Positions 1 to 52,604 of a stretch of DNA of 52,604 nucleotides are shown in pieces; positions within the stretch are counted from its first letter, which is position 1, and the number at the start of each line of letters is the position of its first letter. The DNA comes from Candidatus Margulisiibacteriota bacterium. GTDB lineage: Bacteria > Margulisbacteria > WOR-1 > O2-12-FULL-45-9. The notes under the pieces are model-generated. The model was not told the DNA's origin and ran no database searches. It worked only from the letters and a program-made list of their open reading frames with translations. The DNA lies in NCBI GenBank assembly GCA_034723395.1, contig JAYEOW010000006.1, positions 1 through 52,604 of the forward strand, in the 5' to 3' direction. A program made the translations under genes and the position numbers.

Positions 1-763
1 TAAAATCTTCGCGGCCATGCCTATCCAACAATACTTCCCTTACTTCCGCGACTGCCACCGGCACCAGCTCTTCGGAGTTAGCTACGATCCCGATCTCAAT
101 AAGTTTATTTAATTTGAATACGTCCGATGCGGTGGTCACCGGGATTACCGCCATCCGGTCCATGTCAAACCCCATCATACTCCCCTTCTCGGCCATAATC
201 CCGATCACTAAAAATTTCCTCCCATTTAACCTCACCTTTTCACCGATCGGGGAAAAACTCCCAAACAACGCCCTGGCCACTTTCGTTCCCAGCACCACAA
301 CCTTACGCCGCATATCCTCATCCACAGCGGAGATAAACTTCCCCTCCGTTATCGGCCAGTTCATCTGCTCTACCATATTTTCAGTCACACCCATCAGCAT
401 CGGGACCGAATATGTTTTGTTCCTGTAGGTAAAGTCGGCCGGGCGGACGATCCGCGGATCAACATTTTGCACCGAAGGGCTTCTGGCCGCGATCGCCTTC
501 GCGTCCTGGTATGTTATCGGAGACGAAGCCGAGGCAATCCCCATCTCTCCTTCGTTTTTTCCAGCATGGACCTCCATGTAGGTGGGGCCGCTACCGATGG
601 TAGATATCTGCTCGTGCATATATCCCTTCATCCCCTCGCCTAATGTAACTAAACTGATCACGGCAAAAATGCCGATGATCACTCCCAGCATGGTCAAAAA
701 GCTGCGCATTCGTGACCGCATAATATCTTTGATCGCCATCGTAATTGCTTCTAAGATATTCAT
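1..763 (-). CDS. ABC transporter permease, MacB/FtsX family (3' end runs off window)
   Basis: Read by hand from ATG at 763: MNILEAITMAIKDIMRSRMRSFLTMLGVIIGIFAVISLVTLGEG; paralogous to 765-1973; not in the ORF track because there is no stop in the window. Confidence 0.9.
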   Translation of the reverse strand, partial: MNILEAITMAIKDIMRSRMRSFLTMLGVIIGIFAVISLVTLGEGMKGYMHEQISTIGSGPTYMEVHAGKNEGEMGIASASSPITYQDAKAIAARSPSVQNVDPRIVRPADFTYRNKTYSVPMLMGVTENMVEQMNWPITEGKFISAVDEDMRRKVVVLGTKVARALFGSFSPIGEKVRLNGRKFLVIGIMAEKGSMMGFDMDRMAVIPVTTASDVFKLNKLIEIGIVANSEELVPVAVAEVREVLLDRHGREDF

Positions 764-764
764 T

Positions 765-1973
765 TTACCCCCGCAACGCTTCCACCGGATCGAGCCAGGC
801 CGCCCGCATCGCCGGATATACCCCGGAAACGATACCAACGATCAGTGAAACCGTAAATCCAGCGATCACCGCTCCTAGTGAAGGGAGAAGAGATATCTTG
901 ATAAATACCCCAACCAGAAATAGGACCAGTGAGGAAAAGGCGATCCCAACAACCCCTCCCACCAGGCTGATCGATACCGCCTCAAGGACAAATTGAAGAA
1001 AAATATCGCTCTTCCGGGCGCCGACCGATTTACGGATACCGATCTCGCGGATCCGCTCGGTCGCTGCGACCAGCATAATGTTCATGATCCCGACACTTCC
1101 CACCAGCAGCGAGATCGCCGCGATCGCCGAGATCACCAAGGTCATCACCCCCATCACGCTATCGATCTGATTGAGCATATCGGTCGCCTTGCGGATCTGA
1201 AAATCTTCTTCGCCATGCCGTTCAAGTAAAACAGCTCTGATCTTTTTTTCGGCAGAATCAATATCGGATATATTTCTAACCACCGCCCAGGTTTCCGCTA
1301 TCTCAGAAGTATCAAAGAGATCTTCGGCAGTTGTAATTGGGAGCAATGCCATCTCATTGAGGTCGACCCCCATCAAAGTGCTCATTTCTTTCCCGATCCC
1401 GACAACCCTAAAGGTCACTCCATTTATTTTGACCTGCTCACTTAATGCCGGGAATGTCCCAAAAAGTTTTTCCTGGATTTTCTTGCCGATCACTACTATT
1501 TTTTTTCGATAAGCTACATCCAGCGGAGTAATAAATCTCCCTTCGGCGGCAACATCTTTGATCAGATGCCGATAATCGCCAGTCGTCCCAACAATCATAT
1601 TGGTTTCGTACTTTTTCTTCCCGTACCTAAACTCCCCACCCCCCATAATTGCCGGGACCACAGCCTTTAAATCCGGCACCCTTTCTTGTATAGCGTTAAT
1701 GTCACGCAGGGTAATGGAAGATTTGATCATCGCCGCCATCATACTCATCATCTGCTGTTCGCTCTCCGGGGCACCGTAGATCCCGAGCGCATTCGATCCG
1801 ATCCCAAAGGAGGACATCTGATCATAAATAAAATTTTTGGCACCCTGCCCCATACTCACCGTGGTAATAACGATAAAAACGCCGATGATCACTCCCAGCA
1901 TAGTAAGAAAGCTGCGCATAGGGTTGGCTCTTAAAGCCCGCATTGCCATGGGGAAAATAAGGAGAAGCCTCAC
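765..1973 (-). CDS. ABC transporter permease, MacB/FtsX family
   Basis: RSFLTMLGVIIG N-terminus, GIMNIMLVAATERIREIGIRKSVGA motif, C-terminal DPVEALR. Confidence 0.95.
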   Translation of the reverse strand: MRLLLIFPMAMRALRANPMRSFLTMLGVIIGVFIVITTVSMGQGAKNFIYDQMSSFGIGSNALGIYGAPESEQQMMSMMAAMIKSSITLRDINAIQERVPDLKAVVPAIMGGGEFRYGKKKYETNMIVGTTGDYRHLIKDVAAEGRFITPLDVAYRKKIVVIGKKIQEKLFGTFPALSEQVKINGVTFRVVGIGKEMSTLMGVDLNEMALLPITTAEDLFDTSEIAETWAVVRNISDIDSAEKKIRAVLLERHGEEDFQIRKATDMLNQIDSVMGVMTLVISAIAAISLLVGSVGIMNIMLVAATERIREIGIRKSVGARKSDIFLQFVLEAVSISLVGGVVGIAFSSLVLFLVGVFIKISLLPSLGAVIAGFTVSLIVGIVSGVYPAMRAAWLDPVEALRG

Positions 1974-1975
1974 GT

Positions 1976-2680
1976 TTAGCCTCCCAGGATTATTTGTTCA
2001 ATTGCTTTATCAAAATCAACTTTACCGTCGGTTAAATGGATATTCCGCTTCGTGCATCGCGCTATATCATGCTCGTGGGTAACCATAATGACCGTCGCTC
2101 CCTCGGAGTTTAATTCCTGAAAGATCATCATGATCTCTTCACTTGTTTTTGTATCGAGGTTCCCGGTGGGCTCATCCGCCAGGATGATCGATGGACCGAT
2201 CACCAGGGCGCGGGCGATGGCAACCCGCTGCCTTTCCCCTCCCGACATCTCAGGAGGGCGATGGTCGGCGCGATGCTCTAATCCCATCTTACTTAACACC
2301 TGGGCCGCTTTGTCCCGCATCTTCCGCGCTGAGAAATTACCATATATTAGCGGGAGCTCAACATTTTCGATCGCGCTCAAGCGCGGCAGAAGATTAAAAG
2401 TCTGAAAAACAAAACCGATCTTCTTACTCCTGATCTCGGCCAGCTGGCTGTCATCTAATTGAGAAACATTGATATCATCCAGAAAAACTTTTCCCGAATT
2501 TGGATGGTCGAGGCATCCGATTAGATGCAGCAAGGTCGATTTGCCGCAGCCGGAATGTCCGGTAATTGAGACGAATTCACCTTGATCTACATCAAATGTA
2601 ACTCCCTGCAAGGCAGGGACCTTGACCTCCCCCAAGAGATAAGTTTTTTTTAGGTCATCAACCTTAACAATTTTACTCAA
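1976..2680 (-). CDS. ABC transporter ATP-binding protein, MacB/LolD family
   Basis: Walker A GHSGCGKST, signature MSGGERQR, ILADEPTGNLD. Confidence 0.95.
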   Translation of the reverse strand: MSKIVKVDDLKKTYLLGEVKVPALQGVTFDVDQGEFVSITGHSGCGKSTLLHLIGCLDHPNSGKVFLDDINVSQLDDSQLAEIRSKKIGFVFQTFNLLPRLSAIENVELPLIYGNFSARKMRDKAAQVLSKMGLEHRADHRPPEMSGGERQRVAIARALVIGPSIILADEPTGNLDTKTSEEIMMIFQELNSEGATVIMVTHEHDIARCTKRNIHLTDGKVDFDKAIEQIILGG

Positions 2681-3647
2681 CGATCTTGGCCTTTTCTTTA
2701 TCTTTTAGTTTATCAAGATTCGAGATCGCAACCCTCTCACCCAAAGTAAGCCCCTTTAAAATCTCTACCTTCTCTGCATCCTTGATTCCCAATTCGACCC
2801 GTTTTTCAAATAAGCGGTCCTTATCCACTACAAAAACAACTCTCTTGCCCGCCCTTAAGGTTACCGCCTCGCGCGGCACGACCAATACACCCTTTTTCTC
2901 GCCGGTAATGATCTCAGCATAAACCGACATCCCTGGCCGGAGCATTTTCTTGCCGTCCAGAAATCTGACCTTCCCCCGAAAGACCAAGTCTTCTTCGTCC
3001 ATTCGCACCCGTCCGCCAACCTTCTTTAACTCCGCCTTTTTGTTGATCCAGGTAATCTCCCCAAAAAACTCCTTATCGGTAAAAGCGTCCGTGGTAAACC
3101 GCACCTTCTGCCCGACTTTTGCGACCGCTATGTCAACTTCATCAACTTGGATCTCAACCCAGGGATGGTCAATATCTACGACGGTCATTACCGGTACTCC
3201 AGGTGAAATTGCTTCCCCGGGGATTACCGATTTTTCCGCAACGATCCCGGAAAACGGGGCTACTACACGAGCATTATCTACTGCTGTTTTAGCCCGCTCC
3301 GTCTCCAGATCACTAACAAAACCTTGCGAGTGAAGTTTTCGGAGCCTGTCATACTCTTTCCGCGCCTGGTTGTAGCCATCCAGTTTAACCAATACCTGCC
3401 CTTTCCTGACCCGGTCACCTTCTTCTGCGCCAACCCATTCTACCCGGCCGGCCATTCGCGCGCTCCCCAACTCAACTGAGTTTGCTCTAACCAATCCCGA
3501 AGAAGAAATAGTACTGAGAATATTCCCCTTTCTAACCTCTGCAACTCCAACCTCAACACTGCCACCCCGCATACGCATAGTAATAAAGATCGCAATAATC
3601 ACTAAAACTACTACAATCCCGATAATCCACTTTTTATTCTTAAACAT
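2673..3647 (-). CDS. Efflux periplasmic adaptor (MacA-like membrane fusion protein)
   Basis: N-terminal membrane anchor, EGDRVRKGQVL, APFSGIV, LRPGM motifs. Confidence 0.92.
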   Translation of the reverse strand: MFKNKKWIIGIVVVLVIIAIFITMRMRGGSVEVGVAEVRKGNILSTISSSGLVRANSVELGSARMAGRVEWVGAEEGDRVRKGQVLVKLDGYNQARKEYDRLRKLHSQGFVSDLETERAKTAVDNARVVAPFSGIVAEKSVIPGEAISPGVPVMTVVDIDHPWVEIQVDEVDIAVAKVGQKVRFTTDAFTDKEFFGEITWINKKAELKKVGGRVRMDEEDLVFRGKVRFLDGKKMLRPGMSVYAEIITGEKKGVLVVPREAVTLRAGKRVVFVVDKDRLFEKRVELGIKDAEKVEILKGLTLGERVAISNLDKLKDKEKAKIVE

Positions 3648-4972
3648 TAATAGATATCCCTCCCTATCACTTTATTTATTTTCGCCTTGGCGATTTGCAG
3701 GTCATGTTCCGACTGCAGATGTTCGATCCTTGCCCGGGTAACAGCCACCTGGGCATCGATCATTTCAAGATTGGTCCCAACGCCCGACTTATAACGGAGG
3801 TCAGCAATCTTTAGGTTTTCCCCCGCCAACTCAAGCGCTTTTTGAGTACCCTTTATATTCTCCAACGAACTGCTTATCGCAAAATTCGCATCTTTTACCT
3901 CTAGTGCGATCCCTTTTTTTATTTCGATCTCATTTGCCCGATTAGCTTCTAATTTTGCATTTGCCTCTTTAATCCTGTTCCAGGTGGCGCTCCCGTCAAA
4001 GATATTCCAGCTGCCGGAGACCATCGCCGTCCAGGTCCGCTGGTCGCTTTTAAACGATTCATACTTGGTCGATCCGATATCATATTGGCCGACGAGGGAG
4101 AGCATCGGCCAAAGGTCGCTCCGGACCATCCCAACTTCATCTTCGGATATTTTATTTGCGAGGATATACTGTTTCCAATCCGGCCGCTCTTCATAGGCTA
4201 TCTTTAATATATCTTCATATTCATAAAGCGGCACATATTCGGATTCGGATTTGAATTCAACTTCGGCAAGCTCAACCGAACTGTTTAGATCCCTGCCTAA
4301 AATGTTATTGAAATAATTCTTGGCGATCTCAAACCCCTGTTTTGCTTTGGAGAGGGCAATTTCGGCATTGGCAACCTGGACTTCGTCTCTTAGGGTCTCC
4401 GCCCGGGTCGACATCCCCACATTTTTCAAAGCTTTGGCATGACTTAGGTGGCTATTGGCCATATCTACCGATTCCCTGCTTAGCTTAACGAATTTTTTTG
4501 CTTTTAAAACATCATAATAAGCCTTGATAACACTAAATTTCACATTGTGCGAGACCTTCTTGAACTCTTCAACAGCAACTCTCAGTCCCTTCTTTGCCAT
4601 CGCCAGGCCGCTGGATAGTCTACCGCCGGTAAAAAGCGATTGGGTAAGCGAAGCCGAATAGTTGGCCATATCCGCCTGTTCATCTACTCCATAAGTGAAT
4701 ACGGAAGGAGTTCCCATCAAAGTCATCTCAACCGTCATCGGCGCGGAATAAGTTTTCCCAACGTTCGCGTTTAACGATAAATGGGGAAGAAAGCCGGCAA
4801 CCGCCTGCCCTACCTGCCCCTCCGCGGCAACGATATCCGCCCTGGCCTTCAACATGACAGGACTTTTTTCAAAAGCGATCAGGATACTTTTTTCCAAGGT
4901 CAGGTCTTCCTGCGCAGAACAAATTCCGATAAGAAGAAAAAAGACAAAAATAATTATACTGAAGCGTCTCAC
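3647..4972 (-). CDS. TolC family outer membrane efflux protein
   Basis: Signal peptide, two OEP repeats, RYKSGVGTNLEMIDAQ; GTG start at 4972 preferred because GGAGGT lies just upstream. Confidence 0.9.
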   Translation of the reverse strand: MRRFSIIIFVFFLLIGICSAQEDLTLEKSILIAFEKSPVMLKARADIVAAEGQVGQAVAGFLPHLSLNANVGKTYSAPMTVEMTLMGTPSVFTYGVDEQADMANYSASLTQSLFTGGRLSSGLAMAKKGLRVAVEEFKKVSHNVKFSVIKAYYDVLKAKKFVKLSRESVDMANSHLSHAKALKNVGMSTRAETLRDEVQVANAEIALSKAKQGFEIAKNYFNNILGRDLNSSVELAEVEFKSESEYVPLYEYEDILKIAYEERPDWKQYILANKISEDEVGMVRSDLWPMLSLVGQYDIGSTKYESFKSDQRTWTAMVSGSWNIFDGSATWNRIKEANAKLEANRANEIEIKKGIALEVKDANFAISSSLENIKGTQKALELAGENLKIADLRYKSGVGTNLEMIDAQVAVTRARIEHLQSEHDLQIAKAKINKVIGRDIY

Positions 4973-5014
4973 GCTTTCACCTCCGTGAATAAACATATTC
5001 TACAATATTTTGCA

Positions 5015-5715
5015 TCAGGAAAACAACAAGTTATATCCCTTTAAAATACCATCACAAACCATCTGTTTGAGGTTTTTGAAATCTCCGAGATCGCCTTTAC
5101 TTAAAGCAAGGTAATATTTATACCTATCCACGACCTCGATTATCGCCGGCGGAAATCCTCTGCTCAAAAGCTGGGTAAGCATTAGTATCCTTCCCACCCT
5201 CCCGCTCCCGTCAAAAAAGGGGTGGATCGCCTCAAACTCATAATGGTCGCAGCCGACTTTTTCGATTATATTCCCGCTATAATTGTTAATTCCTCTGATT
5301 AATTTTCTCATTTGAGAAGGGACCTCCTGTGCAGTCGGAAGCTTTTTCTCGGTAATGGAGTTTTAAGATAAACTTTTCGATTATCTTGTAATTTGGCTTT
5401 ATCTCTTCCAGCATGTAAAGGAGTGCATTGTGATGGTTTATCGCTTCCAGCCCTTCAAACAGCTCTTTTCCCCGCACTTTTTCCCCCTCAATCGCCATCT
5501 CGGTCTCCTTAAGGGTCATCCGGCTCCCTTCGATCGCATTTGAATTATAAGTCATTAACAGGAACAGCTTATCCCGCATCTCTCTGTTTTCTTTTAGCAA
5601 CCTAATAGGATCTTTAATCGTTTTTTTTATCTATAAATCCAATCCGACAGATCTATATAATCTTTAAATAATTCATCAATGCCCCTCGCTTGGGCAGGAT
5701 GAGGTTTTACCCCTA
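5015..5715 (-). pseudogene. Fic family protein, fragmented
   Basis: TYNSNAIEGS in 5286-5600 and HPFFDGSGRVGR in 5015-5311 are in different frames; a further upstream fragment GVKPHPAQARGIDELFKDYID is separated by a shift at the A-run near 5621-5630. Confidence 0.85.
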
Positions 5716-5873
5716 TAAAATATGAAATGTCATATTGTGAGCAGGTTTGCGGAATGTCGTAATTCAATATCATCGATCAAGCGGCGGTACATGATGGTGT
5801 ATTGTAGCTTATTTCCCTATAACATGAAATCCCGACTTACTTCTAATGATATATGATTGAGGTAAATTATTAG

Positions 5874-7430
5874 ATGCCAATCACATTTAACTGCCGGTCA
5901 AAGGGATGCATAAGAGCATTAACAAATAATGATTATATTGCAAAACTCACCAAGTCCCTTAGAAGGACCAGGAATCCTAGCGATGCAATTACCATATTGC
6001 GTGAAGCTTATAAAATAGCTCCAAAGAATGTTAGAGTAACCACTGAACTTGGAACTTGCTTCCGGCAGTTAAAGAAATTTAGAACTGCCAGAGAGTGGTT
6101 TCACAAAACCTTGGCGATCGATCCTAGAGATTCATTTGCTCATAACTCCATTGGACAAACCTTCCTGGCCGAAGGAAACACCTCCGCTGCCAGAGAGTGG
6201 TTTCATAAGACCTTAAGGATCCGTCCCAGAGATTTAGCCGCTCATAACTCTATCGGCCAAAGCTTCCTTGCCGAAGGGAAGACCTCCACGGCCAGAGAGT
6301 GGTTTCATAAAACCTTAAAGATCGATCCTGAAAATTTGATTGCTCACGCCTCTATTGGCCAAACCTTCCTCGCCGAAGGGAAGACCTCCGCAGCCAGAGA
6401 GTGGTTTCACAAAACCCTGGCGATCGATCCCAAAAATTTGGTCGCTCACTCTTGCATCGGACAAACCTTCCTTGCCGAAGGGAAAACTTCCACTGCCAGA
6501 GAGTGGTTTCATAAGACCTTAAGGATCCGTCCCAGAGATTTAGCCGCTCACACCTCCATTGGGCAGAGCTACCTGGCTGAAGGCAATATCCCGGTTGCCA
6601 GAGAGTGGTTTCATAAAACCTTAAAGATCGATCCTGAAAATTTGATCGCTCACGCCTCTATTGGCCAAACCTTCCTCGCCGAAGGGAAGACCTCCGCAGC
6701 CAGAGAGTGGTTTCACAAAACCCTGGCGATCGATCCCAAAAATTTGGTCGCTCACTCTTGCATCGGACAAACCTTCCTTGCCGAAGGGAAAACTTCCACT
6801 GCCAGAGAGTGGTTTCATAAGACCTTAAGGATCCGTCCCAGAGATTTAGCCGCTCACACCTCCATTGGGCAGAGCTACCTGGCTGAAGGCAATATCCCGG
6901 TTGCCAGAGAGTGGTTTCATAAAACCTTAAAGATCGATCCTGAAAATTTGATCGCTCACGCCTCTATTGGCCAAACCTTCCTCGCCGAAGGGAAGACCTC
7001 CGCAGCCAGAGAGTGGTTCCATAAAACCCTGGTGATCGATCCCAAAGATTTGGTTGCTAAACTATTTTTAGCAAAAATACTTTTTATAGAAAATAATAAG
7101 GCGAAAGCCAAAGAACTCATTTTTAAAATAATCAGCAAGGAATTTAACCCGGCCGCTTTAGTGTTGTTGGCTTTAATTTCTCCGCGGGACTTTGAAAGGA
7201 GTGTCAAAATTGCAAAAACTGCCCTGCCAAACTACCTGCAGGCTGTTCTTGATAACATTCAGTCTACAGCGCAAAGCGGAAAAGATCACCTGGAAAAACT
7301 ATTTGAGCAAGAGATATCAAAAGATTTTACAAGCAGAGGCCTATGGAAAAGTAAATTTTGGACAATGCCCGAATATCCGGTACCTGTTAATACTCTTGCT
7401 AGTATAGTAACCGGCATATCCACTAGCTAA
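5874..7430 (+). CDS. Tetratricopeptide repeat protein with near-identical 34-aa repeats
   Basis: Repeat AREWFHKTLxIxPxxxxAHxxIGQxxLAEGxxxx; GAGGT SD upstream. Confidence 0.92.
   Translation: MPITFNCRSKGCIRALTNNDYIAKLTKSLRRTRNPSDAITILREAYKIAPKNVRVTTELGTCFRQLKKFRTAREWFHKTLAIDPRDSFAHNSIGQTFLAEGNTSAAREWFHKTLRIRPRDLAAHNSIGQSFLAEGKTSTAREWFHKTLKIDPENLIAHASIGQTFLAEGKTSAAREWFHKTLAIDPKNLVAHSCIGQTFLAEGKTSTAREWFHKTLRIRPRDLAAHTSIGQSYLAEGNIPVAREWFHKTLKIDPENLIAHASIGQTFLAEGKTSAAREWFHKTLAIDPKNLVAHSCIGQTFLAEGKTSTAREWFHKTLRIRPRDLAAHTSIGQSYLAEGNIPVAREWFHKTLKIDPENLIAHASIGQTFLAEGKTSAAREWFHKTLVIDPKDLVAKLFLAKILFIENNKAKAKELIFKIISKEFNPAALVLLALISPRDFERSVKIAKTALPNYLQAVLDNIQSTAQSGKDHLEKLFEQEISKDFTSRGLWKSKFWTMPEYPVPVNTLASIVTGISTS
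6087..7045 (+). repeat. 102-bp tandem repeat array with a 306-bp higher-order unit
   Basis: Anchor GCCAGAGAGTGGTT at 6087, 6189, 6291, 6393, 6495, 6597, 6699, 6801, 6903, 7005; 6291-6596 and 6597-6902 are almost identical. Confidence 0.95.
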
Positions 7431-7488
7431 GCTACAGGGGGAGGGGGAACCATGTGCCTTAAATTTCCTTTCCAAGTCTAATCCGGGT

Positions 7489-7515
7489 GAAATTTTTAAA
7501 GGGGGGTGCCGATAT
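7489..7515 (+). promoter_or_regulatory. Putative sigma-28-like promoter
   Basis: GAAA-N15-GCCGATAT upstream of the TPR paralog. Confidence 0.4.
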
Positions 7516-7595
7516 ATATTTGGTGGAGTTGGTGGCCGCAGGGGAAACTCTCGAAGCCCGCAGGGCTGAGAGATTAACTTGAGGTAAATAATTAT

Positions 7596-8109
7596 ATGCC
7601 AATCACATTTAACTGCCGGTCAAAAGAATGTTAGAGTAATTAATGAATTTGGAGCTTGCTTCCGGCAGTTAAAGAAATTTAGAACTGCCAGAGTCTGGTT
7701 CAATAAAACCTTAAAGATCGATCCCAGAAATTTAGTCGCTCATAACTCCATCGGACAAACCTTCCTGGCCGAAGGAAACACCTCCGCTGCCAGAGAGTGG
7801 TTTAATAAAACTTTAACTATTAATCCCAGAGATTTAGTCGCCAAATTATTTTTAGCAAAAATATCCTTTATAGGAAAAAATAATACCGAAGCCAAGGAAC
7901 TCATATTCGAAATAATCAGCAGGAAATTCAATCCGGCTGCTCTGGTGCTATTAGCTCTAATTTCTCCTCAGGATTTTGAAAGGATCATCCAAACTGCCAG
8001 AACTATCCTGCCAGAATACCAGCGTGCAGTTCTTGACAATATTCAATTTGCAGCGCAAAGCGGAGAAGACAACTTAGAACAATTATTTGAACAAAAAATA
8101 ACAAAATAA
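7596..8109 (+). pseudogene. Decayed paralog of the TPR gene
   Basis: Same SD and start (ATGCCAATCACATTTAACTGCCGGTCAAA), net 122-bp deletion giving an early TAG, one repeat interval, and a homologous C-terminal domain ending TAA at 8109. Confidence 0.9.
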
Positions 8110-8118
8110 CAGGTATTC

Positions 8119-8235
8119 CTAAACCTTAGCAGCCTTAATAATCTTCTTAGCCAGCGCCACCGCCCCTACCGCCTGCCCCTCGGGCTGAGGCCCTTCGGGA
8201 CGAAGCCGGCAGGCAGGCATCCATACTGTAATCAG
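8119..8235 (-). repeat. Displaced duplicate of the metH 3' end
   Basis: 8129-8172 matches 8924-8967 at 43/44 nt; translates to DYSMDA|VGAVALAKKIIKAAKV* versus NYSMDAVGAVALAKKIIKAARK*. Confidence 0.9.
8172..8217. repeat. REP-like palindromic insert CCTGCC...GGCAGG with a nested hairpin
   Basis: 46 bp absent from the intact metH copy; 6-bp terminal inverted repeat. Confidence 0.8.
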
Positions 8236-8264
8236 TTGTAAATATAAATTCACCATGTTAAACT
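8236..8264 (+). promoter_or_regulatory. Sigma-70-type promoter, probably leaderless transcript
   Basis: TTGTAA-N17-TAAACT with TG extension, 6 nt before ATG 8271. Confidence 0.6.
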
Positions 8265-8270
8265 TTTCCC

Positions 8271-8459
8271 ATGAAAAAGAAATCTCTGAAAAAGCCCCTC
8301 GACTCCGCTCGGGATAAACAGGAAGAAAAAGATATAAAAGAGAACATTAGGTGGTTTTCCAAGTTTTCACTTGAGAAGCGATTTAAGATAGCATTTGATC
8401 AAATAAAATCCATAAAAATTCTTAGGGGTATGACAATAAAAAAACATGGATCTAGTTGA
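8271..8459 (+). CDS. Small basic protein, partner of the nucleotidyltransferase
   Basis: 62 aa, WFSKFSLEKRFK motif, overlaps the start of the next gene. Confidence 0.7.
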   Translation: MKKKSLKKPLDSARDKQEEKDIKENIRWFSKFSLEKRFKIAFDQIKSIKILRGMTIKKHGSS

Positions 8460-8913
8460 ACCGCTTCAATTTTTAAATGGTATCCACAAAAATGGTGTGC
8501 GCTATTTACTTATCGGACGACAGTCCGTAATCGCTTACGGCGGACCGATGCAAACTATGGATTATGACATCTACGTTGATAAAAGCAAAAAGAATATTGA
8601 TTTACTGTTAAAAATAGCTAAAAAATACGATCTGTATCCGAGCTTGTCAAAAGAAGCGATAAAAAAGCATTTCAAATTCAAACTTGAAAATGATTACGCC
8701 ATCGACGTGTTTTATACTAAATATTTTTCCATCGGAGAAGGAAAAAAAGTTTCGTTTGATGAATTATACAGCAGACGAAATGTAATTAAGGGCGAAACCG
8801 GGGTCGAGATAAACTTGCCTGCAATTGACGATCTAATCGCGCTAAAAAAACTGCGCTCTTCAGTAAAGGACCTTGAAGACATAAAATACCTGAAAGCGCT
8901 TAAGAAAAAATAA
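8446..8913 (+). CDS. Nucleotidyltransferase (DUF6036/AbiEii-like, toxin-antitoxin type)
   Basis: YLLIGRQSVIAYG...TMDYDI and IDDLIALKK...KDLEDI motifs. Confidence 0.8.
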   Translation: MDLVEPLQFLNGIHKNGVRYLLIGRQSVIAYGGPMQTMDYDIYVDKSKKNIDLLLKIAKKYDLYPSLSKEAIKKHFKFKLENDYAIDVFYTKYFSIGEGKKVSFDELYSRRNVIKGETGVEINLPAIDDLIALKKLRSSVKDLEDIKYLKALKKK

Positions 8914-11346
8914 CTACTTCCTTGCAGCCTTAATAATCTTCTTAGCCAGCGCTACCGCCCCTACCGCATCCATCGAATAATTAGCGCCGATCCTATCAGC
9001 GTAACCTTTGGTAACCACCGCCCCACCAACCAAAAGAGGAATATTAAGCTTAGCTTTTTCTAATTCGTCCTTGACCACTCCCATTTCAACCATGGTCGTG
9101 GTTAAAAGCGCGGAAAGGGCGATCACATTCGGTTTTTCTTTTTTGGCCGCTTTAACGATCTCCCCCGGAGGGATATCTTTTCCGAGATCGACGATCTTAA
9201 ATCCATGGTTCTCCAGAAGCATTTTTAAAATATTCTTGCCAATATCGTGAACATCCCCTTTTACCGTGGCCAGCACTACTTTCCCGGCCGATTTCGCCTT
9301 CCCCTTTGGGATTTTCTCTTTACACAAAACAAAACCTGTCCTCATCGCCTCGGCCGATTCGATAACCTGCGGGAGAAAATATTCCTTGCGGGAAAACTTC
9401 TTCCCCACCACCTCCATCCCCGGGACCAAACCTTGATCGATAATCTTTTGCGGATTTACTTTTTTAACTAATGCTTGATCTACCAGAATTTTAACTCCAT
9501 CACTATTTCCGTCGATTACCGCATCTTCTACGTCCTTAAAACTTTTATACTTAAGCTCTTCAACCGTTGCTTCTCGCTTCTTTTCTGCCGGTTTCCCCGA
9601 ACTTTTTGCTTCGTTAACCGCATCCTTAAAGAGCTGCACCAATTTTTCACGGGACAACGGCTTTGCCTTAAATACTTTTTTCATTTCCGGGTCGGTCGGA
9701 TCGACAATTGCCGCATCTAGCCCATAAGCTACTGCTAATCTTAAGTAGAGTGCGTTTAACTTTGAACGATTAGGCATTCCATGAGAAACATTGCTTATAC
9801 CCAAGATAGTTTTTACTCCCAGGTTCTCTTTTATGATCGGGATTGCTTTTAACGCCTCTAAGCATCCACCAATTCCTACCCCGGCAGTCATAACTAGATT
9901 ATCCACATAAATATCATTGCTCGAAATCCCTGCATCATGTGCTGCGTGGACGATTTTCTGGGCAATCCGCAAACGATCGGAAGCCGATTTTGGAATCCCT
10001 GTCTCATCCAAGGCTAAAGCAATAATTGCTGCTCCATATCTCTTTGCCAACGGAAGATTACGGTCCATACTCTCTTGCTTACCATTAACCGAGTTCAACA
10101 ATGCCTTACCGCAAAACATCTTTAGTCCGGTCTCTAAGGCCGAATGGTGAGGGTTATCGATCGAAAGCGGGAGATCGGAGACCGATTGGGTAATTTTTAC
10201 CGCTTCATGCATCATCTCCACCTCGTTAATATCGGGGACAGAAATGTTTACATCCAATAGATCTGCTTTGGCTTTACTCTGACTTACCGCTTCGGTGCGG
10301 ATAATCTGTGTCTTCATGCTCTGCAGCTCTTCGCGAAATATCCTTCGCCCCGTCGGATTAATCCTCTCGGCAACCAGCAAAGGTTTCCCTTCTTCCAATT
10401 CAACTACCCTACTCCTACTCGCAAAGCAACTACCAACCCTCACCCCCTCTTGTTCCCCCTCTCCCTTAGGAAGAAGGAGATAGGGGGTGAGGGTTTTCTT
10501 TACTGCTTCAATATGAAGCGGTCCGGTTCCACAACACCCGCCGACAATCGAAACCCCTAATTTAGCGAACTTAACCGCAAATTCACCAAACTTTTTCGGC
10601 GTCATCTTATAGATCGCTTTATTCCCTTCAAGTTCCGGCATCCCGGCGTTGGGCATGACCATGATCGGCTTGGAACTAACCGCTAGTAACTTTTTGGCCA
10701 CATCCAGCATCCCTTCCGGACCGGTAGAACAGTTCGCCGAAATAATATCGACCCCTAAAGCCTCGAGGACCACAACTGCAACCTCAGCCGAGGTTCCGTA
10801 GATCGTCTTCTCTCCATCGTCATAGGTTAAACTGGCAATAACCGGTAATTTTGTCTCATTTTTCGCCGCAATGACCGCCGCCCGCATCTCCTGAAGGTCG
10901 GAGATCGTCTCTACGCAGATAACATCGACTCCGCCAGCTTCTAATGCCCTTGCCTGCTCCGCAAACGCGTTATATGCCTGGTCGAAAGAAATTTCTCCTA
11001 GCGGATCAAGCATCTTGCCAAGCGGCCCGATCGATCCGCAGACAAATCCTTTACTGCCGATCGCCCTTCGCGCGATCTTTGCCGCCGCGATATTGATCTC
11101 TCTGACTTTTTTATCCAGCTTATAATCTGCCAATTTAATATGATTTGCCCCAAAGGTATTGGTTTCAAGGATATCCGCCCCAGCTTTTACATATGCCCTT
11201 TGGATCGACTCAACCAGGTTTGGATTCTTTAGGTTCTGGGCGTCAAAACAATCTTCCGGTCGCACCCCCCCCTCCATCAGCCGGGTCCCCATAGCTCCAT
11301 CCATAACCAGTATTTTTTTATTTAACGCTTCCAAAAATTTATTCAT
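8914..11346 (-). CDS. metH: Cobalamin-dependent methionine synthase lacking the reactivation domain
   Basis: DGAMGT, GGCCGT (Hcy/Zn), ERINPTG (pterin), GDVHDIGKNI (B12). Confidence 0.93.
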   Translation of the reverse strand: MNKFLEALNKKILVMDGAMGTRLMEGGVRPEDCFDAQNLKNPNLVESIQRAYVKAGADILETNTFGANHIKLADYKLDKKVREINIAAAKIARRAIGSKGFVCGSIGPLGKMLDPLGEISFDQAYNAFAEQARALEAGGVDVICVETISDLQEMRAAVIAAKNETKLPVIASLTYDDGEKTIYGTSAEVAVVVLEALGVDIISANCSTGPEGMLDVAKKLLAVSSKPIMVMPNAGMPELEGNKAIYKMTPKKFGEFAVKFAKLGVSIVGGCCGTGPLHIEAVKKTLTPYLLLPKGEGEQEGVRVGSCFASRSRVVELEEGKPLLVAERINPTGRRIFREELQSMKTQIIRTEAVSQSKAKADLLDVNISVPDINEVEMMHEAVKITQSVSDLPLSIDNPHHSALETGLKMFCGKALLNSVNGKQESMDRNLPLAKRYGAAIIALALDETGIPKSASDRLRIAQKIVHAAHDAGISSNDIYVDNLVMTAGVGIGGCLEALKAIPIIKENLGVKTILGISNVSHGMPNRSKLNALYLRLAVAYGLDAAIVDPTDPEMKKVFKAKPLSREKLVQLFKDAVNEAKSSGKPAEKKREATVEELKYKSFKDVEDAVIDGNSDGVKILVDQALVKKVNPQKIIDQGLVPGMEVVGKKFSRKEYFLPQVIESAEAMRTGFVLCKEKIPKGKAKSAGKVVLATVKGDVHDIGKNILKMLLENHGFKIVDLGKDIPPGEIVKAAKKEKPNVIALSALLTTTMVEMGVVKDELEKAKLNIPLLVGGAVVTKGYADRIGANYSMDAVGAVALAKKIIKAARK
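10435..10495. repeat. REP-like palindrome inserted in frame in metH
   Basis: Perfect 14-bp inverted repeat AACCCTCACCCCCT / AGGGGGTGAGGGTT. Confidence 0.8.
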
Positions 11347-11755
11347 TTGGATCTTTCCTCATTATCAAGGCATCTTCACCATTATCAGCATAGTAATTTT
11401 TTCGTCTACCAACTTTTTGAAATCCATACTTTTCATATAGGTTTTGCGCCGCTGTATTTGAGACCCTAACTTCGAGAAAACAGGCCGCCTTAGGGTCTAA
11501 GATAGTCTCGATCAGTTTTTCCCCGATCCCCATCCGGCGTTCATCCGGATGGACCGCCATATTGACAACATGCTTCTCTCCGGCTATATCTTCTATCCCG
11601 ATGTATCCCACTACTCCCCGGTTCATTTTTGCCACCAGATATTTATTCCGGTCATTTCTAAAGACAGAGGCTTCTTTAGGCGCAGCAAACGAAAGCTTCT
11701 CTATTTCATATATTTCCGGGATATCTTCTTCCTTTAGCGGGCCGATGGTAATCAT
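11339..11755 (-). CDS. rimI: Ribosomal-protein-alanine N-acetyltransferase
   Basis: NMAVHPDERRMGIG, LEVRVSNTAAQNLY, RKNYY..NGEDA; start 11755 preferred. Confidence 0.9.
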   Translation of the reverse strand: MITIGPLKEEDIPEIYEIEKLSFAAPKEASVFRNDRNKYLVAKMNRGVVGYIGIEDIAGEKHVVNMAVHPDERRMGIGEKLIETILDPKAACFLEVRVSNTAAQNLYEKYGFQKVGRRKNYYADNGEDALIMRKDPNE

Positions 11756-11777
11756 GTCAAAATTATAACATGTTATC

Positions 11778-11810
11778 AAAAAAAAAGGGACAGGCGAAAA
11801 CCTGTCCCTT
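11778..11810 (-). terminator. Rho-independent terminator
   Basis: AAGGGACAGG/CCTGTCCCTT stem followed by a U-run on the minus strand. Confidence 0.85.
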
Positions 11811-11837
11811 CTTAAGTTAAACCGAAAAAATCAGCGA

Positions 11838-12512
11838 TTAACCGGCCTTTTTCATCAAATCATCAATGATCTCAGTAACTTTATCTTTAGCTCCAAGGCC
11901 AACTGCGATAGCAAAAGCCAGTGCAGCGCCAGCTACAAATATAGAGAAAGTAGACACTAAGAGATTAGTTGCGATCCCTAATTGGTCCAAAGCGATTATC
12001 GAAGCGAAAATAACGATTGCGTGACGAGAAACATCAGCCAGTATCTTCGCCTGTTTTAATCCGGCATTGGCCGCGGTGGTCATTACGATCCCTGAAACAA
12101 TCGCCGCCAGGAATGTCCCGAGAATGATCACAAATATGGCAGCGATAACGTTAGGCAGATACATGAATATTTTGTCCAGCAACTCGGAAGCAGTGGTAAG
12201 CCCTAGAGCATTAACTGCAGTTACTAAGACAATCAGCATGATCAGCCAGTAAACCAATTTACCGATTAGATCGGAAGCATTTTCCTTAATCTCTCCTTTG
12301 CGGAGAAAAGAGGTAATGCCTGCGTGTTCGGCAGCGGCATCCAAGCGTAACAGAGATAAACCGTTGGTTACCCCTCTTTGGATCAATTTAGCGATGATCC
12401 AACCAATGATTAGAATTAATAACGCACCAAGCAGTGCTGGCAGATAAGCGGCTAACTGGACCAAAGTTGCATTGACTGGATCGATAATTGCCGTTTGAAA
12501 ACTCATTTGCAT
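11838..12512 (-). CDS. CmpX-like / MscS-related membrane protein with two conserved TM-helix repeats
   Basis: YLPALLGALLILIIGWIIAK and YLPNVIAAIFVIILG repeats. Confidence 0.8.
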   Translation of the reverse strand: MQMSFQTAIIDPVNATLVQLAAYLPALLGALLILIIGWIIAKLIQRGVTNGLSLLRLDAAAEHAGITSFLRKGEIKENASDLIGKLVYWLIMLIVLVTAVNALGLTTASELLDKIFMYLPNVIAAIFVIILGTFLAAIVSGIVMTTAANAGLKQAKILADVSRHAIVIFASIIALDQLGIATNLLVSTFSIFVAGAALAFAIAVGLGAKDKVTEIIDDLMKKAG

Positions 12513-12613
12513 TAATTTACCTCCTAAATAATATATGAACCTTGTAGTTTTTACTAACTATCACCCCCCATGGGCCTATTTTCACCGTTAGTCTAACAAT
12601 TACCGGACAATTG

Positions 12614-13219
12614 TCAAGACTTATATTCTCGAATATTCGGTTTATGCGAATAACTTGGTACCAGCTTCAACGGATCTGCCAGCTCCCCCGCCCTGATCTT
12701 TTCCAATCCTAAGCGCGCTACATTTATGCCATATGGATGCCTTTTTGATCCATCAACTACATAAATCTTTCCTTGTATCTCCGCCAACTTCTTATCAATA
12801 TATTCTTTAGTTAATACCAGATCTTCGGTTAATCTTTTAATCTTTCCATCATGCGCGCCAAACAGGGCAAAGTTATATTCGTCCCGCTTCGCATCAAGCA
12901 TAACCACCATCGTCCCTTCGATATCGATCAGATTATAGGCGATCGCATCCAGGGTTGGGACCCCAACAAGTGGGATATTCAGGGTTTGGGCAAGCGTTTT
13001 TGCAGCAGCCAATCCTCCGCGAAGACCAGAATACGATCCAGGGCCGCTTGCTACCGCTACCCCTTCGATCTGTTTTGGATCGATCCCTGCTTCTTTAACA
13101 TAGAAGATAATCCTTTCGGCCCGCAGGTCAGCAACTGTGGTTTCAGCCAGTACTTTTTCATCATCGATTAGACCGATGCTTACAACTTTAGTCGCGCTGC
13201 TAATTCCGAGGATACGCAT
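12614..13219 (-). CDS. tsaB: tRNA t6A biosynthesis protein TsaB
   Basis: VAVASGPGSYSGLRGG motif, next to tsaE. Confidence 0.88.
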   Translation of the reverse strand: MRILGISSATKVVSIGLIDDEKVLAETTVADLRAERIIFYVKEAGIDPKQIEGVAVASGPGSYSGLRGGLAAAKTLAQTLNIPLVGVPTLDAIAYNLIDIEGTMVVMLDAKRDEYNFALFGAHDGKIKRLTEDLVLTKEYIDKKLAEIQGKIYVVDGSKRHPYGINVARLGLEKIRAGELADPLKLVPSYSHKPNIREYKS

Positions 13220-13629
13220 ATTTTTCTCTCCGTTTCTGAAACAATCTCTATTTTAATCTCACAACATGATTTCGGTTTTAGTTCTTCCAACTTCTCCGCC
13301 CATTCTATCACACAAGCCCCACCACGAGAAAAATACTCTTCGATCCCTATCTCCTCAACTTCATCAACACTATTTAGCCGGTAAAGATCGACATGGAAAA
13401 AAGGGATGCGTCCCTGATACTCATTAATAATGATAAAAGTTGGAGAAGTTACGTAGTCTTTTACTCCTAAACCTTCTGCAATCCCCTGAATAAGAGTGGT
13501 TTTTCCTGCCCCTAATGTTCCGGTCAAACAAACCACACCATTGGGTTTTAAATTTTCGCCGATCTTCTTCCCTAACTCAATCGTCTCGCTGGCACTCCGT
13601 GTTACTCTGTGTTTCTCATTCCGTGTCAT
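13180..13629 (-). CDS. tsaE: tRNA t6A biosynthesis ATPase TsaE
   Basis: GTLGAGKTT, VTSPTF, HVDLYRL, IEWAE. Confidence 0.95.
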   Translation of the reverse strand: MTRNEKHRVTRSASETIELGKKIGENLKPNGVVCLTGTLGAGKTTLIQGIAEGLGVKDYVTSPTFIIINEYQGRIPFFHVDLYRLNSVDEVEEIGIEEYFSRGGACVIEWAEKLEELKPKSCCEIKIEIVSETERKICVSSELAARLKL

Positions 13630-13641
13630 TCCGTGTACAGA

Positions 13642-14286
13642 TTACCAACGCTCGTAGTCGTCTCCACTCCCACCCTTGATCTCTTTAAATCCCGGCAGCT
13701 CATCATCATACCGGCCACCAAGCTCGGCCTTCTTCTCTTCGTATAACGAACCGATGGTTTTCTCCAGCACCGGATGTTTGAGACTAGGAGAAATTTCTGC
13801 TAATGGCTTTAATACAAATAATCTTTCATGCATGAGTGGGTGCGGGATCTGCAGTTTATCATCTGATAATATTTCATCATTATAAAGCAAAATATCAATA
13901 TCAATCGTCCGCGGCCCCCACTCTATCTCTCTTTCTCTACCCAACGCAGCCTCAATTTCCTGGGTCAAATCGAGCAATTCCTGAGGAGATAGCTTGGTCT
14001 TAATCTCAAGTGCCCCATTAACAAACATTTGCTGATCACCCTTCCCCCCCTCGGCTTCGGTCTCTAAACTACTTGAACGTTTTAATACATCAACCTTTGG
14101 ATTCTTTTCTAAAAGAAAGATCGCCTGCTCAAGATACTCTTCACGGTCCCCGACATTTGAACCCAGTCCGAGATAGGCAATATTGACCCCTTTTTTCTTT
14201 TTGCCTCTTCCTGCCTTCTTTTTCTTCCTGGTTTTTCCCTTCTTTACAACTTTATTTTTAGTTTTTTTCTTCTTTTTCTTTGCCAT
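13642..14286 (-). CDS. folK: Hydroxymethyldihydropterin pyrophosphokinase with Lys-rich N-terminal extension
   Basis: YLGLGSNVGDR, WGPRTIDIDIL, IPHPLMHERLFVL. Confidence 0.93.
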   Translation of the reverse strand: MAKKKKKKTKNKVVKKGKTRKKKKAGRGKKKKGVNIAYLGLGSNVGDREEYLEQAIFLLEKNPKVDVLKRSSSLETEAEGGKGDQQMFVNGALEIKTKLSPQELLDLTQEIEAALGREREIEWGPRTIDIDILLYNDEILSDDKLQIPHPLMHERLFVLKPLAEISPSLKHPVLEKTIGSLYEEKKAELGGRYDDELPGFKEIKGGSGDDYERW

Positions 14287-14329
14287 CCCATTTCCTCCTT
14301 TGATCTGAGCCTGCTTGCCCCGAGTTTAA

Positions 14330-15532
14330 TCAAGGGGCCGAAGCTCTTGCAATTGCATCAGCCATCGCGGCAACTTTAACTATCTCTTTTACATCATGTA
14401 CCCTGATTATGTCAACCCCATTTGTAATTGAAACCGCCACTGTCGCCGCGGTCCCTTCAATCCTTTGGTCGGCAGGCAACCCCAAAACCTGGCCAATCAA
14501 TGATTTTCGGGAGGTCCCAACCATAATCGGACAACCCAACACCTTTAACTCTCTTAATCTTTTCAGAATTTCAAGGTTATGTAAAACTGTTTTCCCGAAA
14601 CCGATCCCCGGGTCAACAATTATTTTCTCATGAAGTATACCAGCCCGCCCGGCAATTTCAATCCTTTTTTTCAACCCTTCAATAATCTCTCCCATAAGGT
14701 CGGAATAACTTGGATTTTCCTGCATTGTCCGTGGATTACCCTGAATATGCATAACACATACGGGAACATTGAATTTTTTAACTGTCTTTGCCATCTCCGG
14801 ATCAAAAAGGAGGCCGGAAATGTCATTGACCATCGATGCCCCCGCCGAAAGCGCCGCAGCCGCAACCTCGGACTTGGTCGTATCAATTGAAATAATCGCG
14901 TCGGTCCGGCTGGCTAGCGCTTCGATCACCGGGACCACTCTTTCTTTCTCGACCGCAGCCGAAACCATTTCCGCTCCGGGCCGGGTAGATTCGCCGCCAA
15001 TATCGATAATATCCGCTCCATCCCTGGCCATCTGCACCGCATGCGCCACCGCCTTATTAATATCGGTAAATTTACCGCCGTCAGAAAACGAGTCGGGAGT
15101 TACGTTTAATATCCCCACAATAAAGGTCCGCTCACCTATATTCAGCGTCTTATTTCCAAATACGATCGGCTTGGGGGCCAAATCATAATTTTGCAAAGCT
15201 TTTTCGATCTCTTTCGCCAGGTCCGGCAATCCAAATTGGTGGATCTTTAACTTTTTAATCAGCTCCTGCAGCTGTTTTTGGGTGCCAAAGACCAGCATAT
15301 CGGTGGTATCGACCGAATAATTGATTGAACCATAGGTGGTAGCCGCCTCACCGCCAAAGGAGAGCATCTCCTGCTTGATAATATTTGCCGCCGGCGGCCT
15401 GACCCCTTCTATTTTCAGAACGCGGCTAACCGCTTTAGGAGCCATGATCTCTATTCCAACTTTGTCGGATCCAATAGAAAGCAGGTCCCGGCTCGCTGCT
15501 GATATATCATCAATCTCAATCACTCGGACCAT
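14330..15532 (-). CDS. folP: Dihydropteroate synthase with N-terminal extension
   Basis: GILNVTPDSFSDGG, DIGGESTRPG, GTSRKS, IRVHDV. Confidence 0.96.
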   Translation of the reverse strand: MVRVIEIDDISAASRDLLSIGSDKVGIEIMAPKAVSRVLKIEGVRPPAANIIKQEMLSFGGEAATTYGSINYSVDTTDMLVFGTQKQLQELIKKLKIHQFGLPDLAKEIEKALQNYDLAPKPIVFGNKTLNIGERTFIVGILNVTPDSFSDGGKFTDINKAVAHAVQMARDGADIIDIGGESTRPGAEMVSAAVEKERVVPVIEALASRTDAIISIDTTKSEVAAAALSAGASMVNDISGLLFDPEMAKTVKKFNVPVCVMHIQGNPRTMQENPSYSDLMGEIIEGLKKRIEIAGRAGILHEKIIVDPGIGFGKTVLHNLEILKRLRELKVLGCPIMVGTSRKSLIGQVLGLPADQRIEGTAATVAVSITNGVDIIRVHDVKEIVKVAAMADAIARASAP

Positions 15533-16905
15533 TATTTAATCTCCAGCTTTACAATCTCTTTGGTCTTCGGCGTAACCTTGGCCCGTTCATCCATTTGTAA
15601 TCCCGCAATCCAAATTATTTTCCCTCCACTTTCGAGGATCGGGACCAGATCACGTTGATCGGCCGGTATTTTATTATCGACAAACAGGTCCTGGACCTTT
15701 TTTGTCCCCGTCATTCCCAGCGGATTAAATTTATCTCCATCCGAACGGTTGCGAATGGTGATCTTTTTCCCCAGCACGGCATAATCGACATAAATCATAT
15801 TTTTAGAATTTGATAAATCCGTGTCCTTTACAATTTCCGCATTAATTTGTTTGCCAAGCTCACAAATATTTACCGATCCAGGGATAGTCAACAGATAACA
15901 AAATGACCCTCCTCCGGATAAAACCGGCTTTTCCCCGCTAATCGTTAATACCCCCTGGCTCCCCGAAGCAAAGATCCCCCCCGGCAGATGCAATTCCCAA
16001 CTTTCAGTATCATTTAATTTATCCCCGATATCTTTTATATGAACAAAAGAGACATCAATAAGATCCCCTTTTATTTTCTCGATAGCACAGCGCACCACCC
16101 TTCCCTGGATCGCCCCCTCAAGCCCTTTTAATTTTAACAGCTCTAATTTAAGCTCATTTTCGTCAGTAGAAACAATCATCTCTTTTAAATACTCATCTGC
16201 TTTTTTTTCGAGATAATCACTATCTTCGGTCAAAAGAAGGATGGTCTGTAAAATAATCTCTTTTATGTTCAAATTATAAAGGCGCAGCTGCGGGACCAAT
16301 TTCATCCTTACCCGATTACGCAGATACTTGGATTCATAATTGGTATAATCCCGCCGCGGGACCAGTTTTATACTGCCGACATACTCTTCGATCTCTTTGC
16401 GCCAGTTTTTGATCATTGGCCGGATAATTTTCCCCCGCTTAGGGGTTATCCCGCATAACCCTTTCAATCCCGCCCCGCGCAGCATCCGCATCAAAAATGT
16501 TTCAACATTATCATCTGCGGTATGGCCGACCGCGATTTTATCAGCCCCTATTTGTTTGGCAACCCTTTCAAAAAAATTATATCTAGCAACACGGGCAGCA
16601 GCCTCTAATCCTTTCTTTTCCTGGTTCGCCATCGCCTGCACGTCACATGCCTCAGCGGTAACCGGGATCCCCAGCCTGGAAGATAACTCCTGGACAAATT
16701 TCAGGTCCAATTCGGCATCTCCGCGCCGGAGCATATGGTTAAGATGGGCAACATGCAGATCGAGATCAAACTCCTCTTTTATGGAATGCAAAAGATTAAG
16801 CAGCGCGGTAGAATCTACCCCCCCGGATACCGCGATCAACACACGATCTCCCGGAGCTAATAATTCGTATTCTTTGATGGTCTTAATAAATTGATCTCTT
16901 ATCAT
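15532..16905 (-). CDS. tilS: tRNA(Ile)-lysidine synthase
   Basis: AVSGGVDS PP-loop, GHTADDNVETFL, YLRNRVR, C-terminal TilS domain. Confidence 0.95.
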   Translation of the reverse strand: MIRDQFIKTIKEYELLAPGDRVLIAVSGGVDSTALLNLLHSIKEEFDLDLHVAHLNHMLRRGDAELDLKFVQELSSRLGIPVTAEACDVQAMANQEKKGLEAAARVARYNFFERVAKQIGADKIAVGHTADDNVETFLMRMLRGAGLKGLCGITPKRGKIIRPMIKNWRKEIEEYVGSIKLVPRRDYTNYESKYLRNRVRMKLVPQLRLYNLNIKEIILQTILLLTEDSDYLEKKADEYLKEMIVSTDENELKLELLKLKGLEGAIQGRVVRCAIEKIKGDLIDVSFVHIKDIGDKLNDTESWELHLPGGIFASGSQGVLTISGEKPVLSGGGSFCYLLTIPGSVNICELGKQINAEIVKDTDLSNSKNMIYVDYAVLGKKITIRNRSDGDKFNPLGMTGTKKVQDLFVDNKIPADQRDLVPILESGGKIIWIAGLQMDERAKVTPKTKEIVKLEIK

Positions 16906-17087
16906 AATAATTCAATTAAATAACGGAACGAAAAAAATGTTAGAAACAGCAAAACCCAGGCAAAAAGCGCCTTCTCCCCATTCCGGCGCACGAATCCGTT
17001 ATTCTTTTTCTCAGTAAGTACAATATAAAGCGCCGGAAACCCAAATAAGTAGGCAGAAAAAACCAGACCTCTATCTCTAATACGCAT
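16902..17087 (-). CDS. Small membrane protein, possibly truncated
   Basis: 61 aa with two hydrophobic segments; stop overlaps the tilS start (ATGA). Confidence 0.55.
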   Translation of the reverse strand: MRIRDRGLVFSAYLFGFPALYIVLTEKKNNGFVRRNGEKALFAWVLLFLTFFSFRYLIELL

Positions 17088-17125
17088 TTTCTTTTCCTAA
17101 AATAATAATGGCGGCGAGTGGATTC

Positions 17126-17215
17126 TCCCGATTTCCTTATCATTCTAATACAATGTTTTTCGGGATCCCGACCGAAGTCCCGAAGGGATTCCGGGATTCC
17201 TTCGGAACGTCGGGA
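17126..17215. repeat. Two tandem TCCCGA...TCGGGA hairpin elements (40 and 50 bp)
   Basis: 17126-17165 and 17166-17215, inserted at TTC|GAA of the outer tRNA T-loop. Confidence 0.85.
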
Positions 17216-17247
17216 GAACCACTGACGCAGCGGGTATGAGCCGCTTG

Positions 17248-17360
17248 TCCCGATGTCGTAACTGTATTGCCGGGAGACGGACTCGAACCGTCGACACAAC
17301 GGGTATGAGCCGTTTGCTCTAACCAACTGAGCTATCCCGGCAATACAACGACACTAGGGT
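17248..17360. mobile_element. Hairpin element carrying an intact tRNA between its arms
   Basis: Left arm TCCCGATGTCGTAACTGTAT, right arm AATACAACGACACTAGGGT (degenerate inverted repeat). Confidence 0.6.
17268..17341 (-). tRNA. tRNA-Met(CAT), elongator-like (Ile2 not excluded); no encoded CCA
   Basis: GCCGGGATAGCTCAGTTGGTTAGAGCAAACGGCTCATACCCGTTGTGTCGACGGTTCGAGTCCGTCTCCCGGCA folds into a full cloverleaf. Confidence 0.93.
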
Positions 17361-17374
17361 CCTCACCAACTGAG

Positions 17375-17440
17375 TCCCGACGTTTCGACTTCGTCGAAAG
17401 TCGGGATCCCGATTTTTTGCCGAAGGCAAAAACATCGGGA
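17375..17440. repeat. Two tandem TCCCGA...TCGGGA hairpin elements (32 and 34 bp)
   Basis: 17375-17406 (TTC loop) and 17407-17440 (GAA loop), inserted at AG|CT of the outer tRNA D-stem. Confidence 0.88.
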
Positions 17441-17466
17441 CTACCCAGCCCTGACATGAGATTTTT

Positions 17467-17518
17467 AGGATAACATACCTGAAAAATATTTGCAATAATA
17501 TAGGGGCAGTGCTAAAAT
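17467..17518. promoter_or_regulatory. Divergent sigma-70 promoters sharing one palindromic -35 box
   Basis: TTGCAA at 17490-17495; 17 nt to TG-extended TAAAAT (17513-17518, +) and 17 nt to TG-extended TATCCT (17472-17467, -). Confidence 0.65.
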
Positions 17519-17541
17519 AGCTTGCTTAGGAGGGTTGTTTT

Positions 17542-17934
17542 TTGGTTGAGAACGTAAAAATAATGGTGGTAGATGATGAACCTTCGGTGCTGGAATCATT
17601 TAGGATGATCTTGGAAATAAAGGACTATTCGGTAGACACTTTTCCCGATGGCCCATCTGCCGTTTCCAAACTCGAAAAGGGAAAATACGACATCTGTTTT
17701 GTCGATTATAAGCTCCCCGGGATGGACGGTTTACAAGTACTAAAAAAGGTAAAAGAGATCGATCCAACGATCGAAGTGATCGTGGTTACCGCTTACGCCA
17801 GTGAAAAATCACAATCAAGCGCGATCCAACTTGGCGCGCTTGAATATTTGAGAAAACCGTTCCTGATGGATGAGATCTATGAGCTAGTCGAAAGAGGCCT
17901 GCGCAAAAGAAAAAGCGCAAAGGTGGAAAAATGA
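17542..17934 (+). CDS. Single-domain response regulator
   Basis: IMVVDDE, FVDYKLPGMDG, VTAY, YLRKPF; TTG start with AGGAGG SD. Confidence 0.92.
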   Translation: MVENVKIMVVDDEPSVLESFRMILEIKDYSVDTFPDGPSAVSKLEKGKYDICFVDYKLPGMDGLQVLKKVKEIDPTIEVIVVTAYASEKSQSSAIQLGALEYLRKPFLMDEIYELVERGLRKRKSAKVEK

Positions 17935-18389
17935 TAGGAGAAAACGTAAGAATTGCCGCCATCGATGATGAAAATACGGTTTTGGACTCTTTTAAGATGA
18001 TCCTGGAGATTAAGAACTATGATGTTAATCTATTCGAGTCAGCTACCGAATTCCTGAAGAATTTTAAAAAAGGCACATACGATATCATCTTCCTCGACCT
18101 GTTGCTAAAGAAAGACCCCCCTCCCTATAACGATACCAAGACCAGAGATGGCGGGGTTAAGATACTGGTAAAGATCAAAGAGATCGATCCGGATGTCGAA
18201 GTGATCATTGTCACCGGGTTCGCCACCGAAAAAACCCATTCTAATGCTATTTCTTACGGTGCGATGGATTATCTAAGCAAACCTTTTGTAATGGAAGATA
18301 TCTACGATCTGATCAACCGGGCAATCCGTAAAAGACGGGACAAAAAATCGAGGAAGAAAAAAGGCGGATCGATCGGCTCCGTGCATTAA
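17931..18389 (+). CDS. Single-domain response regulator with loop insertion
   Basis: IAAIDDE, FLDLLL, VTGF, YLSKPF. Confidence 0.88.
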   Translation: MIGENVRIAAIDDENTVLDSFKMILEIKNYDVNLFESATEFLKNFKKGTYDIIFLDLLLKKDPPPYNDTKTRDGGVKILVKIKEIDPDVEVIIVTGFATEKTHSNAISYGAMDYLSKPFVMEDIYDLINRAIRKRRDKKSRKKKGGSIGSVH

Positions 18390-18391
18390 AA

Positions 18392-19309
18392 TCAGTCCCG
18401 CTGACCGATCAGAAGCATCCTCTCAATGGCTACTTTAGCTTTATCCGCGACTGCCTTCGGAACTTTAACTTCGGTTTCAATATCTTCCAACGACCAAAGA
18501 ATTTTTTCCAGGTTGGTCATTTTCATATTAGGACAGATCGCCTGGTCGTAGGCGAGATAGAATTTCTTGTCCGGATTCTCTTTCTTCAGACAATGGGTAA
18601 TCCCTATCTCCGTCCCGACAATGATCTCTTTGGCATCCGTCTCAGCAGCAAACTTGAGCATCCCTCCGGTCGAGAGGACCTCATCGGCCAAAGCGATCGT
18701 CTCCGGACGGCATTCGGGATGGACCATCACCTTCGCCTTTGGGTGATCTTCTTTAACTGCAAAAATGTGCTGCGGGAGGATCTTAGCATGGGTCGGGCAA
18801 AATCCCTGCCAGAGGATGAACTTTTTATCCTTAACCTTGGTCGAAGCGTAATTGCCAAGGAACTTATCAGGGACAAAAATGATCTCTCTGGCATCTTTTA
18901 AAGAATTAACTACGCTTACCGCGTTAGCAGAAGTACAGCAGATATCAGATTCTGCTTTTATTTCGGCTGTAGAATTTACATAACAGACAACCTTTGCCTT
19001 TGGATTCTCTTTTTTAATTTTTCTCAAGCCTTCGATCGTGATCATATCGGCCATTGGGCATCCGGCATGCACTTCGGGCATGATCACTTTTCTGTCTGGA
19101 GAGATAATTGCCGCAGTCTCAGCCATAAAATGGACGCCGCAAAAAACGATCACATCCGCATCGGTTTTCGAAGCTTGGATAGAGAGGCCGAGCGAATCTC
19201 CAACGTAATCGGCGATATCCTGGACTTCAGCAATCTGATAATTATGGGCCAAGATTACGGCATTCCGCTCCTTTTTTAGCTTCTTTATTTTCTCAGCAAT
19301 ATCTTGCAT
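18392..19309 (-). CDS. nadA: Quinolinate synthase
   Basis: LAHNYQ, FCGVHFMAE, GCPMAD, CYVNS, CPNMK; true start MQDIAEK at 19309 overlaps the upstream stop. Confidence 0.96.
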   Translation of the reverse strand: MQDIAEKIKKLKKERNAVILAHNYQIAEVQDIADYVGDSLGLSIQASKTDADVIVFCGVHFMAETAAIISPDRKVIMPEVHAGCPMADMITIEGLRKIKKENPKAKVVCYVNSTAEIKAESDICCTSANAVSVVNSLKDAREIIFVPDKFLGNYASTKVKDKKFILWQGFCPTHAKILPQHIFAVKEDHPKAKVMVHPECRPETIALADEVLSTGGMLKFAAETDAKEIIVGTEIGITHCLKKENPDKKFYLAYDQAICPNMKMTNLEKILWSLEDIETEVKVPKAVADKAKVAIERMLLIGQRD

Positions 19310-19971
19310 TACCAACCCCTTTCTCTTGAAAGCATTCGCATCTTCCATATCTTCGGGGAACATGCTTTATAGATAAAACGATTGGCCTCCTCCAGCCATT
19401 TCAGCCGCTGGCTGTCAGTAAGCTTACTACACCACTTTAAATAATCTTTATCTTCTTTGGTTAATCTATATCCCTTTCTTTTTTTGCCATACCCGCTCCT
19501 CGCCATCTTAAGATAACCAAGATCTCTTGGGTCCTTTTCTCTCCCTGCTATCTCTTTCATCTTCAACAGATCATTAAAACTTATTAACGGTACCTTTACT
19601 CCTTCTACTATTCTTGTTTCTCGTTTTTTATATGCCTCTTCAAAAATTATCGGGTTTTTCGTGAAAAGGTCAACCCTTTCCAGTTCATCCTTAGGATTAT
19701 AAAAAATAATCGTCGATCCTTTCCAACCCTCGAGCTTCGCACAACCGTTAACAAATTCCATTTTGTCAACTTTTAAGGATTTATATACTTTATACTTCAA
19801 ATCCTTCATCGCTGTGAATATCCTATCAAAATTCTCTTTTTTTATATCCGCCATTAAATCGATATCAAGGGTTAATCTAGAAACTCCGTATAAATTAGTT
19901 GCTATTCCTCCAACAACTAGATACTCAACCTTATGTTTATTTAATTCTTTAATAATTTTCAAGTAAAACAT
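19309..19971 (-). CDS. Nucleotidyltransferase (DUF6036-like) fused in frame to its small partner protein
   Basis: YLVVGGIATNLYGVSRLTLDIDL, DLLKMK..AGREKD; tail WCSKLTDSQRLKWLEE. Confidence 0.8.
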   Translation of the reverse strand: MFYLKIIKELNKHKVEYLVVGGIATNLYGVSRLTLDIDLMADIKKENFDRIFTAMKDLKYKVYKSLKVDKMEFVNGCAKLEGWKGSTIIFYNPKDELERVDLFTKNPIIFEEAYKKRETRIVEGVKVPLISFNDLLKMKEIAGREKDPRDLGYLKMARSGYGKKRKGYRLTKEDKDYLKWCSKLTDSQRLKWLEEANRFIYKACSPKIWKMRMLSRERGW

Positions 19972-19972
19972 A

Positions 19973-21019
19973 TCAGCTGATTATTCCTCCTCCCAACACG
20001 TCATCCCCCTTACAAAAAACCACCGATTGGCCGGGGGTAATTGCTCTTTGTGGTCGCTTGAACACTACCTTTACCTTTTCCTCTTCCTGGGAATACAAAA
20101 CAGCCTCAGCCTCTAACGAATTATATCTTATCTTAGCCTTAATATTCAAAGGCTCATCGGGAGCCTTTCCCGAAATATAACTAACGTTATCCGCGATCAG
20201 CTCTTTTGCCAAAAGATCTTCCTGACCGCCAATAATTACCGCATTATTTTTACGGTCGAGTGCAACCACATATTTGGGGAGGCTTTTATGCGAACCTATC
20301 CCCTTCCGTTGTCCCAAAGTATAGAAAGCGATCCCGTCGTGCTGACCGAGAACATTTCCATCCTGATCCATAATCGGTCCTGGCTTAACCGCCTCCGGAC
20401 AATTCTCCTTTATAAATCGACCGTAATCGTCGTCCTCTACAAAACAGATCTCCTGGCTCTCCTTTTTCCCCGCCACCGGGAGATCAAACTTTTTCGCCAG
20501 CTCGCGAACTTCTTCTTTTGTCATCTCTCCCAACGGGTATAAAGTATGTGCTAAACTCTCCTGGTTCATCATATAGAGAACGTAGGCTTGATCTTTTCGT
20601 TTATCGATCCCTTTTAATAATTTGAATTGTGATACGGGAGATGTGATATGTGAAATGCGGGCGTAGTGACCAGTAGCCACAAATTCTGCTCCAAGCTCTT
20701 TCGCCTTCTGGTGAAGATAATCAAACTTAATAAACTGGTTGCATCTAATGCAAGGATTTGGTGTTCTCCCATGTTTATATTCTTTGATAAAATCATCTAC
20801 AACCTGCTTTTTAAAAACATCCCTAAAATCAACGCTAAGGTGGGGAATATCCAGCCCATCCGCAATCTTTTTTGCTTCAGCTCCTTTATCTAGCTCTGTC
20901 AGCCGCATGGTTATTCCAATAACATCATACCCCTGCTCTTTTAAAAGGGCTGCGGCCACAGAGGAATCTACTCCGCCAGACATTGCGACAACAATTTTTT
21001 TCTTGTTTCTTGGATACAT
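19973..21019 (-). CDS. mnmA: tRNA 2-thiouridylase
   Basis: AMSGGVDSS, TPNPCIRCN, ATGHYA, ESQEICF, AITPGQ. Confidence 0.97.
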   Translation of the reverse strand: MYPRNKKKIVVAMSGGVDSSVAAALLKEQGYDVIGITMRLTELDKGAEAKKIADGLDIPHLSVDFRDVFKKQVVDDFIKEYKHGRTPNPCIRCNQFIKFDYLHQKAKELGAEFVATGHYARISHITSPVSQFKLLKGIDKRKDQAYVLYMMNQESLAHTLYPLGEMTKEEVRELAKKFDLPVAGKKESQEICFVEDDDYGRFIKENCPEAVKPGPIMDQDGNVLGQHDGIAFYTLGQRKGIGSHKSLPKYVVALDRKNNAVIIGGQEDLLAKELIADNVSYISGKAPDEPLNIKAKIRYNSLEAEAVLYSQEEEKVKVVFKRPQRAITPGQSVVFCKGDDVLGGGIIS

Positions 21020-21928
21020 TTAAATCAGCGAAAATCCATAGCCCAGTAATAGGGACAATGCTGAAATAACGATTAGATAAGTCCACACGATCCTGTTCCC
21101 GAATTGTTTTTTAACCACCAGCAAAGTTCCGAAACTTGTAATCGGCCCGGCCAGCAAAAGGACCATCCCCGCCCCAATATTCATTCCTGAATTTACAAAC
21201 GCATGCACTAGCGGCACGGTCCCGGTTGAACACATATACATTAGCAATCCGAAAGGGAGAGCAAAAACATATCCATAACCCCCCCCCAGATAAAGAGCGA
21301 TCACCCGCTCGATCGGAGCAACCGAACTTATAAACGCAGCTAATAATAATCCGATCAGGATCTCTCTCCCAATATCTCTCGGCATTTCCCAGAAGGCAAA
21401 AACAAAGACCGATCTTATCCTTTCTAACAAAGGATGGATTTTATGGCTGTGCCCCTCTGCTCCGCAATGCTCGCAAACCTGGCTCTCCTCCCGTTTTTGA
21501 GGAGGGACAGGAAAGAGATTGCCAATCAATCCCATGATCACTCCAATTATAATTGCCGCAAAAAAGATAAAAATTGTAAATTTTAATCCTAAAAGGCGAT
21601 AGGTCAATAACAGGGCAGTGATCGAAGTTGCCGGAGTTGCTACCAGGAAAGCGAGGATCGGCCCCAAACGCGCCCCTTTTTTATAGAAGCTGATCGCTAC
21701 CGGCAGCGACCCGATACAGCAAACCGGCAGGATCGTCCCTACCAGCGCCGCCCAAAGGACCGATAAAAAAGTCCTTTTTGACAGGTATTTATTTACAAAA
21801 TCATCCGGTAAAAATTCGTGGATGAGCCCCGAGATCAAAAAACCTAGAGCTAAGACTGGAACAATATCCACTATATAATGAGAAATTGTCTTAAAAAAAA
21901 GATTAATGTCCATTTGATTCATCCTCAT
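21020..21928 (-). CDS. Permease, DUF318/ArsP_1 family
   Basis: LPVCCIGSLP, AFLVATP, YMCSTG; central CEHCGAEGHSHKIH loop. Confidence 0.85.
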   Translation of the reverse strand: MRMNQMDINLFFKTISHYIVDIVPVLALGFLISGLIHEFLPDDFVNKYLSKRTFLSVLWAALVGTILPVCCIGSLPVAISFYKKGARLGPILAFLVATPATSITALLLTYRLLGLKFTIFIFFAAIIIGVIMGLIGNLFPVPPQKREESQVCEHCGAEGHSHKIHPLLERIRSVFVFAFWEMPRDIGREILIGLLLAAFISSVAPIERVIALYLGGGYGYVFALPFGLLMYMCSTGTVPLVHAFVNSGMNIGAGMVLLLAGPITSFGTLLVVKKQFGNRIVWTYLIVISALSLLLGYGFSLI

Positions 21929-22334
21929 TTCTCGGCTTCCATCCCATCAGCTCCCCCCTCCTCATCTTCTTTAGATAATCATCGATCGCACTCTTTAACG
22001 CATCTTCCCCAAGAACAGAGCAGTGAACCTTTGCCGGAGGGAGACCGTCTAACGCCTCAACTACAGTTTTATTGGTTATCTCCAGCGCCTGCTCGATCGT
22101 TTTCCCAATCACCATCTCAGTGATCATCGAGCTGGTGGCGATCGCCGCTCCGCAGCCGAAAGTTTTAAATTTTGCATCCGTAATCACGTTATCCCTAACC
22201 CGGATATACATCTCCATAATATCACCGCAGACCGGGTTCCCCATCCTGCCAACCCCATCAGGATTTTCCATCTCCCCCACATTCCGAGGGTTCCGAAAAT
22301 GGTCCATTACTTTATCGCTGTATAGCCCAGACAT
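21903..22334 (-). CDS. iscU: Fe-S scaffold protein IscU/NifU
   Basis: YSDKVMDHFRNPRNVG, GNPVCGD, FKTFGCGAAIA, KVHCS. Confidence 0.95.
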   Translation of the reverse strand: MSGLYSDKVMDHFRNPRNVGEMENPDGVGRMGNPVCGDIMEMYIRVRDNVITDAKFKTFGCGAAIATSSMITEMVIGKTIEQALEITNKTVVEALDGLPPAKVHCSVLGEDALKSAIDDYLKKMRRGELMGWKPRNEDESNGH

Positions 22335-22335
22335 C

Positions 22336-23514
22336 TTATTTCCCCCCCCTTAATGGAGACATTTTTCTAAGTTTTTCCACGATCCCGGGAAAGACCTCTA
22401 ACACACGGTCAATATCCGCTTCAGTGGTCAAACGCCCTATTGTAAAACGGATCGAACCGTGCGCTATTTCGTGAAACAATCCGCAGGCCAAAAGGACATG
22501 CGATGCATCGAGCGAGCCGGAACTGCAGGCTGATCCAGTTGAGGCCGCAATCCCCTCCATATCCAAATTCAAAAGCATAGACTCCCCTTCAATATATCTG
22601 ACCGAGAGGTTTACGTTCTTTGGCAAGCGCATATCCGGATGGCCGTTTAGCTCGATCTCCGGTATCCGCTCCTTTAATCCCATAATTAACTTCTCTCTTA
22701 ACGGGAGTAGATGCTCGATCCTCTCCCGCAATTGATCCTTTGCCAGTTCGCACGCTTTACCAAGCCCGACGATCGACGGAACGTTCTCGGTTGATCCTCT
22801 ACGGCGATTCTCCTGCCCTCCTCCGCGAAGAAACGGAACCAGCTTAGTCCCCTTTCTGATGTAGAGGACTCCAACCCCCTTAGGACCGTAAAACTTATGT
22901 CCCGAGAGCGAAAGCAGGTCAACTCCCAACTTATCAACATCGACTTCAATCTCTCCAACCGTCTGTACCGCATCGGTGTGGAAATATATATCACGTCTCT
23001 CATCTCTCATATCACGTATCATTTTAGCTATCTCAGCAATCGGCTGGATCGTACCAATCTCATTATTAGCATGCATGATCGAAACCAGGATCGTTTTATC
23101 GGTGATCGCACTCCTCACATCTTCCGGACTTACTACCCCGAATTTATCAACCGGGAGACGGGTAATTTTAAAACCTCTTTTCTCTAAAAATTTACAGGAT
23201 TCCAAAATAGCGTGATGCTCGATCGAAGAGGTAATGATATGATCCCCCTTATGCTCGTTAGCAAAAGCTACTCCCTGTAGGGCAAAGTTGTCCGATTCGG
23301 TCCCTCCAGACGTAAAAACAATCTCTTCCGGTTTCGCATTGATCAATTTGGCAACCTTTTCCCGTGCTTTTTCGAGCGCCGATTTTGCCTCTCTCCCAAA
23401 AGAATAAATACCGGACGGGTTTCCGAACTTTTCCGAAAAATAAGGCAGCATTGCCGAAACTACATCCGGATGGGCCGGCGTGGTCGCGGCATAGTCCAAA
23501 TAAATTCTTTTCAT
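22336..23514 (-). CDS. iscS: Cysteine desulfurase
   Basis: YLDYAATT, SGHKFYGPKG, STGSACSS; start MKRIYL at 23514 with AGGAG SD. Confidence 0.96.
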   Translation of the reverse strand: MKRIYLDYAATTPAHPDVVSAMLPYFSEKFGNPSGIYSFGREAKSALEKAREKVAKLINAKPEEIVFTSGGTESDNFALQGVAFANEHKGDHIITSSIEHHAILESCKFLEKRGFKITRLPVDKFGVVSPEDVRSAITDKTILVSIMHANNEIGTIQPIAEIAKMIRDMRDERRDIYFHTDAVQTVGEIEVDVDKLGVDLLSLSGHKFYGPKGVGVLYIRKGTKLVPFLRGGGQENRRRGSTENVPSIVGLGKACELAKDQLRERIEHLLPLREKLIMGLKERIPEIELNGHPDMRLPKNVNLSVRYIEGESMLLNLDMEGIAASTGSACSSGSLDASHVLLACGLFHEIAHGSIRFTIGRLTTEADIDRVLEVFPGIVEKLRKMSPLRGGK

Positions 23515-23921
23515 CGTTTTTTCTCCTTGCACAGATCGGCCAGTGAAGTCGAGTCAAATACCTTTGCTACTTTATTGCTCAAGCTTGCCCAGAGCGATTT
23601 AGTAGAACAACTTCCGCTCCTGGGACAACGGGAACCATGAGGGAAACAATCAGCCAAGATGATCGGGCCATCCGCTGCTTTGATAATATCTCCAATACTA
23701 ATCCTATTGGGCAGTTTGGCCAATTTATACCCGCCAGCAGGACCTTTTGTAGTTTTAACTAGTCCACCCTTTTTTAGCTTTAAAAGGATCTGCTCCAGGT
23801 AAGATAAGGGGATCTGTTGGCTTTTTGATATCATCGCAGCGCTGATCGGCACATCTTCGCAATTCGATGCCAGGTCAAACATCGCCGAAACTGCATATCT
23901 TCCACGGGTTGAAAGTTTCAT
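23511..23921 (-). CDS. iscR: Rrf2 family regulator IscR
   Basis: MKLSTRGRYA, SYLEQIL, GPAGGYKL, three Cys in CFPHGSRCPRSGSC; heads iscSU. Confidence 0.88.
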   Translation of the reverse strand: MKLSTRGRYAVSAMFDLASNCEDVPISAAMISKSQQIPLSYLEQILLKLKKGGLVKTTKGPAGGYKLAKLPNRISIGDIIKAADGPIILADCFPHGSRCPRSGSCSTKSLWASLSNKVAKVFDSTSLADLCKEKKR

Positions 23922-23930
23922 TATAGGAGG

Positions 23931-23963
23931 ATTATATAATAGTTGACCTTTCTTGTCAACTAC
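23931..23963 (-). promoter_or_regulatory. iscR promoter with overlapping IscR type-1-like operator
   Basis: TTGACA-N17-TATAAT; palindrome ATAGTTGACCTTTCTTGTCAACTAC at 23939-23963. Confidence 0.85.
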
Positions 23964-23979
23964 TAACAGCATCGCTCAG

Positions 23980-24137
23980 CCCTCACCCAAGTTGTCACTT
24001 ATGGTTATTTTATTCTTTACAACCCTCTCCCAGAGGGAGAGGGAGTAGCTCTAAGATCGAATACCATCCAGCCCCTCTCCTCTTGGGAGAGGGAAGTTAA
24101 AGATTAACTTAACTTTAACCAATATCCGGGGTGAGGG
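23980..24137. repeat. Composite REP-like palindrome
   Basis: Outer CCCTCACCC/GGGTGAGGG enclosing two CCCTCTCC..GGGAGAGGG hairpins (24023-24043, 24073-24093). Confidence 0.8.
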
Positions 24138-24909
24138 ATTCATTCATGCTCCCGGTCCGATACCCCTTGAGATCTAAAGTTACGTAAGTATATCCTAGCT
24201 TTTCAAACTTTTCAGCGATCTCATCCATTAACTCCGCAGCCAATACCCGATCCTCCAGTTCGATCCGGACGATCGCATCGTGGTGCCTTACTCTTAGCTG
24301 TTTAAATCCGATCGAGCGAAGATATCTTTCCCCCTCCTCCACCCGCTTTAATATATCTTTTGTTATTCTGGTCCCGTACGGAATTCTTGAGGCGAGACAG
24401 GCATAAGATGGCTTATCCCAGGTGGGAAGGCCCCACTCTTTAGAAGTGTCACGAATTTTCTGTTTGGTAAAACCGAGTCCTTGAAGTGGACTTTTTACTC
24501 CAAGTTCACACTTGGCCTGAGTCCCGGGGCGGTAATCGGATTTATCATCAAAATTCGATCCGTCCAGCACATGATCGATCCCGTTCTCTTTAGCAATATC
24601 ATTTAATCTGGAAAATAGCTCTTTTTTACAATAGTAACAGCGCTCTTTGGGATTCTTTACGAAATCCTCATCTGAGAATTCATCGGTATGGATCAATTTA
24701 CACCTTACTCCGAATTCTTTGCAAAGTTTTTCTGCCCGGGCCACTTCATCAGAAGGATATGTGGGGGATTCGGCGATGACGGCAAGAATATTTTCTTTGC
24801 CGACCGCTTTTATCGCTGCAGCAAGGAGGAACGTACTGTCTACCCCGCCAGAGAAGGCAATTAGCACCTTTTTAAGATCAGAAAGATAGTTATTTAACTT
24901 AGAAAGCAT
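24115..24909 (-). CDS. LarE-like PP-loop sulfur transferase (TIGR00268)
   Basis: AFSGGVDS, RCYYCKK, DYRPG, ACLASR, GYRTGSMN. Confidence 0.9.
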   Translation of the reverse strand: MLSKLNNYLSDLKKVLIAFSGGVDSTFLLAAAIKAVGKENILAVIAESPTYPSDEVARAEKLCKEFGVRCKLIHTDEFSDEDFVKNPKERCYYCKKELFSRLNDIAKENGIDHVLDGSNFDDKSDYRPGTQAKCELGVKSPLQGLGFTKQKIRDTSKEWGLPTWDKPSYACLASRIPYGTRITKDILKRVEEGERYLRSIGFKQLRVRHHDAIVRIELEDRVLAAELMDEIAEKFEKLGYTYVTLDLKGYRTGSMNESLTPDIG

Positions 24910-24949
24910 CCATTAATAATACTATATGAGAGGAAACTAAGGAAGGGGG

Positions 24950-25327
24950 TTAGGACTTTAAGACGTAGTATCTGATCTTTCTTTTACCAAACTTTAACGC
25001 GTCATTATATTCGCGCATCCAAATGTCGATCCGTTTTTTATACCTGCGGTTCATACGATCTTCAACCACAAACACCTGATCGCCAAAACCTTCGATCAAA
25101 ACCTTGGTCCCAAAGGGAAGAGCATTGGTCGCTATAACACCTTCTCTGCAGCGGGTACCAGAAGCGGTTATCCAGGGGGTGCTGTCACACTGCCACTCCA
25201 TTGAGTTATATGCAGTAGCCACCGTGATCCCACTATATGCCACTTTATAACCTAAATGGCGGGCTGAAGAAGCAATCGTAGTCAGCGCAAATAGCAATAT
25301 TATGAGTATGAATGTTGTTACTCTCAT
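24950..25327 (-). CDS. Secreted 3D-domain protein
   Basis: Signal peptide, ATAYNS, ITASG, LPFGTKV, VEDRM, RIDIW. Confidence 0.88.
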   Translation of the reverse strand: MRVTTFILIILLFALTTIASSARHLGYKVAYSGITVATAYNSMEWQCDSTPWITASGTRCREGVIATNALPFGTKVLIEGFGDQVFVVEDRMNRRYKKRIDIWMREYNDALKFGKRKIRYYVLKS

Positions 25328-25382
25328 AGGTAATCTCTTACTTATACTATCGGAAACTAAGTGGTAAAACTTGCGTTATTTA

Positions 25383-25973
25383 TTAGTTACGAAATAGCTG
25401 TCGAGCTGGTTTCTGAATAGTCTGGTAGATTGTGGCTGCGGCAAATAATTTAACGATATCCCCGGGTATAAACGGCAGGACTCCCAGAGCAATCGCGTTA
25501 GGCATAGCTATATGCAAGACCAAGGCGAGCTGGATCGCACCTAAAGTAAATAATATAAGAGATCCGAGGAGCATCGCTCCGGATATCTTAACAAAACTCG
25601 CTTCCTCATCTCTCCCCAGTATTTGTCCGATAACAAAAGCGGCCAGGATAAATCCGATCAGATACCCTCCAGTTGGCCCCATTAATCTCGCGATCCCATA
25701 AAGACCACCGGTAAACACCGGAAGACCAAAGATCCCAACCATTAAGTATCCGCTCTGACTTAATGCTCCAAGCTTCCTGCCAAGCATCGCTCCAGCCAAG
25801 AGGACAAAGAAAGTTTGTAAAGTAATCGGCACTGGACTAAAAGGGAGTGGGATACGAATATAAGCTCCAGCGGCGGTCAAGGCAATAAAGCTAATCACCC
25901 CGATCAACATACCGATCCTTTTATTTAAAAGAAAGTCCCTATCCCGTACCTTTACCAATACTTGAGATCTCAT
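25383..25973 (-). CDS. bioY: Biotin transporter BioY
   Basis: PVPITLQT, GLPVF, GPTGGYLIGF, PFIPGD. Confidence 0.95.
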   Translation of the reverse strand: MRSQVLVKVRDRDFLLNKRIGMLIGVISFIALTAAGAYIRIPLPFSPVPITLQTFFVLLAGAMLGRKLGALSQSGYLMVGIFGLPVFTGGLYGIARLMGPTGGYLIGFILAAFVIGQILGRDEEASFVKISGAMLLGSLILFTLGAIQLALVLHIAMPNAIALGVLPFIPGDIVKLFAAATIYQTIQKPARQLFRN

Positions 25974-26008
25974 AAAGAATCACCTCAGGGGATATTATAC
26001 CAGAAAAA

Positions 26009-26611
26009 CTACCCTTCGAGAAGGAAAACACCCTCCGCCGCCCGCCAACTGGTGAATCGCCCGGAAATCGTCCTCCCATTCTCCCCCAGGAAAATCTGTT
26101 CCAACATGTTAATGTTATTTTCACGACAAAGGATTTTAAAATCCTTGATGGTCATCAGCCGGATATTCGGTGTGTTATACCACTCATACGGCAGCGTCTT
26201 TGTTTTTGGCATCCGCTCCTTAAACAGCAAGCTCAAGACCAGCTTCCAATGCCCGAAGTTGGGAAAACCAACGATAGCCTTCTTCCCCACCCTGACCATC
26301 TCTTTGATCACCAGCAGAGTATCGTACATCGCCTGAAGGGTCATATTTAAGACCACAAAATCAAACGATTTATCCTGAAAACTGGCAAGCCCCCGGTTTA
26401 GGTCGAGCTGCATCACCGAAAGCCCTTTCTTCATGCACTCATTTAACCCCTCAGAATATTTATCAACCCCCGCTCCCTTAACCTGTTTATCTTTGATCAG
26501 TGAAGACAATAAATTCCCATCACCGCAGCCAAGGTCAAGTACGCTCGCCCCCTCAGTAATGAAATTTTCGATTATCTTATGGTCCGGCCTTAAGACCTTT
26601 CGGTATCCCAT
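26009..26611 (-). CDS. metW: Methionine biosynthesis protein MetW
   Basis: VLDLGCGDG, FPNFGHW, LPYEWYNTPNI; follows metX. Confidence 0.95.
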   Translation of the reverse strand: MGYRKVLRPDHKIIENFITEGASVLDLGCGDGNLLSSLIKDKQVKGAGVDKYSEGLNECMKKGLSVMQLDLNRGLASFQDKSFDFVVLNMTLQAMYDTLLVIKEMVRVGKKAIVGFPNFGHWKLVLSLLFKERMPKTKTLPYEWYNTPNIRLMTIKDFKILCRENNINMLEQIFLGENGRTISGRFTSWRAAEGVFLLEG

Positions 26612-27682
26612 TTATTTCGCACCTTCTAAAAAACTAGTAATTGCCTTGGTCATCCCTTCGGTCTCCAAAAGAAAGGCATCGTGCCCGTAAGTCGACTCGA
26701 TCACCCGGTATGATACATTTTTAAAGTTATCCTTAAGCGCGTCAACGATTTCCAGACATTGATACTCCGGAAAGAGCCAATCCGACTTGAAATAGATCAC
26801 CAGGAACCGGCTTTTACATTTATTTAACGCTTTGGCCAAGGAACCATTTCCCTCATCGGATAGGTCGAAGAGGTCGATCGCTTTAGAGATATAAAGATAA
26901 GTATTGGCATCAAATCGCTCGGTAAAACGCCCTCCTTTATATTGGAGATAGCTCTCGACTTCAAATTGGGGCCCGGTAAATTTAACTTCGAAATCCTTAC
27001 CCTCTCGCACTTTCCTGCCAAATTTCCTGGCCATCGATTTATCACTCAAATAAGTAATATGGCCGACCATCCGGGCAATGCTCAGCCCGTCATTCGGAGG
27101 GGTTTTATCATAGTAGTCCCCTTTATTCCAGTTTGGATCATGGACGATTGCCCGGCGCCCAACCTCATTGAACGCTATGTTTTGCGCTGAGGTCCTGGCC
27201 GAGGTTGCGATCGGAATAACATTCCGTACCCGATCGGGATAACTAACCGCAAATTGCAGAGACATCATCCCCCCCATCGACCCGCCCGTCGCAACCAGCA
27301 CAGAATCAATTTTCAGCTCATCTAAAACCTTAACTTGGGCATTAACCATATCTTTGATCGTAATTTGAGGGAATTTTAACCCATAAGGGGTTTTTGTTTT
27401 TGGATCGATCGAGGCTGGACCGGTCGATCCCTGACAGCCACCCAAAGCATTAATACAAAGGACAAAATACTTGTCGGTATCAAAGGCTTTCCCGGAGCCG
27501 ACTATATTCCCCCACCACTCCACGACATTTGCGTCACCCGAAAGGGCATGAAAAACCAGAACCACATTGCTCTTTGCCCGGTTAAGATCCCCGTAGGTCT
27601 CATAAGCAAGGGTAACCTGCTCTAATTCCTCGCCGCTCTCGAGTTTAAAATTTTTCAGCTCTATCTTATCGACTGGAATCAC
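26612..27682 (-). CDS. metX: Homoserine O-acetyltransferase
   Basis: HALSGD, GGSMGG, RFDAN, YGHDAFL. Confidence 0.95.
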   Translation of the reverse strand: MIPVDKIELKNFKLESGEELEQVTLAYETYGDLNRAKSNVVLVFHALSGDANVVEWWGNIVGSGKAFDTDKYFVLCINALGGCQGSTGPASIDPKTKTPYGLKFPQITIKDMVNAQVKVLDELKIDSVLVATGGSMGGMMSLQFAVSYPDRVRNVIPIATSARTSAQNIAFNEVGRRAIVHDPNWNKGDYYDKTPPNDGLSIARMVGHITYLSDKSMARKFGRKVREGKDFEVKFTGPQFEVESYLQYKGGRFTERFDANTYLYISKAIDLFDLSDEGNGSLAKALNKCKSRFLVIYFKSDWLFPEYQCLEIVDALKDNFKNVSYRVIESTYGHDAFLLETEGMTKAITSFLEGAK

Positions 27683-27684
27683 TC

Positions 27685-29884
<2,200 letters not shown>

Positions 29885-29969
29885 GTTTACCTCATTATTA
29901 TGATAATTGCCGGCGCCGCCAGATTAACAATCTTTTCCGGATCAAAACAGATAGGTTTAGGCGCGAAAG

Positions 29970-30093
29970 AAGCGCCGAGGGAAAGGGCCATAAAGCGCGG
30001 CCCGGGCTTCTTAACAAGAATGCCCAAAACGCTACCAATAGTAGTTGATAACCCTTTTAAAGCGGAGAGCAAAAATGCGTAGCCGACATTCAT
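29970..30093 (-). pseudogene. N-terminal fragment of a ZupT/ZIP zinc transporter
   Basis: AFLLSALKGLSTTIGSVLG...RFMALSLG resembles the first ZIP helices, then runs into the cysK upstream region. Confidence 0.6.
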
Positions 30094-30128
30094 ATGCTAC
30101 AATTATACCTCAACACAGGAAAGAAGTA

Positions 30129-31313
30129 ATGATCTGGTTTGGATTTTTATTATCAATAGTGCTGCTGATGGTGGCAGCCCGCAAAAGTGTGTGGCTGGGC
30201 CTGACCCTGGCAGCGATTGTTTTAGGGCTGTTTACTCTGCCCCTTTCACAACTTTGCTTTGAAATATTAAGTACGCTCTCGGATATTTCTGTTTTTCTCC
30301 TGGCGCTGGCAGTGGGATTGATCCCCTTAATTGGCGGGGCTCTGGAAATATCAGGGTTAATGGATGATCTGACAGAAAATCTAAGGCTGAAAAAGAGAAC
30401 CTTCCTGGCATTTTCGCCAGCCCTACTTGGGTTACTTCCCATGCCCGGAGGGGCGCTTCTCTCCGCCCCCATGTTAAAAAAAGTCGGAAAAGATATCCCT
30501 GCCAACAACAAGTCGGCCCTTAATGTCTGGTTCAGGCATGTTTTTATACTGATATATCCGCTAGGAGCCTTGCTTGTCACCACCAAAATGGCCGGTCTCG
30601 ATCTTTATCTGGCGATACTTTATCTTATCCCGGGCTTTATATTAATGCTGGGCCTGGGCTATATTTTTTTGCTTAAAGGAATCAAGAACGATCATACATT
30701 CAAACAGCGATTTGATCCAAAAAAACTCATTGCCCCTTTCAGCATAATCCTGGCAGCCCCTTTAGTTCACCTCACCCTGATGACCATATTCAGCCAAATC
30801 ACTCCAGAAATTCCCCTTTTAATTGGAGTATCTTCCAGTCTTTTGCTTGTGCTATACATTGGGAAATTCAGGTTGGCGGGGATCAAAGAAATAGCGGTAA
30901 AAATGAGGATCTGGGACTTCGCGCTGATAATAATAGGCATGTTTCTATTCCTGAATATATTCAAAGCTTCCGATGCCCCTAAAGTAGTCGCAACTCTGCC
31001 GGTCTCAAAAGCCGTATTTTTAGTTGGGATCGGGGCCCTTTTTGGATTTATAACCGGAAGGGTTCAGACGCCTGTGGCAATTATCTTACCTATTTATTTT
31101 ACAAAGTTCGGGACCGGAACAATCACTCCGCTTGCTTTTGCGATAACATACTTTAGCATTTTTACGGGATATGTAATTTCGCCAGTGCACCCATGCGTAT
31201 CAGTTTCCATCGCATATTTTAAAGTAAAATTCAGTGATCTTTTAAAAATACTCGCGGCTCCAACAGCTATAGCTCTTGCAACAACATTTATTCTGGCAGT
31301 GATGTTTTTGTAA
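30129..31313 (+). CDS. DUF401 family membrane protein
   Basis: GLLPMPGGALLSAP, NVWFRH, SPVHPC. Confidence 0.85.
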   Translation: MIWFGFLLSIVLLMVAARKSVWLGLTLAAIVLGLFTLPLSQLCFEILSTLSDISVFLLALAVGLIPLIGGALEISGLMDDLTENLRLKKRTFLAFSPALLGLLPMPGGALLSAPMLKKVGKDIPANNKSALNVWFRHVFILIYPLGALLVTTKMAGLDLYLAILYLIPGFILMLGLGYIFLLKGIKNDHTFKQRFDPKKLIAPFSIILAAPLVHLTLMTIFSQITPEIPLLIGVSSSLLLVLYIGKFRLAGIKEIAVKMRIWDFALIIIGMFLFLNIFKASDAPKVVATLPVSKAVFLVGIGALFGFITGRVQTPVAIILPIYFTKFGTGTITPLAFAITYFSIFTGYVISPVHPCVSVSIAYFKVKFSDLLKILAAPTAIALATTFILAVMFL

Positions 31314-31399
31314 TTTTACTGTCGGTCGCGTGCCGGCGATCGTTTATTGCCAAGTCCCCGCGGATTGAAAGGTAAAATTGAGGTGCTAGAATTACAAAG

Positions 31400-31831
31400 A
31401 TGAAGGCTAGGAAAAATATAGCTATCCCTTTTTATAAAGCGGCGAAAAGCTTTGCGGAAGTCCTGCCGATGCTGCTGGGGGTCCTTTTGCTTATGGGGCT
31501 CTTCCAAACATTTATCTCGAAAGAGATTATTTTATCTATATTTACAGGCAACATTTGGCGAGATACTTTAATCGGTGCCTTAGCCGGGAGCATTTCTGCC
31601 GGAAATCCGATCGTCAGCTATATGATAGGCGGCGAACTTTTAAAACAACAGGTAAGCCTTCTGGCAGTGACAGCCTTTATGGTGGCATGGGTGACGGTCG
31701 GCGTCATCCAACTCCCCGCTGAGATACATATTCTCGGGGAACGATTCGCCATTGCCAGAAATATTATAAGTTTTATCTTGTCCATTCTGGTGTCAATCGC
31801 AACGGTTTTAACTTTAACATTGATTCAGTAA
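31400..31831 (+). CDS. Small permease
   Basis: GSISAGNPIVSY, WVTVGVIQLPAE, FAIARN. Confidence 0.8.
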   Translation: MKARKNIAIPFYKAAKSFAEVLPMLLGVLLLMGLFQTFISKEIILSIFTGNIWRDTLIGALAGSISAGNPIVSYMIGGELLKQQVSLLAVTAFMVAWVTVGVIQLPAEIHILGERFAIARNIISFILSILVSIATVLTLTLIQ

Positions 31832-31844
31832 AGAAAACAAAAAA

Positions 31845-31926
31845 ATGAATAAGAAGAAAAAAACCTATTTATATGGTCATTGCTTCGGTGATCGAGGGAA
31901 AAATTATTGAAATAATAGATAAATAA
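31845..31926 (+). pseudogene. Remnant of a partner permease (N- and C-termini only)
   Basis: MNKKKKT followed out of frame by IYMVIASVIEGKIIEIIDK*. Confidence 0.4.
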
Positions 31927-31966
31927 GCGGATATCACCCTAAAGCCTGGCTATCTCCAGGATAAGG

Positions 31967-32866
31967 TTATTTTCGCTTTTTTCTCTTCCCGCCCAAATTA
32001 CATTTTAATATGACATCTCCCAACCTGCCCCCAATATCCCTTGCCACCACCGGGCACTTAGCCCTGAACAGAAAAAAAATCGGATTTTTTTCTTCAGAAA
32101 GGGCTTCAAAATTCCCCTGCCCCTTACTGATGATCATCTTTGCCTGATTAAAAATCTGAATAAACTCCGGCGAGCAGTATTTCAAGACTGTCCCCGGGGC
32201 ATCGGAACCGCTTGAAATAATCGTGGCAACCTTGTCGATCCCGCATCCGACCGCATCCTCCCTCAGGGCATCGTTAATTACCGGACTTTCCTTCACAACA
32301 TAGGTGATCTTCTTTCCCATCCGGAACAATTCTTCTATTAAGACCCTATCGAAAACAACCTCCCCCGCGTTATCCGCCAGGTAAAGTATGGAAGGGTTGC
32401 TCTTCGCCGCTTTCCCGAAACTAAGGTAGTCAAAAACCGATTTCGACTCGGCCTTTTCTATTTCCTCATCCTCAGAAAAAATCTTTGCCGTCTCTTTTTC
32501 TATGTCCAGGGAATTCTTAACTCCGTAATCTATAATATTTCCGGCGATCGCCAGCTCCACCGCGGTCAGAAGCGGATCGCTCGAACCTTTAACTCTCTTC
32601 TTCAATTTGGGATAGAAGCCCAGCGCCAGCTCATTGCTTTTCTTCTTCACTTTCAGAAATGGGTCCTTCTCCCCGCTGATCTTTGCGACCAGCGCATATA
32701 TCTCCCTTCCGATCTCCGGCGGACTCGCTTCAAGAGCTAGACCGGGGACAAGCCTGGCAAGCTCATCCAAAACTTTTTTTTGGACAGTTTCATCTGCCCC
32801 GGCCATCCTGGCCGCATCCAGCGCCTGCCTGAAAAAACAGGGAATACAATCTAAATATGTTTTCAT
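31967..32866 (-). CDS. DUF89/ARMT1-like damage-control phosphatase
   Basis: DCIPC, AIAGNIID, DNAGEVVFD, SKGQGNFE. Confidence 0.92.
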   Translation of the reverse strand: MKTYLDCIPCFFRQALDAARMAGADETVQKKVLDELARLVPGLALEASPPEIGREIYALVAKISGEKDPFLKVKKKSNELALGFYPKLKKRVKGSSDPLLTAVELAIAGNIIDYGVKNSLDIEKETAKIFSEDEEIEKAESKSVFDYLSFGKAAKSNPSILYLADNAGEVVFDRVLIEELFRMGKKITYVVKESPVINDALREDAVGCGIDKVATIISSGSDAPGTVLKYCSPEFIQIFNQAKMIISKGQGNFEALSEEKNPIFFLFRAKCPVVARDIGGRLGDVILKCNLGGKRKKRK

Positions 32867-33522
32867 TCGGCCAAAACTCCAATAAATGCGCCGAACAGCA
32901 GCCTCAATCTGCTTAACCAGTTTTCCAAGCTTAATCTCATATTAAAGGCAAAATCACTATTTACCAGAGGCAGGTGAACTACACTCTTCCATTTTATCTG
33001 TTTATCTTTTCCCAAAATTTCCCTTACTTCCTTCAAGCTATAAAAATGCGCTTCCTGCCAGACTTTTTTCCCGCTTCTCTTTCTCTTCCAGGCCAACAGG
33101 CTGTTTCGATTTAGGATCCCCAGGAAAACTTTTCCTTTACTTACTCGAAAAGCCTCATCCAACGCCTTTTTGGGAGAAGGGATAAATTCAAGGGTTGTGA
33201 TCATCGCTACCAGGTCAAAGGAATTGTCGGCAAAAGGGAGATGGTAAGCATCACCCCTACTAAGATCAATTTTCAGCTCTCCGCGCAAATCTTTTGCCAC
33301 CTGGAGCATTTCAGGGGAAGTATCCAGGCCGACTACTTCCGCCCCAAGCTCCTTGAAATAAGTTGAGAAGTGTCCGGTCCCACAGCCGATCTCTAGAACT
33401 TTATCTCCTCCGCGTATCCGGCAAAGATCGGCAATAACCTTTTTTTCTAAAGTATCAACAAATCTCCCCTTGGGTGTTTTATACCACGCTTCATATTTAT
33501 TCGGCCTAAATTCTACCCCCAT
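32863..33522 (-). CDS. Class I SAM-dependent methyltransferase
   Basis: VLEIGCGTG, LPFADNSFD. Confidence 0.9.
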   Translation of the reverse strand: MGVEFRPNKYEAWYKTPKGRFVDTLEKKVIADLCRIRGGDKVLEIGCGTGHFSTYFKELGAEVVGLDTSPEMLQVAKDLRGELKIDLSRGDAYHLPFADNSFDLVAMITTLEFIPSPKKALDEAFRVSKGKVFLGILNRNSLLAWKRKRSGKKVWQEAHFYSLKEVREILGKDKQIKWKSVVHLPLVNSDFAFNMRLSLENWLSRLRLLFGAFIGVLAE

Positions 33523-33830
33523 CCCGGCCCCCAGAGCGGGTCCTTCCCAAACTGCTTCTTCCAGCGGGCTTCGGGGCTATCCTCTGAAACTTTTTCCTCG
33601 GCAAAGGAGTAATTATAAGCATCAATATACTTCATGATAACCTTGTTCGCCCAATTTATCTCTTTCATTTTATCGTGGCACTCTTTTTTATCTTTCTTAC
33701 TGCACTTATCGGGATGCCATTGCTTGCTCAATCTGCGGTAAATCGCCTTGATCTCTTTTAGAGAAGCTTTTTCTCCCAGCTCTAATATTTGTCTCGCCCG
33801 ATCAATGTCTGCAGCACTCGGCTTCATGAT
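33513..33830 (-). CDS. J-domain protein
   Basis: EIKAIYRRLSKQWHPDK; exact start uncertain. Confidence 0.85.
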   Translation of the reverse strand: MMKPSAADIDRARQILELGEKASLKEIKAIYRRLSKQWHPDKCSKKDKKECHDKMKEINWANKVIMKYIDAYNYSFAEEKVSEDSPEARWKKQFGKDPLWGPGWG

Positions 33831-34440
33831 CATGCTCCCCCACAAATAAAAGTGGAAATACGATATCGCTCACACAACAGGGGACCCAAACCGCCAGGAA
33901 TAAAAAGAAAAATATAACCATGCTTAAGAACCAATTAATGGTCCCTCCTAAAGCCATAATAATATGGAAAAGCGATGCCCAGGTGCTTAACAAGACATGT
34001 CCGGCATGGGGGAATTTTGTCCTGGGCCGGTAGTAAGCGATCGCCACTCCCAGAAGCGCCGCCGGGTTAACAATCCACCAATGCTCGATAAATCCGATAT
34101 GGATTTCCCGGTTAGGCAGGTTAAGCAAGACCTCTCCCAAATAAGGGATCAGGGAATCGCTCAAAGTAGCAATTCCAATAGAACCCACATAGCCGATCGC
34201 CAGCAGGGTTAAAAGGTTGCATTTTACCTTTAAAATGCCGCACTTGTAATGTTCGTACATGGAAGCTGTAACTAAAGCGCTTAAGACAACATGCAGGGGA
34301 TGCAGCACATAGAAAACCTGGAAAGACAACCCCTCGGGCAGGCGGTAAAAAAGCAGCATGACTACTATCCCTGTCAATGCGCCAAAAGTCGTAAACGGTG
34401 CGTGCCTTTCCAGCTCTTTAACTATTCTCTTTAACATCAC
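33802..34440 (-). CDS. His/Cys-rich integral membrane protein
   Basis: About six TM segments; HPLHV, PHAGHV, PCCVSD, EHDHEAECCRH. Confidence 0.8.
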   Translation of the reverse strand: MMLKRIVKELERHAPFTTFGALTGIVVMLLFYRLPEGLSFQVFYVLHPLHVVLSALVTASMYEHYKCGILKVKCNLLTLLAIGYVGSIGIATLSDSLIPYLGEVLLNLPNREIHIGFIEHWWIVNPAALLGVAIAYYRPRTKFPHAGHVLLSTWASLFHIIMALGGTINWFLSMVIFFFLFLAVWVPCCVSDIVFPLLFVGEHDHEAECCRH

Positions 34441-34476
34441 TTACCTCTGCTTAATCATCTAGTTTATCCAAAAGGA

Positions 34477-36579
34477 TTAAACCAAAACCCGTTTCTTTGC
34501 CTCCGCCGTCCCAATTTCAACAGCCTCTGTTTTGTATTCAGTTCTTTCCTTATACTCCTCCTGTTTTCCTTCATTCCAGTTCTTAACCGAACGAAAATAA
34601 CCCACCACCCGGGTATAAACCTCCGTCGGCAATCCACAAGCGGGACAGGCAAAATGTTCCCCCTTTATGTAACCATGCTCGGAACAAATACTATAAGTGG
34701 GGGTCAAGGTAAAATACGGCAAATTGGTATTATAGGCCACCTTTTTTATAAAGTTCTTCGTAGATTCAGCGGTAGGCATCCTCTCTCCCAAATAAATATG
34801 AAAAACTGTCCCTCCAGTATAAAGGGTTTGCAGCTTATTTTGGTGCTCAAGCGCCAAAAGCACCCCTAAAGAATTCCCGACCGGAAGATGGGTTGAATTC
34901 GTATAATATGGAGCTTCCTCGCCAGACGTAATAATATCAGGATATTTTCTCTTGTCCATTTTTGCCAGCCTGTAAGTTGTCCCTTCCGCCGGGGTAGCTT
35001 CCAGATTAAATATGGCTCCGGTCTCTTCCTGGAAATCCTGGAGTTTGGCAAGCATGAATTTAAGTATTTTGGCGGCAAATTCTTTCCCTTCCGGGGAGAT
35101 GATATCCTTGCCCATAAAGTTCAGAAGAGCTTCGTTCATCCCCACCAGCCCGATAGTAGAAAAATGGTTTCTGATCGTTCCAAGATATCTTTTGGTAAAA
35201 GGAACAAGCCCGTCTTCCATATTTTTGCTGACAACTTCCCTTTTTATTTCCAGGGAGACCTTGGCTAATTCCATAAGGTGGGACAAGCGCTCCATAAATT
35301 CCTTCTCGCTTTTAGCCTGATAACCAATACGGGGAAGGTTAATGGTCACCACACCAATGGAACCGGTAGAATCTCCGGAACCGAAAAGGCCGCCGGTAGT
35401 ATTGCGCCGGAGCTCCCTTAGATCAAGCCTGAGCCGGCAGCACATTGAGCGAACGTCACTGGGGTCCAAAGGACTGTTAATAAAGTTCTGGAAATAGGGC
35501 AATCCATATTTAGCCGTCATATCAAAAAGCAATTTTGCGTTGGGGCTATCCCAGTCAAATTCTTTGGTAATATTGTAGGTAGGAACAGGAAATGTAAAAG
35601 GCCGTCCGTTTTTATCCCCTTCAGTCATTACCTCAATAAACGCCCGATTTATTATATCCATCTCGTCTTGATATTCCTTATAACTGGAACTCTGAAGTTT
35701 CCCTCCAATGATCACCGGATCATCCGCCATATCACTTGGCACCACCCAATCAAAAGTAACATTGGTAAAAGGGGCCTGCCCTCCCCATCGGCTGGCAATA
35801 TTTAAATTAAAAACAAATTTTTGGATCTGTTGCTTAACCTGATCGTAGGAAAGCTTGTCCTTTCTTACAAAAGGCGCCAGATAGGTATCCACAGAATTAA
35901 AGGCCTGGGCGCCCGCCCATTCACCTTGCAGCGTGCCTAAAAAGTTAACCATCTGGAGAAGGGCCGTATCCAGATGCTTGGGCGGCAAAGACTCTACCTT
36001 GTCCGCCACTCCGTTAAAGCCTTCCATAAAAAGCTGTTTTAGCGACCAACCAGAACAATAACCGATAATTCCCAAAGAGAGGTCATGAATATGAAAGTCA
36101 CCATTGCGATGAGCATCAGCTACTTCGGTCGGATAGATCTTATCCAACGTATAATTAGCCATTATCGATCCTGAAATATGCATCATCATCCCGGAGTAGG
36201 AAAATGGCATGTTGCTGTTCTCTCTAACTCTCCAATCCTTCTGATACAGGTAATCATCAACCATGGATTCGACCTCAACAAAAGTGGACTTCAATCTTCT
36301 CATCTCATGCCGTTGTCTGCGGTAAAGAATATAGGCTTTGGCAACCTTGACATGACCGTTAGCCATAAGCACTCTTTCAACAACATCCTGAATCTGCTCC
36401 ACCGACGGGATATTTGAGACAAACTCTTTATCAATAATCTGTACTACCTTATCTGAGAGCCTAGTTGCAAGAGCTTGGTTTTCATCCCCCACCGCGGCTA
36501 TGGCTTTTGCAACAGCCTTGGTAATCCTCTCCTGATCAAAAGCAACCTTTCTTCCATTCCTTTTTATTATTTTTTCCAT
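34477..36579 (-). CDS. nrdD: Anaerobic (class III) ribonucleoside-triphosphate reductase with ATP cone
   Basis: IIKRNG ATP cone, HIHDL, SMCCRL, EATPAE, TRVVGY glycyl loop. Confidence 0.96.
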   Translation of the reverse strand: MEKIIKRNGRKVAFDQERITKAVAKAIAAVGDENQALATRLSDKVVQIIDKEFVSNIPSVEQIQDVVERVLMANGHVKVAKAYILYRRQRHEMRRLKSTFVEVESMVDDYLYQKDWRVRENSNMPFSYSGMMMHISGSIMANYTLDKIYPTEVADAHRNGDFHIHDLSLGIIGYCSGWSLKQLFMEGFNGVADKVESLPPKHLDTALLQMVNFLGTLQGEWAGAQAFNSVDTYLAPFVRKDKLSYDQVKQQIQKFVFNLNIASRWGGQAPFTNVTFDWVVPSDMADDPVIIGGKLQSSSYKEYQDEMDIINRAFIEVMTEGDKNGRPFTFPVPTYNITKEFDWDSPNAKLLFDMTAKYGLPYFQNFINSPLDPSDVRSMCCRLRLDLRELRRNTTGGLFGSGDSTGSIGVVTINLPRIGYQAKSEKEFMERLSHLMELAKVSLEIKREVVSKNMEDGLVPFTKRYLGTIRNHFSTIGLVGMNEALLNFMGKDIISPEGKEFAAKILKFMLAKLQDFQEETGAIFNLEATPAEGTTYRLAKMDKRKYPDIITSGEEAPYYTNSTHLPVGNSLGVLLALEHQNKLQTLYTGGTVFHIYLGERMPTAESTKNFIKKVAYNTNLPYFTLTPTYSICSEHGYIKGEHFACPACGLPTEVYTRVVGYFRSVKNWNEGKQEEYKERTEYKTEAVEIGTAEAKKRVLV

Positions 36580-36584
36580 TTTAA

Positions 36585-37416
36585 TTAGTCCTCTCTTTCT
36601 TTTATTTTTTTTCTTAATTTAGCAATGGAATCCTCAAGAGCTTTCATGAACGGATAAACCGTAGGCCCGCCGGTAAGCAAGGGGTGGGTCCCTACCTGGT
36701 AACTGTATAGCTCATAAATATCCAGTTTGGCCTGAATGGCGATCCCTATAGTATTTATTATTTCCCCGCAGGTAATCCCACCCAAAACCTCGGCGCCGAT
36801 AACACTGGCGGACTCCTCTGTAATTAACAGTCTGACATGGATTCGATTGGTTCCTTTAAATGCCAAAGGATGCTTGTCGTACCCTTTAAACTCACCGATC
36901 ACAAAACTTACATTCTGCTCTTTTGCCTGCCCCTCCGACATGCCGGCAGCCGCAAAAGTTTCTTCGCTTATTACCGTAGAAAAAATACCGATCGTCCCCA
37001 GGTTATGCCTCATAGTTTTTACGGAAAATATATTTGAGGCCACCACCCTTGATTCAGCCCCTGCAATGGAAGCCAGCATCACTTGAGAACTTCGTCTGGT
37101 AATAAAATCTATCTTTTGGGCACAATCTCCTATTGCAAAAATGTTCTTGTCTTCGGTTCTCATATAGGTATCAACCCTGATCGCGCCAAATCTGTTCACT
37201 TTTAATCCCGCTTTCTGGGCAAGCTCGCTGTTGGGGCGATATCCTAAAGCCAAAATCACCAAATCTGTCTCGATCCTCCGGCCATCTTCTAAAAGAACAT
37301 TTCTCGCTTTCCCTTATAAGCAATACGCTTTTATCCTTATAATATTTACAAATGGAGGAACCCAGGGATAATCCAGCCGGGCCGCCGCCAATAATAACTA
37401 CATCGAATTTATCCAT
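36585..37416 (-). pseudogene. FAD-dependent disulfide oxidoreductase paralog with large internal deletion
   Basis: MDKFDVVIIGGGPAG...LLIRESEK joined out of frame near 37300 to NVLLEDGRRIETDLVILALG; the Cys and NADH-binding region seen in 38174-39523 is absent. Confidence 0.85.
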
Positions 37417-38174
37417 TAAGTCCCCGGCCTGCGTTTTTTTGTTTCGTTTTCATCCATAGGCCTGGTTTCCGGCCGTTTAACGTCGTAAACCGAATAGACC
37501 TTAAGCGGTTTAAAGAGTTCCTTTAATTTCGATAACTCTTCAGGCGGCAAGGGCTTGATTGGGCAGGGACGCAGCGGAGTATTGATCTGCACCTCAACAG
37601 TGCCGATCCCTTTTGCCAGCTCCGCCAGGTCACGGGCATAATCTTTGTTCTGCGGCACAAACATGATTTGTAAAGCCAGTTTGCGGGGGTATTCCTGATT
37701 AAACTTTTTTATCCCTTCAACAACCATACGCAAAGTAAATCCATTCGTCGGCTTATTTACCGTATTAAAAACTTCTTCATTCGGCGCGTCCAGTTTGGCC
37801 ACCACCAGATCGGCCTGTCCCAAGTCCTTCCTTACCTTCGGATCATGCAGAAGGGACGAATTGGTTAATGCCGCCACCCGAACATTAAATCTTTTCTTAA
37901 TTTCCGAGACCACTTCCCCAAGATTAGCAGCCAGCGTCGGCTCCCCGGTCCCTGATAAAGTAATGTAATCGATCTCAAGCCTGGGAAGGCCCTCCAACTC
38001 TTTAATGATCTCTGAAGTCGGCACAAATATCCCGCGTTTTATTATGTGCCTTACTGTTTTTCCCAACTGGCAGTAGTTGCAATCAAAGGTACAGCTCTTC
38101 TCGCCGGAAATCAGATCAACGCCCAAAGATCTTCCTAACCGCCAACTGGGTACTGGGCCATAAACATATTTCAT
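37416..38174 (-). CDS. Radical SAM protein
   Basis: YGPVPSWRLGRSLG, CTFDCNYC, SGTGEPTL. Confidence 0.92.
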   Translation of the reverse strand: MKYVYGPVPSWRLGRSLGVDLISGEKSCTFDCNYCQLGKTVRHIIKRGIFVPTSEIIKELEGLPRLEIDYITLSGTGEPTLAANLGEVVSEIKKRFNVRVAALTNSSLLHDPKVRKDLGQADLVVAKLDAPNEEVFNTVNKPTNGFTLRMVVEGIKKFNQEYPRKLALQIMFVPQNKDYARDLAELAKGIGTVEVQINTPLRPCPIKPLPPEELSKLKELFKPLKVYSVYDVKRPETRPMDENETKKRRPGT

Positions 38175-39523
38175 TATATTTTACCCGCCGCATCCTGCGC
38201 CGCTAATACCAAAGGATACATGGTTGGTGGAGCGGTAAGATGAGGATGGGTCGCCATCTGCAGTGTTTCCAGTTCGGTGGCGGATACCCGCTGCTGGATC
38301 GCTAACCCGATAATATTAATAATTTCACCGGCAGAAATCCCCCCCGCCACCTGACCACCCAAAATGATGCCGGATTGTTTGGAGAAAATGAGTTTGAGTT
38401 TTATTTTTTTCGTTCCCGGCAAACTAGCCGGATGTTTATCTGGAACCTCACCCTTGCCTACCACAACTTCAAAATTTTCCTTTTTTGCGCTGGCTTCAGT
38501 CAAGCCGGCTGAACCCAGGACAAGGCCATCCACATAGGTAGAATATATGGCAATCGTCCCTTTATTCTCCCTAACCACTTTTAACTGATATAAATTCGAG
38601 CCTGCCACTCTGGCCTCCGCGGTTGCGGTGGAGGCAAGCATTACCGGCAAATTCTTGCGGGTAAAGAAATCTCTCTTGCCAACACAGTCGCCAACGGCAA
38701 AAACGTCCGGATCCGGAGTGCGCATATACTCATCTGCCCAGATTCCCTTTCCCCGTCCTAAATCTAAGCCGGCGTCCTGTGCCAACTTTGTATTGGGCAC
38801 TGCCCCAATGCCTAAAATAACCATATCTGCCGGAATACAGGTTTTATCAGACAAGCATACTTCAGAAACCTTATTTTCCCCCAAAATTTCTTCCACTTTT
38901 TTGCCAAACAGCAGGTTAACCCCCTTGGCCTTAAGTTTTTGTTCGACCATTTCTCCAAACTCAGGGTCAAAAGAATTCATAAGAAGGTGAGGGAACAGCT
39001 CGACCAAAAATACTTTCAGGCCTTTGATCTTTGACAATTCATCGGCAAACTCGATACCGATAAATCCTCCGCCAATTATAAGAACATTTTTAGTCCGAGA
39101 AATATCTTCTTTTAGGCCTTTCAGGTATCCCAAGTCCTTGTATATGGGATATACACCTTTTTTATCCAATCCTTTTATTGGAGGGATAACAGGGTCCGAG
39201 CCAACCGCCAGGATCAATTTTTGGTAAGTCATTTCTTGGCCATCTTTAGTACGGATCGATTTCCCCTTGCGGTCAATCTTAACCACTTCATCTACCATCA
39301 CCGGTATGTCATTCTTTTCTAGAGGAGCATTCCCTAAAGCGTTTTCCTCAGGCTTTTCTAAAGTCGCGAACATATAAGGGATCCCGCAGGGGATCACCCC
39401 TTTTCCGACACTTTTTATCAGGATTATTTTTTTGTCCGGGTAATACCGCCTCGCCGTAACCGCGCTAATTATTCCCGCCGGTCCCCCGCCAACCACAACT
39501 ATGTCAAATTTTTCCTTGTTCAT
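38174..39523 (-). CDS. FAD-dependent NADH oxidase / CoA-disulfide reductase family protein
   Basis: GGGPAG, single Cys PCGIPY, GGGFIGIE, FAVGDC. Confidence 0.92.
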   Translation of the reverse strand: MNKEKFDIVVVGGGPAGIISAVTARRYYPDKKIILIKSVGKGVIPCGIPYMFATLEKPEENALGNAPLEKNDIPVMVDEVVKIDRKGKSIRTKDGQEMTYQKLILAVGSDPVIPPIKGLDKKGVYPIYKDLGYLKGLKEDISRTKNVLIIGGGFIGIEFADELSKIKGLKVFLVELFPHLLMNSFDPEFGEMVEQKLKAKGVNLLFGKKVEEILGENKVSEVCLSDKTCIPADMVILGIGAVPNTKLAQDAGLDLGRGKGIWADEYMRTPDPDVFAVGDCVGKRDFFTRKNLPVMLASTATAEARVAGSNLYQLKVVRENKGTIAIYSTYVDGLVLGSAGLTEASAKKENFEVVVGKGEVPDKHPASLPGTKKIKLKLIFSKQSGIILGGQVAGGISAGEIINIIGLAIQQRVSATELETLQMATHPHLTAPPTMYPLVLAAQDAAGKI

Positions 39524-39537
39524 ATCTTTCCCCTTTC

Positions 39538-40248
39538 TTATGCTCCCCTGATCAGAGTGTTTGCCACATAAGGCCTGGCAGCCTCTACCATCTCATCGAG
39601 TTTTTCACGAAGATAAGGTTTGATCGATCGAAGCGATTCATCCCAGGTATGCTCCGCCACAAACTGCTGGAAAACAAATTTTTCGGCGCCGGCAATGTAC
39701 TTTGCAATATCTTCAATATCTTTGGTGTCGATCAGGGTCGGCACCACCGTGGTGCGAAACTCATAAGGAACACCGCTTTCCCTGATGATCTTAATGCTCT
39801 GCTCGATCTTGCTTAGATCTGTCTTTACCCCGGAGAGCTTATCATACCTTTCGTCCAGAGGACCCTTGATGTCCATCGCAATATAGTCGGCCAGCTTTTG
39901 GTCGATCACATCCTTCAGGCACTCCGGGTCGGTGCCATTGCTGTCAAACTTGACCTGGAATCCGAGCTCCCTGATATGCCGCAAAAATTCAAACAGCCCC
40001 CGTTTCTTGTGCATGCACGGCTCCCCCCCGGTCAGACAGATCCCATCCAAAAAATCTTTACGTTCGAGCATAAATTCCTCGATCTTTTCCAGCGGAATAA
40101 CTTCATAATCCTGGGGTTTTTCTACTAATCCGGAGTTATGGCAAAACGGGCAGCGAAAGTTGCACCCCGCAACGTATAAAGTTGAAACGATCTTCCCATC
40201 CCAATCGAGAAAAGACGATTCGACAAAACCCCTTACTTCCAAATCCAT
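39538..40248 (-). CDS. nrdG: Anaerobic RNR activating radical SAM enzyme
   Basis: GCNFRCPFCHN, TGGEP, YEFRTTV; near nrdD. Confidence 0.92.
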   Translation of the reverse strand: MDLEVRGFVESSFLDWDGKIVSTLYVAGCNFRCPFCHNSGLVEKPQDYEVIPLEKIEEFMLERKDFLDGICLTGGEPCMHKKRGLFEFLRHIRELGFQVKFDSNGTDPECLKDVIDQKLADYIAMDIKGPLDERYDKLSGVKTDLSKIEQSIKIIRESGVPYEFRTTVVPTLIDTKDIEDIAKYIAGAEKFVFQQFVAEHTWDESLRSIKPYLREKLDEMVEAARPYVANTLIRGA

Positions 40249-40354
40249 TATTTAAACTCCCTTAAAAAATCCACGGGCAAGACACCCATATATTAATTTA
40301 TAATGATACACCCTTACTCTTCCAATTGCACTACATCCTCACAAAATCCAAGTC

Positions 40355-40501
40355 TCATACCATCCCTCTCCCAGGCCCTCTGCCTGGACCTCTTCCCCTA
40401 TCAATTTCTACCTTATCATCTATCATCCTTATAGCATGAACAGGACAGGCTGGCATACAGACACCACAACCAATGCATTCTTCTTTTATAATCTTAACCA
40501 T
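40355..40501 (-). CDS. Truncated ferredoxin-like peptide (48 aa)
   Basis: MVKIIKEECIGCGVCMPACPVHAIRMIDDKVEIDRGRGPGRGPGRGMV*; GGAGG SD; below the ORF-track cutoff. Confidence 0.7.
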   Translation of the reverse strand: MVKIIKEECIGCGVCMPACPVHAIRMIDDKVEIDRGRGPGRGPGRGMV

Positions 40502-40521
40502 GTTTTCCCTCCATCTTTATA

Positions 40522-40731
40522 TTACTGCAATCCACATGTCCCTGTGGGACAAGAAGGAAAACTTCCTGAATCCGAAGTACTGGAATTCATAACCGAAACA
40601 GCGCTAAAACTTCGGGTAGTATTACCACTCTCACATAGAGGACAGTTTTGTTTCTCTCCTGATTTTGACATGGGCAGTTTTACCTCAAACTCTTTCCCGC
40701 AATCTTTACACTTAAATTCATAAATCGGCAT
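40522..40731 (-). CDS. FmdB-family zinc ribbon protein
   Basis: MPIYEFKCKDCG...CPLCES. Confidence 0.9.
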   Translation of the reverse strand: MPIYEFKCKDCGKEFEVKLPMSKSGEKQNCPLCESGNTTRSFSAVSVMNSSTSDSGSFPSCPTGTCGLQ

Positions 40732-41240
40732 TACTTCACCCCCTCGAGCATCTTTCTGTGACTTAAAAAAGGAATATAAGGAATATCCCTCTGGCTTACG
40801 AATCTTGCCTCTTTCAACTCGCTATTTACAGTAATATTCTCATGCAACACACCAACTATGTAGCCAATTACCAGGAGACTTCCGTATTTTGCGGTTCTTT
40901 GAACATAAACCCCTATCAGCCTTTTAATTTCTCCGTCTATCCCTGTTTCCTCTTTTAGTTCCCTCAAACAGGCGTCTTCAGAAGCCTCATCCCATTCAAC
41001 AAACCCTCCGGGTAAAGCCCACTTACCCTTTCCAGGCTCAAGGTTTCTTTTGGTTATGAGTACTTCTCCCTTTTTATTTATTGCTGCGCAAGCCACTACT
41101 GGCACAGGATTTTCATAATTTATCCAGCCACACTTCGGACAAGACTGCCTTTTCCGGCCGTCTATTTTGACCTGACGGAGAGACCCCTTACATAAAGGAC
41201 AAAATTTAAAAGGGCGCCTAATACTTTTAACTTTTACCAT
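40731..41240 (-). CDS. NUDIX hydrolase with N-terminal zinc ribbon
   Basis: FCPLC..CPKCG, PGGFVEWDEASEDACLRELKEETG. Confidence 0.92.
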   Translation of the reverse strand: MVKVKSIRRPFKFCPLCKGSLRQVKIDGRKRQSCPKCGWINYENPVPVVACAAINKKGEVLITKRNLEPGKGKWALPGGFVEWDEASEDACLRELKEETGIDGEIKRLIGVYVQRTAKYGSLLVIGYIVGVLHENITVNSELKEARFVSQRDIPYIPFLSHRKMLEGVK

Positions 41241-41497
41241 TTCCTTATTTCTCCCTCATATTCAGGAAAATATCTTTTAATAACCTTTAAGTTAAAACTT
41301 TCAAGGATCGATTCTTTTGGCTCTTTTCCCAACAGAAACCCAAAAGATTTTTTTATCAGCTCTTCTTTGGTTATTTTACCTCCGGTTAATTTTTGGTAAT
41401 ATTCATTATCCAGCTCCACATCGTGTTCTGTTTTGGAATTTCCCTCATCCACGATTACCGAAAAGATCGCTGCATCTTTTTTCTTAACTTTAATCAT
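41234..41497 (-). CDS. Conserved hypothetical protein
   Basis: Coupled ORF; SFGFLLGKEPKESIL..FNL..I.RYFPEYE. Confidence 0.75.
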   Translation of the reverse strand: MIKVKKKDAAIFSVIVDEGNSKTEHDVELDNEYYQKLTGGKITKEELIKKSFGFLLGKEPKESILESFNLKVIKRYFPEYEGEIRKW

Positions 41498-41844
41498 CCT
41501 TTATGCTCCCCTTTTATCAATGACAATCCCCTATCCTGGACGTAAAGGAGATCATTCTTAAGCGCAATTAGCGCCTTTTCTATTTCCTTCCCCAGATAAG
41601 CCGCATGGTCCAGCCTGGAGACCAATCCCCTCCCCACAATCTCCTGAATTATCTGGGGAGTGCTTACGCCTCCAAAGGTGTATTTGAGATTATTTTTTGG
41701 ATCATAATATCTCACAAAAACTTTATTGCGTGATGGAAATTTTTTTATAGTAAAATACCCTTTCGGGTCTGAAACCCATTTCACCTCCACATCAGAGGTG
41801 TCTATCGCATTATCGAGCTCTTTTGTTAACTCGTCTTCCTTCAC
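41494..41844 (-). CDS. DUF4346 domain protein
   Basis: DPKGYF, SRLDHAAYLGKE, YVQD. Confidence 0.85.
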   Translation of the reverse strand: MKEDELTKELDNAIDTSDVEVKWVSDPKGYFTIKKFPSRNKVFVRYYDPKNNLKYTFGGVSTPQIIQEIVGRGLVSRLDHAAYLGKEIEKALIALKNDLLYVQDRGLSLIKGEHKG

Positions 41845-41874
41845 TTTCTTTCGCCCCCTTGTGCTTTTATTGCC

Positions 41875-42372
41875 TTAATATTCATGCGGAATACCTTTAA
41901 TATGCAAAAGTAAATGTTCTCGATCGCTTCCTAAACCACTAATCCATCCATAGTTAGCGTCATTTTTAGAGTCCAGGTCTTTCACGTAAGGCTTGACATC
42001 TAAGAGAGGCGTATTATCAAACACGTCTAACCCTGAAGTGAATATTTCATTCTTAACTATCTTTTTTACGCGGACAATGCTAATACCTAAAGGATTTGGG
42101 CGGACCGGAGATCTGCTTGCAAACAAACCCACCTTTGTACCCGGAGTCCATGAAGGACTTACAACCATAGAAGGCCTGCGTCTAAGACGATCAATATAAT
42201 ATATCACGTAGATATAGCTGAAACTGTCGAGGGCAAAAAGCCCCCCTGTATATTTGCCGTCAAGCACAATACGGAAATCTCCTTTATCCTCATCTATGGG
42301 TTGGTAAGGCGCTTTGTCAATATACGGCGTCCGTATTAACCCGATTTGCTTAAGTTTAAAATTTATAGGCAT
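41875..42372 (-). CDS. TsaA/TrmO-like tRNA methyltransferase
   Basis: IGLIRTPY, GLFASRSPVRPNPLG, TPLLDVKPY. Confidence 0.88.
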   Translation of the reverse strand: MPINFKLKQIGLIRTPYIDKAPYQPIDEDKGDFRIVLDGKYTGGLFALDSFSYIYVIYYIDRLRRRPSMVVSPSWTPGTKVGLFASRSPVRPNPLGISIVRVKKIVKNEIFTSGLDVFDNTPLLDVKPYVKDLDSKNDANYGWISGLGSDREHLLLHIKGIPHEY

Positions 42373-42377
42373 ATTTA

Positions 42378-43265
42378 CTATACCCCAAAAACCTCCGAGC
42401 AAAGTTTTGCCCAGATCTGCTTAATATTTTCCAGCGCCTTGCCCTGGCCGTACTCAATTAATGATTGCTTTTTCATTTGGGCCAGGGTCACATTTTTATC
42501 ATAAGGAATAACACCCAAAAAATTGAATTGATACTCCCCGGTCAAGGACTTGATCTGCTCCGTGATCTCCCGGTTAAGATCGTGTTTATTTACAACTACC
42601 CCGCTCTTCACCCCAAAATGCCGCGTAACATCAAGGATTCTTTTAAGGTCATGTATTCCCGAAACTGTGGGCTCCGTGACAACCAGAGCGTAATCAACCC
42701 CGGTAAGCGAAGCGATTACCGGACATCCGGTCCCGGGCGCCCCATCAGCAATGATCTTGTTTAATCCCTCCGAAACCAGCGCGGCAGCCTTTTGCCTGAC
42801 TAAAGTAACCAGACGGCCGGAATTCTCTTCGGCAATACCAAGCTTGGCATGCGCCATAGGACCGAACCTGGTCTCAGAAACATACCATTCGCCATTAATG
42901 GCTGGTTTGGTTATTACCGCTGAATCCTTGCAGACCAGCTTGCAAACCCCACACCCCTCACAGGCCACCGGATCAATATAATATCTGCCATCCTTGATCT
43001 CAATTGCCGCAAAATGACAGGCCTCTTTACACTTACCACACTGAGTACACTTATCCTGGTCTATCTCCGCAACCACTCCGCCGCTGAAATCTCCCCGCTC
43101 CTTGATCTTTGGGCCTAAAACCAGATGCAGATCAGCCGCGTCAACATCCAGGTCGGAAATAACCGATCTTTTTGCCAGAGCCGCAAAACAAGCGGTGAGC
43201 GAGGTTTTTCCGGTTCCCCCCTTGCCGCTGATAACTACTATCTCTTTTTGTTTTTTTTCACCCAT
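42378..43265 (-). CDS. MinD-like P-loop ATPase with inserted ferredoxin domain
   Basis: SGKGGTGKT, CTQCGKC, CEGCGVC, DGAPGTGCPV. Confidence 0.92.
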   Translation of the reverse strand: MGEKKQKEIVVISGKGGTGKTSLTACFAALAKRSVISDLDVDAADLHLVLGPKIKERGDFSGGVVAEIDQDKCTQCGKCKEACHFAAIEIKDGRYYIDPVACEGCGVCKLVCKDSAVITKPAINGEWYVSETRFGPMAHAKLGIAEENSGRLVTLVRQKAAALVSEGLNKIIADGAPGTGCPVIASLTGVDYALVVTEPTVSGIHDLKRILDVTRHFGVKSGVVVNKHDLNREITEQIKSLTGEYQFNFLGVIPYDKNVTLAQMKKQSLIEYGQGKALENIKQIWAKLCSEVFGV

Positions 43266-44122
43266 TCCAATATCCTTTCTGCCAGGCCCTTAAAAAGCCG
43301 CGCGTATTGGGGAAGCTTATCAATAACTATATCTCCCACAGAATAAACCTCTGCTATTTTTCGGTCGTCTGGAATTTCGCCAATTATTTCAAGCCGGGCC
43401 TGGGCACAATATTTTTTCAGCTCATCATCCAGATATTCCGCGCGGTTGACCAGCACCACCGGCTCCTGTCCGATTTTCCGACACATCTCCACCGCCAGTT
43501 TAAGATCATTCACGCCAAATGGAGTAGGATCAGTAACCAAAACAACCAGGTCAACATTTTTTACAGTTTCAACTACCGGACAGGCTGTGCCGGGAGGAGA
43601 GTCATAAATAGTAATCCCTTCTCCGGAAAATTCTTTCACCTTTCTGATCAAACGAGGCGACATACCGCCTTCCGCAGTTTCCAGCAGGGCGTAGTGAAAA
43701 TCTACTGCGCCCCTGCTTTTACCATGCTTGATAACACCGATCTTTTTCTCTCCGGTAATAATGGCCCCGGCCGGACAAACGATCTCGCAGGCCCCGCACA
43801 CATGGCATAGTTCAGGGAAGAATAAAACTTTACCCCGGGCAACAGCAATGGCATTATAAGTACAAGCCTCGGCGCATTTTCCGCATTTAGTGCACTTCTC
43901 ATCGCTAACCCCTATTGGTGAGAGAATGGTGATATTTTCCTCTTTCTCTATTCTGGGCTTTAAAAAGAGATGCCCGTTGGGCTCTTCCACATCACAGTCA
44001 AGGTAAGTAACCGCCTGCCCCTGGCCCGCCAAGGTCGCGGCAATATTCGTCGCTACCATGGTTTTGCCGGTCCCGCCTTTACCGCTTGAAATCGCAATTT
44101 TTAACATAAGCCCTTTCTCCAA
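43238..44122 (-). CDS. MinD-like P-loop ATPase with inserted ferredoxin domain
   Basis: SGKGGTGKT, DCDVEEPN, CTKCGKC, CHVCGAC, DSPPGTACPV. Confidence 0.92.
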   Translation of the reverse strand: MEKGLMLKIAISSGKGGTGKTMVATNIAATLAGQGQAVTYLDCDVEEPNGHLFLKPRIEKEENITILSPIGVSDEKCTKCGKCAEACTYNAIAVARGKVLFFPELCHVCGACEIVCPAGAIITGEKKIGVIKHGKSRGAVDFHYALLETAEGGMSPRLIRKVKEFSGEGITIYDSPPGTACPVVETVKNVDLVVLVTDPTPFGVNDLKLAVEMCRKIGQEPVVLVNRAEYLDDELKKYCAQARLEIIGEIPDDRKIAEVYSVGDIVIDKLPQYARLFKGLAERILEWVKKNKKR

Positions 44123-44123
44123 T

Positions 44124-44837
44124 CTAAAGCTCTATGGTCATTCCCGCCTTAACATCAATAAAATCATTTTTATACTTATTTCTAAAGAGTTCTTCCGCCT
44201 TATCCCCACTGCAGTGGCTCGCGCCAACCTTTTCTACCCCCATTTCCCGAAATCCCTCGACCACTTTTTCTATAAAATCTTCGCCCTTATCATTGAGATG
44301 GAATCCGCCGAAGACCGAATAAATTTTCTCCCCGGGAAACCCTTCTTTTATTTTCCCCAATATTTTTAAGATCCCGGGGTGCGAGCAGCCGGTCATGACC
44401 GAGATTCCCCGGCCGGTTTTAACGACAAGGGATTGCTCCGGCATAGACAACCCCTTATATTCTCCCGCAATTTCTCCGGTGGTATAAACATCCGCATCGA
44501 TCCGCGTTATACCGTCTGCTTCTACCAATTCTCCCCCAAGCTCTTTGATCCTGTTTTTAAACTCATCCCCAAACCCGGGACAAACATAAACCTTAATTCC
44601 CGCCCTCCTCTTAAGGAGCTCCCAGAGCCCCCCAGTATGGTCCCAATGGTCGTGAGAAATGACCGCGGTATCCAGGTCGTTTATGCCAACGCTCATATTT
44701 TTCATATTTTTAAACAAAGGCTGGAATTTTTCTCCGGCATCAAACAAAATATGGCCATCAACCAGATAAGAGACCCCCCAACCGGCTAGAAGCTTGCTGC
44801 TTGTAGATTCTTTGTCATAAATAATCTTAATCTGCAT
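44124..44837 (-). CDS. MBL-fold metallo-hydrolase
   Basis: SHDHWDHTGG, TGCSHPG, GGFHL, SHCSG; start MQIKII at 44837. Confidence 0.9.
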   Translation of the reverse strand: MQIKIIYDKESTSSKLLAGWGVSYLVDGHILFDAGEKFQPLFKNMKNMSVGINDLDTAVISHDHWDHTGGLWELLKRRAGIKVYVCPGFGDEFKNRIKELGGELVEADGITRIDADVYTTGEIAGEYKGLSMPEQSLVVKTGRGISVMTGCSHPGILKILGKIKEGFPGEKIYSVFGGFHLNDKGEDFIEKVVEGFREMGVEKVGASHCSGDKAEELFRNKYKNDFIDVKAGMTIEL

Positions 44838-44839
44838 TT

Positions 44840-45622
44840 CTAAATCCCCCCAATCATTCTCAAAATACCCCCATGCATTTTCCCGTTTGAAGCTATATAC
44901 GCTCGGGTATGTAATCCCCATTTTCTGCCCTGGAAATCTGTAACCTTGCCCCCGGCTTCTTCAACCAGAAGAAGTCCTGCGGCAAAATCCCAGATTTTGT
45001 CATTAAATTCGATCTCCAAATCTGCTTTCCCTTCAGCAATATAAGAAAGACTTTGCGCAGTGGAACCAAACATGCGGATATTAAAAACTTTATCTACAGT
45101 TTTCGAAAGACCGGCAAGCATAGGCCTTTTATTCCCCCGAATACTACTATCATAAATCATAGTAGCCTGGCTCAAGCCCCTTTTGGAAACACTTATTCTT
45201 TTGCCGTTCCGGTAAGCCCCCCTGCCTTTCTGAGCATGATAAAGCTCCCTTGCCACAGGCAAATAAATAACCCCTATGACCACCTCATTTTCACATTGCA
45301 AAGCAATGGATGTTCCAAAAATATCTATGCCGCGAATATAATTGTGTGTCCCATCCAAAGGATCGATTATCCATCTAAATGCCGCATCAGAAAACTGAGG
45401 TTTACTTTCTTCGGAAAGGATCCTATCTTCGGGGAAATTTTTCTTAATCAAATCTATAATCAGCTTTTCCGCCTTTAAATCTATCGGGGTAACCAGGCTC
45501 CCATCTTCTTTGGTTGTAAATTTAATGGGGCTGCCAAAATTATCAATTAGCATCCCGCCTGTATCTTTGGCAGCCCGGATTGCTACATTTAATCTTTTAT
45601 CAATTTCCAATTCTGATTTCAT
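44840..45622 (-). CDS. Inositol monophosphatase family protein
   Basis: WIIDPLDGTHNY, WDFAAG. Confidence 0.93.
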   Translation of the reverse strand: MKSELEIDKRLNVAIRAAKDTGGMLIDNFGSPIKFTTKEDGSLVTPIDLKAEKLIIDLIKKNFPEDRILSEESKPQFSDAAFRWIIDPLDGTHNYIRGIDIFGTSIALQCENEVVIGVIYLPVARELYHAQKGRGAYRNGKRISVSKRGLSQATMIYDSSIRGNKRPMLAGLSKTVDKVFNIRMFGSTAQSLSYIAEGKADLEIEFNDKIWDFAAGLLLVEEAGGKVTDFQGRKWGLHTRAYIASNGKMHGGILRMIGGI

Positions 45623-46164
45623 AATATCCGTTCCGGAGATTCAACCCTTTCCGGCCTAAATTTGCCTTTGGCGAAGAACAGATAATTTATTCTAAATTTA
45701 AATCCCTTCCAAAAACTCAAATAATCAATAATTAACTTCCCTTTAAGATGGTCAATCTCATGCTGAATAACCCTGGCCAGCAATCTGGAAGCAGAAATCT
45801 CTACAAGCTTGCCTTTATCGTTTAAGCCTCTTACAACAATCTGATATGCTCTTTCTATTTCAACTTCAGCGCCAGGGATACTTAGACATCCTTCAAGCAA
45901 TTTATCTTTTCCATTTAATTCTAAAATCTCAGGATTAGCTAATTTAACAACGCCCTGGCCGATATCGGCGACAATGAGCTGTCTGGATATTCCTATCTGT
46001 GGAGCAGCGAGCCCGATCCCATTTGAAAGATGCATTATTTGAAGCATATTTTCAAAAAGTTTTTCCTCGTAAGCTGTTATTTTTTGAACTGATTTACACT
46101 TCTTTCTTAAAATGAATTTTGGATACTTTTTAACTTCTAAATTTTCCATAAAATAACCCATCAA
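45619..46164 (-). CDS. def: Peptide deformylase
   Basis: GIGLAAPQ, EGCLS, QHEIDHL. Confidence 0.95.
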   Translation of the reverse strand: MMGYFMENLEVKKYPKFILRKKCKSVQKITAYEEKLFENMLQIMHLSNGIGLAAPQIGISRQLIVADIGQGVVKLANPEILELNGKDKLLEGCLSIPGAEVEIERAYQIVVRGLNDKGKLVEISASRLLARVIQHEIDHLKGKLIIDYLSFWKGFKFRINYLFFAKGKFRPERVESPERIL

Positions 46165-46925
46165 GATGATTCTTTTGCGATTCTATTAAATGCCAAAGCA
46201 AAAACCCCAAAAATTAAAAGGGGAAGGACTATCCATTGTGATGGAGTAAGGCCCAACCAATGCATCGGACTATATCTTAAAAACTCAACCAGGAATCTGT
46301 AGACCGAGTAAAAAATAATCCCCCAAAAGAAAATATAACCGTCAAATTTTTTATGCGCATAGAGAAGCGCGAGAATCATAAAAGCCAGCAGCATACTCCC
46401 CGAAGAAAGCAGCTGGGTAGGATGGAGATATTTATCCGGAAAATAAGAATAGGCTAACGCACCAGGCGGGAATTTTATTCCATAAGGGAGATCGGTCGGA
46501 ACGCCAAAACAACAACCGTTTAAAAAACATCCGATCCTGCCAATAGCATATCCTAATGCTGCCCCGGGAGCTAGAATATCAAAAAGTTTAAGCAAGGGGA
46601 TCCCTTTCCTTTTTGCGTAGAAAACTACTGTAATTAGCGCCAGTAAAAAACCGCCAAGAAAAACCAGGCCGCCCTTTTGCACCATGAATATTTCAATAAG
46701 ATTGTTTTTATATTGATGCCATTGGCCAGCTACATAGAAAAAACGGGCACCAGCAATGGCAACGATAATCACATAAATAGCTAAATCTGGAATTACCTGT
46801 TCTTTAATTCCCGCCTTTTTGGCATAGTAGATGGAAACAAAAATTCCCACCAAAAAGGCAATTGCTACCATAACACCATAAGAATGTATGGAAAGCGGAC
46901 CAATTTTAAATAGAATTGGATACAT
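46161..46925 (-). CDS. lgt: Prolipoprotein diacylglyceryl transferase
   Basis: MYPILF, GARFFYV, IGRIGCFLNGCCFG, HPTQL, RFLVEFLR. Confidence 0.93.
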   Translation of the reverse strand: MYPILFKIGPLSIHSYGVMVAIAFLVGIFVSIYYAKKAGIKEQVIPDLAIYVIIVAIAGARFFYVAGQWHQYKNNLIEIFMVQKGGLVFLGGFLLALITVVFYAKRKGIPLLKLFDILAPGAALGYAIGRIGCFLNGCCFGVPTDLPYGIKFPPGALAYSYFPDKYLHPTQLLSSGSMLLAFMILALLYAHKKFDGYIFFWGIIFYSVYRFLVEFLRYSPMHWLGLTPSQWIVLPLLIFGVFALAFNRIAKESS

Positions 46926-46927
46926 GT

Positions 46928-47686
46928 TTATTCCCCCTCCGCGATAATTCTACGAACAATATTTTTCATTGCATCAGCAGCTCTTGATTCTTTCTTAATA
47001 AAAGGATTCCCATTATCTCCGAAGACAACGATCTGTGGATCAAGCGGGATTTGGCCTAAAAAGGGGACTTTCATCTCTTGTGCCACCTTTTCACCTCCAC
47101 CCCTTTTAAATAGATCGATTTCTCCGCCGCAATGCGGACAGGTAAAGCCGCTCATGTTTTCGATAATGCCCAAAACCGGAGTTTTGAGTTCCCTGGAAAA
47201 ATTTACAGCCTTTTTGGAATCCAAAACCGCAACCTCCTGGGGGGTGGTAACAATGATCACACCGTCAATTCCAGGGATAAGCTGGATTACCGATAGAGGT
47301 TCATCCCCTGTGCCGGGAGGAGAATCAATTATTAAATAATCCAATCCACCCCATTCCACATCTTCAACAAATTGCCTTATGGCTTTCATCTTAAGGGGGC
47401 CCCTCCAGATTACTGGTTCATCCTGCAAACCAAAGACCAGGGCAAGACTCACAAGTTTTAATTTTGGGTTTACTTCTATGGGAAGAATTTTATTCTCCTT
47501 TGACTCGAGTCTTTCCCCCTGAAAGCCGGTCATCTTTGGCAGGTTTGGACCATGCAAGTCCGCATCCAGCACACCAACACTCTTACCAACTTCACCTAAA
47601 CCATAAGCCAGGTTAAGGGCAATCGTGCTTTTCCCTACACCGCCCTTGTTGCTCATAACCATTATTTTGTGTTTTATGTTTTCCAT
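46928..47686 (-). CDS. Mrp/ApbC Fe-S carrier ATPase
   Basis: KGGVGKST, IWRGP, DSPPGTGD, ENMSGFTCPHC. Confidence 0.94.
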   Translation of the reverse strand: MENIKHKIMVMSNKGGVGKSTIALNLAYGLGEVGKSVGVLDADLHGPNLPKMTGFQGERLESKENKILPIEVNPKLKLVSLALVFGLQDEPVIWRGPLKMKAIRQFVEDVEWGGLDYLIIDSPPGTGDEPLSVIQLIPGIDGVIIVTTPQEVAVLDSKKAVNFSRELKTPVLGIIENMSGFTCPHCGGEIDLFKRGGGEKVAQEMKVPFLGQIPLDPQIVVFGDNGNPFIKKESRAADAMKNIVRRIIAEGE

Positions 47687-47701
47687 AGTAGCTATCTCCC
47701 C

Positions 47702-48361
47702 CTACCCATGCCCCCGCTCCCCAAATATCCTGGTGCCGATCCTCACCAAATTAGCCCCTTCTTCGATCGCGATCTTATAGGAGTTGGTCATCCCCATGGA
47801 AAGATACTTCATCTCAACCCCGGGGAAATTCAGGGCTTTTACTTTTTCAAAGATCCTTTTAGTTTCTACAAAATACCTCCTTGAATCCTCGGGATCGCCG
47901 AAGCGGGGCCCCATGGTCATTATCCCCATCACTTTTATGTCTTTAAATCCGGATATCTTTTTTATCAACCCCTCAGCATTTTCCGGAAAGACGCCAGATT
48001 TCTGATCTTCCCTGCCGCTGTTGATCTCAACTAAAACCGGCATGATCTTGCCGATTTGCCCGCATCTTTTATCGATTTCCTGAGCTATCTCATCAGAATC
48101 TACGGTTTCGATCAGATCAAATATTTCGACCGCCTTCTTTACTTTATTTTTCTGAAGATGGCCGATAAAGTGCCACCTGGCCTTTTTCCCGATTACTCCA
48201 AATGCCTTTACCGCCTCTTGAACATAATTTTCTCCAATAATCTTTACGCCGGCATCAACTGCTTCCTGGATCTCAGCCGGAGTCCGGGTTTTAGCTGCAG
48301 CGACCAATTCTACCCCCTCTGGTAGTTCAGTTAATATTTTCTGTACGTTTTCCTTGATCAT
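47702..48361 (-). CDS. yggS: PLP homeostasis protein YggS
   Basis: GENYVQE, HFIGHLQKNK, LSMGMT, VRIGTRIFG. Confidence 0.95.
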   Translation of the reverse strand: MIKENVQKILTELPEGVELVAAAKTRTPAEIQEAVDAGVKIIGENYVQEAVKAFGVIGKKARWHFIGHLQKNKVKKAVEIFDLIETVDSDEIAQEIDKRCGQIGKIMPVLVEINSGREDQKSGVFPENAEGLIKKISGFKDIKVMGIMTMGPRFGDPEDSRRYFVETKRIFEKVKALNFPGVEMKYLSMGMTNSYKIAIEEGANLVRIGTRIFGERGHG

Positions 48362-48364
48362 TAG

Positions 48365-48769
48365 CTATCCTTTAATTTTTGCGCGCACATCAAAAACCGG
48401 CGGATTATATAAATGTTTCGTAACCGCACACAGCTCCGCCGCTTTTACAACTGCTTCCTTATATTTTACCGGAAAACCAGAAGGGAGCTGAATTTCTATT
48501 TTAATTTTGCCGATCATCCTGGACTTTTTATCTCTTTCTGTGTTTAAAATCAATTTGATTTTACCAGAAGGTATATTACGTTCCTGGCAAAATCTCAAGA
48601 CATAAATACCGGCGCAGGTCCCCAGGGAAGCTAGAAACAGATCGAAGGGAGCCGGAGCCGAACCTTCCCCTCCGGCATATATCGCCTGGTCCGTCTGGAT
48701 AGTAAAACCCTTATAGAGCGCGTTTACTTTTCGACCGCCGGGAAAAACAATTTCCATATCCTTCTTCAT
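48365..48769 (-). CDS. OsmC family protein
   Basis: PAPFDLFLASLGTC, CAVTKHL. Confidence 0.9.
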   Translation of the reverse strand: MKKDMEIVFPGGRKVNALYKGFTIQTDQAIYAGGEGSAPAPFDLFLASLGTCAGIYVLRFCQERNIPSGKIKLILNTERDKKSRMIGKIKIEIQLPSGFPVKYKEAVVKAAELCAVTKHLYNPPVFDVRAKIKG

Positions 48770-48787
48770 AATTCGGCTAAAATTCCC

Positions 48788-49156
48788 TTACCCTCCCGTT
48801 CCAAAATGTCCCGGGACCGATGGCCCGGAATTTTCCTTATATTTTCCTTCTTTAAATTGTTGGACTACATCTTTTATTGTTCCGGCCGCACCGATATAAA
48901 CCTTAATTCCCAGAGAAGCCAGGGTTTGGGAAGCGTTTGGCCCGACATTCCCGGTTAAAACCGCATCCGCCCCTTCATTAGCTACCAACTGGGCAGATTG
49001 TATCCCGGCACCTCCGCTTGCCCCTGCGCTTGGGTTGGAAACAGCTTTAAATTCCAACGAATCCGTATCTACTATTATAAAATAAGGGCATCTTCCAAAC
49101 CTCGCATCTACATTTGCATCCAAATTATCTCCCGTCGATGTTACGCATATTTTCAT
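48788..49156 (-). CDS. NifB/NifX family protein (Orange-protein-like)
   Basis: RFGRCPYF, GGAGIQSAQ, TGNVGPNA. Confidence 0.92.
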   Translation of the reverse strand: MKICVTSTGDNLDANVDARFGRCPYFIIVDTDSLEFKAVSNPSAGASGGAGIQSAQLVANEGADAVLTGNVGPNASQTLASLGIKVYIGAAGTIKDVVQQFKEGKYKENSGPSVPGHFGTGG

Positions 49157-49170
49157 TACTAACTCCTTTT

Positions 49171-49548
49171 TTACGAATGTTCACACTCTGTCTTATCAAT
49201 TCCGTAACCTTTTCCTGCTCCCGGATTACAAAGGGATCCCCCCCCCTTAAGCGTGCCGGCTACCGTCTCTTTTATGATATCTTCTATACTGCCGTCCACC
49301 CCAAGGATGGTTTTTATCCCCTGCTCGGTAAAAAGATCCTGGGCGCGATGCCCCATTCCACCAGCGATTATACAACTAACCCCATTTTCGTGCAAAAACT
49401 TGGGGAGGAAACCGGGATGGTGCCCCGGGTTGGGGATCACACTTCTGTTTTTCAACTTATTATCCTCGATCTCTATTATCGTAAACTCGGGGCACCGGCC
49501 AAAATGGGCCGATAACATTCCATTATCGGTCGAAATAGCTATCTTCAT
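49171..49548 (-). CDS. NifB/NifX family protein
   Basis: MKIAIST start at 49548, AHFGRC, PGHHPG, IAGGMG. Confidence 0.9.
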   Translation of the reverse strand: MKIAISTDNGMLSAHFGRCPEFTIIEIEDNKLKNRSVIPNPGHHPGFLPKFLHENGVSCIIAGGMGHRAQDLFTEQGIKTILGVDGSIEDIIKETVAGTLKGGGSLCNPGAGKGYGIDKTECEHS

Positions 49549-49565
49549 CTTTTCCTCCCGGTTAA

Positions 49566-49802
49566 TTATCTTCCAAATCCGCGGCCAAAGCCTCTCCCCA
49601 TTCCTCTTCCTCCTCCTCTTCCTCGTCCCCCTCCTCTTCCCCATCCACGTCCAAATCTCCTTGCCCATCCCCAAAAACCTGACGGTGGTGTATCCGCAGG
49701 CTGGTTTTCTTCTCCCTCTTTGCGGGGCTGGCCACAAGATCCCATTCCCCAGCCTGTCATTGGCCCTTCTCCTCTTGGTCCGGTCCTATCTCCTCCTGGC
49801 AT
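49566..49802 (-). CDS. DUF5320 family Gly/Arg-rich protein
   Basis: MPGGDRTGPRGEGPMTGWGMGSC. Confidence 0.88.
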   Translation of the reverse strand: MPGGDRTGPRGEGPMTGWGMGSCGQPRKEGEENQPADTPPSGFWGWARRFGRGWGRGGGRGRGGGRGMGRGFGRGFGR

Positions 49803-49808
49803 AATTTT

Positions 49809-50447
49809 TCACCTCCTTCCTTTCTTTTTTGCCACATAAACTAAATGGCAATGTTCTTCAAATCTTTTAACAGAAAAACCATGCTCTTTAAGGTATACTC
49901 CTACAATATCAAAGTTTCCGCGCTTTTCTTCGTGCTCCCGGCCTTCGTCCCGATGAATTTTCCTTACGATCCCAAAGCCCTCTTTATTAAAATCCGCTAC
50001 CACTAGCTTACCTCCGCAAACACGGATCATCTCTTTTAAGACCGCGAAGGGATATTCGAAATGGTGAAAGGCATTTGATGAGATAACCAGATCAAACTTA
50101 TTTTCGGAATAGGGGAGTTTCGCCGCATCACAAACGTTAAATCTTATCCTGTCCAACACTCCTTCAGCTGCGGCATTCAGAGCGGCAAATTTTTGTTCTT
50201 CCTTGGATATATCCACGGTAATTATATTTTCAGCTTTCTTTGCCAGCAAGGCAGTCAGCGATCCTTTCCCGGTACCAATCTCCAGTATCTTCCCCTTGAT
50301 CGGACCGGCTTTTTGGATAATGGATTTTCGGCTTTTAACTTGGTCGTATCCATAATCTCTGTATAGGGAAACCCGTTCAAAAAATTTCTTTTTATTCTCT
50401 TCAATTTCAGATGTATTTAATTTTATATATTTCCCCTTTGTCTCCAT
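49809..50447 (-). CDS. Class I SAM-dependent methyltransferase
   Basis: ILEIGTGKG, LPYSENKFD, AFHHF. Confidence 0.9.
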   Translation of the reverse strand: METKGKYIKLNTSEIEENKKKFFERVSLYRDYGYDQVKSRKSIIQKAGPIKGKILEIGTGKGSLTALLAKKAENIITVDISKEEQKFAALNAAAEGVLDRIRFNVCDAAKLPYSENKFDLVISSNAFHHFEYPFAVLKEMIRVCGGKLVVADFNKEGFGIVRKIHRDEGREHEEKRGNFDIVGVYLKEHGFSVKRFEEHCHLVYVAKKKGRR

Positions 50448-50773
50448 CTTCTACCCCTTCCTTGAAAAAAACGCGGCGGATGCATAATATGCTCCCCACC
50501 GATCACCTGCAGCGCTTTCGCGTTTAAAACCATATCCAGCAGCTTTTTTCTCCCGGCATAGAGCAATCTCTGGACGGTCCCCCGGGAGATATTCATTTTT
50601 TTAGCGGCTTCCTCCTGGTCCAGATCTTCAGAATCACACAACCGCATTGCTTCCAACTCGTCCCGGCCGAGATCGATAATTCGTAAAGCCTGCATGGGAA
50701 ATCCCTGGGGCTTAAAAAATCTCCCTCCTTCAAAAGGATGGCAAAATCTCCACTTCCTTCGTCTGGGGGACAT
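50423..50773 (-). CDS. DUF134 (UPF0251) predicted DNA-binding protein
   Basis: FKPQG, DELEAMRLCD, QEEAAKKMNISRGT. Confidence 0.92.
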   Translation of the reverse strand: MSPRRRKWRFCHPFEGGRFFKPQGFPMQALRIIDLGRDELEAMRLCDSEDLDQEEAAKKMNISRGTVQRLLYAGRKKLLDMVLNAKALQVIGGEHIMHPPRFFQGRGRRWRQRGNI

Positions 50774-50825
50774 TAGCTTTTTCCCCTCTGATATCCCGAT
50801 ACCCTGACAATCTGATAATCCATTC

Positions 50826-50867
50826 TGTGCATATGCACATTATAGCATCAGAAAAAAACCATGTCAA
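50826..50867 (-). promoter_or_regulatory. Consensus sigma-70 promoter with operator palindrome
   Basis: TTGACA(50867-50862)-N17-TATAAT(50844-50839); TGTGCATATGCACA at 50826-50839. Confidence 0.85.
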
Positions 50868-50872
50868 TATAT

Positions 50873-51244
50873 TTAATGGCGGGTATATTTCTTTAATTTT
50901 GATAAAGTCTGGGGACTGACCACATGTTCTATCTTACAGGCATCTTCTTCGGCAATGTCCTCATCGACACCTAAAACTCCACGCAAAAAGTTATATAAAA
51001 TTTTGTGACGACTATATATGCTTTGAGCTAAGAGAGATCCCTTCCGGGTTAAAGTAACAAACTCGTATTTTTGATAATTTACGAGTTTCGCTCCTTTAAG
51101 CTTTCTCAAGATCTCGGTAACACTAGGCATTTTAATTTTCATTTTACCCGCTATATCTCTCACATGAGCATGTCCATGCTCTTTTTCCAAGAGATAAATC
51201 ATTTCTAAATAGTCCTCTATATGCGAAGTTAATTTCTTGGGCAT
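50873..51244 (-). CDS. DtxR/MntR family metal-dependent repressor
   Basis: EDYLEMIY, PSVTEIL, AEEDACKIEHVVS. Confidence 0.93.
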   Translation of the reverse strand: MPKKLTSHIEDYLEMIYLLEKEHGHAHVRDIAGKMKIKMPSVTEILRKLKGAKLVNYQKYEFVTLTRKGSLLAQSIYSRHKILYNFLRGVLGVDEDIAEEDACKIEHVVSPQTLSKLKKYTRH

Positions 51245-51247
51245 AAA

Positions 51248-51261
51248 TTAGGAATCCCTAA
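51248..51261. promoter_or_regulatory. DtxR-type operator
   Basis: TTAGG-AATC-CCTAA directly upstream of the regulator ATG. Confidence 0.7.
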
Positions 51262-51297
51262 CAATAATATAGCAAATCTTTGGTCCGACTTCAAATC

Positions 51298-51331
51298 AAA
51301 AAGGGGCGGATTGATTAAACAACCCACCCCT
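51298..51331 (-). terminator. Rho-independent terminator
   Basis: AGGGGTGGGTTG/CAATCCGCCCCT stem (G-U pairs) plus U-run. Confidence 0.65.
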
Positions 51332-51344
51332 AGACTAAGTAGGC

Positions 51345-51810
51345 TTACAAAGCTATCTCCATCCCCGCATAGATTATCCGGCCATGGGCAGGCGCGTACA
51401 TAAACGCCGCGTCGTCCGGATGTTTTTCCGGCTGCACATAACTTAACAAATTGCGTATTCCAGCATAAATAGTCTGTTCCTTTGACAGCTTCCTATTCAC
51501 CTTGGTATTGATGATCCAATAAGGCTCTGTTTTCACGATCTTGCTGGCCGGGTCCGCAACATAATCAACTGAAAAATTCGCGCTAACCGATTTTTCGGGT
51601 CGAAGGTCTGCTGACTTGTATACTCTGGGCGATCCGCTACAAAGGTGTAGATCCTCGCTAAAGCCGTAAGGAACACGGAAACCGGTACCGGCGCTGGCCC
51701 TAATTGTCATATTAGGAGAAGTCTCCATTTTAAACGCCAAACGCGGGCTTAAAGCCCCTTCCTTTCACCGTAAATAAACCAACCAATAATAAAACCGCTA
51801 CTTTCTTCAT
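51345..51810 (-). pseudogene. TonB-dependent receptor remnant
   Basis: MKKVAVFIIG start, then out of frame LSPRLAF..RASAGTGFRVP..LRPEKS..GIRNLL..GRIIYAGMEIAL; under 0.5 kb in total. Confidence 0.8.
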
Positions 51811-51842
51811 TTCCTTTTCCCTCCTTTATTTATTATCCACTT

Positions 51843-51865
51843 GTTAGGCTCTCCTAACTATTATA
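51843..51865 (-). promoter_or_regulatory. DtxR-type operator next to a -10 box
   Basis: GTTAGG-CTCT-CCTAAC (51843-51858); TATAAT at 51865-51860. Confidence 0.7.
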
Positions 51866-51963
51866 TTAAAAAAAACACCCCCTTTAAATAATTTTATAAA
51901 CAATATCGATAACTACTGGTAAGCTATTATCCTTAAACTGCTCTGGCATGGGCATAAAAGGAG

Positions 51964-52033
51964 CCCAGCACCTTTTCACTTTTCCTACCCTTTTAAAAAG
52001 GTGCGGGGTTTAAGTGAGCCCGTAGGGCGAACC
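51964..52033. repeat. Palindromic repeat pair
   Basis: CCCAGCACCTTTT...AAAAGGTGCGGG followed by TGAGCCCGTAGGGCGAA. Confidence 0.65.
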
Positions 52034-52073
52034 TTTTATGCTGCGTTACCTGATGTGTTCTTAAATTCTTCAA

Positions 52074-52508
52074 TTAAAAAAACAAAAATTTGTCCTTAAT
52101 CCCCAGCATTTTTCTGTATGGTTTAAACTTAGCGGAATCCATAAAGTTTGCAACATCTGAGGCAAAGCGTGGCTCACTAGTATACTCTTCTTTTGTTTTT
52201 TGAATAGCCTTTACTATAACTTTTTTTTGCCCAATACAAGCATTTTCTATCTCAGAAATATCCATATCTGGTGTGTCAACCTTGAATAACTTTACTTCAA
52301 GTTTTATAATAAAATCGATTAAAGCTTCTTCCTTGGATGAAACTGATTTTTGAGCTATATCAATTATTTCTTGCAGATTAATTGTTTGATCCATAAAAAT
52401 ATAAACTAGTGCGTCTAATATTCCAGCTGCAGCTAACAAAGAAGTTTCATTATTAAATTTATCTTTGTAATTTTTAGTGTTAGTGTCAAGTAGAGTGTGC
52501 ACTTTCAT
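52074..52508 (-). CDS. Hypothetical protein, AT-rich
   Basis: ORF with GAGGT SD before ATG 52508; no recognisable motif; the frame is also open to the window edge. Confidence 0.6.
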   Translation of the reverse strand: MKVHTLLDTNTKNYKDKFNNETSLLAAAGILDALVYIFMDQTINLQEIIDIAQKSVSSKEEALIDFIIKLEVKLFKVDTPDMDISEIENACIGQKKVIVKAIQKTKEEYTSEPRFASDVANFMDSAKFKPYRKMLGIKDKFLFF

Positions 52509-52604
52509 CGCAAACCTCACCTTATTTCCTTCTCGCTTTAGACCGGAACCAGTTCCTTTAATGGCCTGAGCGGAGGAAGAATCTTTGCGCCAGCCGTCGA
52601 CCTT

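Follow-up and report, generated by a model that had tools for sequence, protein, structure and literature searches.

How does a complete tRNA gene come to lie within the scattered pieces of a second tRNA gene that has the same CAT anticodon, and what has become of the outer copy? This question is raised by a locus on contig JAYEOW010000006.1 from a Candidatus Margulisiibacteriota bacterium. We call the whole stretch of DNA that was analysed, 52,604 nt in length, the window, and its genome (1.68 Mb, 55 contigs, 45% G+C, listed as 97% complete) G000. A first-pass annotation, made from the letters of the window, offered two readings: (a) that a small hairpin element targets a tRNA gene and compensates by delivering a whole isoacceptor, the old gene collecting further inserts afterwards; or (b) that the inserts are removed from the precursor RNA, one transcript giving two tRNAs.

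An intact tRNA gene inside an outer mosaic

The single tRNA reported by ARAGORN in the 52.6-kb window is a minus-strand tRNA-Met(cat), the inner copy of the nest (Table 1). The Rfam tRNA model (RF00005) places it at 17268-17341 on the same strand and scores it above the gathering score of 29; a cloverleaf of sufficient score and an anticodon are thus both present, as expected of a tRNA gene, and the intact inner tRNA(CAT) of the first-pass annotation is borne out by the two programs. Exactly one ARAGORN tRNA(CAT) lies between a response-regulator gene and tilS in every one of 31 relatives compared (Candidatus Margulisiibacteriota, Saganbacteria or WOR-1). The inner tRNA(CAT) is the working gene of this conserved tilS-linked slot and, from the adjoining tilS, is probably a tRNA-Ile2. 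Leaving the outer copy aside, there are three CAT tRNAs in G000.

The response-regulator gene upstream of the tRNA is divergently transcribed. Named from their translations, the ORFs of 13500-21000 comprise a small kinase-like gene, folK-like and folP-like genes, tilS, the small membrane ORF, two response regulators, and nadA-like and mnmA-like genes. No integrase, nuclease or transposase gene was found among them, and as far as these ORFs go, the first-pass annotation was right to say that an integrase is missing. An Rfam scan of 16900-17600 at E-values up to 1 returned only the tRNA and weak unrelated matches, and no group I ribozyme fold was detected in the insert by the same scan.

A promoter-like motif lies 5' of the outer tRNA, its two halves on the minus strand at 17495-17490 (TTGCAA) and 17472-17467 (TATCCT), with 8 of 12 consensus matches. 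In the parts of the loci read, TTGCAA, 17 nt and TATYCT upstream of this tRNA are common to the relatives. The transcription start predicted by the first-pass annotation was not confirmed by a simple consensus promoter scan, which did not list the minus-strand TTGCAA/TATCCT motif.

The outer tRNA was rebuilt by joining its four fragments at the coordinates in Table 1. ARAGORN accepts the joined pieces as a 73-nt tRNA-Met(cat), in agreement with the earlier reconstruction. In the joined sequence, the anticodon stem (loop CTCATAC) and the T-stem pair perfectly, the D-stem is weak and five of the seven acceptor pairs form; one further G dropped at 17361 gives an outer D-stem of 3 pairs. The outer copy does not have the intact acceptor and D stems of a functional tRNA gene. 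We compared the pieces with the same-locus tRNAs of relatives by local alignment (+1 per match, -1 per mismatch). The 24-nt 5' piece had a best score of 21, against the GGCTGGG-type tRNAs of L163, L025 and L022; the 32-nt piece (17216-17247) scored 30 against L015 and has a 97% identity match in G032; and the 17-nt piece (17109-17125) reached its best score of 15 against GGCGG-type tRNAs (L018 and L017). Judged by these alignments, the likeness of the outer pieces to tRNAs is not due to chance. The outer gene is also a mosaic by alignment, with a 5' piece of the GGCTGGG type and 3' pieces of the GGCGG type; the CGCCGCC acceptor 3' strand of 17109-17125 mismatches the outer 5' strand. The D-loop of the outer fragment in one relative (G011) is shortened in a similar way to that of the window.

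The four short inserts are hairpins that start with TCCCGA and end with TCGGGA, and they form two tandem pairs, one between tRNA positions 10 and 11 and one between positions 56 and 57 (10/11 and 56/57 hereafter; all insertion positions were read by eye from the sequences). An insertion at 10/11 is also present in G011 (L025), and the T-loop site TTC/RAA holds hairpin pairs in at least 10 other tRNA fragments of at least four tRNA kinds. The middle insert is a cargo hairpin, its inverted-repeat arms surrounding the inner tRNA. The first-pass annotation had likened it to the other four inserts: its plus-strand start is indeed TCCCGA, but its other end is degenerate (CTAGGGT). The further claim that its arms pair and extend the inner acceptor stem was confirmed: the perfect arms are 13 nt long, acceptor stem included, and the leader-trailer duplex has an energy of -16.5 kcal/mol. 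L163, L008 and L013 have cargo hairpins of the same kind. The 342-nt stretch as a whole folds with a z-score of -8.7 relative to shuffled sequences, and none of 100 shuffles folded as well.

The TCCCGA..TCGGGA termini provide the terminal inverted repeats of a MITE. There is no target-site duplication: the pieces rejoin to a tRNA of normal length with zero extra bases. Neither do the inserts have the form of bulge-helix-bulge introns; by eye, each is a flush hairpin bounded on both sides by the base of its stem.

Table 1. Features of the nested tRNA locus and its flanks, in coordinates of the window
Feature	Coordinates	Strand	Basis or details
Downstream genes on the same strand: small membrane ORF (16902-17087) and tilS (15532-16905)	15532..17087	-	Synteny in 31/31 relatives
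Outer fragment, tRNA positions 57-73 (T-loop 3' half, CGCCGCC acceptor 3' strand)	17109..17125	-	ARAGORN
Tandem hairpins in the T-loop at 56/57	17126..17215		17126-17165 with AT-rich loop; 17166-17215 compound, GC-rich
Outer fragment, positions 25-56 (anticodon arm CTCATAC, variable region, T-stem 5' strand)	17216..17247	-	ARAGORN, alignment
Cargo hairpin, inverted-repeat arms around the inner tRNA	17248..17360		TCCCGA/TCGGGA end 17248-17253; degenerate end 17354-17360
Inner intact tRNA(CAT)	17267..17342	-	ARAGORN; Rfam 69.4 bits; one tRNA(CAT) here in 31/31 relatives
Outer fragment, positions 11-24, damaged D-arm	17361..17374	-	GGTGAGG where relatives have GGTTAGAG
Tandem hairpins 17375-17406 and 17407-17440, TCCCGA..TCGGGA, at 10/11	17375..17440		Fold energies -19.6 and -18.5 kcal/mol
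Outer fragment, positions 1-10, GGCTGGG-type acceptor 5' strand	17441..17450	-	ARAGORN on joined pieces
Promoter-like motif TTGCAA, 17 nt, TATCCT, 5' of the outer 5' fragment	17467..17495	-	Kept upstream of the tRNA in relatives

The same slot in relatives

Comparison of the locus across relatives, in the spirit of what the first-pass annotation had proposed to order the insertions, revealed empty loci, one fresh single insertion and decayed forms. In the parts of the loci read, 27 of the 31 relatives have no insert. The inner tRNA without flanking tRNA pieces was the arrangement that the first-pass annotation had named beforehand as telling against its account, and it is what these 27 relatives have; the other four (G005, G009, G011 and G025) carry extra tRNA pieces and hairpins. 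The fresh insertion is on a metagenome contig, L163, where an intact outer gene is split once, at 24/25, by a long hairpin whose loop is an intact tRNA of the other allele class; ARAGORN accepts the rejoined outer gene. It likewise accepts the rejoined outer tRNAs of G009 and G025. Both of these have, at 24/25, a long hairpin followed by a hairpin with the intact inner tRNA and, at 56/57, a hairpin pair, to which G025 adds one more degenerate hairpin. In G005, the outer 5' part is gone and the 3' part is kept, with a pair at 39/40. In G011, only the 5' fragment is kept, with a pair at 10/11, just upstream of the intact gene.

The cargo hairpin therefore recurs at one place in the tRNA, 24/25 in G009, G025 and L163 and either 24/25 or 25/26 in the window. 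Its arms differ among these four loci but pair in each, and the termini are conserved, apart from the degenerate far end in the window. The junction TTGGYTAGAGTCCCG was found in two of 146 genomes of the phylum, G009 and G025. Three of the nested loci (the window, L163 and G011) retain an outer 5' fragment, and in each it lies directly below the TTGCAA..TATYCT motif; this position under a conserved upstream motif marks the outer gene as the resident. A search for a close strain pair with one filled and one empty site found none, and the mobility of the insert is accordingly inferred from distant relatives (~70% nucleotide identity, flanking genes).

By their anticodon arms, the tRNAs of this slot fall into two classes, type A in 24 of 41 genomes and type B in 12 of 41, with no genome having both as separate genes. 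Both types are scattered within family f1. Such mutually exclusive and scattered classes fit a turnover of alleles. The inner tRNA of the window combines the two sources: positions 1-25 (acceptor and D-arm) are identical to type-A alleles (25/25), and a 41-nt core (about positions 26-66) is identical to the outer gene of L163 (41/41). Since the fragments derive from at least two earlier alleles, replacement would have happened more than once, and the mosaic indicates, as far as alignments can, repeated replacement and recombination rather than a gene kept for splicing.

Hairpins, tRNA fragments and GIY-YIG genes in the lineage

The longer hairpins have a consensus in common, in which the terminal stem is conserved, the inner stem is AT-rich and there is an internal asymmetry. 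The sequence where the two members of a tandem pair meet, YCGGGATCCCGR, is present in 29 of 30 relatives from the two nearest families, at 1-19 copies per genome (control, 0-1); it was found in 68 of 146 genomes of the phylum overall and is sparser beyond those two families. No Rfam family matched the hairpins. On these counts, the hairpin family is apparently specific to this lineage. Within G000, CGGGATCCCG occurs 29 times, compared with 0-21 times for eight control palindromes. These occurrences make about 14 true pairs, of which at least six are in tRNA-derived sequence by eye; the remaining pairs are in the 16S-23S spacer and in other intergenic DNA. A relaxed pattern (TCCCG..CGGGA with a stem rule) was abandoned as too noisy, with control words giving similar counts. 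The long-hairpin motif had 13 matches in viral contigs, all of them chance matches in coding sequence that do not form a hairpin.

Within redundant tRNA fragments, the TCCCGA..TCGGGA hairpins are found in the D-arm, at 39/40 and at 56/57, usually as tandem pairs. The flanks to the left of the inserts vary (TAG, GAG, AAG, ACG and TTC). Several of the insertion sites, read by eye, are the centres of short palindromes (AG/CT, TTC/GAA). A second cargo hairpin is present in G000, on contig C41, where a tRNA-Pro(CGG) lies between the remains of a different Pro allele. A third candidate, around a tRNA-Arg(CCT), was rejected: the inverted repeat between the end of contig C16 and the start of C54 comes from the beginning of a P-loop kinase gene (aroK-like by reading) folded back on itself, and its TCGGGA is coding sequence. 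When the TCCCGA..TCGGGA hairpins were excised in silico across the genome and ARAGORN was rerun, zero new tRNAs appeared; at wider settings, the tRNA-Pro(CGG) was lost.

The 46 tRNAs that ARAGORN finds in G000 are all uninterrupted and cover every amino acid except Asp. Contig C12 has a tandem array of at least four tRNA-Asp copies with hairpins after position 39 in each; one copy also has hairpins at 56/57, and a GIY-YIG ORF follows after three copies. The contig ends inside this array, and neither the 3' end of tRNA-Asp nor any intact Asp gene is present in the G000 assembly. As all four assembled Asp copies carry the hairpin after position 39, some room is left for a working interrupted tRNA. 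The anticodon-arm motif of tRNA-Asp was found in 24 relatives, with an uninterrupted copy wherever the contig continues past the gene. In G020, a truncated hairpin-bearing Asp copy is followed by a GIY-YIG ORF and then by an intact gene, and in G018 and G019 an intact Asp gene comes first and then a 3' partial copy, whose pair is at 56/57.

Relatives of the small GIY-YIG protein encoded in C12 were found in 39 of 41 genomes. In 21 of 23 loci, the GIY-YIG ORF is followed on its own strand, after 4-99 nt, by an intact tRNA; tRNAs for Pro, Asp, Thr, Ala, Glu, Leu, Ser and Tyr are represented. Exact matches of at least 10 nt to the locus's own tRNA were found upstream of the ORF in 21/21 cases and downstream in 11/21; by an arithmetic estimate, about 0.03 such matches per locus are expected by chance. 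Hairpins accompany 10 of the upstream and eight of the downstream tRNA fragments. An example of the layout is an outer 5' part with a D-loop pair, then the nuclease gene, the intact tRNA, and an outer 3' part with a pair at 56/57. At the window, the intact tRNA is flanked by fragments of the same tRNA in this manner and the nuclease ORF is missing; the locus has the GIY-YIG nested design without the nuclease gene. In lineages without the hairpin family (L173 and L179), tRNA fragments accompany nuclease cassettes and the fragments are plain, which shows that the hairpins are a separate, added agent rather than a by-product.

Enzymes that might move or splice the inserts were also searched for. 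Y1 transposases are present in 27 of 41 genomes, with only a truncated copy in G000. Neither a TnpB zinc-ribbon domain nor an IS110 transposase was found in G000. Given the absent TnpB, the truncated TnpA and the varying flanks, the inserts do not have the TnpA/TnpB genes and constant 5' target motif of IS200/IS605-derived elements. A link to REP/RAYT systems was dropped after inspection of 14 RAYT loci, all of them flanked by other palindromes. The EndA splicing endonuclease (PF01974) gave no match in G000, a genome listed as 97% complete, against matches in 4 of 14 control genomes. G000 does encode RtcB, as do 10 of 14 control genomes.

Replacement, its rivals and its relation to known systems

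Taken together, we think it probable that the locus arose by gene replacement at the DNA level and is not a spliced gene. In this scheme, a small palindromic element, with arms ending in TCCCGA/TCGGGA and a complete tRNA of the same kind in its loop, would have struck the tilS-adjoining tRNA(CAT) gene in the D-arm at 24/25. The cargo tRNA would have assumed the function and the halves of the resident would have become dead fragments. The cargo would probably be transcribed from the resident promoter as a longer precursor and be released by the usual enzymes of tRNA end processing, while the arms pair as a leader-trailer helix. The short hairpin pairs lie at 10/11 and 56/57, sites that the same family occupies in redundant tRNA fragments across the lineage. 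As to the mover, our best guess is that the small GIY-YIG proteins found in the nested design at other loci act in trans as nucleases; alternatively, plain homologous recombination could have sufficed, with the conserved tRNA halves as homology arms. Reading (a) of the first-pass annotation thus fits the native position of the outer pieces, the stages seen in relatives and the lineage-specific hairpins.

A broader proposal is put forward more tentatively, as a real possibility that may well fail. The TCCCGA..TCGGGA hairpins may be a new class of tiny protein-less mobile DNA that targets the D- and T-loops of tRNAs, and the cargo form may be a self-compensating gene-replacement drive, causing a turnover of tRNA alleles across species, perhaps with the GIY-YIG proteins assisting in trans. 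If so, the cargo form, bringing a complete replacement tRNA, could destroy an essential resident and yet be impossible to lose.

It is also conceivable, though we consider it unlikely, that no dedicated mobile element was involved. Local duplication, gene conversion and recombination with foreign DNA would then have produced the copies, the hairpins would be ordinary palindromes in unselected DNA and the nesting would be incidental. The hairpin pairs outside tRNA fragments, in the 16S-23S spacer and at other intergenic sites, would be expected on this account, as would the recombinant nature of the inner tRNA itself and the failure to find a mobilising enzyme among the locus ORFs, in the search of G000 for TnpB and IS110 or at the flanks of RAYT genes. 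It does not explain so readily why the cargo hairpin occupies the same tRNA position (24/25 or 25/26) across G009, G025, L163 and the window, why pairs recur at TTC/RAA in so many fragments and tRNA kinds, why insertions are exact to the base, or why the fragments are plain in the L173 and L179 lineages that do not have the hairpin family.

Removal at the RNA level, reading (b) above, fares worse, and we regard it as very improbable. The hairpins would then be intervening sequences of a type new to bacterial tRNAs, cut at the base of the TCCCGA/TCGGGA stem, with the exons ligated (e.g. by RtcB) and both tRNAs made from one precursor. The exactness of the insertions would suit such a process: there are no duplicated or missing bases, the sites recur at fixed tRNA positions, and ARAGORN accepts the rejoined outer genes of G009, G025, L163 and the window; the intact look of the rejoined genes in G009 and L163 is what would also be expected if those genes were still used. 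RtcB is indeed encoded in G000, but it is common in bacteria, as the control genomes show, and EndA was not found. A hairpin in all assembled Asp copies of G000 would also suit removal from the RNA; in G020, an intact Asp gene stands after the interrupted, truncated one. The bulges of the archaeal motif are missing from the junctions, which are flush stems. The outer gene of the window has two acceptor mismatches and a damaged D-arm and is a mosaic of two alleles, and the outer copies of G005 and G011 have been partly deleted. The same hairpin pairs also occur in fragments that do not have whole tRNA parts, beside an intact uninterrupted copy; the 46 ARAGORN tRNAs of G000, serving all amino acids but Asp, are without exception uninterrupted; and the two allele classes never coexist as separate genes. 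The mosaic outer gene with its 5/7 acceptor, the piecemeal loss, the hairpins in truncated fragments and the missing EndA thus all speak against two tRNAs from one transcript. An assembly artefact, in which reads from several tRNA genes or strains were joined into a chimera, is scarcely credible: palindromes and tRNA repeats do break the assembly elsewhere (C12 and C16/C54), but a Logan contig (run X1, 6646 nt, depth 15.7), possibly built from the same reads as the window and so not independent, spans 16700-17900 with zero differences, and comparable nested structures are present in four relatives' genomes and one metagenome contig.

Gene replacement by a cargo hairpin has partial counterparts among known systems. 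The tRNA-targeting integrative elements (tyrosine-integrase islands, prophages and pNOB8-type archaeal plasmids) are alike in inserting into a tRNA gene, compensating with their own tRNA copy and leaving a displaced partial copy. These elements are kilobases long, encode an integrase and make good no more of the gene than what lies beyond the crossover. The window, by contrast, has a whole tRNA in ~110 bp, no recombinase gene and an insertion point in the D-arm. Sugahara et al. (2012; PMC3293823) propose that integration of this kind created a tRNA fragment and introns in an archaeon. At the window itself, no integrase was found among the locus ORFs, and a whole tRNA is carried rather than a restoring 3' part.

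The phage T4 gene SegB is a free-standing GIY-YIG homing endonuclease gene beside tRNA genes, and genes of this type resemble the GIY-YIG ORFs directly upstream of intact tRNAs in the lineage. The window differs in having no nuclease gene, the hairpin pairs have no phage counterpart, and the proteins of the lineage are only putative homing enzymes. Archaeal multi-intron, split and permuted tRNA genes are alike in having short inserts at several non-canonical positions, including the D-arm and the T-loop region. These archaeal disrupted tRNAs need both the EndA endonuclease and a bulge-helix-bulge motif. At the loci compared here, the insert stems are flush at the junctions, no EndA was found in G000, and interrupted copies are seen to decay.

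REP/RAYT elements and MITEs share with the hairpins their small size and extragenic palindromes, conserved ends, tens of copies per genome and frequent pairing. They differ in that the RAYT genes of the lineage are flanked by other palindromes and no target-site duplication was seen, and ordinary REPs are not known to occupy fixed positions of tRNA sequences or to carry a tRNA. Similar in form are the mitochondrial double-hairpin and repetitive hairpin-forming elements, which are described in sections of one report (PMC2800124) as short palindromic units with conserved stems, often in tandem, non-coding and spread within genomes. According to the same sections, they are sometimes inside RNA genes and are not removed from transcripts. 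They lie in tolerant parts of rRNAs and in spacers, and those sections of PMC2800124 do not report fixed tRNA positions or gene cargo; the hairpin family of the window is, moreover, bacterial.

The combination of a protein-less palindromic element, fixed tRNA positions and a whole-tRNA cargo is found in none of these closest systems. In a limited full-text set, a literature search found no description of hairpin-interrupted or nested bacterial tRNA genes, or of GIY-YIG cassettes inside tRNA fragments, in keeping with the first-pass remark that no described system was known. From the sequences compared, the better reading of the window element is as a presumptive mobile element whose target is a tRNA gene and which makes up for the harm done there.

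Essential tRNA genes are usually regarded as stable, vertically inherited markers. Here, one essential tRNA slot has two allele classes, scattered over related genera and not found together as separate genes, along with physical intermediates in which one allele overwrites the other, and it is these visible intermediates of replacement that make the locus of interest. The finding provides no evidence for bacterial tRNA splicing. In practice, hairpin-nested loci can mislead tRNA annotation and break assemblies, as in the tRNA-Asp array that ends its contig. With replacement caught at several stages in relatives, it appears that a small selfish element overwrites essential tRNA genes here and that they are not spliced. 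Should the cargo hairpin prove to be mobile, it would be a very small selfish element that pays for the damage it does with a whole gene, and it would explain part of the litter of tRNA fragments in uncultured bacteria.

Hairpins in and around tRNA genes of the genome

The genome that holds the window (G000) carries further hairpins of the TCCCGA..TCGGGA family; their positions are among those collected in the table. The hairpin on contig C41 is a second cargo hairpin within this genome, i.e. one with a complete tRNA in its loop, and its flanks are the first 10 and the last 9 bases of another tRNA-Pro allele, one on each side. The pentamer and half hairpin on contig C29 look like another T-loop fragment. 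We also observed that the right flank of the hairpin pair on contig C28 is similar to a tRNA start.

Hairpins interrupt all four of the tRNA-Asp(GTC) copies seen in the array on contig C12, and a GIY-YIG ORF (a small nuclease ORF, here of ~80 aa) follows three of them. The end of contig C12 falls within the array. An intact tRNA-Asp is absent from the G000 assembly.

Features of G000 discussed in this part (all entries on numbered contigs lie outside the window)
Feature	Location	Strand	Details
tRNA-Pro(CGG) in loop of TCCCGA..TCGGGA hairpin	C41:6633-6730		
Hairpin pair, TCCCGA..TCGGGA family	C28:3980-4033		Spacer, directly past 16S rRNA gene 3' end
GGTTC, then left half of long hairpin	C29:57375-57470		Downstream of initiator-like tRNA(CAT)
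Tandem tRNA-Asp(GTC) array	C12:1-1350		Unit length ~440 bp
Truncated Y1 transposase gene (RAYT or IS200-type)	C19:37834-38058		
tmRNA	C50:28727-29140		ARAGORN, 414 nt
Small membrane ORF	Window 16902-17087	-	61 aa, between tRNA and tilS

Other repeats and RNA genes

The Y1 transposase gene is flanked by hairpins from a different palindrome family. A long perfect inverted repeat seemingly flanks tRNA-Arg(CCT) at the end of contig C16 and the start of contig C54 (outside the window). This repeat proved to consist of the opening stretch of a P-loop kinase gene (aroK-like), read once in each direction; the likely explanation is therefore that the sequence folds back where a contig ends. The tag encoded by the tmRNA, as predicted by ARAGORN, is unusually long (28 residues) and ends in AYAA.

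The small ORF and the -35 hexamer in the window

At the loci of the relatives (genomes with a tRNA(CAT) locus linked to tilS), the spacing corresponding to the small membrane ORF is seemingly about twice as long as in the window; thus, the ORF of G000 may be shortened.

The hexamer TTGCAA (window 17490-17495) is palindromic, being identical to its own reverse complement. The promoter scan lists a TTGCAA-based element on the + strand, for the response-regulator gene, and on the tRNA side (- strand) the hexamer is conserved in relatives. TTGCAA could act as a -35 element for both the response-regulator gene (+) and the tRNA (-).

Follow-up and report, generated by a model that had tools for sequence, protein, structure and literature searches.

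How does a complete tRNA gene come to lie among the pieces of another tRNA gene, and what are the short palindromes that are found at the break points? These questions are raised by 315 bases, 17126-17440, of a 52.6-kb window (i.e., the whole stretch of DNA that was analysed, 52,604 nucleotides from a Candidatus Margulisiibacteriota bacterium). The 315 bases are the wreck of an ancestral tRNA(CAU) gene whose function now rests with the tRNA enclosed in it. The explanation that we favor, with a probability of roughly 0.6, is that a lineage-wide family of hairpins wrecked the tRNA gene, that the inner tRNA replaces it, and that an Ssn-like nuclease spreads the hairpins via repair. The features of the locus are listed below, with the strand where one is assigned; genomes are denoted by G-numbers, where G000 is the assembly studied.

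17109-17125, minus strand: 3' fragment of the outer tRNA, positions 57-73, GAATCCACTCGCCGCCA; matches the G003 allele at 16/17 nt
17126-17165: AT-rich unit of the CATT..AAGGAA class, 40 nt; weak fold, z -1.2
17166-17215: GC-type hairpin unit, 50 nt; fold dG -26.1, z -2.1 (moderate)
17178-17196: smaller TCCCG..CGGGA unit, TCCCGAAGGGATTCCGGGA, nested inside the 17166-17215 unit
17216-17247, minus strand: outer tRNA fragment, positions 25-56 (anticodon arm with CAT, variable loop, 5' half of the T arm); 97% identity to the uninterrupted tRNA of G032
17248-17361, minus strand: tRNA-bearing unit, 114 nt; fold dG -54.2, z -6.0, arms paired
17267-17342, minus strand: intact inner tRNA(CAU) gene (ARAGORN; Rfam RF00005, 69.4 bits)
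17362-17374, minus strand: outer tRNA fragment, positions 11-24, D arm, CTCAGTTGGTGAG; read from the sequence
17375-17406: GC-type hairpin unit of the 32-nt class, TTC triloop; fold dG -19.6, z -4.2
17407-17440: GC-type hairpin unit, 34 nt, GAA/TTC triloop; fold dG -18.5, z -5.1
17441-17450, minus strand: 5' fragment of the outer tRNA(CAU), positions 1-10, GGCTGGGTAG; all 10 nt agree with the start of the uninterrupted tRNA in G006, G008 and G034
17467-17495, minus strand: presumed ancestral tRNA promoter (TTGCAA, 17 nt, TATCCT), assigned by eye, upstream of the outer 5' fragment

The five units cut the ancestral minus-strand tRNA(CAU) gene into four pieces, with breaks at 10/11 (TAG|CTC), 24/25 and 56/57 (in the T loop, TTC|GAA). 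When the four outer pieces are joined by their coordinates they form a 72-nt tRNA(CAT) cloverleaf in which no base is missing or doubled, and the junctions TTC|GAA and TAG|CTC run uninterrupted in intact orthologues, which bears out the claim of the first-pass annotation that the units insert precisely and without target duplication. The outer acceptor stem pairs at only 5/7 positions (the mismatches are t.c and g.g) and its two strands match different alleles, i.e., that of G006, G008 and G034 for the 5' piece and that of G003 for the 3' piece; the outer gene therefore reads as a patchwork relic. The inner tRNA is the only one that ARAGORN and Rfam detect at this locus; by census, the assembly has just three intact CAT tRNAs, of which it is one. 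Judged from the sequence, the inner tRNA(CAU) gene is the working copy and the outer pieces are a relic. The neighbors of the locus are tilS, a small membrane protein and response regulators. The layout of the presumed promoter also precedes the uninterrupted tRNA in relatives; at the locus of the window, a simple scan listed only plus-strand sites. A Logan contig of run X1, produced by an independent assembler from a run that is probably the source sample itself, spans 16800-17800 with 0 differences, so that a quirk of the original assembler is unlikely. An alternative joined form of the locus was not seen in the contigs of the one public run (DNA) that contains the region, where contigs drop rare variants.

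The pattern TCCCGAN{20,50}TCGGGA has 5 matches in the window, all of which fall within 17126-17440, where 0.23 would be expected, and 0/100 shuffled sequences reach 5. The junction word CGGGATCCCG, at which two units abut, is found twice in the window (0.11 expected). The observation of five units is thus far above chance, and most of what had been noted about them at first reading is found in the sequence, i.e., GAA/TTC triloops in two units, one AT-rich unit, one nested unit, one unit that holds a tRNA, and the head-to-tail abutment, which is seen both in the window and across the family. The sizes of 32-113 bp given there hold except for the tRNA-bearing unit, which is 114 nt long. The units had also been said to share only their 6-bp termini; the interiors are indeed variable, but the constant part is TCCCG + N ... 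N' + CGGGA, and subfamilies share more than that. Judged by fold z-scores, hairpin formation is strong in the two triloop units, moderate in the nested unit and weak in the AT-rich one. The 32-nt class is built from 7 bp, a 1-nt bulge, 7 bp and a triloop. The tRNA-bearing unit begins with TCCCGA at its left end and has a degenerate right end, TAGGGTC; its two complementary arms of ~20 nt prolong the acceptor stem of the enclosed intact tRNA(CAU). A search of Rfam at a permissive threshold gave no match for the hairpins. The possibility that the AT-rich units act as promoters was considered and dropped, since a simple scan found no sigma-70-like site inside the units of the window.

The units are members of a class-wide Margulisbacteria hairpin repeat family. 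The assembly contains 29 copies of CGGGATCCCG, 14 of which join two abutting hairpin units according to a reading of the flanks. The abutting-pair pattern has 13 copies in G000 and 28 in G004 and is present in 31/41 related genomes; across the phylum it is found in 41/146 genomes, i.e., in 41/65 within the class and in 0/81 outside of it, and a control with the reversed pattern gave 0 in every genome. The family that the first-pass annotation proposed, which stood or fell with further copies beyond chance, is therefore upheld. The genome-wide expression suggested there, TCCCGA.{5,150}TCGGGA, is less discriminating: most of the long ones among its 62 matches lie in ORFs and look like chance, and it is the abutting pair that provides the specific signature. 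From G000 and the stored loci 84 distinct paired units were collected, 40 of GC type and 44 of AT type. The 32-nt bulged hairpin class comprises at least 12 different inner stems with the architecture kept, and an AT-rich CATTA..AATGG class forms a second subfamily. The stems covary and the 32-nt class is constant in length; a role as RNA would explain the covariation too, which counts against the favored explanation. By flank reading, 6 of the 14 pair junctions of G000 are located in tRNA fragments, and 7 of the 14 are neither in tRNA fragments nor beside a GIY-YIG gene; this latter number also weighs against the favored explanation. Several pairs are intergenic, next to the ends or starts of genes, and insertions at the T-loop position 56/57 recur in many different tRNAs.

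Some of the copies in G000 are found in particular surroundings. One hairpin pair lies in the spacer ~25 nt past the 3' end of the 16S rRNA gene (C28:3980-4033), and a 72-nt pair is located at the extreme 3' end of an ABC-transporter-like ORF, with in-frame readthrough to a later stop (C4:65219-65290). At C22:12620-12720 a pair of T-arm fragments is split by a hairpin pair that is 99% identical to that of the tRNA-Asp relic on contig C12; ARAGORN lists no intact tRNA on C22.

The state of the same locus before insertion can be seen in relatives. At the syntenic locus a single uninterrupted tRNA(CAT) without units is found in 10/10 relatives examined (L002-L006 and L008-L012), and also in G032 (L014), in the conserved order response regulator, tRNA, small membrane protein, tilS. 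The nested form occurs in G009, G005 and G025, where a tRNA-bearing insert is found at the 24/25 point too, with other arm sequences. What is left of the outer tRNA in G005 and G013 is truncated or decayed. Against their reading as relics, the outer acceptor stem of G009 pairs fully. The outer tRNA-Val pieces of G025 are identical to the inner gene, which also counts against the favored explanation; this identity could reflect selection on the outer copy.

Gain of the units is most readily seen in G017, where 4/4 pair sites are empty in the congener G028, with flanks that are 84-95% identical; one of these sites is empty also in G016 and G020. Every pair site of G017 lies within a tRNA gene, i.e., two tRNA-Ala genes and a tRNA-Pro gene, interrupted at the D-loop sequence CAG|CT, and the initiator tRNA gene, interrupted after position 12-13. 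Each of the gained blocks (81-122 bp) combines a hairpin pair with a short spacer and with part of a further copy of the tRNA concerned, and each gain is arranged such that one intact tRNA remains. Because the two tRNA-Ala blocks have this spacer in common, the block moves as a unit. The locus of the window is built like these gained blocks, on both sides of the inner tRNA. More generally, an intact copy is found beside the interrupted tRNA in 15/17 such loci read (the window, G009, G005, G025:C8, G025:C3, G013, G006, four in G017 and 6 further GIY-YIG loci), the two others being the C22 fragment and the tRNA-Asp array of C12, which is cut off by the end of its contig.

Insertions are found in protein genes as well. 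The coaX gene of G004 carries a 72-nt hairpin pair in frame, which is extra compared to the G000 orthologue, and in metH of G010 a 64-nt pair, also extra compared to G000, is part of a 799-codon frame that is open only with the pair. No target duplication is seen at the T-loop, D-arm or coaX site, though inverted termini are present, i.e., the units lack the duplications that characterize MITEs. The in-frame pairs of coaX and metH, the mismatched outer acceptor and the filled and empty sites together indicate that the hairpins are DNA insertions, not introns. The variable cargo suggested at first reading, in one case a whole tRNA gene, and the gain and loss of units between close relatives are thus both observed.

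A candidate for the nuclease that would act on the hairpins is found among small GIY-YIG ORFs, which are present in 38/41 related genomes. In all of the relatives' loci that were read (11/11), the GIY-YIG ORF follows a broken copy of a tRNA whose intact version begins directly 3' of the ORF; the broken copy carries TCCCG..CGGGA units in 9/11 and, in the other 2/11, a CCCCG..CGGGG hairpin in place of the anticodon arm. On contig C12 of G000, three 81-aa GIY-YIG ORFs alternate with four hairpin-split 5' copies of tRNA-Asp. Three observations count against the favored explanation: the 52.6-kb window holds no GIY-YIG nuclease gene, the number of nucleases in a genome is only weakly correlated with that of hairpins (Spearman 0.40 among related genomes), and there are exceptions such as G035, with 3 GIY-YIG genes and 0 pairs, and G010, with 2 pairs and no GIY-YIG match. 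The protein P0001 consists of a lone GIY-YIG domain (Pfam gives only GIY-YIG), in which Tyr5, Tyr16 and Glu62 are spaced like Y6, Y17 and E64 of SsnA. Because its only solved relatives in the PDB are UPF0213 proteins, a placement outside cd10448 is possible, i.e., P0001 may belong to the UPF0213 branch, which is likewise a point against the favored explanation.

A few further observations concern the GIY-YIG loci themselves. The tRNA-Asp/GIY-YIG tandem array (C12:1-1350, locus L035) runs off the contig end, and among the 46 tRNAs of the assembly tRNA-Asp is the only species that is lacking; a search of the assembly for an intact 3' end of tRNA-Asp found none, where the array ends at the contig edge. 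An HNH endonuclease gene lies directly upstream of this array (C12:1350-1860), as is also the case in G018 (L043). In L045-L048 (G035, G038, G023 and G028) the 17-nt anticodon arm of the broken tRNAs is replaced, at equal length, by a YCCCG-7nt-CGGGR hairpin. A distant GIY-YIG ORF, 39% identical to P0001, is located just downstream of tRNA-Gln (G000 C39:15626-16028); it has no TCCCG units, and other GC-rich repeats are found around it.

The combination of hairpin repeats and a small nuclease gene has a described counterpart. The Ssn proteins are single-domain GIY-YIG nucleases that bind hairpin repeats (NTS/SRM, Neisseria dRS3) as single-stranded DNA (Chenal et al. 2025, PMC11893778). As described there, the cut is made upstream of the hairpin, RNA and duplex DNA are not acted upon, loops may be extended, and ssn genes are usually flanked by the repeats; in Neisseria, NTS are proposed to control uptake or recombination of single-stranded DNA (PMC11893778). 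The family described here is similar in that it consists of 20-50 nt hairpin repeats in many copies, clustered in arrays, with free loop content, that flank a tiny lone GIY-YIG gene; such flanking repeats are found at C12 of G000 and at 9/11 of the relatives' GIY-YIG loci, outside the window. Short units such as TCCCGCAAAGCGGGA, TCCCGCGAAGCGGGA and TCCCGCCAGAGGCGGGA share with dRS3/NTS (ATTCCCGCGAAAGCGGGAAT, core ATTCCCGC..GCGGGAAT) the palindromic core TCCCGC..GCGGGA, where most longer ones have just TCCCG..CGGGA. In contrast to the Ssn/SRM repeats, the upstream GTC tag is spaced differently or is absent here, and it is tRNA genes, duplicated or split, that enclose both the nuclease gene and its hairpins; the word "tRNA" occurs 0 times in the main text of PMC11893778, and its Supplementary Data 4 contains no Margulisbacteria genome. 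The SRM search motif, HGTCWYN(0-2)YYVSBRHN(0-5)WNVSBRGN(0-2)RNCYNB (PMC11893778), has 7 matches in G000 as compared to 5-10 in five shuffled genomes, and 0 of the matches contain a TCCCG..CGGGA unit, which is a further point against the favored explanation. Taken together, the hairpin family may work like, and may belong to, the Ssn/SRM kind.

From these comparisons a sequence of events can be outlined. Five TCCCG-N...N'-CGGGA palindromes would have split the outer gene at 10/11, 24/25 and 56/57, with nothing lost or duplicated, and the unit at 24/25 would have introduced a complete tRNA(CAU) gene, which its stem carries at the tip. The hairpins would be the cis sites of a putative Ssn-like nuclease, which binds them as single-stranded DNA and nicks alongside. 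The resulting break would be repaired, by homing or gene conversion, from a donor that contains hairpins and a piece of tRNA. Such repair would spread cassettes that bear the nuclease gene as well as nuclease-less ones, such as the locus of the window. Within tRNA genes, the hairpins would last only at sites where one tRNA stays intact thanks to a replacement copy, be it full or partial.

A more specific form of this scheme, which we consider possible but put forward tentatively, is that the hairpins are the mobility sites of a self-repairing homing element for tRNA genes and are nicked at the hairpin base by an Ssn-like GIY-YIG enzyme. The content between the stem halves would then travel along, here a whole tRNA gene and elsewhere a spacer, and the invaded tRNA gene would be regenerated from the tRNA copy of the element itself. 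It is conceivable that tRNA genes are targeted since the antisense T arm (GCGGGATTCGAA) resembles half of the hairpin site. Homing genes with comparable behavior are known: SegB of phage T4 is a free-standing GIY-YIG homing endonuclease the gene of which is located in a tRNA gene cluster, and the mobile ORF of mitochondrial atp6 in Allomyces brings a replacement gene end. Here, too, a nuclease gene resides beside or inside the target, and a partial copy carried by the element keeps the target whole while the displaced part becomes a relic. The nucleases of the SegB and atp6 type, however, have DNA-binding domains and no known hairpin repeats, whereas the protein found here has 81 aa and hairpins mark the break point. 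If true, this form of the scheme would establish self-repairing homing elements as a new class and would provide the biological role that Ssn nucleases have outside Neisseria.

The repeats could instead serve the host, as transcript stabilizers, tRNA processing stems or marks for uptake or recombination of single-stranded DNA, and be kept by selection rather than by selfish spread. This idea partly overlaps the favored explanation, and it accommodates the covarying stems and constant length of the 32-nt class, the covariation between genera of the arms around the inner tRNA, the intergenic pairs beside gene ends or starts, and the modulation of Neisseria transformation by NTS/Ssn (PMC11893778). 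We consider it unlikely, given that most relatives run the same locus without units, that sites are gained and lost between congeners, that units are found inside protein-coding frames and dead tRNA pieces, and that the simple scan found no sigma-70-like promoter in the window's units.

A link to the mobility of REP/REPIN-type repeats by RAYT or IS200-like Y1 (HUH) transposases had been suggested in the first-pass annotation. The likeness is apparent, in that REP/BIME/REPIN repeats form paired short hairpins in mosaic clusters without target duplication; moreover, Y1_Tnp genes are found in 27/41 relatives, and G004 has the highest number of both pairs (28) and Y1 matches (8). However, the presence of Y1 genes does not follow that of the pairs: among the 41 genomes 20 have both, 11 only pairs, 7 only Y1 and 3 neither (odds ratio 0.78; Spearman 0.21, p 0.19), and in G022 (91% complete, 5 contigs) 9 pairs are found without a single Y1 match. 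The sole Y1_Tnp match in G000 is a truncated 81-codon piece, the 4 best Y1 genes are without flanking units, and no conserved GTAG tag is seen by eye at the unit ends. The suggested link thus found no support in co-occurrence, and this mode of spread is highly improbable.

Still harder to maintain is the view that integrase-driven islands left the fragments behind in tRNA genes as attL/attR-type scars, and that the hairpins, as palindromes of unrelated origin, have drifted into neutral DNA. Serial 3' fragments after an intact tRNA, like tandem att scars, are found in G025 (tRNA-Arg) and G032 (tRNA-Pro), but the gained blocks are only 81-122 bp and contain no integrase, a pair is located at the tRNA break point in 4/4 G017 sites, in the two pair sites of the window and in the other relic loci read, and the T-loop insertions at 56/57 recur in many tRNAs.

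The least credible alternative, i.e., that the hairpins are RNA-level introns, where the outer tRNA is functional after their removal and religation and the inner tRNA is freed by RNase P and RNase Z, would fit the precise, duplication-free interruptions at loop and stem positions (similar to those of archaeal multi-intron tRNAs), the presence of RtcB in G000, the stem covariation, the paired outer acceptor of G009 and the identical tRNA-Val pieces of G025, but is at odds with the mismatched outer acceptor of mixed allelic origin in the window, the truncated or decayed outer copies of G005 and G013, the 0 matches to the splicing endonuclease PF01974 in G000 (97% complete), junctions that continue the stem without the bulges of a BHB-type tRNA intron, in-frame pairs in coaX and metH, where precise excision would break the metH frame, and the intact copies beside interrupted tRNAs. 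In addition, SsnA is described as inactive on RNA (PMC11893778).

Returning to the hairpin family spread by a putative Ssn-like nuclease, its insertion behavior can be compared with that of other small repeats. Rickettsia palindromic elements (RPEs) are likewise small palindromes that, in the accounts cited here, have no known dedicated transposase and are found between genes, in frame in proteins and in RNA genes; they are reported in frame in 19 protein genes and also in tmRNA and M1 RNA genes (PMC2229807). The same spectrum is seen here, with in-frame pairs in coaX (72 nt) and metH (64 nt) and units in tRNA gene copies. RPEs differ in their length of 105-146 bp and in their termini, and the sequences are unrelated as far as seen; the splitting of tRNA genes beside a replacement copy is not reported in the RPE accounts of PMC2229807 and PMC3733652. 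The Neisseria repeat dRS3 and the elements RPE-4 and RPE-6 are grouped as CGTC REPs, for which no transposase is known according to the description by Di Nocera et al. (PMC3733652). In organelles, too, there are small elements of one or two hairpins that spread through a genome, i.e., the double-hairpin elements of Allomyces, which lack flanking duplications (PMC2800124), the GC clusters of yeast mitochondria and the RHEs of sponges (PMC2800124, PMC4478555). These elements differ in that they reside in eukaryotic organelles, have unrelated sequences and have no known nuclease partner.

A description of bacterial hairpin-split tRNA genes with replacement copies was not found in literature searches. 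We know of no explanation, over two decades, for the spread of the CGTC-type palindromes and RPEs. In the lineage studied here, filled and empty sites can be told apart cleanly, both target and product are defined (the D and T loops of tRNA genes in the one case, a split relic and a regenerated tRNA in the other), and one hairpin unit has a whole tRNA gene as its cargo. The mechanism of mobility thereby becomes testable with oligonucleotides and one 81-aa protein. Such work would bear on the Ssn nucleases and their hairpin repeats, described in 2025, for which a role outside Neisseria was left open (PMC11893778). For annotation, the family explains strings of tRNA fragments, tRNAs missing from MAGs and odd in-frame inserts in essential genes.

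Repeats of another family, built as CCCGAGCGAAGC..GAGTCGAGGGG, were noticed as well (G000 C28:4060-4110; the ends of contigs C4, C7, C19, C40 and C50; L030:640-680); they are located at several contig ends, in the spacer that follows the 16S rRNA gene, and in the outer tRNA-Val of G025, at its T loop. Finally, the tmRNA of G000 (C50:28727-29140) has, according to ARAGORN, an unusually long predicted tag peptide of 28 residues.
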